Shown: in pieces, positions 1 through 64,000 of the stretch
Numbering within the stretch: position 1 is the first letter of the stretch
How the letters are laid out: each line of letters starts with the position of its first letter
Assembly: GCF_963921235.1 (NCBI RefSeq)
Contig: NC_086097.1
Coordinates: 132,310,001 to 132,374,000 of the forward strand
DNA length: 64,000 nt
From: Mobula hypostoma
Lineage: Eukaryota
Reading direction: 5' to 3'
Translations under genes and position numbers: made by a program
The notes under the pieces: model-generated
Database searches by the model: none
What the model was told of the DNA's origin: nothing
The model's input: the letters and a program-made list of their open reading frames with translations, nothing else

Positions 1-290
1 ACAAATAAAGGTCATGGATTAAGGGTGAAAGGTGAAAAGTTTAGCAGGAATACACAGACTTCTTCACTCAGAGGGTCATGGGAGTATGGAATGAGCTGTC
101 AGAACAAGTGGTGCTTGCAAACTCGATTTCAACGTTTAAGAAAAGTTTGGATAGGTACATGGAGGGAGGAGTATGAAGGTCTATGGCCCGGGTCCAAGTC
201 TCAGGGAGTAGGCAGTTTAAATGGCTTGGCATGAACTAGATGGGCCAAAGGGTCTGTGTCTGTGCTGTATTTTCCTATGACTCTGAGTCA
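1..290 (+). mobile_element. CR1 LINE 3' end fragment
   Basis: ttcttcactcagagggtc...tggaatgagctg (FFTQRV..WN-like C-terminus), followed by the CR1 3' UTR gggccaaagggtctg and a ctatgact tail. Confidence 0.8.
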
Positions 291-329
291 ATGACTCTAA
301 ATACCCCAGTTTTAAATTACCTGTCCCTC

Positions 330-720
330 ATATTGTAGAAATGGAGGCAACTAGTGGAATTATCTATCCTGTAAAGGCCTCCAAGGATCTAATATGTTGG
401 AGTAAGATCACCTCTTATTCTTTTAAACTCCAAGGAATACAGACTAAAATTATCTAGCCTCGCATGAGAGAACAACTCTCTCATCCCAGGAACTGACCTG
501 GTGAATCTCCTTTGGACTGCCTCTAATTTTATTCCATCCTTATCTTTTTAGGTAAGAGGACCAAGACTGTGTGCTTTATTCCAGGTGTGCTTGACCAATA
601 CTCTGTACAACTTTAATATTCCTATTTTTAAATTCCATCCACTTCTCAATCAAGGCTAACACACCAATTTACCTTATTAACGAATGGGTGAGCACACCTA
701 CTGACCTTTTTTGATTCATT
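330..720 (-). mobile_element. Degraded CR1 ORF2 C-terminal fragment
   Basis: aagatcacctcttattc is the reverse complement of the RGDL motif; neighbouring sequence resembles other CR1 copies in the window. Confidence 0.6.
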
Positions 721-2514
721 CACTAGAACATCTTAATCCCTTTGAATATCATTCACTTGCTGCAGATTAGCTGGGGGTAGAGGAAGAGACGACAGCTGAT
801 TAGCTTGCCTTGGTGATGGTTTGGTCTTGGAAACTCAACTTAAGGGATGGCTAGGAGAGTGAACACAGAGTGGGATAGAAGGCATGGAGGTAGGTGGAGA
901 GGAAAAGTCTCCATAACAACATCTATCATACTGTCAAGGTTGAAGAAGCTGCTAAGGAGAATCCCAGTGAGAGCCTGAAGTTATTGGTGTAATGACAAAA
1001 AGGGGGATGCAGGCAACATCAGCATAACCTCATACATACCCTCACAATAGCCTTTATCTCCAACAGTGGAGAAGGACATTGAAATATTGTCCTCCCCTTA
1101 GATATTCTTCTCCATCTTATCTACTACCTGGCGACATGCACTCAGGGATAGAAATTCCACCACAAAGTGAACCTCAGGGAAGACGGATGCCAACAAAGTT
1201 TTGACATTGCCACCAACAGTTTTCCAATCTTTCTCATCACCTGCAAAGGCTTCTCACTACAGTGAAACTAATCCAGAGGACAAATGTGTAACCGGTCACA
1301 ACCTCAAGTATGTTTCGAAACATGGATCACACTAGCCTCAGTTATTGAGTTGCAGTATAACATGACACATGCATTCTGAGTTATCATCAAAAGGCATTGT
1401 ACAATTGCAGTTTTCTTCTACCATATAAATTCAAAAAACAATTTGTTGCAAACAAATCTTATTTCTGCCTAGAGATTAGCTCTGAGAGAAATATCAGCAG
1501 CTCTAATGATAACATTTTGGCTCTCTGTACTAATAATTAATGGACTGGGTACTTTAAGCAATTTAATATCTCTATTAATTTAACAGGCATAATCTAATAT
1601 TGCATAAGAATTTGCTGTATTATTAGCTTTTTCTATTAATGGTACTTTCTACATTTACATTTAATAGTATGATAATGAGGGATACCTTGAATGTTGACAC
1701 TAATTGTTTCACACATTATAAACTTCATTGGGTCAACTTCTTTATTATCTTGTAATATGCTTTAACCACAGAACTCCCCAGTGATCAATACTGATGAACT
1801 TGAAACACTTCCTTTGCAGCCCTTAATTTGTTGTGTGGGTTTAAAACGACGCTGGAGTGAATGGCATTCAATGCAGCCTGAGAGTTAGCATTGCCAAGGA
1901 CTGAATGGCCTGCTTTTGAATAAGACCACCTTGAAGCTAGACTCAGAGACACGAATTACCAGTACCTAACCACTATTACTTGAATAATAAGGTTGGAGAA
2001 GAGAATTTCTGTTCTGTCCTGAACGGATTCATTAATTTTATGTCATCTTCATAAGTAACGGCCTTCGATTCCATAGTACAAAAAATCAAAACATGACACA
2101 TCCACCTCATCACTCTGCCTCTGAATCTCATCTCTTTAATGAACCACATCCAATTGTCTTCCACCCATTTGTTTTGTCAGAATTAATATACCTACTACTA
2201 ATTTATTCTATGTGCTCAGGACATTCTATCATATTTCTTTCCTCGCTCCTCCCCCCCCCAATTTTTAAGTGAGACCTCTATTCTTCCACTCTCCCAACCA
2301 TCTACTATTTGAACCTTCCCTGCATTCCCATGTCCAACTCTCTGCTCACTTCATTAAACTCATTCATAATTTAATGAGATCTTCTCATTGTCTTATCAGT
2401 AAGTCCAGTGAGCCACTTCCCTCACTGCCAGTTTTGATGCTGTTATTTAAGGATAAAATAGCATATGGACTGATACCTTGCATTATGGACCATTGTTCTT
2501 GTGATCTTATTCGC

Positions 2515-2880
2515 TAAAATTCATAAAACAATGAGAGGCTTATATGGGGTAGGCAGTCAGAATCTTTTTTCCAGGGTAGAAGTGTCAAATACTAGAAGAC
2601 ACATCTTCAAGGTGAGAGTGAGAAAGAAAGGAGATGTGTGGGATAAGTTTTTTTAACACAGGGAGTGGGAGATACCTGGAACAGACAGCCAGGGTTAGTA
2701 GAGGAAGCAGATATGTTAGTGGAGTTCAAGAGGCTTTCAAATAGATGCATGAATATAGCAGGAGCAGAGAGATGTGGATCATGTGCAGGCAGTTGGATTA
2801 GTTTAATTTGGCATCATGCTCAGCATAGACATTGTGGGCTGAAAGGCCTGTTCCTATACGGTACTGTTCTATTTTCTATG
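2515..2880 (+). mobile_element. CR1 3' end fragment
   Basis: FF-TQ..WN..P..VEEAD...FKRL-like translation; 3' UTR gggctgaaaggcctgttc. Confidence 0.75.
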
Positions 2881-2949
2881 ATCCAGAGATTTGAGTTCAA
2901 ATCCCACAATGGAAGCTGGAGGATATCAATTCAAGTAATTAAGTAATAA

Positions 2950-3675
2950 ACTGGTTGAGTGGTGTTGCCAAAACAACCTCTCGTTCAATGTCAGCAAAAC
3001 TAAAGAGCTGATGGTTAAATTCAGAAAGGGGAAAGGCAACAAGCATGTGTCAGTCTACATTGGGGGATTAGTGGCATAGAGAACCAGCAGTTTTAAATTC
3101 CTGGGTGTTAATATATTGGATAATTGTCCTTATGACCAAAAACTTTAACCAGCTTCTGCAGATGTACTGCTGAAAGTATCCTGACTGGTTGTGTCATGGT
3201 CTGGTATGGCACTTTGAGCGTGCAGATATGTAAGAAGCAGCAGAGTGTAGTGGACCTGTCCAATGCATCACAGGCACATCCCTTTCTACCACTGGCAGTA
3301 TCTACAGAAAGAAAAAAACATTTATCATCAAAGATCCCCATTATCCAGGCCATGACATCTTTTTGCTGCTCCATTCAGGCAGGAGATACAAAAGCCCGAA
3401 GCCTCACCACCAAGTTCAAGAACAGCTGATTCCCTTCAACCATTTAGTTCTTGAACAAACTAGTGAAATATTGCTGCAGTTTAGCAACCCTATGACCATT
3501 CTGATACTTTTGCACTAAAATTGATATTTGTATGTTAATTATGTTTTCTTGTAAAAATATGCATAATTTATATGTATATTTTTTCTTATGACTAACTGTA
3601 TGTGCTATGAGCCTGTAATGTTTCTGCATCAGTATGTACATGTACTTGAGCATATGATAACAAACTTGACTTTGT
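2950..3675 (+). mobile_element. Rex1/Babar-type LINE 3' portion
   Basis: VEWC..NNL.FNVSKTKELMV.FRK motif at 2955-3030; FYRCT.ESILTGC-like segment; caaacttgactt tail. It splits an older SINE-like repeat (2880-2950 and 3690-3870). Confidence 0.75.
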
Positions 3676-5497
3676 CTGTGACTTGAAGAAATGCAGAGAC
3701 TTGAAAGTAGTGGTAACTATGAAAGTACACGTTCCTTCACTTCACTAATGTCCTCTAGAGAAGGAAATTAGAAATCTGAGCCACAGATAACTTCAGAACA
3801 CCACCTCCTCAGTTCAGAGGGGTGGCCTTAAAGGCTCAAGGTGTCTAATTTCTGGAAATGAATAAATAAGGATGGACAACCTTGTTTTGTGAGAAAGAGC
3901 TACAAAAGCCATGTATACTATTTACTACTAAAACATTTGTGCATGTTACTTGTTTAATATTTAGTATAGAATGAAATGCTTTATTATAATTTATAATTAA
4001 TTTATTACAATTTTCCTTTCACAACAGGCATGTAACAAAAATGTCAACAGTTAGAAGGATGCAAATCTTTCTGTAGGGCTGTTTTAGTTTTTAAATGCGA
4101 CATTGGCTAGAGGTGAGGCAACATTCTTTGGGAATCAGGCAAATTTTCTACATTGGGACTTTGTTTAAAACCATTCAAAAACACTTAAAGCTCTGTCTTA
4201 GAGTTCTGCTCCATGTTACCTCCAGGAGTCATGAAGTCATTCAGCATGAAACCAGGCCATTCGGCACAAAATGTCCATTTTGACTGGTGTACACGTTTCC
4301 ATATTAAGCATATTTTGAGGCTTTTGGACAATAGCCTTTGACGCCTAGGTGATTCAACTGCTCATCAATGAAGGATGGCATCACATCAAATGAGGCCGTA
4401 TGGGTTGGGGTTAGGAATTGCTGGGTGTGTATCATCAGTCAAACTATCTAACGATCAACAAGAGATAGAGATGCAAATATAAAGACAAAGAACCATTTCT
4501 CAAGAAAGTTCAAATGGGATGACTATTTTCTGGGCGGAAATGATGAAGCATTTTGCTATTAGGTTTTTATCAATAAAGTGCTCGATAATTGATTACCATG
4601 TTACATCTGTGAAATCCATGATGTAGACAATGGCACCTTCAATAAAGGTGTCAAACCGTTTTAATAAAAGGTAGTTCTAGGTTATGGAAGGGTTAATGTG
4701 GCATCATAAATCATATCTAAGTAAGGAGCTGTAAACTGCCTCAGCCACTGATGATGCTATTGGCAGCGGGGTCAAAAGGTATGAAGGAAACATTGAACCC
4801 AGAGAGAGGAAGCTGGCTTCAAAGTGAATCATTTCCCTGCCCTATTCAGACATTGATAAAACACGGTGAGCTGAAAGAATAATAGGTGAATTATAAATTA
4901 ATGATTTTTCTGGTATGTAAATGGCAATTAAAGAACATAGACTGCTTCAGGCTCTGTCCATAAGCTCTTCTCCATTAGTATTGATGGAAGTGCACTCAGA
5001 CACAGATTTAAAACTAGTAATGCACTTTGGCCAGTGTTTACCATCCTCACCAAATTCCTTAAACAATGCATTTCTTCCTGTTTTTGTTTTGTTGTTTGAT
5101 TGCATGAATATGTTATAAGGAGTCCCACAACTCCAGCTTTATTGGCATTTTAAGCTTGGATTCCTTAAGTTAAACTCCACACTACTGATGCATTGCAGTC
5201 AGTGAAAGAGGCTGAAAGCCCAGCTGATTTTAGAGCCATTCTTTGTGTAGAAGCTGCACGTTACCTGTAAGTTTGTGCTGGCAGGGGAACTGAATTGGGG
5301 CGGGGGTGGTGAGAAAGCAAGGCTGAATTGACGAACTCTGCAGAGGGCAACCTTCAGTCACTTAATGAACAATTTTGTAGTGACTCTAATTAAGTGCCTT
5401 CTCAGTTTCCAGTTCTGTTTGTCTTGCCTTGATATAAACTGTCATGCATCTAACCTATCAGTGAGAGGGTGTTGAAATTCCACGCTCAGAGAACAAA

Positions 5498-5649
5498 ACA
5501 AAATATGCTAGAGAAACTCAGCAAAGGGTCTCGGCCTGAAATGTTGACTGTTTATTCCCTTCCAAAGGTGCTGCCTGAGTTGCTGAGTTCCTCCAGCATT
5601 TTGTGTGTGTTACTCAAGATTTCCTGCGTCTGTGGAATCCCTTGTGTGC
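5498..5649 (+). mobile_element. Fold-back PLE pLTR mini-insertion
   Basis: Short inverted arm plus pLTR with tail; flanking direct repeat cagagaacaaa at 5487-5497 and 5650-5660. Confidence 0.75.
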
Positions 5650-5689
5650 CAGAGAACAAAGGATTTCATTAGTATAGCAACCTGCCTTT

Positions 5690-6000
5690 TTGCCATCTCG
5701 AAGCATTTCTTAGCCACTGAAGTACTTAATGAAGTGCCAATTGTTATGAAGGACTGTAGCAACCAAGACCTCAAAAGTGTGGTGCAATGATGACTGGATA
5801 AGTTGGTTCAGTGACATTAACGGAGGATGAAAATGCAGACTAGTGCACCTGGGACAATACCCCTTATTTGTTCTTATTGGAAGTAGTGCCACCAGATGAG
5901 TTTGTCACACAAGGTTACACAGCAAACATGGTCTCAACTAATGCCTTATCTGAGAAACAGCATCTTTGATATCACAGCATTCTCTCAGTGCTGTCATCGA
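5690..6000 (-). mobile_element. Deu-SINE-like (SacSINE1-type) repeat
   Basis: cagcattctctcagtgctg is the reverse complement of the Deu-domain-like cagcactgagagaatgctg; similar copies occur elsewhere in the window. Confidence 0.55.
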
Positions 6001-6859
6001 CACAAATTCCCTGGTTAGTAGCAAAAGAATGACACTTACTATCTACTTCAAAGAGGACATCTGGAAGAGGTTCATAGAGTCATAGAGCTACACAGCATGG
6101 AAACATGTCCCTCCCCGATTTGTCCTTGCCAACCAAATCATCCATTCATGCTAGTCCCATATGCCTGCATTTGGCCCAAATCCCTCTAACCCCTTTCTAT
6201 CCACGTACTTATGCATGGATTTCCATTTTATAGTCCCTAGCAACTATGATGTCATCAGGATGACTGATCAGTCAGAATGGCAGAGAGAAGAATTTCTTCA
6301 GGAAGCAAAAACTACAATATTCTTTAAAAAAAATTGATAGATCACGTAAAGATTGGGACAGCTATATGTATTATTGCTAAAATTGATTCAACTCTCATTA
6401 TTTATTTAAGTCGAAAGAAATTTGAAAAAGAAAATTCTTGAACAGTATAAAATAAAATCAGCAGCAGGGATTTTGGTTGTTTTAAGGCTTAGTCACATGC
6501 CTTAAAATATTTTCAATGTTGTGAGTAGCACATAAAATATTGACACTCATGTCATATCACTGAATCTGTACTTACGAACCTGATGAGAACATGAGAGAGG
6601 ATTTCCTGCAAAGGAACAGTAAATTGACTTTCCAGGAATTGGTTGGTTTATTATTGTTGTTGCATGTATCGAGATAACAGTGAAGACATTATTTTGCATG
6701 GCATCTATACAGATCATTTTAAAATATAAGTACATCAAGGTAGTACGTCTCAATGGGAGCGAGTCATAATTTGAAATGATGAGTGGGAGAGCAACATAGT
6801 TTTAAGATGAAAGCCATTTGAAAAGAACAAGTCTCATGAGACCTGAGTTTTATTTGAGC

Positions 6860-8847
6860 CAATAGAAAGAAATAAGGAATAAGTGGAATGGCCATTGTGT
6901 GAGTGGGCCAGTGTTAGAGTGGTCAAGCCTTGGCTCAAAAGGCATACCGAGCCGTGATACATCTGAATCGGACGCTTTCTATGGTGCATTTATAACAATT
7001 GGTGAGTGTCAAAGCCGAGAACAGGTGGAGACAAAGGGTGCTTCTGAGTCACTTGGTATCATTTATTTTTGATTATAGACTTGGGCTTGAGAAGTTGGAG
7101 CCAAAGCTGAGTAGGTGATCTAGGTGTATGCGAAAATCTGTGGTTTCAGAGAAAAGGCAGAGGTAAGCTTTTTTTGTTGTCTGTAAGACCTCAGTCTTTA
7201 ATTCCATGTCAGCAGGATGGTAGTTAGAGCATTAGAGTACTCCTCCTGTAATATGGGATTTCAGGGTGTCTAACAGTCTCCACGACGACTATATCTGTGG
7301 GAAGTGCAGCCGACTTCAATTCTTGGCTGATAAAGTCAAAGGGTTCAAGCATTCATTTTATTGTCAAAGTATGCATGTACACTACAATTCTGATTATTTG
7401 TCTACTCCAGATAGCTATTAAATACAGAAAGACATCAACCACCCACCCCCCAGCATGTAAAAGAAAAGAAACAAAACTTGCAGACCCCAAAAATCACTCC
7501 TCCCCCACAGCAAAAATAACAGTGAGAATAGCAGTCTGCAGGAAAAAAATGGTGACAACAACAGGAGCTGGTGCTAGATGTACTAAGGACCAAACCCGAA
7601 TGCTGAAAACCTCCAAGATGAATCCTTTACTGAGGTGGTCACCCAAAGAGTGTAGTCTTCAGATAGTAGGTGAGTGACCACTGGGGGAAGTAAGGGGAGC
7701 AAGCAGTCATTGCAGGGTTGCCCTGTGGCCATTCCTCTCAGCAACAAGTATACACCTTTGAAAACTGCTGATGGGGGTGTGGGGGGGTGTGGGGTCTGTG
7801 GATGCCCTATCAGGGCACTGTAGCAGCAGCCAGGCCAGTGGCACTGTGGCTGGCTCTGAGGTTCAGAAAGGAAGTGTAAAGTCAAAGATTGTGAAAGGAG
7901 GTTTGATCGTTAAGGGACTGGACAGGAGATTCAGTGGCTGTGACATAGAAGCCCAGATGGTGTGTTGTCTCCAAAGTGCTAGGGTCAAGGATGTCTCAGA
8001 TTGGCTGCAAAATATTCTCAAGAGGGAGGCCGAGCAGACTGGTGTCGTGGTGCACTTTGGCACCAATGACATTGGTAGAACGGGGAAGAGGTCCTGTGCA
8101 GTGAGTATAGGGAGTTGGGTAAGATTCTGAAGAGCAAACTTCTGGGTTACTCCTGGTGCTACGTGTTAGTCAGGACAGGAGTAGAATGATAGTACAGATG
8201 AATGTGTAGCTGAAGAAATGGTGCAGGGGGCAGGGCTTCCGTCTCTTGAATCATTGGGACCTCTTCTAGTGTAGGGGTGACTGGTACAAGAGGCACGGCT
8301 TGCACCTAAACCGGAGGGGAATCAATATCCTGGCTGAAAGGTTTGCTAGTGCTACCCAGGAGGGTTTAAACTAGTTTGGCAGGAGGATGGGAATCAGAGC
8401 TCCAGGTCAGAAAGGACGGCGGGGAAGGACCAGTAAAAAACAGGCAGGAGCAAAGTAATAGATATCATAGGATGGATAGTTTGAAGTGTGAGTATTGTAA
8501 TGCTAGGAGTATTATTGGTAAAGATGGTGAACTTAGAGCCTGGATCAGTACATGGAACTATGACGTTGTGGCCATTACAGAGAGCTGGTTAAGAGAAGGA
8601 CAGGAATGAATGCTTAATATCCCAAGGTTTTGATGTTTCAGAAAGGATGGAGAGGGAGTTAAAGGGGGAGTGAAGCTGCACTAATAATCAGGGACAATAT
8701 CCCAGCTGCACTCAGAGGGGACATAATGGAGCCACTGAGCACCCACCGAGTCTATATGGGTTGAGCTCAAAGATGGGAATACTGCAATCACTCTGATGGA
8801 ATTCTACTATAGACACCCCAATAGCCATCGGGCCATTGAGCAACAGA
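6860..8847 (+). mobile_element. CR1 5' part: UTR, ORF1 (Zn finger + esterase), start of ORF2 endonuclease
   Basis: ICGKC; VCCL.SARVKDVSD; VVVHFGTNDIGR; CNARSI...YDVVAITESWL. Contains small insertions at ~6952-7014 and ~7340-7520. Confidence 0.85.
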
Positions 8848-9365
8848 GCAACCCACACAAAATGCTGGAGGAACTCAGCAGGTCAGGCAGCATTGATGGA
8901 AAAGAGTAAACTGTTGACATTTCAGGCCGAGATCCACCTTCAGGACTGAGAAGGACGGTGGAAGGTGCCAGAATAAAAAGCTTGGGGGAAGGAAAAAGAG
9001 GCTAGCTGGAAGGTGATAGGCGGGAAGGGTCAAGGGCTGGACGAGACAGAATCAAATAGGAGAGGGGAGTGGATCAAAGGAGAAAGGGAAAGAGGTGGGA
9101 ATCCAGGTGGAAGTAGTAGGCAGGTGAGAAGAAGTGAAAGGTTGGATTGGGGAATGGGGGGTGGAGTGGAATTTGGGATTTGTTTACCAGAAGGGGAATT
9201 CCATATTCAGGTTGGAGGGAACCCAGATGGAATTTAAGGTGTTGCTCCTCCACATTGAGGGTGGCTCATTTTGGCACGAGGAGGCCATGGATTGGCGAAT
9301 GGGAATCGGAACTAAAATGTTTGGCCACCAGGAAGTTCTGTTAGTGGTGGATGGTGCAAAAGTGC
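8848..9365 (-). mobile_element. PLE fragment: pLTR and GIY-YIG C-terminus
   Basis: acacaaaatgctggaggaactcagc pLTR; minus-strand translation EEQHLKFHLGSLQP at ~9205-9255. Confidence 0.75.
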
Positions 9366-11178
9366 TAGACTCACCAATCTATAGTTTCCAGGATTTTTAC
9401 TGGTTTCCTTCTTGAATAATGGAACAACATTAGCTACTCATCTGCCCCTCAGGACCTCCTCTATAACTTGATAGGACATGAAAATATTGGACAAGACCCC
9501 AGCAATCTCTTCTCTTGCCTCCCTCAAAAACCTGTGGTATATCCCATCAGACGCTGGAGACTTGTCTACCTTAATGCTCTTTAAGGGGTTCACACAGCTT
9601 CCTCCTTTACCTCGAAATGCCTTAGTATATTAGATTTAAATTTAGATTAGATTATGAGGACACGCAGTCCTCTTCTATTGTCATTTAGTAATGCATGCAT
9701 TAAGAAATGGTACAATGTTCCTCCAGTATGATACCACAGAAACACAAGACTGAAAAACTGACAAAAAAACACATAATTATAACATATAGTTACAACAGTG
9801 CAAAGCAATACTGTAATTTGATAAAGAACAGACCATGGGCGTGGTTTTAAAAAAAAGTCTCAAAGTCTCTCAAAAGTCCCATCATCTCACGCAGACGGAG
9901 AAGGAGGAAGAAAACTCTTCCTGCCATGAACCTCTAGCGCCGCAAACTTGCCGGTGCAGCACCCTGGAAGCACCCGACCACAGCTGACTCTTGAGTCCGT
10001 CCAAAAACTTCGAGCCTCTGACCAGCCCTCCGACACCAAACACGGAGCACCATCTCTGCCGAGCGCTTCGACCCCGGCCCCAGCCGCCAAGCAATAGGCA
10101 AAGCCGAGGATTTGGGGCCTTCCCCTCTGGAGATTCTTGATCACACAGTAGCAGCGGCAGCGAAGCGGGCATTTCAGAAGTTTCTCCAGGTGTTCCTCCG
10201 TGCTTCTCATGTCTGTCTCCATCAAATCAGGATTGTCCATGGTACCTACTTAACAAATACCGATATCATTCTGGAGCAGCCGCGCGCGCTGTGTCATGCC
10301 GCCATCTTCTCCTCCCTCCCTTCCAGCTGGGTTTCCTCCTTAATACACTTGGCACAGATCTCCCTATCCTCCACATATTTCCCTTTGGTAATTACTGATG
10401 TAAAGTCCTTTTTGAGGACATCACCCACATCCACCTCATCCAACCAAGTATTTTCTTCTTTATCTTTGAGTGGTCCTACCCTCTCCCTAGTTACCCACTT
10501 AATCTTGGTGTATGTATAAAATGCCTTGGCATACTTTTTTAAATTCTCCTTACCAAGGATATTTCATGACCCCTCCTGGCTTTCCTACTTTCCTTCATTA
10601 GTTCTTTATGGTTTCTTCATCAAGGACTCTGTTTGATTCTAGTTTCCTAAGCTTTACATCCTTTTCCTTTTTCTTCTTGAATAAATTCATCGCCTCTCTC
10701 AACATCCAAGGTTCCTTACCTTGCCTTTCCTGCCTATCCTTCTGACTGGAACATACCATACAGCTGTTCACAATTAACTCTCCCTAGTTCCTGCCCAATG
10801 ATCTTGAAATTTGTTCTGCTCCAATTTAATGCTGTCCTGCAATGTCCACACATATCCTTATCTATAGCTATCTTAAAACTTAAAGACGTGCTCACTATTC
10901 TTTAACTACTCATCTCCTGAGAGGTCAGACCCCCTGCCAGGCTCATTACCCAACGCCAGGTTCAGTAGAGCACTCCCCCCCAACCCTGTTGAACTATCTA
11001 CATATTGAATCAAGAAGTTCTCCTATATTCTCCTCTATATACCTAACAAATTCTGCTCTATCTAACCCTCTTGCACTCTGAAGGTCCCAATTTATATCAG
11101 GGAAGTTGAAATCCCCGATGACAACAGCCTATAGTTTTTGCACCTTTCTTTAGTCTACCTGCATATCTGTTCCTCAAT
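9366..11178 (-). mobile_element. Central CR1 ORF2 segment, inverted relative to its flanks
   Basis: Minus-strand translation runs from IEEQICR (11178) via VVIGDFNF to PGNYRLVSL (~9370); interrupted at 9631-10339. Confidence 0.8.
9631..10339 (-). mobile_element. Non-coding retroposon with CpG-rich, YY1-motif 5' end
   Basis: Minus strand starts gggagggaggagaagatggcggc and ends in an (aatct)n-like tail; it interrupts CR1 sequence. Confidence 0.65.
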
Positions 11179-11608
11179 CACAAACACAAGAAAGTCTGCA
11201 GATGCTGGAAATCCAAAGCAACACATACAAAATGCTGGAGGAACTCAGCCGATCAGGTAGCATCTAAGGAAAAGAGTAAACTGACAATGTTTTGGGCCGA
11301 GACCCTTCCTCAGACTTCTTGTGATAAGAGTCCCTCTTGTCCTTAGCTTCTAACCCACCAACTCTTCATCCAACACATTACCCTCTGCAACTTCCACCAT
11401 CTCTTTGTGATTTCCTTGCCCATTTGTCCCTCCCCACTAATCTCCCGCCTGGCTCTTACCCCTGCAAGCAGCATAAGTACTACAAAAGCCATACTCCTCC
11501 CCCCTCACCTCCATTCAGAGCCCCAACTAGTCATTCCAGGTTAGGCAACACTTCACATGCAAATGTGCTGGGGTTGTCTATTGAGTCCACTGCTCCTGAC
11601 ATGGCTTC
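11179..11608. mobile_element. PLE: tailed pLTR (minus, to ~11315) plus ORF fragment (plus)
   Basis: aaacacaagaaagtctgcagatgctgg tail; plus-strand RVPLVL, GSYPCK and SFQVRQHFTC..GVVY (GIY-YIG-type region). Confidence 0.75.
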
Positions 11609-12945
11609 TTGGTGGTAGAGAAGTTACTGGAGAGAATTATTTGGGATAAGAATGATGAATATTTGGAAAACCATGGCCCAATTAAGGAGAGCCAGCATGG
11701 CTTTGTGTGGGACAAACTGTGTCTTACTAACTTGATTAATTTTTTTGACCAAGTGACAAGGGTGGTTGATGAATTTAGAGCTGTGGATGTCATCTACATG
11801 GATTCTAGTAAGGCATTTGACAAGATCCCTCATGGGAGGCTCATGTAGAAGATTAAGATGTATGGGATCCATGAAGAATTGACTGTTTGGATTCAGAACT
11901 GGCTTGCTCATGGAAGACAGAGGGTAGTTTTTGAAGGGGCTTATTTTAGATGGATGTCTGTGATTAGTGGTGTTCTGCAGGGATCTGGGCTGGGACCTCT
12001 GCTGTTTGTAATGTATATAAATCAGTTGGATGAAAATGCAGATGGGTGGATTAGTAAGTTTGCAGATTGGTGGTGTTGCGGATAGCATAGAAGACTGGCT
12101 AAGAATACAGCAGGATATAGATCATTTGCAGATATGGGCAGAGAAATGGCAGATGCCAGCTAAGTGTGAAGCGTTACCACTTGGTAGGTCAAATGTAAAG
12201 AGACAGTGTGCTGTTTAGGATAAGACCATTAACGGTGTTGGTGAGCAGAGGGACCTTGGGATCCAAGTGCATAGTTCCCTGAAAGTGGCTACATAGGTTG
12301 ATAGCGTGGTTAAGAAGGCATATGGTAAGTTTGCCTTTATCAGTCTAGGCACTGAGTTCAAACGTAAGTTATGTTACAACTTTATAAAGTTCCATGTAGG
12401 CCGTATCTGGAGCATTACATACATTTCAGGTTGCCCCACTTAGAAGAAGGATGTTGAAGCTTTTGAGAGGAGGCAGAAGAGGTTTACCTGGATTAAAGGG
12501 CATGTGTTATAATGAGAGGCTGGACAAACTTGTGTTTTCTTCTCCAGAATGGCAGAGGCTGAAGGGAGATCTAGTAGGAGCTTATAAAATTATGAGAGGC
12601 ATTGAGAGAGTAGACAGACAGTATCACTTTTTTGCAGGGTTGAAATGTCCAATAGCAGAGGGCATGCATTTAACGTGAGAGGGGGCAACCTCAAAGGAGA
12701 TGGGAAGGGCAAGTGTTTTTTCTTACACAGAAAGTGGTGGGTGCCTGGAATTCATTTCCTGGAATGGTGTTAGAAGAACATTTAGAGACATTTAAATAGA
12801 CACATGAATGTGAGGAAAATGGAAGGATATGGACCTTAGGGATTAGTTAAGTTGCCCAGTTGATGACTAATTTAATTGGATTGGCACAACATTGTGAGCT
12901 GAAGGGTCTGTTTCTGTGCTGTACTGCTTTCCTATGTTCTAAAAC
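11609..12945 (+). mobile_element. CR1 RT domain and 3' UTR
   Basis: VVEKLLE, SQHGF, CLTNL, DVIYMD.SKAFDKIPH, GPLLFVMYIN, SKFAD; tatgttct tail. Confidence 0.9.
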
Positions 12946-12977
12946 AAAAGGAAAAGCAAAAATGGAGTGCAGAATAT

Positions 12978-13476
12978 GCACGCAGTGGCCACTTTATTAA
13001 TTAGCACCTGTACCTAATAATGGCCGCTGAGTTTATGTTAGTGGTATTCTGCTGCTGTAACCCATCCACATCAAGGTTTGACGTGTTGTGCGCTCAGAGA
13101 TGCTCTTCTGCATGTCACTCTCTGTTAGTGCATGTTTATCTGAGTTACTGTTGCTTTCCTGTCATTTTGATCCAGTTTGGCCATTTTCCTCTGACCTCTC
13201 TCATTAATAAGGCATTTTTTATCACAGAACTGGACTTTTTTTTTGTTTTCCACACCATTCTCTGTAAACTCTAAAGACTGTTATGTATGAAAATCCCAGA
13301 AGATTAGCAGTTTCTGAGATACTCAATCCACCCCATCTGGCACCAACAATCATTCCACAGTCAGGCAGTTAGATCACATGTCTTCCCCATTCTGATGTTT
13401 GGTCTGAACAACAACTGACCATGTCTGCATGCTTTTATGCATTAAGATGCTGCCACATGATTGGCTAATTAGATTT
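12978..13476 (-). mobile_element. Tc1-like non-autonomous DNA transposon fragment
   Basis: TIR-like cagtggccactttatta with a nearby inverted partner taataatggccgctg; minus strand encodes GMIVGARW.GLSISETA.LLGFS (Tc1 HTH-like). Confidence 0.75.
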
Positions 13477-13694
13477 AATATCTAAACTATTATATTCCTC
13501 TCAACCAAGTCAAGATTAACCTAATTAATTTACAAGTTCTCATCCTTTCATGCAGCTTAACTTTTAGGTAGAGCAAGAAAGAATACATGAAGGAGAAGGA
13601 AAGGAATGCAGTACACAGGTGTTAAGAATTGGGAAGTTGTTGCTATGTTGAACAGCTGAAGGAATTGAACTGGAGGCAAGGTACATATTATAAA

Positions 13695-13965
13695 ACATAG
13701 AACACTACACTATAGAAAAATGTCCTTCAATCATGGTGTCTGTGCCGAACTTGATGCCAAATTAACTGAATCCTTCTGCCTGCACATGAGTCAAATCCCT
13801 CCATTTCCTGCATATCTATGTGCCTATATAAAAACCTCTTAAACACCACTACCATTGCTGCCTCCATCACCATTCTTGGTAATCTATTACAGGCATTCAC
13901 TACTCTCTGTGTATATAAAAAAAAACAACAAACAAACAAACTTACCCTGAAGATCTCCTTTAAGC
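13695..13965 (-). mobile_element. CR1 3' end
   Basis: TQRVVNACNRLP...FKRFL.RH.D on the minus strand. Confidence 0.8.
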
Positions 13966-14339
13966 TTCTCCTCTTCTCCCCCCGACCGCCCCCTCAACCC
14001 ACGCAACTTAAGGAAGGCAAAAATCTTGAGAAAGGAAAAGGATGTATGCCTTGGATGAGATGAAGATTAACAGGGAGAAGTCTCATCCACAGCATAAATA
14101 CCAACACAGACTAGAGGGGCCAAATGGCATGTTTCTTTCTATTTATTTATTATTCTGTCTTATTTATTCTATTTTTTGGGGATCTGGTACCATTGGCGAA
14201 GCTTCCTCTAAAGTCTATCAACCTGGCAAGGATTCTGATGTCACTTCTGAATCTTCCAAGCTCACAATCCATCCAATCCAAGACCTTCGATTCCATGATT
14301 CTCCAATATTTAAAAATTCTGCCACCCCCATTTTTCAAT

Positions 14340-14845
14340 CAGTGTAGAAAGGCGAATGCACAAGAAGCTGCAGAGAGTTGTGTACACATTTCAACACATC
14401 ATGGAAACCAACCTCCCCACCATGGACTCTGCCTACAGTTCTTGCTGCCTCAGTAAAGTAGGCAACATTAATAAAGGTACTATCCACTCCTGATATACTA
14501 TCCTTTCCCTCTCAAATTAGGCAGATAATACAAAACCCTGAATGCATATACCACCAGGCTCAAGGATTGTTTCTATCCAGCTGTTATAAGACTACTGAGC
14601 AGTCTTCTAGTACCATGCCATGGACTCTTGGCCACACAATCTACCTCACTATGCCTTTGTCCCTTATGGCCTCCTTGCACTGCATTTTTTCTGTAAGCTA
14701 TAACATTTTATTTCTGCATTGTGTTTTTGTTTTCCCTTGTACACCTCAATGCACTGTCGTAATGAAATGATCTGTATGGATGGCATGCAAAACTAAGATT
14801 TTCACTCTAGCTCGGAACATGTGAGAATGATGTCACCGATTTAAT
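14340..14845 (+). mobile_element. Rex1/Babar 3' end
   Basis: KKLQRVV-like segment and TTRLKD.FYPAVIRLL, followed by the 3' UTR. Confidence 0.65.
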
Positions 14846-15182
14846 CCCATTGCAATATTCACTCAATGTGGAATAGCAAGTTGGATTATGATCATCAGAA
14901 CCCTGGATTGATGCTTTATCCACAGCCCTCAAATGCAGAGTTGGTTTCTTATTGAATGATAGCTGCCACCACTGGAGAAAAGGAGCACTGCAGTTTGGAA
15001 CGGTTTAGCCTTCGAGGAATGTTGTCAAATGTAGATTCCAGTGGCCGTCCTTTGAGATGGATGTTTTAGGGAGAAGCAGATGCATGGAGCTGGGCCATTT
15101 GTTTCCATTTTTTTTTCAGTATTACCAAGCTCCGGATAACGTGTTTGTGGTAGTATTGACAGAAACAGTTGGAAGGAAACTC

Positions 15183-15365
15183 AAAAACACGAGAGATTCT
15201 GCGGATGCTGGAAACCCAGAACAACACGTATAAAATGCTGGAGGAAATCAGCATGGCAGGAAGCATCTATGGAAATAAATGGTCAATGTTTCAGGCCGAG
15301 AGCCGCCTTTAGGGCTGGAAATGAAGGAGAAAGGCAGAAGGGAAGGAGCTGTGCCTGAAACATTG
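15183..15365 (-). mobile_element. PLE pLTR with tail (degenerate ribozyme)
   Basis: aaacacgagagattctgcggatgctgg...tttcaggccgag. Confidence 0.7.
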
Positions 15366-15379
15366 CGTGCCATCAAAAA

Positions 15380-15945
15380 TCCCATGGTAGTGAGGAAGAA
15401 GCTGCTTTGACCATTGAGATGTGGGTCTTCAGTTTCTTGTACTTCCTACATGATGGCAGCATCAAGAAGATGGCATAGGACCAGAAAGTGGGGGTCGTCA
15501 ATAATGTATGTATGAGAGTGGCATTGATATCTCCACATTGTGTGGACAGTCACTTTGACCTCTGAAGCTCTGTGTTCACAATGACAGAGGAACTTGTCAG
15601 AGCTTTTCCTGAAATTCCTCTGACACACCATCAGGAACAGGAACAGTTATTATCCTTCAACCGTCAGGCCTCTGAACCAACGTGGATAACTTCACTCACC
15701 TCAGTACTGAACTGATTCCACAACTCAATTTCAATCTCATTCTTCCAGTATTATTTATTTTTATATTTATTTATTTTTTTATTGTATTTATATTGTTTCT
15801 CTTCTGTACATTAAATGTTTGTCAGGTTTGTATGTAGTTTTTCATGGATTCTATTGTACTTCTACCGTGAAGGCCTGCAAGCAGGTGAATCTCGGGATAG
15901 TATATGGTGACATATACATACTTTGATAACCAATTTACTTTGAGC
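15380..15945. mobile_element. Two Rex1/Babar 3' fragments in opposite orientation
   Basis: Minus-strand piece ~15380-15620; plus-strand piece from ~15628 (RNSYYPST.R.LN) ending in tttactttg. Confidence 0.55.
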
Positions 15946-16939
15946 TTTGAATATTTTTCCCTTCTGTTTTCAATAGAGTAAGTGCACCAGTGAGGGAGTG
16001 AATGTGCTACAGTGAGTGTAATGTGAGTTAGTGAGTGAGTGTGTGTGTGTGCATGCGTGCACTTGTGTATGATACTTCCATAGGGTACAAGCTAAAGAGA
16101 ACATCCCAAGAGCAGCCACAGCATGTTATTGCCTGTTTTGAATTTCCTTTCAGACAAGAAAGCAAAACACCCCAAAAAAATGCTTTGCTATGCTCTTTGT
16201 CCCATGACAGGGTAATTGTGTAAATAAACCAATTCAGTTAGGCATGAGTTAAACTCTCAACTGCAGCAGGATCATCGGAAACCATTTTGTTTGGGCATTG
16301 TTTTATTACACTGCAGGAAGAGGAATCAGTTCAGATGTCCTCAGCGGTGTCAGTGAGTGTAATGTCCAGCTCAAGCCAGTTCTGTTTAACCAAATTGCTG
16401 GGAGCTTCTGTTCACTTTGCCTGTTCAAGAGCAATGCAGAAATCTAAACTGAGAAAGCTTATGATGGTTTCCTTCCTCCGATGTCTGTTCAGGGTCAAAA
16501 CTGAAATGAATTTTGGCAGTTCAATTTATTCTCCAGTTGATATGAATCCATGGCAGGAACCTATCTTTAATTTTGCCCTTAATCAGCCGTTGCGACCTTG
16601 GGAGGATGAAAGGCAGAGTTTGTGGAAAAATGGGAATGTCACGTTGGTGTAATTGGGGTGCTTCCCTGAAGTAGGATGTCAGGGCAGGCAACTGCGGCCA
16701 GCCACCCCTCCAGCAGGGGATTAGTGCTGTCATGAGGTGGGGGAGAAAACTCTGTAACCCTACTTAATAACCCACCACATCAATTGTAATGATATGGGCT
16801 TTGTTTTTTCTTCTGATTATGTTTTCTTGTAAAAGTTGTGTATAATTTATGTTTAATCGACATTTTTCTTGTGAATGCTGCATATATAATGCTATGTTTG
16901 TACAGAGATGGGGACAAGAGAAGAGGTGACACACAAGTC

Positions 16940-19900
16940 AGCGAGTCTGCTTTAAAAACCAGCTCTTCACAGGAGTTTGAACAGTGGCCAATCAGAGATC
17001 GGGATTCATTAGCAAGAGCAAATAAAAATAAGGCAGGGCCAAGTGGAGCGGCCTTTGTTGGAGTGGACAGTGTCTGAATAGGCATTAGAGGCTTTAGATC
17101 TTCGAGGCTTCAGCGAGGAGGGACTTGAGAAAAGGCGAAAAGCTGTAGATAGGCTAATTTTCAGTTTATTTATTGTTTCATTCTTTATAATTACACAATT
17201 AGAACGGTGGGGATGCCAGGCAGGACAGTTGTATGCTCCTCCTGTGGGGTACGGGAAAGTGACGACATGACGACATCACCTGCAAGAAGTGCATCTAGCT
17301 GCAGTTTCTAACACTTTCTGTTAAAGAGTTGAAGCTGGAACTGAATGAATTCTGGATCATTCGGGAGGTTGAAGGGCTGATAGACAGGACATATAGAGAG
17401 GTAGTTACATGCAAGGTGCAGACACAAGAAACAGGATGACAGGAGGGTGAAAGGGTTAAACAGGAAACAGGTTGGCTGGAAGGTGAAAGGGTTAAACAGC
17501 TGGTGCTGTGTACCCAGGTGGCCATGCCCCTTCACAACAGGCAAACCACTTTGGGAGGGATGACCTAGCAGAGAAAAGTCATCATGGTCAGGTCTCTGGG
17601 ACTGATTCTGGCTCTACAGCTCAGGAGGGAGGGGAAGAGAAGTGGTGAGCTGTGGTGACAGGGAATTTATTAGTTAGGGGAACAGAAAGGAGGATCTGTT
17701 GATGAGAGCGAGATTCCCAGATGGTATGTTGCCTCTCGGGTGCCAGGGTCTGGGTCATCTCGGATAGAGTACTCAGCATTATGCATAGTGGGACAGCGAG
17801 CAGCCAGAGGTCATGGTTCATGTAGATACCAATGACATAGGTAGGAAGAGTGACGAGGTTCTCCAAAGTGAGCTCAGGGAGTTAGCTGCTAAGTTAAGGG
17901 ATAGGACCTCCAGGGTTGTGATCTCAGGATTGCTACCCGTGCCACATGCTAGTGAAGCCAGAAATAAGAAAACGGTACAGTTTAATACATGTCTAAGGAA
18001 TTGGTGGAGAAAGGAAGGCTTCAGATTTTTGGATCATTGGGCTCTCTTCCAGGGAATGTGGTTGGTGTACAAAAGAGACAGTTTGTACCTAAACTAGAGG
18101 AGGACTAATAGCCTAGTGGGAAGGTTGCTGGGGAATGGGAACCAGAGGGCAAGAACAGATGGTTAAGAGGCTATGGAGACAAATATTGTTAAGACCTCAA
18201 GCAAAGTCAAGAAGCAAAAGGTTGAGCATGGTGTAACTCATGTCCTGCATTTCAATGCAAGACATATTGTAGGAAGGGCAGATGAACTCAGGGCATAAGT
18301 TACCACTGAATTATGACATTGTAGCCATTCGTGAGACTTGGTCGCAGGAGAGACAGGACTGGCAGGTCAATGTTCTGGACTTCCATCGTTTTAGATGCGA
18401 CAGAGCAGGAGTGATTAAAAGGGGAGGGGTGGCAGTACTAGTCAGAGAAAATGTCACGGCGTGTTCAGTCAGGAAAGATTGGAGAATTCGTCTAGTGAGG
18501 CATTATGGATGGAACTGAGGAGTGAAAAAGGCATGACCTCATCAATGAAGCTATATTATAAATCACTCAACAGTCTGCAGAATTTTAAGGAACAAATTTG
18601 TAGAGAGATCGCAGACTGTTGCAAGAAACATTAGGTTGTTATAGCAAACAACAGGAACTGTAAAAGGACTAGACGGGACAGAGTTTGACTATCATGTTCA
18701 GTAAAATTTACTTAATCAGTACATAGAGGTCACAACGAGAGAGTGTGCAATACTTGATCTCCTGTTACAAAATGAGACAGGGCAGTTGACCGAAGTTTGG
18801 GTAAGCAAACACTTTGCATCTAGTGATAATAATGCCAGTAGTTTCAAGGTAATTATGGAAAAGGATAGATCTGGTCCTTGAGTTGAGATTCTAAATTTGA
18901 GTACAGCCATTTTTTTTTTAATATTACAAAGTATCTGGCAAGTGTGGACTGGAACAGGTTGTTTTCTGGCAAAGGTGTACTTGGTAAGTGTGAGGCCTTC
19001 AGAAGTGAATTTTTGAGAATATAAATCTTGTGTGTGCCTGGCAGAGTAAAAGATAAGGATAACAGGTTTAGGGAACCTTCATTTCTGAGAGATATTGAGG
19101 ACCTGGTTAAGAAAAAAAAAGAAAATGCATAGCAAGTATAAGCAGCTAGGAACAAATGAAGTGCTTAGGGAATGTAAGAAATGCAAGAGAACACTTAAAG
19201 AAATCAGGAGGACTAAAAGAAGCCATAAGGTTGCTCTAGTAGACAAAGTGAAGTAAAATCCAGAGAGCTTCCACAGGTAATGTTCAGAGCAAAAGAATTT
19301 CCAGGGACAAAAATGGTCCTCTGGAAGATCAAGCTGCTAATCTATGTGGGGAGCCTAAAGAGATGGGAGAGATCTTGTATAGATATTTTACATTTGTGTT
19401 TACTCAGGAGATGGAAACAAGGTCTATAGAAGTGAGTAAAAGCAGTGAGGTTATGAATCCTATACCGATTACAGATGAGGTGGTGTTTGCTGATTTGAGG
19501 TAAATTATGGTGAGCAGATCACCAGGGCCTGACAAGCTGTTCCCCTGGATCCTGTAGAAGGCAAGTGCAGAAATTGCAAGGGCCCTAGCAGAGATATTTA
19601 AATCATCTTTTGCGAAAGGTGAGGTACCAGAGGATTGGAGGATAACTAATGTTGTTCTGCTGTTTAAGAAAGGCTCTAAGAATAAATATGGAAATTATAG
19701 ACCGGTGAGCCTGACACGAGTAGTAGGAAAGTTATTGGAAGGTATTCTCAGGGAACAGATATGAGTACTCAGGTAGACGTGGACTGATTAGGGATAGTCA
19801 GGGTGGTTTTGTGTGTGGGAGGTCATGCTTAACCAATCACCAGGTAGTTGATGAAGGGTAAGGCAGTTGATGTTGTCTATATGGACTTTCGCAAGGCATT

Positions 19901-21695
19901 TGACAAGTTCTCGCTGGGAGGTTGGTCTAGAAGGTTCAGTGTCTTGGTATTCAAGATAAGGTGGTAAATTGGAGTAGGCATTAGGTTTGCAGGAGGAGCC
20001 AGAGAATGGTGGTAGCTGGCTTCTTCTCTGATTCGAGGCATGTGAGTAGTGGTGTGCTGCAGGAATCAGTGCTGCGTCCAATGTTGTTTGTCATCTATAT
20101 TCAGTAATCTGGATGATAATGTGGTTAACTGGATCAGCAAATTTGTGGATGACACTAAGATTCGGGGGTAAAATGGATAGTGAGGAAGACTATCAAAGCT
20201 TGCAGTGGATTTTGTCCAGCTGGAAAAATGGGCTGAAAAATGGCAGATAGAATATAATGCAGACAAGTGTAAGGTGTTGCATTTTTTGGAGGTCCAATCA
20301 GCATAGGCCTTACACATGAGTACTGAGTCAGGGAACTAAGAAGTGTGGTAGAACAAAGGGATCTGGGAATACAGGTCCATAATTCATTGAAAGTGGTGGC
20401 ACAGATAGACAGAATAGTAAAGAATACTTTTGGCACATTGGTCTTCATAGATCAAAGTAGATGGTAGACTTGATCTAGAGAGAACTTCAGTGTCTGGTAC
20501 TTTGTCTTGCCATCTGATGCCTAATATTCTGCGAAGACAAGTCATGTGAAAATGGTTGAGCTGTCTTGTATACCTTCGATACACAGTCCACGTTTCACAG
20601 GCATACAGGAGGGTGGTGAGTACCACGGCTCTGTAGACCTTCAGTTTTGTTGCTGGACTGATTCCTCGACATTCCCATACGGTGGAGCACAGTCTACCGA
20701 AAGCAGAACTTGCCTTTGCTTCTACCATCAGTCCACACACTGCTGATGAGAGCACAGACCCAGTGGGCAGGTCATGTCATCTGCACGCCGGACGAGCGCA
20801 TACCCAAGCAGCTCGTTTTTGGGGAACTCTCTGCCGGAAGATGCTCTCATGGAGGGCAGAAGAAATGTTACAAAGACACATTAAAGGCCTCCCTGAAGTT
20901 GCTTGACATAGACACGACCTCTTGAGAAACGCTGGCACAAAACTGCCTTACCTGGCGTGGTCTTTTCCACAAGGGCTGTCAAGCTTAGGAAGCAAGGCGC
21001 ATTGCTGAAGCATAACATAAGCGCGAGCTGCGCAAGTCCTGAGTCACCAGCGCAACAACTGCAGTGCCTACACATGTCTGCCCAACATGTGCCAGGACAT
21101 TCTGTGCCCGAATTGGCCTGACCAGTCATCTTCCTACACACTGCATCCAGTCTCAAAGTGACTAATAGTGTCGAGGTCTTCATTGACAATGATGGACAAA
21201 CCACAATAGATCGAAGTATTGAGTACAGGAGTTGGGATGCTATGTTGAAGTTGTATGAGTCATTGGTGAAGCCTAATTTGGAGTATTGTGTGTAGTTTTG
21301 GTCGTCTACTTACAGGAAAGACATAAATAAGTTTGAAAGAATACAGAGAAAACATACAAGTATGTCGCCAGGACTGGAGGACCTAGGTTATAAGGAAAGA
21401 TTGAATAGGTTGAAACTTTATCCTCTAGAGTGTAAAAGATTGGAGAGATTTAATAGAGGCATACAAAATTGTGAGGGGATACTGACAGGATGAATGCAAG
21501 CAGACTTTTTGCATTAAGATTGGGTGAGACTACATCTAGAGGTCATGGGTTAAGTGTGAAAGGTGAAATATTTATGGGGAACATTAGGGGAAACTTCTTC
21601 AGTCAGAGGGTGTGAGAGTGTGAAACGAGCTGCCAGCACAAGTGGGTGCAATTTTAATTTCAACGTTTCAACAAGAGAAGTTTGAATAGATATTG
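16940..21695 (+). mobile_element. Near full-length decayed CR1 (ORF1 esterase, EN, RT), interrupted by an RTE
   Basis: VHVDTNDIGRKSDEVL..RVVISGLLPVP; NYDIVAIRETW; NYRPVSLT; SKFVDDTK; 36-bp tandem duplication at 17428-17499. Confidence 0.9.
20460..21205 (+). mobile_element. RTE-clade LINE 3' fragment with inverted 5' segment (20460-20720)
   Basis: Minus strand AKASSAFGRL...LLYACETWT...LRRILGIRWQD; plus strand WAGHV..PDERIPKQL.FGEL..G.CS.GGQKK.YKD; TSD atagatc(a/g)aagta. Confidence 0.9.
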
Positions 21696-21844
21696 ACTGC
21701 TGTCCGATTTTTGAACCAATCAGCTCTTTTTCATCTACTTCCCAGTAACGCTGTCACGCTTTCAGACTCTTAATTTGTTGTTCCATTATTGTCTCTTTCA
21801 TGTTTCTTTGTGCACTACTATAATTTTCACCATTCATCTGTCAT

Positions 21845-22835
21845 GGAGTAGAGTCATGTTATAATGCAACATGGAAACAGGCCCTTTAACCAAATTTGTT
21901 CACAGTGCCCATCACGCTGGTGCTATTTGTCTGCCTCTGGACCATATCCATGTAGATCTCTCCTATCTATGTAGTCATCTAAATATCCAAATGTTCTATA
22001 AATATTGATAAAGTACCTACCTCAAACACTTCCTCTGGTAGGAGTGTTTCAGAAAACGTGTAGCTCGGGTAGATTGAGTTCTTCTCCAATCTTGGTAAAT
22101 TGCTTACAAGCGTTTCATCACCATGCGAGGAGACCTCATCCATGTGTTGTTAATTATGTGTGTCCTCCAAAAGCTTGGCTGTTATGTACTTACCAATCGG
22201 CTGAATCGTCACCATTTCAGACACTTAGTGGAAGTGTATTTTGCCTTAAGCATTCGTGGAGAAAGAAGAGTTGCTTGCGCATGGAGGCTAGCCTGCAGGC
22301 AAAGTTCTCTCGATGTTCACCACAATGTGCTCACCAATCAGCTGGTTGATAAGTATATAAAGGCTACACACTCAGAGGACACACCACATTAACAGAGCAC
22401 TGATGATATCACCTTGTATGCTAACAAAATGTTTTCAAGATCAGAGAACAAATCAACTGAACTTCCTCTGGTAGCTTATTCCATATACACACCACCCTCT
22501 GCCATTATGACCTTTCTACATCTTTCACCAATCTCCCTAAACTATGACCTCTAGTTTTCAGATCACCTTCCCAGGGGGAAATAAAGTTATAGGCATTCTC
22601 CTTATCTATACCCCTCATGATTTTATACACCTCCATAAAGTCACTCCTCAATCTGCTACCTTCCAAGGAATATAGTCCTAACCTGCCCACCTTCTCCCTA
22701 GAACTCAGACCCTCATTTGCTGGCAGAATCCTCATAAATTTTCTCCAAACTCTTTCCAGTTGAATGACAACTTTTAATAACAGGAAAACCAGAACTGTAC
22801 ACAATACCCCAAGTGGAGATTTACCAATATCTTGT
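21845..22835 (-). mobile_element. CR1 3' fragment split by a PLE
   Basis: QLERVWRKF...LGLYSLE...EVYKIMRGID...KTRGHSL. Confidence 0.85.
22042..22460. mobile_element. Second PLE family: inverted-pLTR insertion
   Basis: 14-bp TSD acttcctctggtag (22028-22041 and 22461-22474); degenerate hammerhead-like motifs in opposite orientations near 22110-22140 and 22400-22432. Confidence 0.75.
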
Positions 22836-23139
22836 AATATTTCATACTTGTCACTATTATTATAGTATTTATTATTTCCATATGTATTATATACTCTGTG
22901 AGCTTCATATGAGCAAAGAATTTCACTAAACTCTGGAGAATGTGACAATAATCTGAAATCTGCTAATCTGTAATCTACTCTTCCTGTCTCCAATTTGATA
23001 TCTCAGCACTCCTGCAATTCTAGCCCCTTAATCATTCACACATTCCATTGCTTCAGCATTGTGCCTTGAGTTGTCATGGGCCAGGTCCTGATATTTCCTT
23101 CCTAAAATTCTCATTCCTGTTTTATGACCTTCCTTACAC

Positions 23140-23272
23140 AAATGAAAGGGCTCTGCCTGAAACATCATCATTTGTTTATTTCCCACAACAGATGCTGCCT
23201 GACCTGCTGAGTTCCTCCAACAGATCGTGTGTTTGCTCTAGATTACAGCATCTGCAGTCTCTTGTGTCTCCT
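23140..23272 (+). mobile_element. PLE pLTR
   Basis: gatgctgcctgacctgctgagttcctcca...cagcatctgcagtctcttgtgtct. Confidence 0.7.
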
Positions 23273-23847
23273 GACACCTTCCCTTTTTGCTCAAGTTCCC
23301 GGCCAACCCCTCATTTGACTGAAATTTCTCCTCTGGTAAAACAATGAGCCATTTTCCTTTGTTTCAATGAAAACACAAGATCGCATCGACTGAAAAGAAA
23401 TAGGAATTTCCTTAAAAACACTTTGTATTGGAAATCTCCAATAATACCTCTTAATAGGCACATTATAGGCAGAAAATTGAAGGATATAGACAATTTGCAG
23501 TCACAGGAGTTTACTGTAAATTGACATCATGATCAGCATAGTCATTGTTGGCTGAATGGCCTGTTCCTGAGCTGTACTCTTCACTGGTGGGGCCGCAGCA
23601 CAGGTTTTTAGGATTATGTGATGTTACTCCTATTAATACACAAACACATTCTTACTTCACTTTTTTTTACATATTACATGGTAATATCATAAGTTATAAA
23701 CCGGCGAGTTTAAAGGGAGCAAGAAATATGCTGTTCTGATCACAAACGCACCCATCCACAGTCTGGAACCTCTGATGTTCCAAATCATCGCTCTTCTCTG
23801 GCCACGCAACCAACCCAGCCTCAGCCACAAACCCCCGATCCAGGTGA

Positions 23848-24010
23848 TCCAGTTTTCTCCCACAGTCCAAAAATGTACCAGTTAATAAGTTAACTGGTCA
23901 TTGTAAATTGTTCTGCTATCCGGCTAGGATTAAATCAGGGATTGCTGGGCGGTGTGGCTCAAAGGGCCAGAAAGGTCTGTTCCACACTGTATCTCAATAA
24001 ATAAATAAAA
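23848..24010 (+). mobile_element. V-SINE 3' fragment
   Basis: Matches the 3' half of the SINE at 28236-28516; (aata)n tail. Confidence 0.7.
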
Positions 24011-25284
24011 TATTCTGGCTTGATGAGAACGTCAGATGCGAAGACAGCAGTAGTTCAGAACAAACTCGTGCCCAATCATCAGAGTTTTATTATATATGCC
24101 ACTGAAAAACTATGGATGGTTTTCAGTTCTCAAAGGGTTTAAAAATCATTGCTTCCAGCACAGTTAGAAGCAGAGAAGAATGATTTTTGACATACTTACT
24201 TATCGCAGGATGCAAAATCATTTCAGTGGAAGCAGAATTGGACTTCAAATCTTTCAGAATTTATCTCAAAACCTCGATATACCCACTTAAAAGAAAACAC
24301 ATGCTCCACCGGCTATTGAGAGAAGGAGCAAATTGGATAAGTTGAGAATGTCAGGTAACCAGAAACTGGATACAAAGTTAAACTCTCCTCTACACAAAAA
24401 AAAATCAGCTGGAGAGCACCATTAGAACACTGAGATGACCTGATGTCAGAACCAAGCAGGGGCCAATCATTCAGGGGATTCTCACTGCTGCAACATGCCC
24501 TCTGTGGTCATTCTGAGACCTCTCAGATGCTGCCTGTAACTCTTAGCAAACTGTGTACATTTCTAAATATTATACAGATGGTGATTTATTGCTCTGCACT
24601 CTATGAAAATCCATTAAGAATTAAATCAGGACTCTGTTTAAATTGCCATTGTGTAATACATATCATATCATGGTGAATGACATTGAAGTTATAATCTACA
24701 GAAGTTGACTCTACCTGCTGATAAGGCAGTACTAGGGAGCGATCAATACTTACTATTCATTTTTGAAATTATCTTCAGTGTGATCCCTGAGCAAGTGCCA
24801 GCAATGCAGAGGCACAGTGCCTGTAATGCAATAATTATATAAAGGTTTACAGACTCATCCCACCAACCAATAAAAGCTGTCAGCAAGCAGGGACAGTTAC
24901 AATCCCATAATCCATCAAACCTCTGCCCTTTGACCCATGGGCTATTGGGCTTCCATGAGCTTTGCATTACACCAGTCTTTGAAGCGTGCCGTTCCAAGTG
25001 CTGTGAGGCTGTTCACATCTCCAGCATATCCATGTCTCAATCACACTCTCTCAGTGGCTCAGAAGAAATCCTTTTCTTCCTTTTAAAAGCAAATGTGTAC
25101 TGAATTTCAACAGTTCTGAGGTAAAATAGATTAAGGTCAGTGCTTGAGTAAAAAATGCCTTTACTGTCTCTGAGAGTAATAACATGATGATGGATGCATG
25201 TGGAGAGTTCATTACTGCTACTTATTTTTACAATATAAAATGAAGCAACACATCAGCCAAATCACTCCATTTTAGTTATTTGTT

Positions 25285-25525
25285 TGTCGAGGAAACAAGC
25301 CCTTTGCCCCATCTCGTTCATCCGACCAACTTCTCTTCCTGAGGTAGTCCCATTTACCGGCTTTTGGCACAAAATCTTTCCTACCCATGTACCTGTCCAA
25401 ATGGGGTTTCAATATTGTAATTGCACACACCTCTACCATTACTAGTCACAGCTCATTCCATCTACCCATCATCCTTCGTGTGGAAAGCTTACTCCTCAGG
25501 TCCTCCCTAAGTCTTTCTCTTCTTT
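25285..25525 (-). mobile_element. CR1 3' end
   Basis: catgtacctgtccaaat...gctcattcca, the reverse complement of the CR1 C-terminus and UTR. Confidence 0.7.
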
Positions 25526-27340
25526 AAGTATTAGGCCCTCTCCTGCTCTGTTTAAGATGGGGATTTGTAATATTTTGTATGTTCTCCTTTAAGATGTAAT
25601 TATCTATACCACATGAGTATATCACTACATGTGTGTACTGAACTGGCTGGAACTCTCAGGATGTTTGGAGTAGGCACTCTCCCTCTGTCCCTCTCAGTCT
25701 TTTATATAATAAAGCACTTAGTTTACTTTACTTAACCATTTGAAAGTGTTATTAATATAAGGTCCATCTCAGTCTACATTAGAATTGGTGACAAATCTGT
25801 GTGAGTTTACCAGTCGTACTCAAGATACATTTGGGGAATATATCACTAACTCCAAACAGTAACTACAAAGAAATACTTCGTGGTTACGATAAATTGGTGG
25901 ACAATAACTAAAGAATGTTATTGAAATTTTGCATCCAATTGGGGAAGAGGTTAATTGTGTATTAGTAAATAAAAGTTTGGATAGGTACATGGCTTTTAGA
26001 GGTATGGAGGGCTATGTTCTTGATGCAGATCGATGGAAGTAGGCAATTTCAATGGTTCGGCATGGACTAGATGGGCCAAAGGGCCTGTTTCTATTGTGTA
26101 TTTTTCTAAGTCTATGACTCTAAACATAAAATTAAACAGGAAGGTAGTGGGAATTGGTAAAATTTGTAAAAAGGGAATAAGGAACAAGAGGAGGCTATTC
26201 AGCCCTCATCTGTTCTACTATCCAGAAGAGGAATGCCTTAGCTTATGTTAATTGCATCCTTTCTACTTCAACAAATTCCATTCTAATAAAATCTATCAAT
26301 TTCAAATTTGAATTTTCCAGTTTATCCTTGGCCCAGACAGTTTTTTGTGATTAGTAGTCAGATTTCGACCCTAAAGAATGAGAAGAAATGTTTCCTCCCC
26401 ATATAACTTGGCTCGAATTTTAAAGTTCTTCCTCTGGATGCCATTCCCCCTCCCTCATCTAGCTCTCGTAACAGTCCTTTCATTGTTTACTGCCTCAGTT
26501 AGACCACCCTTTAATCAACATCCAGGGGAAATGTACATAGATTTAATCTCAACATCATTTTATAAATCTGTATTCCTCCAAAAGCAATAGGAAAACAACC
26601 TAAATATGAACACAGGACTGTAGGTAAACTTCAGCCAGGGTTTCGTCTAACTCTTTGAGGGCAAAGACAATAAGCTATTAGATTTAAGGATTTTTTTTCT
26701 GCTGTTTCTTTACCTGCTTTAAATCATTTCCAATAGGTTAATCATCTCAACACCTTCCATTAGATCTCAAGTGAATGCCAAAGACTAGTTTATGAAACCT
26801 GTTCATCTGATTTAATGCGTTCAATATTTTAAAGATTGGGGACAGAATTGTTAAAGATTTACTAAGGGTGGAGGTGTAGTTTTTAGTAAAATAAAGGCTA
26901 GGGAAAAGAAATGAAAAATGGAGATTATTTTTATAAAGAGTAGAATGCTGCATCAGGAAGGGGTAAAATAGGACTACAAAGGAAATAAATAGCTATAACC
27001 AGAACAAGTACCATTAATCAGTACAAACTTGAAGAAATAGTTTAATAACTTGGGTATCATCATTTAACATCTTCCCACATCCAGCAACGATCTAAAGATA
27101 AATGCTGCAGCTGCAACTTAAAGAAAATTAAACACAGACACTAAACAGCAAAATGAGTCAGAGAAACAGAAAAAAGACCTGAGTTTCTGTTGAACAGGCA
27201 GCTCATTTGAGCATCGACGATCATTTTAAGTGGTGTTCCAGTAAGGTAGGATGTGAGACAACTATTTTTTGCATACCAAGATTCCATAAACAGCAGTGCG
27301 ATACCAACCACATAATTTGTTTCAGTGATATTGGCTGACA

Positions 27341-27354
27341 TCACTAGATGGCAG
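27341..27354 (+). promoter_or_regulatory. Putative CTCF site
   Basis: TCACTAGATGGCAG, one mismatch to CCASYAGRKGGCRS, in unique sequence. Confidence 0.4.
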
Positions 27355-28235
27355 GACTACTAGGCTATTAAGTCAAACTAGGCCTTTACTTGTTTGAAGT
27401 TGGGAGAGCTCTGATTGAAGTGTACAAAATTCTGACAGGATTTATCAGGCTGGATTCGGAGTGGATCTTTCTTCCAGCAGGGGGAAGACCATAGGACATG
27501 GCAGCAAAAATATGCCATTTGACCTATCTTTTGGTGATCTAGAGCCAGTAGTATCAGTCTCAGGATATATGGTAAAATAGGCAATTCTGTCACCTCTAGA
27601 ATTCACTGCCATATAGGTGGTAGAGATCAAGTTTTTACTATTTGAAGGGAATGGATAGATTCCTGGAATACAGTGGAATCAGGGTGTACAAGGAGAGACC
27701 AGGATTATATTGTGGAGACAGATCAGCCACAATTGAACCAGAATAAGCTTGAACGACTGAATGGACCACTTCTGCTCCTAATTATATTTCAACCTCTATG
27801 CTGAGAAATTGATATTGGCCGGGATTGTTCACTCTTGTTCTTGGAAATGGTGGCAAGGGATTTTGTGATGTACACTCACAAAAGCAAGAGACAGGACTGG
27901 AATTTTAATACAGACAAGACTGAAAGATTACTGCTGGGCAGGGTTAGAAAACCAAGGTCACTTACAACACTGATCAACCATGTTTTAGTTGATTGTCACT
28001 TCATCCCGCATCATGTATTTTTGCTGCTGTGTATCTCTCTGGGATTCCATTGTTGTGTTAAACACATCATGTACATTAGAGATGTTGTGGACTTAACTCC
28101 CAAGCATATTATTAGACTCAGTCATGATATACTTTTCTGGGTTAGGATTACTATGAGAGTGATGCTGTAATAAATCAACAATGCTTCTCAATTCAGATCA
28201 CTGGCAATGGCAAAATAGCCTTTGAAAGCTGTGAG

Positions 28236-28516
28236 GAGGCACAGTGGTGTAGTGGTCAGCACAACGCTTTACAATAACGCAACCCAGGTTCAAATTCCAC
28301 CGCTGCTTGTACGGAGTTTGTACATTCTCCCAGGGAACACATAGGTTTCCTCCGGGTGCTCCAGTTTCTTCTCACATTCCAAAGACGCACCAGTTGGCAG
28401 GTTAATTAGTCGCTGTAAATTGTCCCGTGATTAGGCTGGGATTAAACTGGGGGATTTCTGGGCAGTGTGGCTCAAAGGACTACATTCCATGCTGTATCTC
28501 AATAAATAAAAAAAAG
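28236..28516 (+). mobile_element. tRNA-derived V-SINE (HE1-like), near complete
   Basis: A box tggtgtagtgg, B box ggttcaaattcc, V-domain ggagtttgtacattctccc...ggtttcctccgggtgctcc, A-rich tail. Confidence 0.85.
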
Positions 28517-28689
28517 TAGAGCATTTCCTTTCATGGGAAATGAATATCAATGATAACAATTATAGTAAGGATAACCTACACCCCTGGTCCAGAGAAACAA
28601 AGATTTCTAACCTTCGTATAATTCTCGTTACTCCACAGCAACATCTCTACCTTTCTCCTTTGCAATGTTTGGGAGAACATATTCTCCCT

Positions 28690-28960
28690 GAGTTTGAAGC
28701 TCATGGGTTCAGGTCCCACTCATTGACACTGGAACACAATGTCCTTCTAGTCCAGCACTGAGGGAGCACAGCACTGTCCTGAAAGCCATGTTGCAGATGA
28801 AACATTCAATTAATGTCCTTCACAGATACCAACATTTCAGAAGAATAGAAGAGTTTTTCTTTGCATCTGACTCTTATTTGTAACGACCAATATCATTAAA
28901 GGAGATTAAATGGATATTATCTCATTGCTGGCTGTGTACTATATGATCAAAGCATTAAAT
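28690..28960 (+). mobile_element. Deu-SINE-like repeat
   Basis: gggttcaggtcccact B box; cagcactgagggagcacagcactgtc. Confidence 0.6.
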
Positions 28961-29019
28961 AACCATACAACCAGGAATATCATTAAATATGCAATATAAA
29001 TGTAAACCTTTACCATTTC

Positions 29020-30017
29020 AGAGTCGGAATCAGGTTTATTATCACCGACAGGTGTCGTGAAATTTGTTAACTTAGCAGCAGCAGTACTATGCAATACATG
29101 ATAATATAGAAAGAAAAAAAAATGAATATGTAAATCAGTTACAGTTAGTATACAGTATATATGTGTATTAAATAGTTAAACCAAAAATAGTGCAAACAGA
29201 AGTACTATATATTAAAAGAAAAGTGAGGTAGTGCTCATGGGTTCAGTGGCCATTTAGGAATCGGATGGAAGAGGGGAAGAAGCCTTTCCTGAATTGCTCA
29301 GCGTGTGCTTTCAGGCTTCCATACCTCCTTCCTAATAGTAACAATGAGAAGAAGGCATGCCCTGGGTGGTGGGGTTTCTTAATAATGGATGCCGCTTTAC
29401 TGAGGCATTGCTCCTTGAAGCTGTCTTGGATGCTACGGAGGCTAGTACCCAAGACGGAGCTGACTAATTTTACAACCTTCTGTAGCTTATTTCAATCCTG
29501 TGCAGTAACACCCCCCACCTCCCCCCCATACCAGACGGTGATGCAGCCTGTGAGAATGCTCTCCGCAGTACATCCATAGAAAATTTTGAGTGTTTTAGAT
29601 GACAAAGCAAATCTCTTCAAACTCCTAAAGAAATATAGCCACTGTCTTGCCTTCTTTATTGCTGTCGATATGTTGGGACCAGGCTAGGTCCTCAGAGATC
29701 TTAACACCAAGGAACTTGAAGCTGCTCACTCTCTCCACTTCTGATACCTCTGTGAGGATTGGTTTGTGTTCCCTCGTCTTACCCTTCATGAAGTTCACAA
29801 TCAGCTCTTTCATCTTACTGACATTGAGTGCAAAGTTGTTGACATGACACCACTCAACTAGCTGATATACCTTGCTCCTGTATACCCAGTCTTCTCCATC
29901 TGAGTTTCTACCAACAATGGTTGCGTTATCAGCAAATTTATAGATGGCATTTGAGCTATACCTAGCCAGGCAATCAGACAGGGAGTAATGCAGTGGACTT
30001 AGCACACACCCCTGAGA
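29020..30017 (-). mobile_element. Rex1/Babar LINE 3' portion
   Basis: QGCVLSPL, KFADNATIVG, VEWC..NNFALNVSK.KELIV.F, FKFLGV.ISEDL.W, HPGHAFFSLL..GRRY. Confidence 0.9.
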
Positions 30018-30121
30018 TCGTTGATTTATAATCTGCAAAATTCTAACTCAAAATCATTTAGAATCCTGAATCTGTAACATAAACTGATACATTCAGAATT
30101 TATGACACCTTATTTATGTAA

Positions 30122-30255
30122 AACATCACAAAGTGCTGGAGGAACTCAACAAGCCAGCCAGCATCTATGGAAAAGAGTAAACAGTCAACATTTTGAGCTG
30201 ACAGCCTTCATCAGGACTGGAAAGGAAGGCAGAAGGAGCCAGAATGAAAAAGGTG
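30122..30255 (-). mobile_element. PLE pLTR
   Basis: tgctggaggaactca...ccttcatcaggact; AT-rich flanking repeat tatttatgta. Confidence 0.7.
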
Positions 30256-30473
30256 TATTTATGTATTTATTTATGTAACAGTAATTGATGTTCGGGAACA
30301 TTTGTGATCCTATTTATGGAACACCAATGAATACTAAAGTAAGAAATTATAGAAAATGCTCAGCAGCTCAGTCTGCATCTGTTGAAAAGAAAGGAGAGTT
30401 CATATTTTGAATCAAAAACTGTTCATCCGAACTAGGAAAGAGAGAAAACATCAGTGTTTAGTTGTAGAGAGGT

Positions 30474-31678
30474 GGAGTTCTTTAAGGAGCTGACCAGGCA
30501 TATAGATGAGGGTAGTGCAGTGGATGTGATCTACATGGATTTTAGTAAGGCATTTCACAAGGCTCCACACGGTAGGCTTATTCAGAAAGTCAGAAGGTAT
30601 GGGATCCAAGGAAGTTTGGCCAGGTGGATTCAGAATTAGCTCGCCTGCAGAAAGCAGAGGGTCATGGTGGAGGGAGTACATTTGGATTGGAGGGTTATGA
30701 CTAGTGGTGTCCCACAAGGATCGGTTCTGGGACCTCTCCTTTTTGTGATTTTTATTAACGACCTGGATGTGGGAGTAGAAGGGTGGGTTGGCAAGTTTGC
30801 AGACGACACAAAGGTTGGAGGTGTTGTGGATAGTGTAGAGGATTGTCGAAGATTGCAGCGAGGCATTGATAGGATGCAGAAGTTGGCTGAGAATTGGCAG
30901 GTGGAGTTCAACCCAGAGAAGTATGAGGTGGTACACTTTGAAAAGACAAACTCCAAGGCAGAGTACAAAGTAAATGGCAGGATACTTGGTAGTGTGGAGA
31001 AGCAGAGGGATCCCTGAAAGGTGCCTCACAGATAGATGGGGTAGTTAAGAAAGCTTATGGGGTGTTAGCTTTTATAAACCGAGGGATAGTGTTTAAGAGT
31101 CGTGGGGTAATGAAGCAGCCCTATAAAACTCTGGTTAGGCCACACTTACAGTACTGTGTCCAGTTCTGGTCACCTTACTATAGGAAGGACGTGGAAGCAT
31201 TGGAAAAGATACAGGAGATTTACCAGAATGCTGCCTGGTTTAGAAAGTATGGATTATGATCAGAGATTAAGGGAGCTAGGGCTTTACTCTTTGGAGAGAA
31301 GGAGGATGAGAGGAGACGTAATAGAGGTATACAAGATAGTTAGAGGAATAGATAGAACGGACAGCCAGTCCTTCTTCCCCAGGGCACCTCTGCTCAGTAC
31401 AAGAGGAGATGGCTTTAAGGTAAGGGGTGAGAAGTTCAAGGGGGATATTAGAGGAAGGTTTTTTACTCAGAGAGTGGCTGGTGCATGGAATGCACTGCCT
31501 GAGTCAGTGGTGGAGGCAGACACACTAGTGATATTTAAGAGACTGCTAGACAGGTATATGGAGGAATTTAAGGTGGGGGGTTATATGGGTGGTAGGTTTT
31601 AAGGGTCGGCACAACATTGTGGGCCAAAGGGCCTGTGCTGTGCTGTACTATACTATGTTCTAAATGTTCTATGTTCTA
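30474..31678 (+). mobile_element. Young 5'-truncated CR1
   Basis: SGVPQGSVLGPLLFVIFINDLD, KFADDTK, RPHLQYCVQFWSP; (ctatgtt)n tail; very similar to 53990-54631. Confidence 0.95.
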
Positions 31679-31839
31679 AGAGGGATGAGGTTGGCAAGTG
31701 GAATATATCCAATAAATTGAAGGCAAGGTTACTCTGGATATTCTGCATCTGTCAGATTGATAGGTTAGTGAGGGCGTGAGAGAGGGAGAGAACAAACAAA
31801 GGAACATGGAAAAGGTGTGAAAAGCAAGTCAGAGCAGTT

Positions 31840-32751
31840 GGTGATGATGACTAGTTCTTCACTTGCGAAGATCAGGAGGGAAGAAGAGTCCTCAGGAGTG
31901 ATGGCACAATTGTTGGTGACTGTTGAGGCCAATTCTGGATCTGCAGACTCTGGAACTGGAGGGATATGGGAACAACTGGGACCTAGGTGCTTGGGTAGCA
32001 GGATCTTCCTTGCATCTTCTCTTCAGCAATCGCTCTTCAGGACTCCTCAATATTCTTGGCTGCTCTGTGGATTGGTGTTCTCCAGCAGTCTCTGCCACAA
32101 GCCAGCTGCTGCCACTCATTGATCTTGATATTTTCCTGAGGGAGCTCCTGCTTCAGATGGTCTTTGTACATCTTGTGCAGGGCACCACAATCTACCTTGC
32201 CCTGAGAGAGTTTTCCGTAGAGTACTGCTTTCGGCAATCTGGAGTTGGCTATGCAAGACACATGGCCTGATCAGCAGAGCTGTCTGAGCAGCAAAGTGGC
32301 TTCAATGATTGGAAGCTGCGCCTTCTCCAGGACCTCATAGTTGGAGACACGATCCTGCCGGCTGATACGCATGATGGAGCTCGAGCAACTGGATTTGCTT
32401 ATGGTACAAGACCCAGGCTTTGGAGCTGTATAACAGTGTTGTGACAGTGGCAGCCCCGTACACCTGGATTTTTATGGACTGGCACAGCTGGTGGTTCTTC
32501 CATACATATTTCTGAAGACAATGCTAGCTCTAGCGAGTCAACTGTCAACATCCCTTTCTACCACAGCCTGGAGATGACGCTGCCCAGGTAGGTGAACTGC
32601 TCAACTGTGGTGAGAGGATGGTCGTCAATGATTGGTCGTAAATGCCATGAAGGGGCTTCTGATGGAAGTTCATTGTTTTCTTCAGACTGACCATCAACCC
32701 CAAAGCCCCTTGCAGCCTTGGTGAGCTGAGTGACTGCGGCCTATCGTGAGT

Positions 32752-32809
<58 letters not shown>

Positions 32810-34548
32810 TAGAGCATGGTCAACCACATATAGTAGCTCGTGAATGGGCTCTTACATGGTTTTTGTTCGGGCGCAATGGCGACGGAGGTTGAAGATATTT
32901 CTGTCAGTGCTGAACTGAATGTAGGTGCTCTCCGAGGTGGGCTCTTTCGCTTCCCGTGGCATGATGATGAAAAATATGGCAAAGAGCATTGGTGCCAAAA
33001 TACAGCCTTGTTCCATGCCGGTACTGATAGGGAATGGGTCAGACAGGTCACTGTTGTGCTTAACCTGACTGCTTTGGCTTTCATGGAGCTGCTGCAGGAT
33101 GGAGGGGAGTTTCGGGGGACAGCTGAGTTTCGACAGAGGCAATCGCAGCTGAGTGTATCAAAGGCCTTGGTCAGGTCAATGAAGGCCGCATACAGTCCCA
33201 TGATCTGTTCACAACACTTCTCCTGTATCTGGCACAGGATGAAGATCGTGTCAATGTGCCTCTGTCCACTCTGAATCCGCACTGACTCTCCGTGAGGTTG
33301 CCTTTGGCAATGGTAGGGATGATTCTGCATAAGAGGATTTTGGCAAGGATCTTCCCGGTAGTGGACAGCAGGATAACACCCCTGTAGTTCGAGAAATCCG
33401 ATTTCTCCCCTTTGTTCTTGTACAGTGTGACAATTATTGTATTAAGTAGGTCATTTGGGACTGAACCTTTCTCCCAAAAGAATGTGAACAAGTTTGTGAG
33501 TTCGCTCAGAGAATGTCTCCGCCATTTTGTACACCTCTGCTGGGATCCCATCAATCCTATGGGGCTTTGTGGCATGTCAGCTTGAAAATAGCAACTTTGA
33601 CCTTGCCCAGAGTTGGAGGGCCATCAAGCTTAAGACTGACCTCATGCTGGGGGTCATTACAATGGATGCGTCTTGTATTTGACAATTAGCCCTGAAAAGG
33701 CTCTTGTAAAGCCCTCTCCATCACTTCATGATGGGTTCCTTGTCTGTTAGCAGGCTGGAGCCAGCGGATGAGCATAGAGGGGCTTAAATCTGATGAAGTC
33801 AGACCGTACCGTATACTATGCACAGCGATTCGTAGAAGGCTTGAGTGTTGCTGGTGTCGGCATAGTGCTACGCTTGTTCTGTTAGGGCAGTCCAACAATT
33901 GTTCTGCATCTGTCTCAGAGGGTGCTGCATGCAGCTCTGTTTTCTGCCTTGGCCACTTGGTCATCGAATCTAAACAGCGCCACTTGATGGGAGGAGTATT
34001 TTTTCTGAAGCAGGTTCCAGATTTCAATGTCGTTTTCATAAAACCCGTCCTTGTTTCTTCTTGAGGAGTACCCAACTACCTCAATAGCCATATCTTTGAT
34101 GGCAGTCTTCTGGTGCTCTCACTTCTTTCCTGTGTCGGAGTCTGCACTTGAGGAGCCTTTGCCAGCCATTTTCTCCCTTAGCTTGATCTGGAATACATCT
34201 CAGAGGCTAAACAGTTTATCCACCTAGAGTCTCATCAACTATGGTCCCTTTCTCTTATTGGCGGCTTGATAGCCAGCCTGACTTTCGCCCTGACCAGTCT
34301 GTCATCCATATAACAGTTTGCACTCGACATGACCCTGGTGTGTGGAACAGCCAACATATCCTTTTGGTGCACCAAGATGTAGTCCAGGAGGTGCCAGTGT
34401 TTGGATTGGGGATGTCTCCAGGTCATCTTGGACCTGGCTTTCTGTTGAAACTGGGGACTTGTTATAACCAGGACTAATTCTGTGCAGAGCTCCAGGAATA
34501 TCCTCCCGCTGTTGTTGCAGTTTCTGACTGACACCTTCATGACCTAAG
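31840..34548 (-). mobile_element. Long decayed RTE-clade LINE (EN + RT)
   Basis: MTWRHPQSKHWHLLDYILV; KNKGEKSD.SNYRG..LLST.GKILAKILL; ESQCGFR; FIDLTKAFD; QGCILAP.LF; stem-loop and (cat)n 3' end. Confidence 0.9.
32754..32802. repeat. (GT)n microsatellite inside the RTE
   Basis: Directly visible. Confidence 0.95.
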
Positions 34549-34760
34549 ACTGAGTAGGTAATACTCAGAAAATCTGACAGTGTCTGTAGGATGTGAAAAC
34601 CCTGAGTTAATATTGCTGGTGGACAACCATGGTAGAACTGGACAGTTCTGCCACCGAGAGAAAAATCATTATGTCAAATTGTTGAATTTGGTGTTGTGTC
34701 CGAAAGACGGGAACATGCATTCAGGATATTTGGGAATCTGTTTATATAACACCAACTGAT

Positions 34761-35501
34761 AGGTTCAATAGGTTCAATTTAATGTCAGAAAAATGTATAC
34801 AATATACATCCTGAAATTCTTTTTCTTCACAAATATCCATGAAAACAGAAGTGTCCCAAAGAATGAATGACAATTAAATTTTAGAACCCCATAACCCCCC
34901 AGCTCCCCCTCCAACGCATAAGCAGCAGCAAAGCAACAACCCCCACTCCCACCCGCAATAAAGCATCTGCACCCGCCAATGAGCACTCAAGCGTGCAGCA
35001 AAGCATCAATAAATACCCACACTTGCAAAATCCCAAAGACTGTTCGTTCACCCAGTAATTCGACATACCACAGGCTCTCTCTCTCCCTAATAAGGGAAAA
35101 AAAGGTGTCCCAGTTTCACAGCCAGAGGGGAGGCATAACAAAATCACTTGCCGATTTACGGTGTTAGAAGTCTGTTGTGTCGCTTTTTCCGAGCTCTGTG
35201 CCCAAAGATCTCGGGTCTCTGGGTACACAGCCAGCATCCAGCTCGCTGCTTACAATCTCCTGTCTCCCACGACACACCAGTTTTCTGCGGCAGCACTGAC
35301 CTCGAATCCGCCCGCCTCCAGCACCCTGAAAGCACACTAGTCTTCTAGGTTGTGTCCTTGGCATATCAAAAAACAGCCAGTCGTGAGGCCCTGAGAGCAG
35401 GCGCCATTCCTGCAAAGAACCAAAGTCAGCGTGTAACTCCACGTCAGGGTCTTCAAAAGAACCCTGAACAGGAAAAAATGAGATTTTAAAGATAGAAATA
35501 G
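34761..35501 (-). mobile_element. Non-coding retroposon (5'-truncated)
   Basis: Tandem 3' tail (ataggttca)x2; candidate TSD aactgat at 34754-34760 and 35502-35508; no recognisable protein. Confidence 0.55.
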
Positions 35502-36949
35502 AACTGATGCATGGAGATTAATCAAGACCTATCTATGGAACACCAAATGACCCATTTTGAATATTCATTCAATGTTTTGAGAGATGGAGAGTTTCAATAA
35601 TACTTTTTTTTAACCACCAAGAACAGAATGAGTCAAAGATCCACATTCCATGTTGTGAATGTCTATGTCCTTATATGTAAATGTAATCAAGATCTGGTAA
35701 GACTACTGTAATGAGTTTCCAGGACTCAAAGTGATCTGGTTTGAACTGTGAACTCATAATTGAAGGCATCTCTAGCTTAAACCATCTCCTATTAAATGCA
35801 CTTCATATTCTTTGCCTACATTTGCAAAAATGTGTGTATCTTTTGTTATCATTATTAAAACTGATAGTATTGGATATTGGCGCTAAAAGGACAAGCAGAA
35901 TAAAAGGAAGACATTTGGAATATTTAATACACTGGCAAAGCCACATCATATATTTTATTTAATTGGTTTCCACTCATAACAATAGGAATGTACTGGGCTG
36001 TGGCAGAAGCAGTGTCGGTATGAACAATAGGCAATGTATCTATTATCTTAACATCCAGGAAGGTCAGAGGCCTATGACAGTCTGAGTAGGAGAAACATTT
36101 GAAATCATGTGCAATTTAATCTTTACACAAATAAAGGTAAGTATTGCATTGTCTGAGCAATGAGAAAGCAAGTCTGCCCCAGAGGATGTTCTTCATCTTC
36201 TTTGCTGAGTTGTTCCAATATACTTTTGCTATGAGATTCACTCACTCTGCTGACACAACTATTAATAGCATTTTGGATCTGAGTGTACAGATATACGAAA
36301 GTAATTGCAAACAATGCAGCTGGAAGTTAGCCCTTCTTTCACTTGCTCATCACCAGCACCAGGGTGTCAGCTCACCAAGGCTATTGTGCTTGGAATGAGC
36401 TATCAGGGTAACAATGAAAGCAAAGTTAACCCTTTGTTGGCTGCTTCAGTGGGCCTTCCAGTGTGAGATTGTTGTGCGGTTGTAAAGAGAGTGTCTGGGT
36501 CAGAGGAGCAGCTTAGGGATCACTGGGGCCAAACCTCCTTGGTTGTTACTGTGGCTGTAAAGGCAGAGTTCAACTTCCCTCCCCCTTAAACAAGTGCCAA
36601 ACCCATCATATGTGCAGCGTGTGATGGATGGAGACAACCTGTGTTTCTGTCGCTCCACAATGTCACCTAACTCTCTCTCCCATCGCCCCATTCACCCTAA
36701 TAACCTCCACTATATTTTTCCTCACTTCACACCCCTGTGTCCTACGCCATCTTCTCCCCTGTTTCTTCCATATCCCCCTCTTCCTTCTCTGCCTCATATC
36801 TCCCAAGCCCTGTCTCCAGTCCAGATGAAGAGTCTTGATTCAAAATGCCTACTGTTCATTTCCCTCCACAAGTGCAGCCTGAAGTATTTTCCTCCAGCAA
36901 TTTATTCTTATTTGCTCCAGAAACCAGCATCTGCAATCTCTTCTCCCTC

Positions 36950-37320
36950 CAGTCTCACATCTCTTCTCCTTCATCCCTTCTGTGTCACCTCAATCCCCTC
37001 CAATTTCTCCCTTCTCTTTCCTGTCCGTCTCCTCTGTCTCCTACCTCCTCCCTCATTCCTATTCTCAAACACACTCATTCTGCTGTCTTCCCTCAATCTC
37101 ACTCTCCTCCTATATCCTGCCTTTCCCATCTCAGTCTCCTACTCCCTCTCCCTCTCCTACTCCCTCTCCCTCTCATCGCTCTATCCCTCTCTCAATCCCC
37201 TCTCATTTCTCCCTTCTCTTTCATGTCCATCAACTCTGTCTCCTGCCTCCACCCTCTTTCCTATTCTCAAACACACTCTCCCCTCACTCTCCCCTCTCTT
37301 TCTCCCTCCCTCTCTCTAAT
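36950..37320. repeat. CT-rich low-complexity tract with an internal ~45-bp duplication
   Basis: ctctgtctcct..ttcctattctcaaacacactc at ~37033 and ~37234. Confidence 0.85.
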
Positions 37321-37754
37321 TCTGTAGAATTCATCTCCATTTATTTGCACATGGACTATTGAAATGGAAGATGATATTAATATTTATTTTATAATTTGTC
37401 AAATTAGATTTAATTATTTCTATTTAATAGATTTTTGGTCAATATCTTTAACCAAAAATATATATATTTTTTACTATTTTCAACAGTTTAAATAGTCCTC
37501 TAAGAAAGAGAGGCATTTAAGAACTTTATACCTCATGGAATTTGCCAGAAGACCGGGTTGTATGGCTAAAATGGCCATCTTCAGTGATCACCATGTTGAT
37601 CAGTGAGCCCTCACCAGCAGCTCACCTGATGTCTACTCACCGCTGGGACCTTAGTCTACCTCATCAATTCCTCCCGTGTGTATATGGACCAGGTAGGATG
37701 GAAGTAATGGAGAGGGAATGATCATCTGCTGGCAAGCAGGTAGTCATAGAATAA

Positions 37755-38280
37755 GTCAGTACAGAATAAGCCTCAAGGCACAGGTGGCCAGCTCTGGATG
37801 CCCCAGTTACCCTTATTTTTCCCATATCTAGCTAAACTTTTCCTATCCCTTTGTTTATCCAAATGGCTGTTAAATATTATTACTATATCCACCTCAGCTA
37901 CTTTCTCTAGCAGCTCAATCCATACTTGCACCATCATTTGTGTGAGTAAATTAAAAACATTCAGGTGCCTTTTAAATCTTTCCCTTAATACCTTAAACCT
38001 TAGCTCTCTAGTTTTTGCAAACACAAGAAAATCTCCGGATGCTGGAAATTCAAGCAGCACACACAAAATGCTGGTGGAATGCAGCAGGCCAGGCGTAGTC
38101 CTGTAGATACTGCCTGACCTGCTGTGTTCCACCGGCATTTTGTGTGTGCTGCTCTCTAGTTTTTGGTTCCCTTTTCCTGTGGAAAAGACTGTGTGGAGTT
38201 ACCCTATCTGTGCCCCTCATGATTTTAGACACCTCTTTAAGGCCACCCTCAGGACCTTGTATTCTAAGACATAAAGTCTA
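37755..38280 (-). mobile_element. CR1 3' fragment
   Basis: KIMRGTDRV...KTRE and LRFKVL.ERFK on the minus strand, split by a PLE hairpin. Confidence 0.8.
38018..38150 (-). mobile_element. Fold-back PLE mini-insertion
   Basis: Inverted arms ~38056-38092 and ~38111-38152; 15-bp TSD gctctctagtttttg at 38003-38017 and 38151-38165. Confidence 0.85.
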
Positions 38281-39060
38281 ATTTTATGAGACTTTCCACT
38301 GTTCCACTTTCCAGAAGTACAATCAGTCCAGATGAAGATGTCAATCTGAAATACCCATTATCCAGTTTCCTCCATAGACACGCCCTGATACACTAAGCTC
38401 CTCCAGCATCTTATGTGTTGCTTATGATTAGATCGTGATGGAATATTTGTGATTCCTAGATGTTTGGCTTGTTGGTGAGAATCACATTGTGGTTGGTTAC
38501 CAAGAATCCCCAGCATCAGCTTGTATTCATCAGTTGTATTGAAAGCTGATTCTATACACCATAGCACTGATGATCATGGCTCATCAATTCACCTTAGTAA
38601 GTAATGCCCACCTTAGCCAGTACCATTTACCCACCTGTATGGGTAACATATTGTATTTCCATGAGGTGAATTGATGGACTTTAGGCAAAACATAAAGGAT
38701 TGAAAGTCAAACAGATAGAATTGATTGAAGAGGCTGTTAGGAAACAAACATGAAATGCTAATATTGAAATAACCCTTTTGGGTTGAATGGCTTGTTCTGA
38801 TGCTTTATGTGTGTAACGTAGACATTAAGTTTCAATCCTTCCAATGATCGTGGATTACAACAATTACTGTTTTAACCAATACTTCTGTGTTACTTTTAAT
38901 GTCTGTCATCCTGTTGGCATATGAAGTACCAAATGATGCCATGACCTATTTCAAGGCTATATAAGAGTACAAATATTTCCCAAAAAATTGTTGTCTTAGT
39001 AAACTTCCCAAACCATTTTAAATTACTGTAAATAGCTTGAAGAATGTTTTTATAGATGTC

Positions 39061-39255
39061 GTGGAAACTGGGTCTGCATCTGTGTCCCAGAATATGTATG
39101 TGTGTCCCCGGATCTGTATGTGCATTCTGGAACAAGGGTCTGTATTTGCATTCTTGAACTCAGGGTCTGCATAAACGTTCTGGGGTATAGGTCACTATTT
39201 GTGACCGTGAACACATTGTGTATGCATGCGTTCTGGAACCTGGGGCTGTATGTTG
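39061..39255. repeat. Degenerate ~26-bp minisatellite
   Basis: Recurrent gggtctgtatgtgcattctggaac-like unit. Confidence 0.6.
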
Positions 39256-40447
39256 GCTGCTGGAGGAACATAAAAATGAATTATCAATGTTTTAGATTAA
39301 GACCTTGTACCATGTCTGGACAAAATGATCAAGAACATGTCTTCCTAAACCTGGGTCTGAACACCTCCTATTTTATGCAGGATTTCTCAAGCAATCCTAA
39401 TCCAAGGCCTGAGCATCTCTCCAGATCTCATTACTGTACCATCATCCTCCAATCACAGGCGGTGTACTCCAGTCATATTGGGCAGGCAGGTACTCCTGGA
39501 CTGACTACTTGTCAAAAAGGGCTTCTCTGTAATTCCTCTTCATCACCCTCCATTTTGACCACGCACACTTTGGAAGTGGTGGCAAAGTGGCACTGGGTAG
39601 ATCAATTCAAAGTGTTCTTCAATAGGCTGGTGAATAATTCATTCTGCTCAGGACTGATTAATAACCTGATGGCTGGTTAAATATTCTGGGCCTTTGACTG
39701 CAAGCGAACATCATTTACATGCTGCAAATTATTGAACCAATATTGATGCATTTTACATCAAAGGAAATCTTCCAAAGCCAGCATTGAAAGTTTATAATTG
39801 CTTGCAGAAAAGTATTTCCTCATGGTATAAAGCTGAAAATTAGTAACTGTTTTGCCATTTTAAGTTTAAGTAACATTACTATTTATTTATGATTAGCCTA
39901 CGGCCATGAATAGGTGCTTCCTGTAGGTTGCACCATAACACATGCATGTGTTCCCCAAATTTCTGCATGTTGCTGCCTGCTGTCTAACAAGAGACTCTTT
40001 GGATCTTAACACAAGTGACTTGTTACATTCAGTGTGTCTTACAAATGAACATACAACTAAGGAGGTCTAGCCACTCAGCTCTTCAAGCTGACTCCGCATT
40101 TAATACATTCATGGTTTTAACCTTAACTCTGTATTCATTTCTAACTTCTTGCTTATTAGAATGTATCTACATCTGCCTCAAATCTATCTTACCTCTATTT
40201 CTCGACCCTAAAAAATATTCAAAGGTACTGTTGCCATCACCTTTTGAGGAGAAGAATTCAACTGCCGTTCTTGCCATAACCTCAACACCTCAGGATCAAG
40301 GGTTTAGTCCTGACCTCTGGTGCTCTTTGTATAGAGTCTGCACATTCTCCGGAAATACTCAGCCATAATCTACTGTTGTCCAAGCCAAGCACTGTTTGGT
40401 TGAACTGTATGAATGACAAAGCACAACTGGGACGTCTGAGTAAAAGC

Positions 40448-40639
40448 AACACACATCAAAGTTGCTGGTGAACGCAGCAGGCCAGGCAGCATCTCTAGGA
40501 AGAGATACAGTCGACGTTTCGGGCCGAGACAAAGGGTCTCGGCCCGAAACGTCGACTGTACCTCTTCCTACTGCGTTCACCAGCAACTTTGATGTGTGTT
40601 GCCTGAATTTCCAGCATCTGCAGAATTCCTCGTGTTTAG
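40448..40639 (+). mobile_element. Fold-back PLE mini-insertion
   Basis: Near-perfect hairpin centred at ~40533; 14-bp TSD gtctgagtaaaagc at 40434-40447 and 40640-40653. Confidence 0.9.
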
Positions 40640-40699
40640 GTCTGAGTAAAAGCTTACATACTACAAATTCTGCTACAAACTGAGAAATGGCGACATCGA

Positions 40700-40935
40700 G
40701 TGAATCTATCTTAGTGCTATTGAATGAGGGAAAAGTATTATACAGGACATGAGAAAAAACCTCCCTCTCTTCATAAACAGCGACCATGTATGTAATTCCA
40801 GGTCTTTAGTGTAACATCACCCGTTCAGTTAAACACAAGAGAAATCAACCCTGGCTTTTACTGTTATTTCTGGAATGGGACCATAACCTCTGGTGTATGG
40901 AGGTGAGAATACCAGCTGGTGAGCCATAGCTGAAA
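40700..40935 (-). mobile_element. Deu-SINE-like repeat
   Basis: Resembles the other Deu-type copies; head-like gagccatagctga at the right end. Confidence 0.45.
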
Positions 40936-41135
40936 GCAAGGTTTTACATCTTGGGCTGAAAGGAGAGGAATAAGTTCCGATGCCCTCTGATAAGATGACA
41001 CAATGAGTTGAAACACCATCTCTAACTCATTTTCTATTGTTATCTGAAGACATACCTTTCTAATGAAACACAGAAACTGTAACTCTGTCTACAGTTCCTG
41101 CTACCTCAGGAAAGCAGCCATCAAAGATCCCCTCC

Positions 41136-42325
41136 ATAAGACTATAAGACATAGGAGCAGAATTAGGCCATCTGGCCCAACGAGTCTGCTCTGCCATTCA
41201 ATCATGGCTGATCCTTTTTTTTTATCTCCTCCTAACCCCAGTTCCCAGCCTTCTCATAACTTTTGATGCCATGTCCAATCAAGAACCTATCAATTTCTGC
41301 TTTAAATACACCCAACGACCTGGCCTTCACAGCTGCATGTGGCAACAAATTCACCACTCTTTGGCTAAAGAAATTTCTCTGCATCTCTGTTTTGAAAGGG
41401 CGTCCCTCTATCCTGAGGTTATGCCCTCTTGTCCTGGACTCTCCCACCATGGGAAACATAGAAACATAGAAACATAGAAAATAGGTGCAGGAGTAGGCCA
41501 TTCGGCCCTTCGAGCCTGCACCACCATTTATTATGATCATGGCTGATCATCCAACTCAGAACCCCGCCCCAGCCTTCCCTCCATACCACCTGACCCCCGT
41601 AGCCACAAGGGCCATATCTAACTCCCTCTTAAATATAGCCAATGAACTGGCGTCAACTGTTTCCTGTGGCAGAGAATTCCACAGATTCACCACTCTCTGT
41701 GTGAAGAAGTTTTTCCTAATCTCGGTCCTAAAAGGCTTCCCCTTTATCCTCAAACTGTGACCCCTTGTTCTGGACTTCCCCAACATCGGGAACAATCTTC
41801 CTGCATCTAGCCTGTCCAATCCCTTTAGGATTTTATACGTTTCAATCAAATCCCCCCTCAATCTTCTAAATTCCAACGAGTACAAGCCCAGTTCATCCAG
41901 TCTTTCTTCATATGAAAGTTCTGCCATCCCAGAAATCAATCTGGTGAACCTTCTTTGTACTCCCTCTATGGCAAGGATGTCTTTCCTCAGATTAGGGGAC
42001 CAAAACTGCACACAATACTCCATCTTTTCCACATCTGTCTAGGCCTTTCAACATTTGAAAGGTTTCAATGATCCTCCCCTCATCTTTCTGAATTCCAGCA
42101 AGTACAGACCCAGAGCTAACAAACGTTCCTTGTATGATAACCCTTTCATTCCTGGAATTATCTTTGTGAACCTCCTCTGCACCCTCTCCAATGTCAGCAC
42201 ATCTTTTCTAATATGAGGGGCCCAAAACTGTTCACAATACTCAAGGTGAGGTCTCACCAGTGCCTTATAAAGCCTTAGCATCACATCCTTGTTGTTGTGT
42301 TCTAGACCTCTTGAAATGAATGATA
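41136..42325 (-). mobile_element. CR1 3' fragment with a younger CR1 nested at 41456-42020
   Basis: Outer element: RPHLEYCEQFWAP and GESRTRGHNL. Inner element: EYCVQFWSP...FTQRVVNLWNSLP with a (ctatgttt)n tail. Confidence 0.9.
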
Positions 42326-44387
42326 AGTGATGTGCTACAGAGACATAAACTTTTGTTTACAGTTTATACAAGCCACTTGAATGCAAAAGTACAGTTTTAA
42401 ATTTGCTGATGATACAAAGATAGGTGGGAAAGGAAGGTGTGAGAAGGACATAAGCAGGTTACAAAGCTACATAGATCCATAGCTGATGAATTTTCAATTT
42501 TGATGAGAACAATAAAAATGAAGCATATTATTCCAGTGATGACAGACAGTTGAAATCTGCAAAGCAACCAGTTCTGCTGTCCAAGTACTGTATATGTGTA
42601 GATAATTTTGCAGGCTAACAGAATGTTATTGTTTATTGTTAGGTGAATTGAATACATAACTAGGGAAGTTATACTTCACCTATACAAGACATTGGTGAGG
42701 CCAAATGTATACAGTTCAGGTCTCCTTCATTAAGGATGTTAATACATGGAAGAGGGGGTTTCAAAAACTCATGTGAGATGATTAAATGGAGACCACAAAG
42801 GGCAGCAGAGAGGAAGGTGATAAGTGGAAACAGGTATTGATAGGACAGTGGGGCTAGGAATAGGGGACATTGATTGTGTGTGGGGGTGCAGGGAGAGTGA
42901 TAGGGAGAGAGGACCAAGGTGGAGGCAGGTTAAGTGACAAGCAACATAGAACTGGGTGAGTTGGGAGAAGGATCACTGTGATAGAGCAGAAGTTACAAAG
43001 ATTTGAGAGCAAGTACCTTCTATCCTACTGTTATAAGACTCTCAAATGACCCCTTGTTTGATAAAGATAAAGCCTGAATTTCCCAATTTACATCATTGTG
43101 GTCTTGCAATTTATCAGCTTATGCACACTGCACATTCTTTGGAGCTGTAACAGTACATTCTGCATTCTGGGGTTTTTTTGCCCCATTGCACTACCTCAAT
43201 GTTCTTTATGTATGGAATGATCTGTCTTGATGGCAAAAGATTTTCAATTTATCTTGGTACATGTGACAATAATAAGCATATTACCAATTTTGTATTTTTA
43301 TGAGACTCTGGCCATTTTAGCACAAGGAGGAGGGCGTATAGAAAGATAGAAGTCCAGCTACGGGGTATGTTCAGGAGTACTACCTTCACTGCATGTCTCC
43401 CTATTTTTAAGCTTCATAATTGCTCCCTATGCAATTCAGAGAAGCTTCACTTGGTTGATTCCTGGGATGGAGGTGCTGACTTATGAAGAACGGTTGAAAA
43501 CGTTGGACTAATACTTCTTGGAAATAAGAATGAAAGGTGATCATATTGATTCTGAGTGGGGTTCATGGGCAATTGCTGAGATGATTTTTCTCCCTGAGGG
43601 GAACACAGAATTGGCAGGCATTCGTTGAGAATAATGTGCTGCCCACTTAAAGGAGCAGAAAAGAGGGATTTATTTTCCCTGAAGATTGTGAAGCTTTGGA
43701 ATTCTGCACTTCCAGAGAATTAGGAGGATGATTCATGAAATATATTGAGGGCAGAGATTCACATTCTTGAACCTTAGGGAGGTGAAAGGTTAAGAGGCAC
43801 AGGAAAGAGGAACTGAGGCTAATTATCAGAGGAACCATGGCCTGGTTAAATGGAAGACCAAGCTTGTGAGACTAGGAAACATTAAGTGATGTAAATTAAT
43901 GGAATATCAACTGGCACCAGTGTTGGCCTTATCTTTTACAAACACTTATTTCACACAACAAAACGATCTGAAGGTAGCTGGGAAACATGTACAACACTAT
44001 TTAACAATTGAGATTCTTGTGTGGGAGAACTTACTCTTCTCCCACATTGGTTGCTCTCAGATCTCTGGCAGCCAGTAGCTATCATGCTATTAAACTACAT
44101 GAGGAACCAATCACATTGAAGAATTGGCACAAGTAGCGCAGTAAGAAGTGACACTTAATTAATTTATTAAATATATTGTAAAATGCTATTAGAACATTCA
44201 TGTGCCATTCATGTAGAAGAGAATATATTAATAAAAACTAGCCTCCGTTGATGTTAAAATTCATTGTGGCTTGCAGAAAATGGAGACCATTTACTTGTGT
44301 CAACATTAAATGCTTTTTACTGTTAGATAATTATGCAATAATTCTGGCTGAAAACAGCAATAACTATCACTTAGATCTCATGTAATT

Positions 44388-44475
44388 GAGGGTTTCGGCC
44401 CAAAACGTCGACTAAACTTTTTTTTCCACAAATGCTGCCTGATCCGTTGAGTTCCTCCAGCATTTTGTATGTGAT
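44388..44475 (+). mobile_element. Older PLE pLTR, target of a younger insertion
   Basis: agggtttcggcccaaaacgtcgact...gagttcctccagcattttgt. Confidence 0.7.
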
Positions 44476-44541
44476 CAAGCAACACACATCAAAGTTACTG
44501 GTGAACGCAGCAGGCCAGGCAGCATCTCTAGAAAGCGGTAC

Positions 44542-44577
44542 AGTCGACGTTTCAGGCCGAGACCCTTCGTCAGGACT
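44542..44577 (-). ncRNA. Minimal hammerhead ribozyme motif
   Basis: agtc-CTGACGA-agggtctcggcct-GAAAC-GTC-gact on the minus strand. Confidence 0.8.
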
Positions 44578-45259
44578 AACTGAAGGAAGAGCTAGTAAGA
44601 GATTTGAAAGTGGGAGGGGGGAGGAGGAGATCCAAAAAAATCGGAGAAGACAGGAGGGGGAGGGTTGGAGCCAAGAATTGGACAGGTGATTGGCAAAAGG
44701 GATATGAGAGGATCATGGGACAGGAGGCCCAGGGAGAAGGAAAAAGGGGAGGGGGGAAAACCCAGAGAATGGGCAAGGGGTATAGTCAGAGGGACAGAGG
44801 GAGAAAAAGGAGAGAGAGAGGAAGAATGTGTGTATATAAATAATGGATGGGGTACGAGGGGGAGGTGGGGCATTAGCGGAAGTTAGAGAAGTCGATGTTC
44901 ATGCCATCAGGTTGGAGGCTACCCAGACGGAATATAAGATGTTGTTCCTCCAACCGCCCAGACGGAATGTGTTGTGCCTCCAACCCCATCTGTTACTTTT
45001 ATACACACATTCTTTCTCTCACTCTCCTTTTTCTCCCTCTGTCCCTCTGACTATACCCCTTGCCCATCCTCTGGGTTTTTCCCCTGCTCCCCCTTTTCCT
45101 TCTCCCTGGGCCTCCTGTCCCATGATCCTCTCATATCCCTTTTGCCTATCACCTGTCCAGCTCTTGGCTCCATCCCTCCCCCTCCTGTCTTCTCCTATCA
45201 TTTTGGATCTCCCCCTCCCCCTCCAACTTTCAAACCTCTTACTAACTCTTCCTTCAGTT

Positions 45260-45295
45260 AGTCCTGACGAAGGGTCTCGGCCTGAAACGTTGACT
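45260..45295 (+). ncRNA. Minimal hammerhead ribozyme motif
   Basis: agtc-CTGACGA-agggtctcggcct-GAAAC-GTT-gact. Confidence 0.75.
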
Positions 45296-46159
45296 GTACC
45301 TCTTCCTAGAGATGCTGCGTTCACCAGCAACTTTGATGTGTGTTGCTTGAATTTCCAGCATCTGCAGAATTCCTTGTGTTTTTGTATGTGATACCAATTT
45401 TCAGTGGATGTTACCACAAAACTAGCTTGCAAGTGGGTGAAGTTAAGGCCAGGCTTATAGTTGTGCTGGAGGTGGCTGCAAGTGGTACATCTTGACTCAC
45501 TGACATCAGTTTTTGGGTTTTATTCAACAATGCTTCAGTGCATGAAGTAATGGCAGCATTTTTCCACAACCACCACAAAATTCAGCAATAGTTTTAATTC
45601 CTAACCTCTCAAATCATTGGTCTCCTTTTACCTTCCCTCAATGGTCTTGGCAAAGAGGGTTTTATTTTATCAATGGCATCTTGAGTCAAGACTTAAGTCC
45701 AGCTTCCCAATCTGGAACAAATGCCTTCATTTATTTCTTGCAATTACTTCTCAAAATTTAATCCTACCATGATCAAACAGCAAAATGCACACAATTCAAA
45801 TGTGTGTTCAGTTGATTTACCTGGCCAAGTTTAGAAGGCTTTTGGGAGGGGTTGCCTCCAGGGGTTCCTCTGAGTTAAAGGTGCCAGTGTTGGCATACCC
45901 TATTACAGGCACAGAGGGGCATTCTATCCTGTGGTCTTTGGAGTTTCTACATGTTTCCCATAACTCAAGATGAAAGGATAGTAATGTCTCTCAGCATTGC
46001 CTGATTATTCAAGCAAATGCATCAAATATTTTAAGAGCAGAAAAAAAGAATTTTTTTAAAAAATGGGGATAACTAACCAGTGTTTTGAAAAAACGCTAAT
46101 TAGTCACAGTTGGTTGAGAAATATTTGAAAGGGGAAATCTGACCACTGGGAATTGCATG

Positions 46160-46450
46160 TGTTACGTACCCTGTAACTGGGTTACCAAACCAGCAGAAAT
46201 GGAACACTCGTTGGAGTCTGTTATTACTAGGAACTAATAAAGTTTTATTAAAGAAATAAGTAATACAGTACACTAATCGCAAGGATATAAATGTAACAGG
46301 TTAGCAAAGATAATATACACATATACACAGAAATAGGGTAATAGGAATCAACCAAGCTCTATCGCAGTCTAGGGGTAAAATGATCAGTCTTAAGTGAAGC
46401 AGAGTTCAGTTCAGTTTAGTGCAGTTCGAAGTAATCGCTGTTGTTGTACT

Positions 46451-46501
<51 letters not shown>

Positions 46502-46984
46502 AGATGCAGTTGGTTTCGGGCAGACCTTTTGATGTCTTCTGATCCCACTGTGGTCACCGACTGTGACCCCTCCGTTCCGAATATGATCGTTCTTCTGCGG
46601 TGAACCCGGCATCCAGGCAAGGGCGGACACACACCCCAGGTTCCCACCGATCGTACCTTTACACCCTGTGAGCCTCTGACCGATTTCCACGAACTGGCCC
46701 TTCAAACTTCCACCAACTTGTGGGGGCACACTGCTCTTTCCAGGGTCTCGTGGTGTGTCGTGCCTTAGCAAATCTGCTCTTTTTATTCCCCTGCTGGGGT
46801 ATCACCTGTCCATCAAACTTCAAACAGTTCAGGTTCAAAGCAAATGGTCTGTCAATATCTGAATTGTGTTTCTTTCTCGTTAATCTCTCTCTTCTCTCTT
46901 ATTAGCATTTTGAATGTTTCTCCATTGTCTTCCGTTATCTCTCTCATTAGCATCACCTGTCCGGTAGCTCTGCTTGGCGTCACA
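46160..46984 (-). mobile_element. Solo LTR (825 bp, Gypsy- or ERV-type)
   Basis: TGTTACG...CGTCACA termini; 4-bp TSD catg; internal (GA)n. Strand is inferred from AATAAA and is tentative. Confidence 0.85.
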
Positions 46985-47399
46985 CATGACACATGTTAGA
47001 AATGTTACATGGAATTTTTTTATTAATTTTAATGTTCTGAAGGTTTTTCTCCTACGTTCTCTTTATTTATTCATGCATCCAGTTAGGGGATGCATTGTGA
47101 CGACATCATCAGAATGGAGTGCATGGAATGAGGTTTGGAAAGAAGTGCATTAACATGACTCCACAGGAATAGGAAAATAATGTCAGCTCTCTGGGTTGGC
47201 CAAGAGAAGGATCGCTCACTGTTTTACTCAGGCAGGTCCAGTGCTGGTGTCATCCCTCTGTATACTATCACCCGCAGATTTGGAGGTTGGGTAGACGAGC
47301 AAGCACATCGAGAAACATTGAGGAGATTTAAAACAGAACTCTTCTAATATATAAGACCAAAATCATAAGTAATATTGATGGGTGGACTAGTGGACAGAG

Positions 47400-48525
47400 T
47401 TCTGGATGCATCAGGATGTTGCTTATTGATTTCACCTCGGCGTTTATCCTGATTATCCCTCAGAGGGTAGTGGATAAAATGTTCTCGTTGGGACACCCTT
47501 CTCTGAAACTGGATCTTGGACTTCTTGACAGAAAGACCCCGGGTAGTCCAAGTTGCCAGCAACATCTCAAGCTCCATCATACTAAGCACTGGTGCCCTGC
47601 CCCAAAGGTTTGTGGGCTCAGTCTGCTGCTGTTCACGTAGTTAACTCATGACTGCACTGCCAGATTCAGCTCAAACTACAACATCAAGTTCACTCTTGAT
47701 GGCCTCGTCAGTAGCAATGATGAGCTGGCATACAGAGTGGAGGTAGAGAGGCTTGACAAATGGTGTGAGAGTAACAACCCGAGTTTCAACATGAACAAGA
47801 CAAAAAAGATGATTGTGGATTTCAGGAAGGCACAGTTCGACCTCTCTCCATTGCATGTCAACGGCTCTATCATGGTGAGATTGAAGAGTACAAAGTTCCT
47901 TGATGTGCACTTAATGGGTGTTCTAACCCGGACCCACAGCACCTCTTCACTAGTCAAGAAGGCACAGCAGTGTCTGCACAAGGCTTCTCACCTCCAGGCT
48001 AACATTCCAGAGGAGCACCATCGAGAGTGTCCTGTCTGGCTGCATCATTGTGTGGGACAGAGGTTGCAAGGCATCAGACTGCAAGACCCTACAGCGGACA
48101 ATAAAAACATCTGAGAGCAATATTGTGGTCTCCCTCCTCCCTATTTGTGACATTTACTGGCAGCTTTGCAGATGAAGGGCCTAAAGCACCTTTGAAGATC
48201 CCTACCACCCATCCCACAATCTCTTTGACCCACTACCATCAAGAAGGAGGCACAGGAGCATCAGGACTCAGACTGCCAGACTGGTTAACAGCTTCTTCCT
48301 TCAGACTTTGAGATTAATGAATAACCTGCCACCACTGAGGTCTCAACACTAGGGCAGCGAGCTGTTTACTGTTTACCTGTGCCATGCTTTACGACATGCA
48401 TTCTGAATTATATTTTATAATATTTAGATTTATGTGCTGTGTATAATAAATGTTGTGTGGGTGCATCATGGTCTGGAGGAACGTTGTTTCATTTGGTTGT
48501 GTATCAGTGACATTGAACTTGCACT
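47400..48525 (+). mobile_element. Rex1/Babar LINE RT and 3' end
   Basis: MLLIDFTSAF..IIP; WCESNN..FN.NKTK.MIVDFRK; KFLDVH; LVKKAQQ.L. Confidence 0.85.
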
Positions 48526-48699
48526 TGGGCTACTGATCCAGAAGCAAATGTTCGAATACCACCATGGAAGCTAAGGGTTATAAAATTCAACTGAAGTTGA
48601 AATGAAACTGAAGCCTAAAAAAAAAGATTTTGTCTGTAATGAGGGCGGGCTGCAAAGCTACCAGCTTGCTTTAAAGACCCATTGCCTTACTAATACCAT

Positions 48700-49315
48700 C
48701 TCAAGAAAGGGCCTTAGCATGCTGACTTTCATTGGTCAAGGCATTGAGTGTAAAAGCTGGGATGTTTTGTTGCAGATGCACGAGTCATTAACTGCTTTTG
48801 GAATGCAATGTTCATGTTTGATCACTCTGCCAGTGGAAGGGTGCCATTAAGCTGGAAAGAGTGCAGGGGAGATTGAAATGGGCATTGCCAGGATTCTAGG
48901 GACTGAGTTATGGACAGAGTTTGAGCATATTGGCATTTTTTATTGGAATGTAGGAGAATAAGGGGTGATTTATGGAGGTGTATAAATGATGAGGGGCATG
49001 GATAGGATGTATACAAACTTTTAAAAAAATTTCCCTAGAGTTGGCGAATTAAGAATTGGAGGGCATATTTTTATGGGGAGAGGGGAGAGATTTAATAGGA
49101 AGCTAAGGTTAGTATATAGATGATGTGCCAGAGGAAGTGGCTGAGGCAGATACATTACTAACATTTACAAAGTATATGGACAGGTGTAAGGATAGGAAAG
49201 ATTGAGAAGTTATCTGGCCAAATGAAGGCAACTGGGACTAAATTGGATGAGAATCCTGGTCGGTGAGGATCAGATGGGCCAATGGGTCTGTTTCTGTTTT
49301 GTATGACTATGACTC
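48700..49315 (+). mobile_element. CR1 3' fragment
   Basis: FIGQGIECKSWDV.LQ; ctatgact tail; splits a SINE-like repeat (48530-48690 and 49318-49450). Confidence 0.75.
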
Positions 49316-49516
49316 TCCCCTGTTTGATTCAGGTACGACTTCAAACTCACGAATATGGTTGACTCTCAGCTGCTTTCTTCAGTTCCAGGGTAATTAACAA
49401 TGGACGATAAATGCTCACCACACCTTCATCCCTAAACAAGTGAAAAATATTCAGTTTGTTCACATTAATGAGCTTACTGACTCCATCTACATACCCTGAC
49501 TTTTCAGCTTTTTTTC

Positions 49517-49554
49517 CAGACCTGATGAAGGGTCTCGGCCTGAAACGTTGACTG
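49517..49554 (+). ncRNA. Minimal hammerhead motif in a PLE pLTR (pLTR continues to ~49620)
   Basis: cagac-CTGATGA-agggtctcggcct-GAAAC-GTT-gactg; one stem I mismatch. Confidence 0.6.
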
Positions 49555-49687
49555 TTCGCTCTTTTCCATAGATGCTGCCTGGCCTGCTGAGTTCCTCCAG
49601 CATTTTGTGTAGTTTGTGTGCATTGCCTTAAGCTTCAGACTCGTCTAGTCTGAGAAAAAAGGCTGACACTTCACCCTGTCCATGCTG

Positions 49688-50270
49688 TGAGGTAATTTTA
49701 CAGCTATATAAGACCTTGGTCAGACCCCACTTGGAGTACTGTGTTCAGCTCTGGTCACCTCACTACAGGAAGGATGTGGATACTATAGAGAGAGTGCAAA
49801 GGAGATTTACAAAGATGTTGCCTGGATTGGGGAGCATGTCTTATGAGAATACGTTGAGTGAACTTGGCCTTTTCTCCTTCGCGTGATGGAGGATGAGAGG
49901 TGACCTGATTGAAGTGTATAAGATGATGAGAGGCATTGACTGTGTGGATAGCCAGAGGCTTTATCCCAGGGCCCAAATGGCTAACATGAGGGGGCACAGT
50001 TTTAAGGTGCTTGGAAGTAGGTACAAGGGGGATGTCAGAGGTAAGTCTGTCACACAGAGAGTGGTGGTTGCATGGAATGCACGGCCAGCGAAGGTGATAG
50101 AGGTGGATAAAATCGGGTCTTTTAAGGGACTCTTAGATAGGTACATGGAGCTTAGAAAAATAGAGGGCTATGCGGTAAGGAAATTCTAGGCAGTTTGTAG
50201 AGTCAGTTACATGTCGGCTGAAAGGCCTGTAATGTGCTGTAGGTTTCTGTGTTCCATGTTCTATGTTCTA
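49688..50270 (+). mobile_element. CR1 3' fragment
   Basis: RPHLEYCVQ.WSP; MRGDLIEVYKMMRGID; tatgttc tail. Confidence 0.9.
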
Positions 50271-51429
50271 TATTCCTGGCCGAAGGCTGAGACAAAAGAT
50301 AGGAGAAGCTTGCAAGAGTTAGTTCTGGGGTATGATGGTGGCATTCTTGGTAAAAGTGTTGAGAAGAGAGACATCATTGATTTTTAAGGTGCATTCACTG
50401 GACAACTGCTCCTATTGCACATTATGAGATGACTCCAGTCCCTATGAGTCAATCTCCTTATGCCACAATGGGCAATACAGTGTCAGCTTCTCATACCAGC
50501 TTCCAGAGGTCACATGATAAATGGTTGAAGATCTGGTAACAGAAGTAATGATTGTCAGCTTTGAAAGTCAGATTATCAGGGACAGCTATTGTGTGAATGG
50601 CTACCAGGGAACTAGTTAGCCTGTGAACACCATCAGACTCCTGGAAAAATTATGGATGACAACTTAACACCACTTCTTGCAAAGATCCATCACTGCTTGG
50701 GCAAATATATTTTATAAAAGGATTAGCCATCATTCAGTGAACATCAGAACTGAGTAAATATGTAATGATAAAATGAAATTTCCATGTCAAAATAATAATT
50801 GAAGGGATTCTACTGAATCTAATATCAGCAGACAGGCTTTCTGTAATCTTGTGCAGCATTTGGCCATTGTCCTGATCTACAAGGATGATCCTGAATTAGC
50901 ATGGCATACAAATCAGCTTTTGGATCTTTATAAGATTATCTATATTATGGGCTAATGCTGATATCTTCTCCAACAAACTACAACATGTTTCAGGATCAAA
51001 TTTTCAATATGAAACACACAGCTTAAATGTGATGTCAAAGATTATTGTTAAAACAAGCAATTTAGATCAACAAGAGGCTTCAGAAAATGGTTTCAAAACC
51101 TTCCATTAGCAAACTTTCAATTGTTTTTAAAGACTACCCCCATCCTTTCTCACTAGGTGTTAGAGTAATAAGCCTTATGATGATTTACTCTCAGTACTTG
51201 ACCTGGGTCAGGTTTACATAATGTATCAGCTTCATTACGTGAGACTCTTAATAGACTATTACTTATTACTATACACAATTTATATTCTAGATTATACTCT
51301 GGGGAACCTGGCTTCTTTAAGCATAGGATTCCTTACTCAATTTAGACTTAGCTCAGCATGAAATGAAGTAGAGGAGACAAACAATAGCAAGAAATGAACT
51401 GTTGGAGGACCTCAGTGGGGGACCCCAGA

Positions 51430-51660
51430 GCAAACAAAAACTGAATCGCTGGAGAAACTCATGTGGAGAGAATTGGACAGTTGACATTTTGGCTCAAGGC
51501 TCTTCATCTGGTCTCCCTTAATTTGGAGTCCAGACGAAGGAGTTCAGCCAAAAATGTTTACCATCCATTCCCCTCCACGGATGCTGCCAGGCCTGCTGAA
51601 TTTCTCCAGCAGCTCATTCTTCATTCCAGAATCCGGCATCTACAGTCTCTGCTATCTCCA
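51430..51660 (+). mobile_element. Older fold-back PLE pLTR pair
   Basis: cttcatctggtctcc-ttaattt-ggagtccagacgaag inverted junction. Confidence 0.6.
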
Positions 51661-52039
51661 AGCTAAACAGCACTATTGATGATGTTCAGTGTGGAGATAC
51701 GTAAAATGTAAAAGCCCAGGAACTGAAGGGGATTCTATATATTCAGGTATTAAACATAAGTAACAAAATAAACTCAACCAATAGAAACTGCTCTCTTCCT
51801 TTAATACCATAATGCTATGCCGGATTAAATATTTGTTCCCACTGTTGATAATAATCCATTGACCATTGGTGCTATTATTGGTGAGCATGGGCAGAAGACT
51901 CATACAATCAGAGAGGAAATAGGACATGTGGATTCATTGAGTCCACACTGATCATCAAGCATCTATGTACAGTACAATTATCTCATTTTATTCACCTTAC
52001 ATACCCTCATCTACCCTCCTCCTGAGGTTCTACCATTTA

Positions 52040-52242
52040 GACACCAGGGAAAATTTGCACTGGCCAATTAGCCTAACAGTCAGCTCGTTGTTGGGGAAAC
52101 TAACATGGACACAAGGACAAGAACACATGTGGTCATAGGGAGTACAAGCAAACTCCACACAAACGGTGCCAGAGATCAGGTTTAATCTGGAGCTTCGAAG
52201 CTGTGAGGGAGCAGCTCTACCAGCCGCCACCACAATGCTGCC
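52040..52242 (-). mobile_element. V-SINE
   Basis: caaactccacaca (V-domain reverse complement) and gctgtgagggagcagctctacc head. Confidence 0.7.
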
Positions 52243-52327
52243 ACTTCTAGTCCATGATATTATGTGAGTCATCAATGTTGCAGATAAAGTCTATTAATAA
52301 ACCATGGTGATTACATTTCTGATCAAT

Positions 52328-52550
52328 GTAGCCTCCAACCTGATGGCATGAAAATCAATTTCTCTAACTTCTGGTAATTTCTCCCCTTTCTCTCCTTACT
52401 CCTTCATCCTAACTTCTTTTGCGGGTTACTGCCCTTTCACTTCCAGTCCTGATCAAGGGTTTTGGCCCAAATTGCTGACTGTTTATACCTCTCCATAGAT
52501 GCTGCCTGACTCGCAGAGTTCCTACGGCATCCTCCGTGTGTTTATTCTGG
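52328..52550 (+). mobile_element. PLE ORF end and pLTR
   Basis: SLQPDGMKINFSNF followed by a degenerate ribozyme motif. Confidence 0.75.
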
Positions 52551-52787
52551 GGCTGTCAGACCGAGATCTGGTGATGGAGATTTCATGATAAGTTGGTAAA
52601 TTGGTTTATTATTGTCTCATATACCAAGGTACAATGTTAAACTTTATTTTGCATGCCATCTATACAAATCGTTTCATCAGATTAGTACATTGAGGGAGTG
52701 CAAGTGAAAGGCAATAACAGAATGATGAATAAAGTGTTCAAGTTCAAGGTTATTGTTGTTGACCGTACCCACGTACACTTCCAAATA

Positions 52788-53108
52788 GAAACATAGAAAT
52801 CTACAGCACATTACAGGCCCTTCGGCCCACAATGTTATGCTGACCATGTAACCAGAAACATCTAGAATTTCCCTACTGCATAGCCCTCTATTTTTCTAAG
52901 CTCCATGTACCTATCTAAGAGTCTCTTAAAATACCCTATTGTACCCGCCTCTATCACCTTCACTGGCAGTGCATTCCACGCAGCCTCCACTCTCTGTGTG
53001 AAAAACTTACCTCTGACATCCCCCTTGTACCTGCTTCCAAGCACCTTAAAACTATGCCCCTCATGTTAGCTATTTCAGCCCTGGGGAAAAAACCTCTGGC
53101 TATCCACT
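52788..53108 (-). mobile_element. CR1 3' end
   Basis: GKFFTQRV..AWNALP; same subfamily as 49688-50270. Confidence 0.9.
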
Positions 53109-53109
53109 T

Positions 53110-53955
53110 GAAACTACATTCCTCCGGACCCAGGTGCACAACACAGTACGAATAACTCACATACCCAATGTATAAAGTAATATTGCTGCTAGTTAATTAA
53201 TAGATGGTAAGGTGCATTTGTAACACAAGTTAATAAGTAAGCAGTATAACACTATTGGTGCTTCATTTGTGATGAGACTTTAGTTGTGGCAGGGAGTTCA
53301 GTACTCTTACTGCCTGGGGGAAGAAGCTGTTTCCTGTACTAACAGTTCTTGTTCTAATGCTATGTTACCTCCTGCCTGATGGTAAGAGTTCAAAGAGATT
53401 GTTGGATGCAAGGGAGGGTTCACTGACAATGCTAGGGACCCTGTGTATGCAGCAGTCCTGATAAATATCTCCGATGGATAGAAGAGAGACCCCAATGATC
53501 CTCTCAATAGTCCTCGCCATACTTAGTCGGGACTTGCAGTCGGATGTCTTGCAATTCTCGTATCAGATGGTGAAGCAGCTGGTCAGGGCACTCTTGATGG
53601 TGCTCCGGTAAAAATTCGTTAGAATGGTGGGTGGGGGGGAGGTGTCTTCACTCACCTCAATCTCCTCAGGAAGAAGTGGAGACGCTGTTGTGCTTTCATG
53701 ACCAAACAGGTGGTGTTGAGAGACCAGTTGAGATCGCCTGTTATGTGCACTCCTAGAGTCATGGTGTTACTAACTATCTCCACGAAGGAGGTGTGCATGT
53801 ACAGTGTGGAGTGGCCAGTCTGCACGTTCCTAATGTCCACAGTCATCTCTTTGGTCTTGTCCATGTTGAGGCTCAAGTTATTGTGCTTGCATCATTCTGC
53901 TGCATCTCTGTACGCTGTCTCATCTTCGTCATTGTTGATGAGGTCAACCACTGTA
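53110..53955 (-). mobile_element. Rex1/Babar fragment
   Basis: SLNMDKTKEM.VD.R; LGVHIT.DL.WS.NT..LV.KAQQRL.F.LRRL. Confidence 0.85.
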
Positions 53956-55720
53956 GTGGATGTTATTTACTTGGATTTTCAGAAGGTGTTTGAAAGTTGC
54001 CTCACAGGTCGATAGGGTAGTTAAGAAAGCTTATGGGGTGTTAAGTCGAGGGATAGAGTTTAAGAGTCGCGGGGTAATGATGCAGTGCTATAAAACTCTG
54101 GTTAGGCCACACTTGGAGTACTGTGTCCAGTTCTGGTCACCTCACTATAGGAAGGATGTGGAAGCATTGGAAAGGGTACAGAGGAGATTTACCAGTATGC
54201 TGCCTGGTTTAGAGAGTATGCATTATGATCAGAGATTAAGGGAGCTAGGGCTTTACTCTTTGGAGAGAAGGAGGATGAGAGGAGACATGATAGAGGTGTA
54301 CAAGATAATAAGAGGAATAGATAGAGTGGATAGCCAGCGCCTCTTCCCCGGGGCACCACTGCTCAATACAAGAGGACATGGCTTTAAGATAAGGGGTGGG
54401 AAGTTCAAGGGGGATATTAGAGGAAGGTTTTTTACTTAGAGAGTGGTTGGTGCGTGGAATGCACTGCCTGAGTCAGTGGTGGAGGCAGATACACTAGTGA
54501 AGTTTACGAAACTACTAGACAGGTATATGGAGGAATTTAAGGTGGGGGCTTATATGGGAGGCAGGGTTTGAGGGTCAGCACAACATTGTGGGCTGAAGGG
54601 CCTGTACTGTGCTGTACTATTCTATGTTCTATGATATGGTGTCACATATAAGACCACTTAACAAGATAAAATCCAGTGGCGTTACGGGAAAGATACCGGC
54701 ATGGATAGCAGATTGACTGACAGGCAGGAGACAGCAAGTGGGAAAATAAAGGGGGCCTTTTCTGGTTGGCTGCCAGTGACTAGTAGTGTTCCTCAGTGGT
54801 CAGTATTGGGACCACCTTTTCATATAGCTTGTCAATGATTTGGATAATGGAATTAATGATTTTTTGGCAAAGTTTGCAGATGATATGAAGATAGGTGGAA
54901 GCAGCAGAACTTAAAAAAATTGGAAGAATGAGCAAAAAATGTGGTACATGGAATGCAATGTTGGAAAATGTATGATAATACATTTTGGTAAAAGGAACAA
55001 TAGTGCAGACTGTTATTGAAATGGGGAGAAGGTTCAAATATCAGAGGTGCAGAGGGTCTTAGGAATTCTTGTGCAAGATTCCAGAAGGTTAATTTACAGG
55101 TTGAGTCTGTGGTAAAGAAGGCAAATGCAATGCTGGCATTTATTTCAAGGGGAATCGAATATAAAAGCAAGGAGAGAATGCTGGGGTTTAATAAGACATT
55201 AGTCAGGTCTTGGAGTATAGTCAACAGTTTTTGGCTCCATATCTCAGAAGTGATGTGCTGCCAGGGGTTAAGGTATGAGGAGCATTTGGCAGCTTTGGGC
55301 CTGTATTCACTGGAATTTAGAAGAATGCGGAGGAATCTTATTGAAACCTACCGAATGTTGAAAGGTCTAGATAAGGTGGATGTGGAGAGGATGTTTCCTA
55401 TGGTGGGGGTATCCATAACTAGAGGGCACAGCCTCAAAATTGAGGAGCACCCTTTTAGTACAGAGGTAAGGAAATCTTTCTTTTTAGCAGAGAGTAGTGA
55501 ATCTGTGGAATTTTCTGCCACAGACTCATGTGGAGGCAAAGTCCATGGGTATATTTAAGGTGGAATTTGATCATTTCCTTATCAGTCAAGGCATCAAAGG
55601 ATATGGTGGGAAGGCAGTTGTAAGGAGTTGAGTGGGATCTGGGATCAGCCATAATGGAATAGCAGAGCAGATTCGATGGGCTGAATGGCTTAATCCTGCT
55701 TCTATATCTTATGGTCTTAC
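53956..55720 (+). mobile_element. CR1 RT fragment with a young CR1 nested at 53990-54631
   Basis: DVIYLDFQK.F is interrupted and resumes at ~54632; the inner copy has RPHLEYCVQFWSPHYRKD and its own tail. Confidence 0.9.
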
Positions 55721-56691
55721 TACTGACTCGACCTGCAAGTAAAACTTTAGGGAATCATGCACCAGGACTCCCAAGTATCTTGCACCTCTGAATTCTGAAT
55801 TTGTTCCCCATTCAGAAAATAGTCTATGTCTTTACTTCTTTTACCAAAGTGCTTGACCATACACATCCCTACACTATATTGTTGGCATCATGGTAGGGAC
55901 AGGTCCTGCACTGTGCTGTCCTATGTTCTAACTTCTAGGATTCTCAAGCTACTTAGCTTCAGAGCAGGAAAGAGTGACCAATACGTGGGGGCCTTGCCAC
56001 AGCTGTGCATATCTCCAAAGCTTAGTGTTTAGACGGTGCAAGGCAAAAAGTAAATTGCACTAAAATGATTTTTTTAAGAGTCTGTAGATAAGTGTAACTG
56101 CTTTTTAAAAATTAATGTGGTGTGTTTTTTTAAGTAAATTCTACTTTGAATAAGATGTAAAACACTATCCTAGTGTTTGAACAACATGTAAATATATTAT
56201 ATGTTTTAAATGCACAAATGTTATAAATTGTTTATTAGTTATAGATTTAAATTACAGTTGCATAATCCATTTAGAATTAGCATGAGCTATAATTATATCA
56301 TTAACATACATAAATATATAAAGAATATTATACTGTACCTATTGGGAATTTTTAAAAAATTTAATATCATAGTTAATGGAGTTTTAACCAGAACATTATA
56401 TCTCTATTTCGTTTAATGTTACATAACACATAGTTATAACTGAAATGGAGAAATCACTCTGCATCACCTCTGCCATTGCATGAATAATGCTTATTTTGTT
56501 ATATTTTAAATCTAGCAGAAAAAATGTTAAAGAATACCTGAGCTCTTTAAAACACCAGTTTTGAATATTTGTCAATGTTACTTCAACATTATCTCTTCCA
56601 CAGTATTCTTCCACATTAACTCTATTATCTATAAGGGTTAAGAAAATTATTTCGCTATCTTTCATGCTTCTGCAGCTCCTGTAGCGAAGAA

Positions 56692-56945
56692 AACTGTGGC
56701 TTATTCGGTGATGCTGTGGCCTCTGAGTATGAGAGGTTGTAGGTTCAAGTGCCAATTGATTGTGTCAAGCATTAGATCTTAGGTCAATGCTTTGATGAAA
56801 TACTGAGAGAGTGTTGCTTTGTTGGAGGTATATCTTTCAGATGGAACCTTAAACCAAATCATTATCTAGCCTCTCGGGTGGATGTGAAATGTCTTTGGCA
56901 CCAATATGATAAAGAATAAGGGAGGGAAAAAAGATCTAGTCTTTC
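56692..56945 (+). mobile_element. Deu-SINE-like repeat
   Basis: tRNA-like head with ggttcaagt; tactgagagagtgttgc...ggaggt..tctttcagatg. Confidence 0.6.
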
Positions 56946-56949
56946 CCAG

Positions 56950-57188
56950 CATATACGATGAATAAACTCTTCTCAGGCCTCAAGCCGGGTATAGGTATCG
57001 ATTATAACCGACGTTTCAGTGACAAACTTTGCCATCATATTCAGGGATAATGTCTGGGCATGTCTAGTGGGTGGTATTCATAACCCTGTATTCCATCCCT
57101 CCTGATTGGTTAGTCATTATCCAATCAGGTTTTCGCTCTCCCACCTTGTTTACTGTCGAATTTCATTTGTTACTTAGAGTGAGACCTT
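56950..57188 (-). mobile_element. Third PLE family: 3' end with mutated hammerhead motif
   Basis: Minus strand ccCTGAATAtgatggcaaagtttgtcactGAAACGTCgg at ~57008-57046. Confidence 0.65.
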
Positions 57189-57929
57189 AAAAAGGGAGCA
57201 ATGCTAAGTATGCAGCTACTTTCCTACAATAATCAGGTTGTTGAATTGACCTGCACAACCTTACCCCTACCGCAGTAACACAGCACTTCGGACCACCTCT
57301 TGCGCTGCCATGGATTTTGTGTGTTTTTCCCTAATGTCTTCTTTTGCACAGACCTTTCTTTCTTCATTGTGTTTTATATAATTTATGCATAACTTATGTT
57401 CTGTGTGTTGTCTGCCTGTGATGCTCCTGCAAGATGATTTCCATTGAACCTGTGCATACGTGCTCTTGTGCATTTGATGATGAACTCAACTTTCACAGTA
57501 TGTTGATTTTGAATCATTCAATCTTCACTTAATTATCTTCTCTGCTAACTCAACAGAGGCTTGCTCCAGTTGGAGTAAGGGGCTTACACCAAGGCTTTTG
57601 GGTCATGGTGATCCCACGACATCTTGTCATTTGAATCGCCTGCTCTTAATTGAACAGACTTTGGCTTGTTGAAGGTAAACATGTGCTTTATCACCAGCAC
57701 TTCAAAGTGCAGCCAAAGCAGTATTTTGAAATACATTCACTGTTGTAGCTTAATAGATATAGCAACCAATTCTCGCACAGCAAGCTCTCAGAAACAGAGA
57801 CACCAGATAACCTTTAATTAAGCTGATTACAAGATAACTATTGGTCAGAAAATGAGGAATAGGTTTTTTTTTGTTCTTCCTCTAAGGAGTTGGCAGAGAA
57901 TCCTTTGGATCCACAAAGAGGGAGACTTT

Positions 57930-58235
57930 GGCACGACATAGTGGTGCAGCTGTGGTGGTGCTGCTGCCTCACAGTGTCAAAGGCGAGACTGGTCCTGATC
58001 TTGGCTTCTGCCTGTGTGGTTTCGTCCTCATCCCAAAGGCATGCGGATTGGTAGGTTAATTGTCGGCAGTAAATTGCTCCTATTATGTAGGTGAGTGGTA
58101 GAATGTTGGGGGTGGGAGCAGAACTGAGGAGAATAAGATGGTGTAAATATAGAATTCATGTAAATGGATGTTTGAAGGTCAGTTCAGACGTAATGAACCA
58201 AAGGACCTGTTCCCTGCTGTAACTCTCTATGACTT
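57930..58235 (+). mobile_element. V-SINE with CR1-like tail
   Basis: gctgctgcctcacag head; ggtaggttaattg; ctatgact tail. Confidence 0.65.
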
Positions 58236-59075
58236 TAAAATAATTCTGATGGACAACAGTTTCTCCAGTCCAATGCCTAAGGATCAGGCCAGACAAGCCT
58301 AAATCATTCTCCTCAAGGTTCTGAAGTAAACCCAGAACCTTGGCTATTGGATATAGTTAAATGAGGTGCCCTCCATAACTGAATAGAGCTGACAAGCTGG
58401 AAATACATTTGTGTAGAATGTTGCACACTATTGGAAACGGTGGCTGGTAATAAACATACAGTAGCGTATAAGGAAACAGTACTCGCTGGTTGAAATTCAA
58501 GTCCATTGTTGAGAGCCAGGCCACAATGCAGAATGTGATGGCAACAGCAGCATCAGGCAGAAATGGTCATCTTGGCAATGTTATTGCCCTGTTGGTAAAC
58601 AGCGAGAGACAGAGAGAAAGCAAATTTAAAAGAAGAGTAAAAATTGAGCCAATTTTACTATATTTTATCCCACCACAAGAAAATTGGTAATTTGATAATT
58701 TAGTTTACATTTGTCACATATACTGGGGTACATCAAAAAGCTTGGTTTTGTATTTTATCCATACAGATCATTTCATTACAACAGTGCATTGAGCTAGTAC
58801 AAGATAAACAATAACAGAATGCAGAATAATGTGTTACAGCTACAGAGAAAATGCAGTGCAGGCAGACAATAAGGTGCATGGCCATAACAAGGTAGATTTT
58901 GGGGTCAAGAGCCGATCATATTGTACGAGGGAGCTGTTTAATAGTTGTATAATAGTGGGTGTCTATATGGTTGGATGAGGAAAGACTATTGATGATGTTC
59001 TGTATAAAGTTCTCAATCACTCAACTCAGCACAATTCACATGCACAGCCCAGCCCCTTTCCTGAAGTCAATGACC

Positions 59076-59448
59076 TGTGACAGTATGCACCTGACCATGC
59101 CAGCTCCAGAGTTTAGACATTCTGATTTTCTGGGGTAGGCATTGTTAGTGCAGTCACTTTTAAAATTCTGGCCTGCTCCACTAATTGGCAGACATGTTTT
59201 GGCACCAAAATTTGGATATTTAAAGAGTAGCTGAACTCAGGTCAATCGTCAGCTCAACTTTGGTTCAGTCTGCAATTGTAATTAGGCTTTCTGCCTCATT
59301 AGGATTCTCGTCTAGTCTTGTCAGGTTCTGATCGAGCATCTAATCAAGGACCCTGTTCTCATCTCAGTCTCGATATCATGTCTCAATTGTAGACTCGGAC
59401 GCTCTGGCACTAGGGTCCATACCATCCTTGGCTAGACCTCTCGTCACA
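59076..59448. mobile_element. Putative solo LTR (373 bp)
   Basis: TGTGAC...GTCACA termini; 5-bp direct repeat tgacc at 59071-59075 and 59449-59453. Confidence 0.65.
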
Positions 59449-59924
59449 TGACCCAGACTTTTGAAATGTGTTCGATAAGGAAAAACTGCTTCAGAAGTTT
59501 GCCAAAGACCTGACCACTTGGAAGACTTAGAGGCTACCTCTTAAAACAAAAGGTCCATGCATTGAATATAATTTACATCTTTTTGATATATTTGATTGAA
59601 TCACGATGTCCTGCACACATCAAAAGTTGTGATTAAATGGCTGCTGCTTATTTCGATTTACTCTTTTTGAAGTTTTTAAATTAGTAATTGAATCCCTCAT
59701 CACTAAATGATTGATTACACAATAATTCACTGCAGAGGTTTGTTTCACTGTCAGGGCACACAAAGAGAAATCTCATAAATTCTTACAAATGGAAAAAGGA
59801 AGATCAAGGTAATGAATAATAGAGAAGTAGTAAACATTGTGGAGGGCAACTTTCTTGAACAACTGCAGTTAACAAACTGAACGTGCACCTGAAGTACCAC
59901 TCTGGACTTTAGATCAAATAGTAA

Positions 59925-60200
59925 ACAAGCAATGGTAGTATCTTGTGTAGTCTGGGGAGTGTGGGTGCTGTAGATATTGGTATTCCTGTATACACTTTTG
60001 TACATGTTACACTTGGCTTCTTTGAGTTTGGAAGATGATTTCTACATAACTTTGAAGAGTGACCATGGTGTGGTTTGTGGACTGGTGGTGGAGGCAATGA
60101 ACAGACTGGGTAGTTGAGGAACTGTCAGTCAAGTGTGCTGCTTTGTCCTGAATGGTGATAAGTTTCCCAAGGGTTGTGGGAGCTGCATTGATGTAGAGGA
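59925..60200 (-). mobile_element. Old L2/CR1-group LINE 3' fragment
   Basis: AAPTTL.KL.TIQDKAA.L...ST...HCLHH. Confidence 0.55.
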
Positions 60201-60259
60201 GGATGGAGAGTGATGTTACAGAAGTGCATAATACAAGTGTATAAATAGGATGAATATGC

Positions 60260-61220
60260 ACAGTCTGCTAAACAAGATTGGAGCCCATGGTATTACAGAA
60301 AACGTAGTAGCCTGGATAGAAGATTGGTGAATTGGCAGGAGGCAAACAGTGGGAATAAAGTGGGCCTTTTCTGGTTGGCTGCCGGTGACTTGTTGTATTG
60401 TGTAGGGATTGGAGTTGGAACCACTTCTTTTCACATAATATGAAAACGATTTAATGACAGAATGGATGGCTTTGTGTCCAAGTTTGCAGATGATACAAAG
60501 ATAGGTGAAGGGGCAGGTAGTTTTGAGGAAGCAGAGAATCTACAGAATGACTTAGATCAAGGATTCCCAACCTGAGGCCAATAGAACCCTTGATTAACGT
60601 TTGGGGTCCATGGCGTAAAAAAGGTTGTGAGCCCCTGACTTACATTAGGAGAATGAGCAAAGAAGTGGCAGATGGAATACAGTGTAGGAAAATATATGGT
60701 CAAGTTATGGCTTTCTAAACAGGGAACAGATTCAGAAATCAGAGGTACAAAGGGGCTTGGGAGCCTTCGTGCAAGATTCCCTAAAGATAAACTTGCAGGT
60801 TGAATTGGTGGTATTGAGCCAAATGCAATGTTATGCATTCATTTCGAGAGAACCAGAATATAAAAGCAAATATGTAAAGCTGAGGCTTTATAAAGCATTG
60901 ATCAGACCGCAGTTGGAGTATGGTGAGCAGTTTTAGGCCCCTGATCTACTGAAGAAGGTGCTGGCAAAGGAGAGGGTACAGAGGAGGTTCTTGAAAATGA
61001 TCCAGAGATTGAAAGAGTTAATGTGTGAGAAATGATTGATGGCACTGGGCCTATACTGACTGGAGTTTAGAAGAACAGTGTGGATCTCATTGAAATGTAT
61101 TGAATATTGAAAGGCCTTTAGGATTTCCTAAAGGTTAAATTGGTAGTAAGGAAGGCAAATGCAATGTTAGCATTCATTTCTCGAGGACTGGAATATAAAA
61201 GCAAGGATGTAAAGCTGAGG
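60260..61220 (+). mobile_element. Decayed CR1 RT fragment(s)
   Basis: [29 protein letters not shown]. Sequence at 61120-61225 re-covers ~60775-60895. Confidence 0.85.
60558..60637. mobile_element. 80-bp hAT (Charlie-like) MITE
   Basis: Imperfect TIRs caaggattcccaacc / ggttgtgagcccctg; 8-bp TSD acttagat / acttacat. Confidence 0.8.
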
Positions 61221-61221
61221 T

Positions 61222-64000
61222 TTATAAGAAATAATGTGGATGAGCTTGAGGCTCAGTTGGAAACTAGCAAGTATGATGTGGGAATAACAGAGACATGGCT
61301 GCAAGAGGACCAGGGCTGGGAAATTAATATTCAGGGGATATATCCTATCGAAAGGACAGACAGTTGGCTGAAGGGGTGGGGTGGCTCTGTTGGTGAGGAA
61401 TGAAATTCAGTCACTTGCGAGAGGAGACATAGAATCAGGAGATGTAGAGTCAGTATGGATAGAACTGAGAAACTGTAAGGGCAAAAAGACCCTGATGGGA
61501 GTTATCTACAGGCCCCCAAACAGTAGCCTGGATATAGGGTGCAAGTTAAATCAAGAGTTAAAATTGGCATGTTGCAAGGGTAATACTACGGTTGTTATAG
61601 GGGATTTCAACATGCAGGTAGACTGGGAAAATCTGGTTGGTACTGGACCCCAAGAAAGGGAGTTTGTGGAATGCCTCAGAGATCGATTCTTAGAGCAGCT
61701 TGTATTAGAGCCTACCAGGGAGAAGGCAATCCTGGATTTAGTGTTGTGTAATGAGCCAGATTTGATAAGGAGACTCGAGGTGAAGGAGCCATTAGGAGAT
61801 AGTGACCACAATATGATAAATTTTAATCTACAATTTGAGAGGGAGAAGGGAAAATCAGAAGTGTCAGTATTACAGTTGAAAAAAGGGGACTATGGACCCA
61901 TGAGGTAGGAGCTGGCCAATGTTGACTGGGAAGATACCCTAGCAAGGATGACAGTGGAACAACAATGGCAGGTATTTCTGGGAATAATACAGAAGGTGCA
62001 GGAGCAGTTCATTCCAAAGAGGAAGAAAGATTCTAAGGGGAATAAGGGGCGACCGTGGATGACAAGGGAAGTCAAGGACAGTATAAAAATAAAAGAGAGG
62101 AAGTATAACATAGCAAGGATGAGCGGGAAGCCTGAGGATTGGGAGACTTTTAAGGAGCAACAGAAGATAACTGGAAAGGCAATACGGGGGGGAAAGATGA
62201 GGTACGAAGGTAAGCTAGCCATGAATATAAAGGAGGATAGTAAAAGCTTCTTTAGGTATGTGAAGAGGAAAAAATTAGTTAAGACCAAAGTTGGGCCCTT
62301 GAGGACAGAAACGGGTGAAATTATTATGGGGAACAAGGAAATGGCAGACGAGCTGAACAGGTACTTTGGATCTGTCTTCACTAGGGAAGACACAAACAAT
62401 CTTGCAGATATAATAGTGGCCAGAGGACCTAGGGTAACGGAGGAACTGAAGGAAATTCGCATTAGGTGGAAAATGGTGTTGGGCAAACTGATGGACCTGA
62501 AGGCTGATAAATCCCCAGAGCCTGATGGTCTGCATTCCAGGGTACTTAAGGAGGTGGCTCTAGAAATCGTGGATGCATTGGTAATCATTTTCCAATGTTC
62601 TATAGATTCAAGATCAGTTCCTGCGGATTGGAGGGTAGGCTAATGTTATCCCAATTTTTAAGAAAGGAGGGAGAGAGAAAACAGGCGATGATAGACCAGT
62701 TAGTCTGATATCAGTGGTGGGGAAGATGCTGGAGTCAATTATAAAGGATGAAATAGCAGCATCTTTGGATAGTAGTAACAGGATCGGTCCGAGTCAGCAT
62801 GGATTTACGAAGGGGAAATCATGCTTGACTAACCTTCTGGAATTTTTTGAGGATGTAACTATGAGAATGGACATGGGAAAGCCAGTGGATGTAGTGTACC
62901 TGGACTTTCAGAAAGCCTTTGATAAGGTCCCACATAGGAGGTTAGCGGGCAAAATTAGAGCACATGGTATTGGGGGTAGGGTACTGACATGGATAGAAAA
63001 GTGGTTGGAGAACAGGAAACAAAGAGTAGGGATTAACGGGTCCCTTTCAGAATGGCAGGCAGTGACTAGTGGTGTACCGCAAGGCTTGGTGCTGGGAGTG
63101 CAGTTATTTATAATATATATTAATGATTTAGATGAAGGGATTAAAAGTAACATTAGCAAATTTGCAGATGACACAAAGCTGGGTGACTGTGAAATGTGAG
63201 GAGGACGTTATGAGAATGCAGGGTGACTTAGACAGGTTGGGTGAGTGGGCAGATGCAGTTTAATGTGGATAAATGTGAGGTTATCCACTTTGGTGGCAAA
63301 AACAGGAAGGCAGATTACTATCTGAATGGTGTCAAGTTAGGAAAAGGGGAAGTAGAACGAGATCTGGGTGTCCTTGTTCATCAGTCACTGAGAGGAAGCA
63401 TACAGGTACAGCAGGCAGTGAAGAAAGCTAATGGCATGTTGGCCTTCTTAACAAGGGGAGTTGAGTATAGGAGCAAAGAGGTCCTTCTGCAGTTGTACAA
63501 GGCCCTGGTGAGACTCCACCTGGAGTATTGTGTGCAGTTTTGATCTCCAAATTTGAGGAAGGACATTCTTGCTATGGAGGGAGTGCAGCATAGATTCACT
63601 GAGTTAGTTCCAGGGATGGTGGGAATGTCATATGTTGAAAGATTGGAGTAACCGGGCTTGTATAAACTGGAATTTAGAAGGATGAGAGGGGATCTGATTG
63701 AAACATATAAGATTATTAAAGGATTAGACACGCTAGAGGCAGGAAACATGTTCCTGATGTTGGGGGAGTTCAGAACCAGAGACTACAGTTTAAGAATAAG
63801 GGATGGACCATTTAGAATGGAGTTGAGGAAAAACTTTTTCACACAGAGGGTTGTGGATCTGTGGATGCTCTGCCTCAGAAGGCAGTGGAGGCCAATTCTC
63901 TGGATTCTTTCAAGAAAGAGTTAGATAGAGCTCTTAAAAATAGCAGAGTCAATGGATACGGGGAGAAGGCAGGAACAGGGTACTGATTGTGGGTGATCAG
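61222..64000 (+). mobile_element. CR1 ORF2, nearly complete (EN + RT), disrupted
   Basis: [66 protein letters not shown]; several stops and frameshifts. Confidence 0.95.

What the first reader, a model, noticed from the sequence alone, without database searches (positions are those of the whole stretch)
44463..45392. TSD-flanked PLE fold-back unit with two intact, divergent hammerhead ribozymes
Seen: a 904-bp insert with near-identical inverted arms and a 13-bp TSD. Each arm carries CUGACGA...GAAAC-GUH with a 4-bp stem I and a palindromic ACGU in place of helix III. Known: PLE pLTRs carry minimal hammerheads that are thought to cleave as dimers. Inference: this is a young copy in which transcription of either strand gives one ribozyme inside a long dsRNA hairpin. 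It could cut or silence a host intron transcript.
Basis: partly seen in the sequence, partly recalled or inferred. Interest (0 to 1): 0.7.

Follow-up and report, generated by a model that had tools for sequence, protein, structure and literature searches.

The report
Ordinary two-armed Penelope retroelement insertion
This 904-base hairpin-shaped insert is a dead, moderately old copy of a very abundant Penelope-like jumping gene of rays, whose normal way of inserting leaves two head-to-head copies, and its two small self-cutting RNA motifs are predicted to be locked inside the hairpin, not active.

Summary
The anatomy is real: a 904-bp insert, exact 13-bp TSD and a minimal hammerhead core on each outward-facing arm. 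The interpretation mostly fails. The arms are 93% identical (26 of 372 positions differ, 3 indels), unequal (480 vs 394 bp), and only one has the 29-nt tail. One arm ends in the last 27 codons of a GIY-YIG ORF matching ray Neptune-type PLE proteins. The insertion appears shared with a relative about 2% diverged and absent from one about 5% diverged, so it is not young. Two more TSD-flanked fold-backs of the same build lie within 7 kb; one has a contig-bridged empty site. On either strand the antisense arm is transcribed first and the hammerhead is fully paired; forcing its stems costs 72-74 kcal/mol. Both motifs lack the conserved G10.1-C11.1 pair, and one has GUU. No host gene or RNA holder was found. 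Most likely: both target strands primed reverse transcription, and the two cDNAs were joined by microhomology. Inverted pLTRs with a tail and TSD are published, and this scan noted such fold-backs elsewhere in this genome. One small lead: all three tail-bearing arms are interrupted in the same 20-nt segment.

The parts
44463..44475 (+). Target-site duplication, left copy (13 bp); it forms the end of the recognisable part of an older pLTR relic
44476..44955 (-). Left arm: 5'-truncated PLE copy (ORF end plus pLTR), without tail; ends at the proximal end site of the family
   Evidence: relatives continue past 44955 with other letters (loose end in 3 of 4 runs among the rows shown)
44541..44577 (-). 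Minimal type I hammerhead motif, GUC triplet (position 17 at 44546), G-U at 10.1-11.1
44873..44956 (-). [quoted passage not shown]
44956..44985 (+). Central junction: re-copy of 44922-44955 with a net 5-nt loss and one mismatch, ending in microhomology to the start of the right arm (2 exact letters; 7 of 9 over a longer stretch)
44986..45379 (+). Right arm: 5'-truncated pLTR copy with a 12-nt deletion near 45312 and the tail
45260..45296 (+). Minimal type I hammerhead motif, GUU triplet (position 17 at 45291; a CpG-type change from GUC), G-U at 10.1-11.1
45351..45379 (+). One-sided 29-nt tail; predicted to pair with the segment just 3' of the hammerhead
45380..45392 (+). Target-site duplication, right copy; organism C's contig begins to align exactly here
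44380..44475 (+). Older, decayed pLTR relic of the same superfamily into which the unit inserted
   Evidence: (I5, I6)
40434..40653 (.). Sister fold-back of the same subfamily, 14-bp TSD, tail on the right arm, 18-nt deletion in the tail arm; empty site in organism C
38003..38165 (.). Third fold-back, 15-bp TSD, same short-end and tail-end sites, opposite orientation

Best explanation
A passive fossil of one insertion by a very abundant Neptune-type Penelope-like element in a ray-like genome. SHOWN: two 5'-truncated copies head to head inside one TSD, one ending at a proximal site and one about 30 nt further (tail); ORF end of a GIY-YIG PLE; the same build in three insertions; an empty site for one sister copy. 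INFERRED (about 65% within this reading): the endonuclease nicked both strands 13 nt apart, each 3' end primed reverse transcription on element RNA, one at each of the two start sites, and the two short cDNAs met and were joined by slippage and microhomology. The two hammerheads are just the pLTR's usual passenger copied twice. PREDICTED, not measured: in any read-through RNA the ribozyme is sequestered by its antisense arm, so the unit does not cut host RNA.
For: ORF tail: 10 of 23 candidates pass E<=0.01. The two best are ray proteins, 89% and 93% identical over the matched part. P0002 shows YIDD, a CKRNKCYTC linker and GVIYC...YIGET, and has a weak Pfam GIY-YIG hit (20.9 bits, below the 22.6 cut-off). 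Three TSD-flanked fold-backs (TSD 13, 14, 15) share both end sites within about 6 nt and show short TSD overlaps at their outer ends: 1, 4 and 3 letters at the short ends. Organism C joins 40433 to 40640 in one contig, skipping exactly insert plus one TSD (206). Depth over the element is 1.6-2.9 million against 11-24 in unique flank bins of run X1, and listed joints such as 44562-45263 and 44576-45262 fit head-to-head junctions at other loci. Folding. Literature: inverted 5'-truncated copy plus one-sided 30-40 bp tail is typical (PMC8557442); inverted pLTRs with 9-10 bp TSD and 31-bp tail (PMC3846280); a purified PLE protein nicks and extends both strands and starts at two sites bounding the tail, and hammerhead mutants do not affect insertion (PMC11167929); dual minimal hammerheads 100-700 bp apart on opposite strands were already seen (PMC4209133).
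Against: Double priming is inferred from three insertions; the in vitro data come from a Poseidon-clade element, and that paper does not model fold-backs in the two parts I read. PMC3846280 prefers self-priming for inverted structures. The Pfam GIY-YIG hits are all below the cut-off, and the clade call rests on a linker motif in relatives' proteins, not on a tree. Organism B's junction has only 23 element-side letters, below the tool's 31-letter bridging rule, and organism C's empty site at this locus is read from one contig end. Folding energies are equilibrium models without protein; the Anolis hammerhead needed the element protein to cleave. Arm divergence (7.0%) sits at the upper edge of what the age bracket predicts.
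Confidence: 0.85

Rival explanations
1. Same element, different route: the inverted arm arose by self-priming (snap-back) synthesis on a template, and the hairpin product was then integrated.
For: Proposed for rotifer PLEs on the basis of palindromes at the inverted junction (PMC3846280). The 40.4-kb sister has a nearly perfect hairpin centre.
Against: This unit's centre is not a palindrome: the arms start about 100 nt apart in the element and are joined by a tandem re-copy plus microhomology. The tail-less end falls at the same site in three insertions and overlaps its TSD, as expected if the target primed it.
Confidence: 0.2
2. One reading: the unit is a functional device that cuts a host transcript through its hammerhead.
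For: Both cores keep all consensus letters, whereas only 3 of 15 pLTR-end pieces examined in the window do (several of these are truncated before the core). An active dimer can be drawn (-12.1 and -12.7 kcal/mol).
Against: The drawn dimer is 17-20 kcal/mol above the dimer MFE and above two folded monomers. In the full insert the motif is wholly duplexed. Even a transcript starting inside the right arm gives stem probabilities of 0.006 or less. PLE minimal hammerheads showed no monomer and low dimer activity (PMC4209133), 1 of 9 Xenopus retrozyme dimers cleaved (bioRxiv 10.64898/2026.07.22.740005), and no RNA-seq ends were found at the Anolis cut site. The intact cores are explained by moderate age.
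Confidence: 0.04
3. The unit matters as a dsRNA source: if it lies in a transcribed region, the 370-bp hairpin is edited or diced, like inverted Alu pairs (analogy recalled).
For: Very stable hairpin on both strands, with 5-6 uninterrupted helices of 19 bp or more.
Against: Transcription of the locus and a host gene are not shown. The effect would be generic to a very large family, and nothing singles out this copy.
Confidence: 0.15
4. A MITE or foldback DNA transposon whose arms are terminal inverted repeats, or an assembly artefact.
For: Long inverted arms within a TSD look like this at first sight.
Against: The ends are unequal (tail on one side), TSD length varies 13-15, insert length varies from about 130 to 904 bp, and one arm holds a retroelement ORF end. 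The arms differ at 26 sites, which a mirrored read would not.
Confidence: 0.03

Closest known systems
EN+ PLE insertions with an inverted 5'-truncated copy, one-sided tail and TSD (Arkhipova 2013, PMC3846280; Craig 2021, PMC8557442; passages read)
   Same: Head-to-head pLTRs, one TSD round the whole unit, tail on one arm only, 5' truncation, microhomology junction.
   Different: Here both copies are short, so no ORF lies between them. TSD is 13-15 bp against 8-10 bp in the rotifer examples, and the centre is a tandem re-copy, not a palindrome.
Minimal hammerheads of metazoan PLEs (Cervera and De la Pena 2014, PMC4209133; parts 1-2 of 4 read)
   Same: [quoted passage not shown]
   Different: Helix II is about 4 bp (7-8 bp in the Schistosoma families), and G10.1 faces U, not C. 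The right motif has GUU.
PAc, Poseidon element of Anolis (Frangieh 2024, PMC11167929; parts 1-2 of 4 read)
   Same: Two end sites bounding the tail, downstream of the hammerhead in a predicted stem-loop; AT-rich target; insertion into its own pLTR as one option.
   Different: PAc is Poseidon clade; this family has the Neptune-type linker. PAc was tested biochemically; this one was not.
Twin-primed L1 insertions (model recalled, not read here)
   Same: Two primers from opposite strands, inversion, microhomology junction, one TSD.
   Different: In L1 the two parts come from different segments of one RNA. Here both arms copy the same segment, which needs two RNAs, two tandem units or re-use of one template.
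Non-LTR retrozymes (bioRxiv 10.64898/2026.07.22.740005; part 1 of 5 and passages read)
   Same: PLE pLTR-derived, type I hammerhead.
   Different: Retrozymes are head-to-tail tandem units; this is head to head, so the two motifs are never on one strand.

Membership tests
EN+ Penelope-like element | Parent ORF with RT and C-terminal GIY-YIG endonuclease | tested here: met
   Only 27 codons are in the insert; they match the C-termini of P0001 and P0002, which carry YIDD/YIDK and GIY-YIG motifs. Pfam GIY-YIG hits in 5 of 9 homologues, all below the cut-off.
EN+ Penelope-like element | pLTR in tandem or inverted arrangement, 5'-truncated | tested here: met
EN+ Penelope-like element | One-sided tail of about 30-40 bp | tested here: met
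   29 nt (31 with the TSD overlap); same in 3 of 3 TSD-flanked fold-backs
EN+ Penelope-like element | Target-site duplication verified by an empty site | tested here: inconclusive
   Met for the 40.4-kb sister (bridging contig). For this unit only one organism-C contig end, aligning from 45380 with 17 unaligned letters before it; the empty-site and filled-site letters there agree at only 2 of 17.
Neptune clade | Cys-rich CX2-5CxxC linker between RT and EN | tested here: met
   CKRNKCYTC in P0001 and P0002; criterion from PMC8557442. Seen in relatives, not in the insert.
Neptune clade | RT phylogeny | not tested
   No RT sequence in the insert; no tree built.
Minimal type I hammerhead of PLEs | Core C3-A9, G12-A15.1, U16.1-H17, helix I of 4-5 bp, palindromic 15.2-16.2 | tested here: met
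Minimal type I hammerhead of PLEs | G10.1-C11.1 pair | tested here: not met
   G-U in both arms; stem II -2.3 against -3.9 kcal/mol for the sister copy with C. PMC4209133 lists this pair as highly conserved but outside its descriptor, so this weakens the motif and does not remove it from the family.
Active hammerhead ribozyme | Self-cleavage at position 17 | not testable with these tools
   Folding predicts sequestration; contigs cannot show RNA ends.
Non-LTR retrozyme | Head-to-tail tandem units each with a hammerhead | tested here: not met
   Head-to-head layout; no tandem array at the locus.
MITE / foldback DNA transposon | Matching terminal inverted repeats, fixed TSD length, uniform copies | tested here: not met

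The most novel reading that the evidence does not exclude
These abundant fold-backs are direct fossils of two-ended integration in which a dimeric PLE protein reverse-transcribes two separate RNA templates, one from each start site, and they carry a reproducible footprint: the arm begun at the distal (tail) site is interrupted in the segment that pairs with the tail (12-nt deletion, 18-nt deletion and 5' junction in 3 of 3 tail arms; 0 of 3 short arms). Arm differences at the top of the age bracket would then partly predate insertion. The boldest extension (about 5%) is that the palindromic hammerhead dimer is what holds the two templates together; against it, hammerhead mutants insert normally in vitro, and hammerhead-less Naiads make the same inverted structures. 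With on the order of 1e5 relatives, a ray genome would make this testable by counting.
Probability: 0.25. Interest if true: 0.5.

Novelty: new member of a known kind. Interest (0 to 1): 0.15.

Why it matters
As a single locus it matters little: it is one of three such units in 7 kb and fits published PLE insertion anatomy. The family as a whole is a large natural data set for an open question, namely how PLEs make inverted pLTRs and tails, since the authors of PMC11167929 say the later steps are still unvalidated.

Tried and rejected
No whole genome is held, so no direct genome-wide count. Rfam: no hammerhead match; the miRNA/snoRNA hits at the centre only reflect the hairpin. Pattern scans found 0 loci in metagenome, genome and viral contigs, so no further family copies were available to test the two-template idea. 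Pfam on the 27-residue fragment: 0 families. ESM Atlas: best 0.79, uninformative. Homologue search with the decayed 9.2-kb relic: no candidate. No RNA holder listed; run X14 is only guessed to be RNA and covers 22 of 30 bins, which is no evidence on expression. Host gene: no host exon recognised by eye among stop-free frames of 70 or more residues outside repeats or among 15 strict splice-flanked candidates; these were not scanned against Pfam, so intronic status is open. Two-template test: 26 of 372 is not significantly above the 5.0% upper bracket (p=0.06; 20 of 352 after dropping the 20 junction-proximal columns, p=0.32) nor above the sister's 1 of 65 (p=0.16). One dinucleotide difference (CA vs TG) is explained by opposite decay of a single CpG (my inference). 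The bacterial promoter scan is irrelevant here. Lunse 2017 is not held; I saw only its citation and a review's summary (PMC6765202). One search fetched an unrelated paper. I found no passage quantifying GUU against GUC; that GUU is weaker is recalled, and one search lists GUU among cleavable triplets. Searches showed no title on double priming in PLEs, and none on ray PLE fold-backs; I saw listings only, and most subscription papers are missing, so this is not a claim of absence. No supplements were read; those of PMC4209133 and PMC11167929 could hold shark or ray examples.

Full report
1. Observation. The insert runs 44476-45379 (904 bp) between two exact 13-bp repeats; a match that long occurred in 1 of 5000 random window pairs. 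The arms align over 372 positions with 26 substitutions and 3 indels, 93.0% identity. They are unequal: left 480 bp, right 394 bp, and only the right arm carries a 29-nt 3' extension. Each arm has the minimal hammerhead core with a 4-bp stem I and ACGU at helix III; the motif has 5 matches in the window against none in 100 shuffles. Rfam finds no hammerhead. Both motifs have U at 11.1, where the 40.4-kb sister has C, and the right one has GUU by a CpG-type change.

2. Identity. The left arm, read on the minus strand, begins with 27 codons and a stop. A homologue search gave 10 hits among 23 candidates; the best are ray proteins (Hypanus, Mobula). These carry an RT motif, a CKRNKCYTC linker and GIY-YIG motifs, with weak Pfam GIY-YIG matches in 5 of 9 scanned. 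By the linker criterion quoted in PMC8557442 (passages) this is Neptune-type; I built no tree. The host is therefore probably a ray (inference).

3. Surroundings. A profile of the pLTR end finds 20 hits in the window, covering 3.5% of it. Two more TSD-flanked fold-backs lie at 40434-40653 (TSD 14) and 38003-38165 (TSD 15), and an older one without a clear TSD at 51429-51650. In all three TSD-flanked units the short arm ends within about 6 nt of the same site and the other arm carries the tail; the short ends overlap their TSDs by 1, 4 and 3 letters. The focal unit sits at the end of an older pLTR relic, which fits the statement that PLEs tend to insert into or next to earlier copies (PMC6765202, passages); one case could be chance.

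4. Age and abundance (4 of the 24 listed runs laid, contigs only, tables truncated). In run X1, depth over the element is 1.6-2.9 million against 11-24 in unique flank bins; the tool warns that this is no copy number, so I take only the order, about 1e5 relatives. Organism B differs at 112 of 5788 letters (1.9%) and organism C at 252 of 5006 (5.0%). B has a contig aligned from its first letter at 45357, through 23 tail letters, TSD and flank, as organism A does from 45356; an empty site would match only 4 of those 23. This is below the tool's 31-letter bridging rule, so it is probable, not proven. C's contig aligns from exactly 45380, with 17 unaligned letters before it, as an empty site predicts. 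For the 40.4-kb sister, C has one contig joining 40433 to 40640, a clean empty site. The insertion thus most likely predates the A-B split and postdates the A-C split. Arms identical at birth should then differ by 1.9-5.0%; the observed 7.0% (95% interval 4.6-10.1%) rejects the low end (p=3e-8) but not the high end (p=0.06). It is not a young copy.

5. How it arose. The centre (44956-44985) is a re-copy of the last 34 nt of the left arm with a small loss, ending in microhomology to the start of the right arm. On each strand the arm next to the TSD is antisense to the element, as cDNA primed from that strand would be. PMC11167929 (parts 1-2 of 4) shows that a PLE protein nicks and extends both strands, starts at two sites that bound the tail, and is predicted to be a dimer. 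I infer double target priming with a microhomology join. The rival is self-priming, proposed in PMC3846280 (passages) from junction palindromes; this unit has none, though the 40.4-kb sister has a hairpin-like centre.

6. What the ribozymes can do. The motifs face outward, so on either strand the antisense arm is transcribed first. The full insert folds at -719 (+) and -730 (-) kcal/mol with the motif wholly paired; forcing stems I and II costs 73.9 and 71.7 kcal/mol. This holds from the moment the motif has emerged. Isolated monomers give stem I probabilities of 0.02-0.04, and the drawn active dimer lies 17-20 kcal/mol above the dimer MFE; such models ignore tertiary contacts and protein. Published activity is nil for monomers and low for dimers (PMC4209133, parts 1-2 of 4), and needs protein for the Anolis element, where mutants still insert and no RNA ends map to the cut site. 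Cutting of a host RNA is therefore unlikely. A passive dsRNA effect is possible if the locus is transcribed; I found no host exon, and no RNA holder was listed, which decides nothing.

7. Comparison and novelty. An inverted truncated copy, a one-sided tail, a TSD round inverted pLTRs, and dual hammerheads on opposite strands 100-700 bp apart are all in print. Earlier notes of this scan describe the same kind elsewhere in this genome; these are unchecked and not counted as support. My reading was stated before I saw them. The unit works like a twin-primed insertion and is a member of the EN+ PLEs; it is not a retrozyme or a MITE.

8. Loose end. All three tail-bearing arms are interrupted in the same segment just 3' of the hammerhead (12-nt deletion, 18-nt deletion, 5' junction), the three short arms are not, and four older solo tail-bearing copies have no such gap, one of them showing a 4-nt gap just upstream. 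That segment is predicted to pair with the tail, but it is also rich in short direct repeats, so ordinary slippage could explain it. Three cases do not settle this.

9. Verdict. Real, ordinary, moderately old PLE fold-back with predicted-silent ribozymes. Interest 0.15.

Noticed in passing
window 45312, 40570, 38095: The tail-bearing arm of all three TSD-flanked fold-backs is interrupted in the same ~20-nt segment predicted to pair with the tail; the short arms are intact there.
   Followed up: partly
window 40434-40653: Short fold-back with 14-bp TSD; contigs of organism B extend into both junctions, and organism C has a contig-bridged empty site; arms differ at 1 of 65 positions.
   Followed up: yes
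window 51429-51650: Older, decayed head-to-head pLTR pair with no clear TSD.
   Followed up: partly
window 11184-11671: A minus-strand pLTR end next to a plus-strand relic of the PLE linker and GIY-YIG region: possibly another head-to-head unit, cut by a later insertion.
   Followed up: no
window 8845-9364: Decayed minus-strand PLE copy with the endonuclease C-terminus (stops, deletion) and a whole pLTR.
   Followed up: partly
window 44380-44475: The focal unit inserted at the short-end site of an older pLTR relic, hinting at self-targeting; such relics cover 3.5% of the window.
   Followed up: partly
window 61372-63199: Long open frames that read as endonuclease and RT of a CR1-like LINE (label from recall, no library scan); related fragments occur across the window.
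   Followed up: no
window 41134-42330: A second very high-depth repeat family with sharp ends at 41134-41136 in the laid runs.
   Followed up: no
P0003: A skate protein named neuromedin-U receptor 1 matches the PLE ORF end: probably a gene model that took in a PLE fragment.
   Followed up: no
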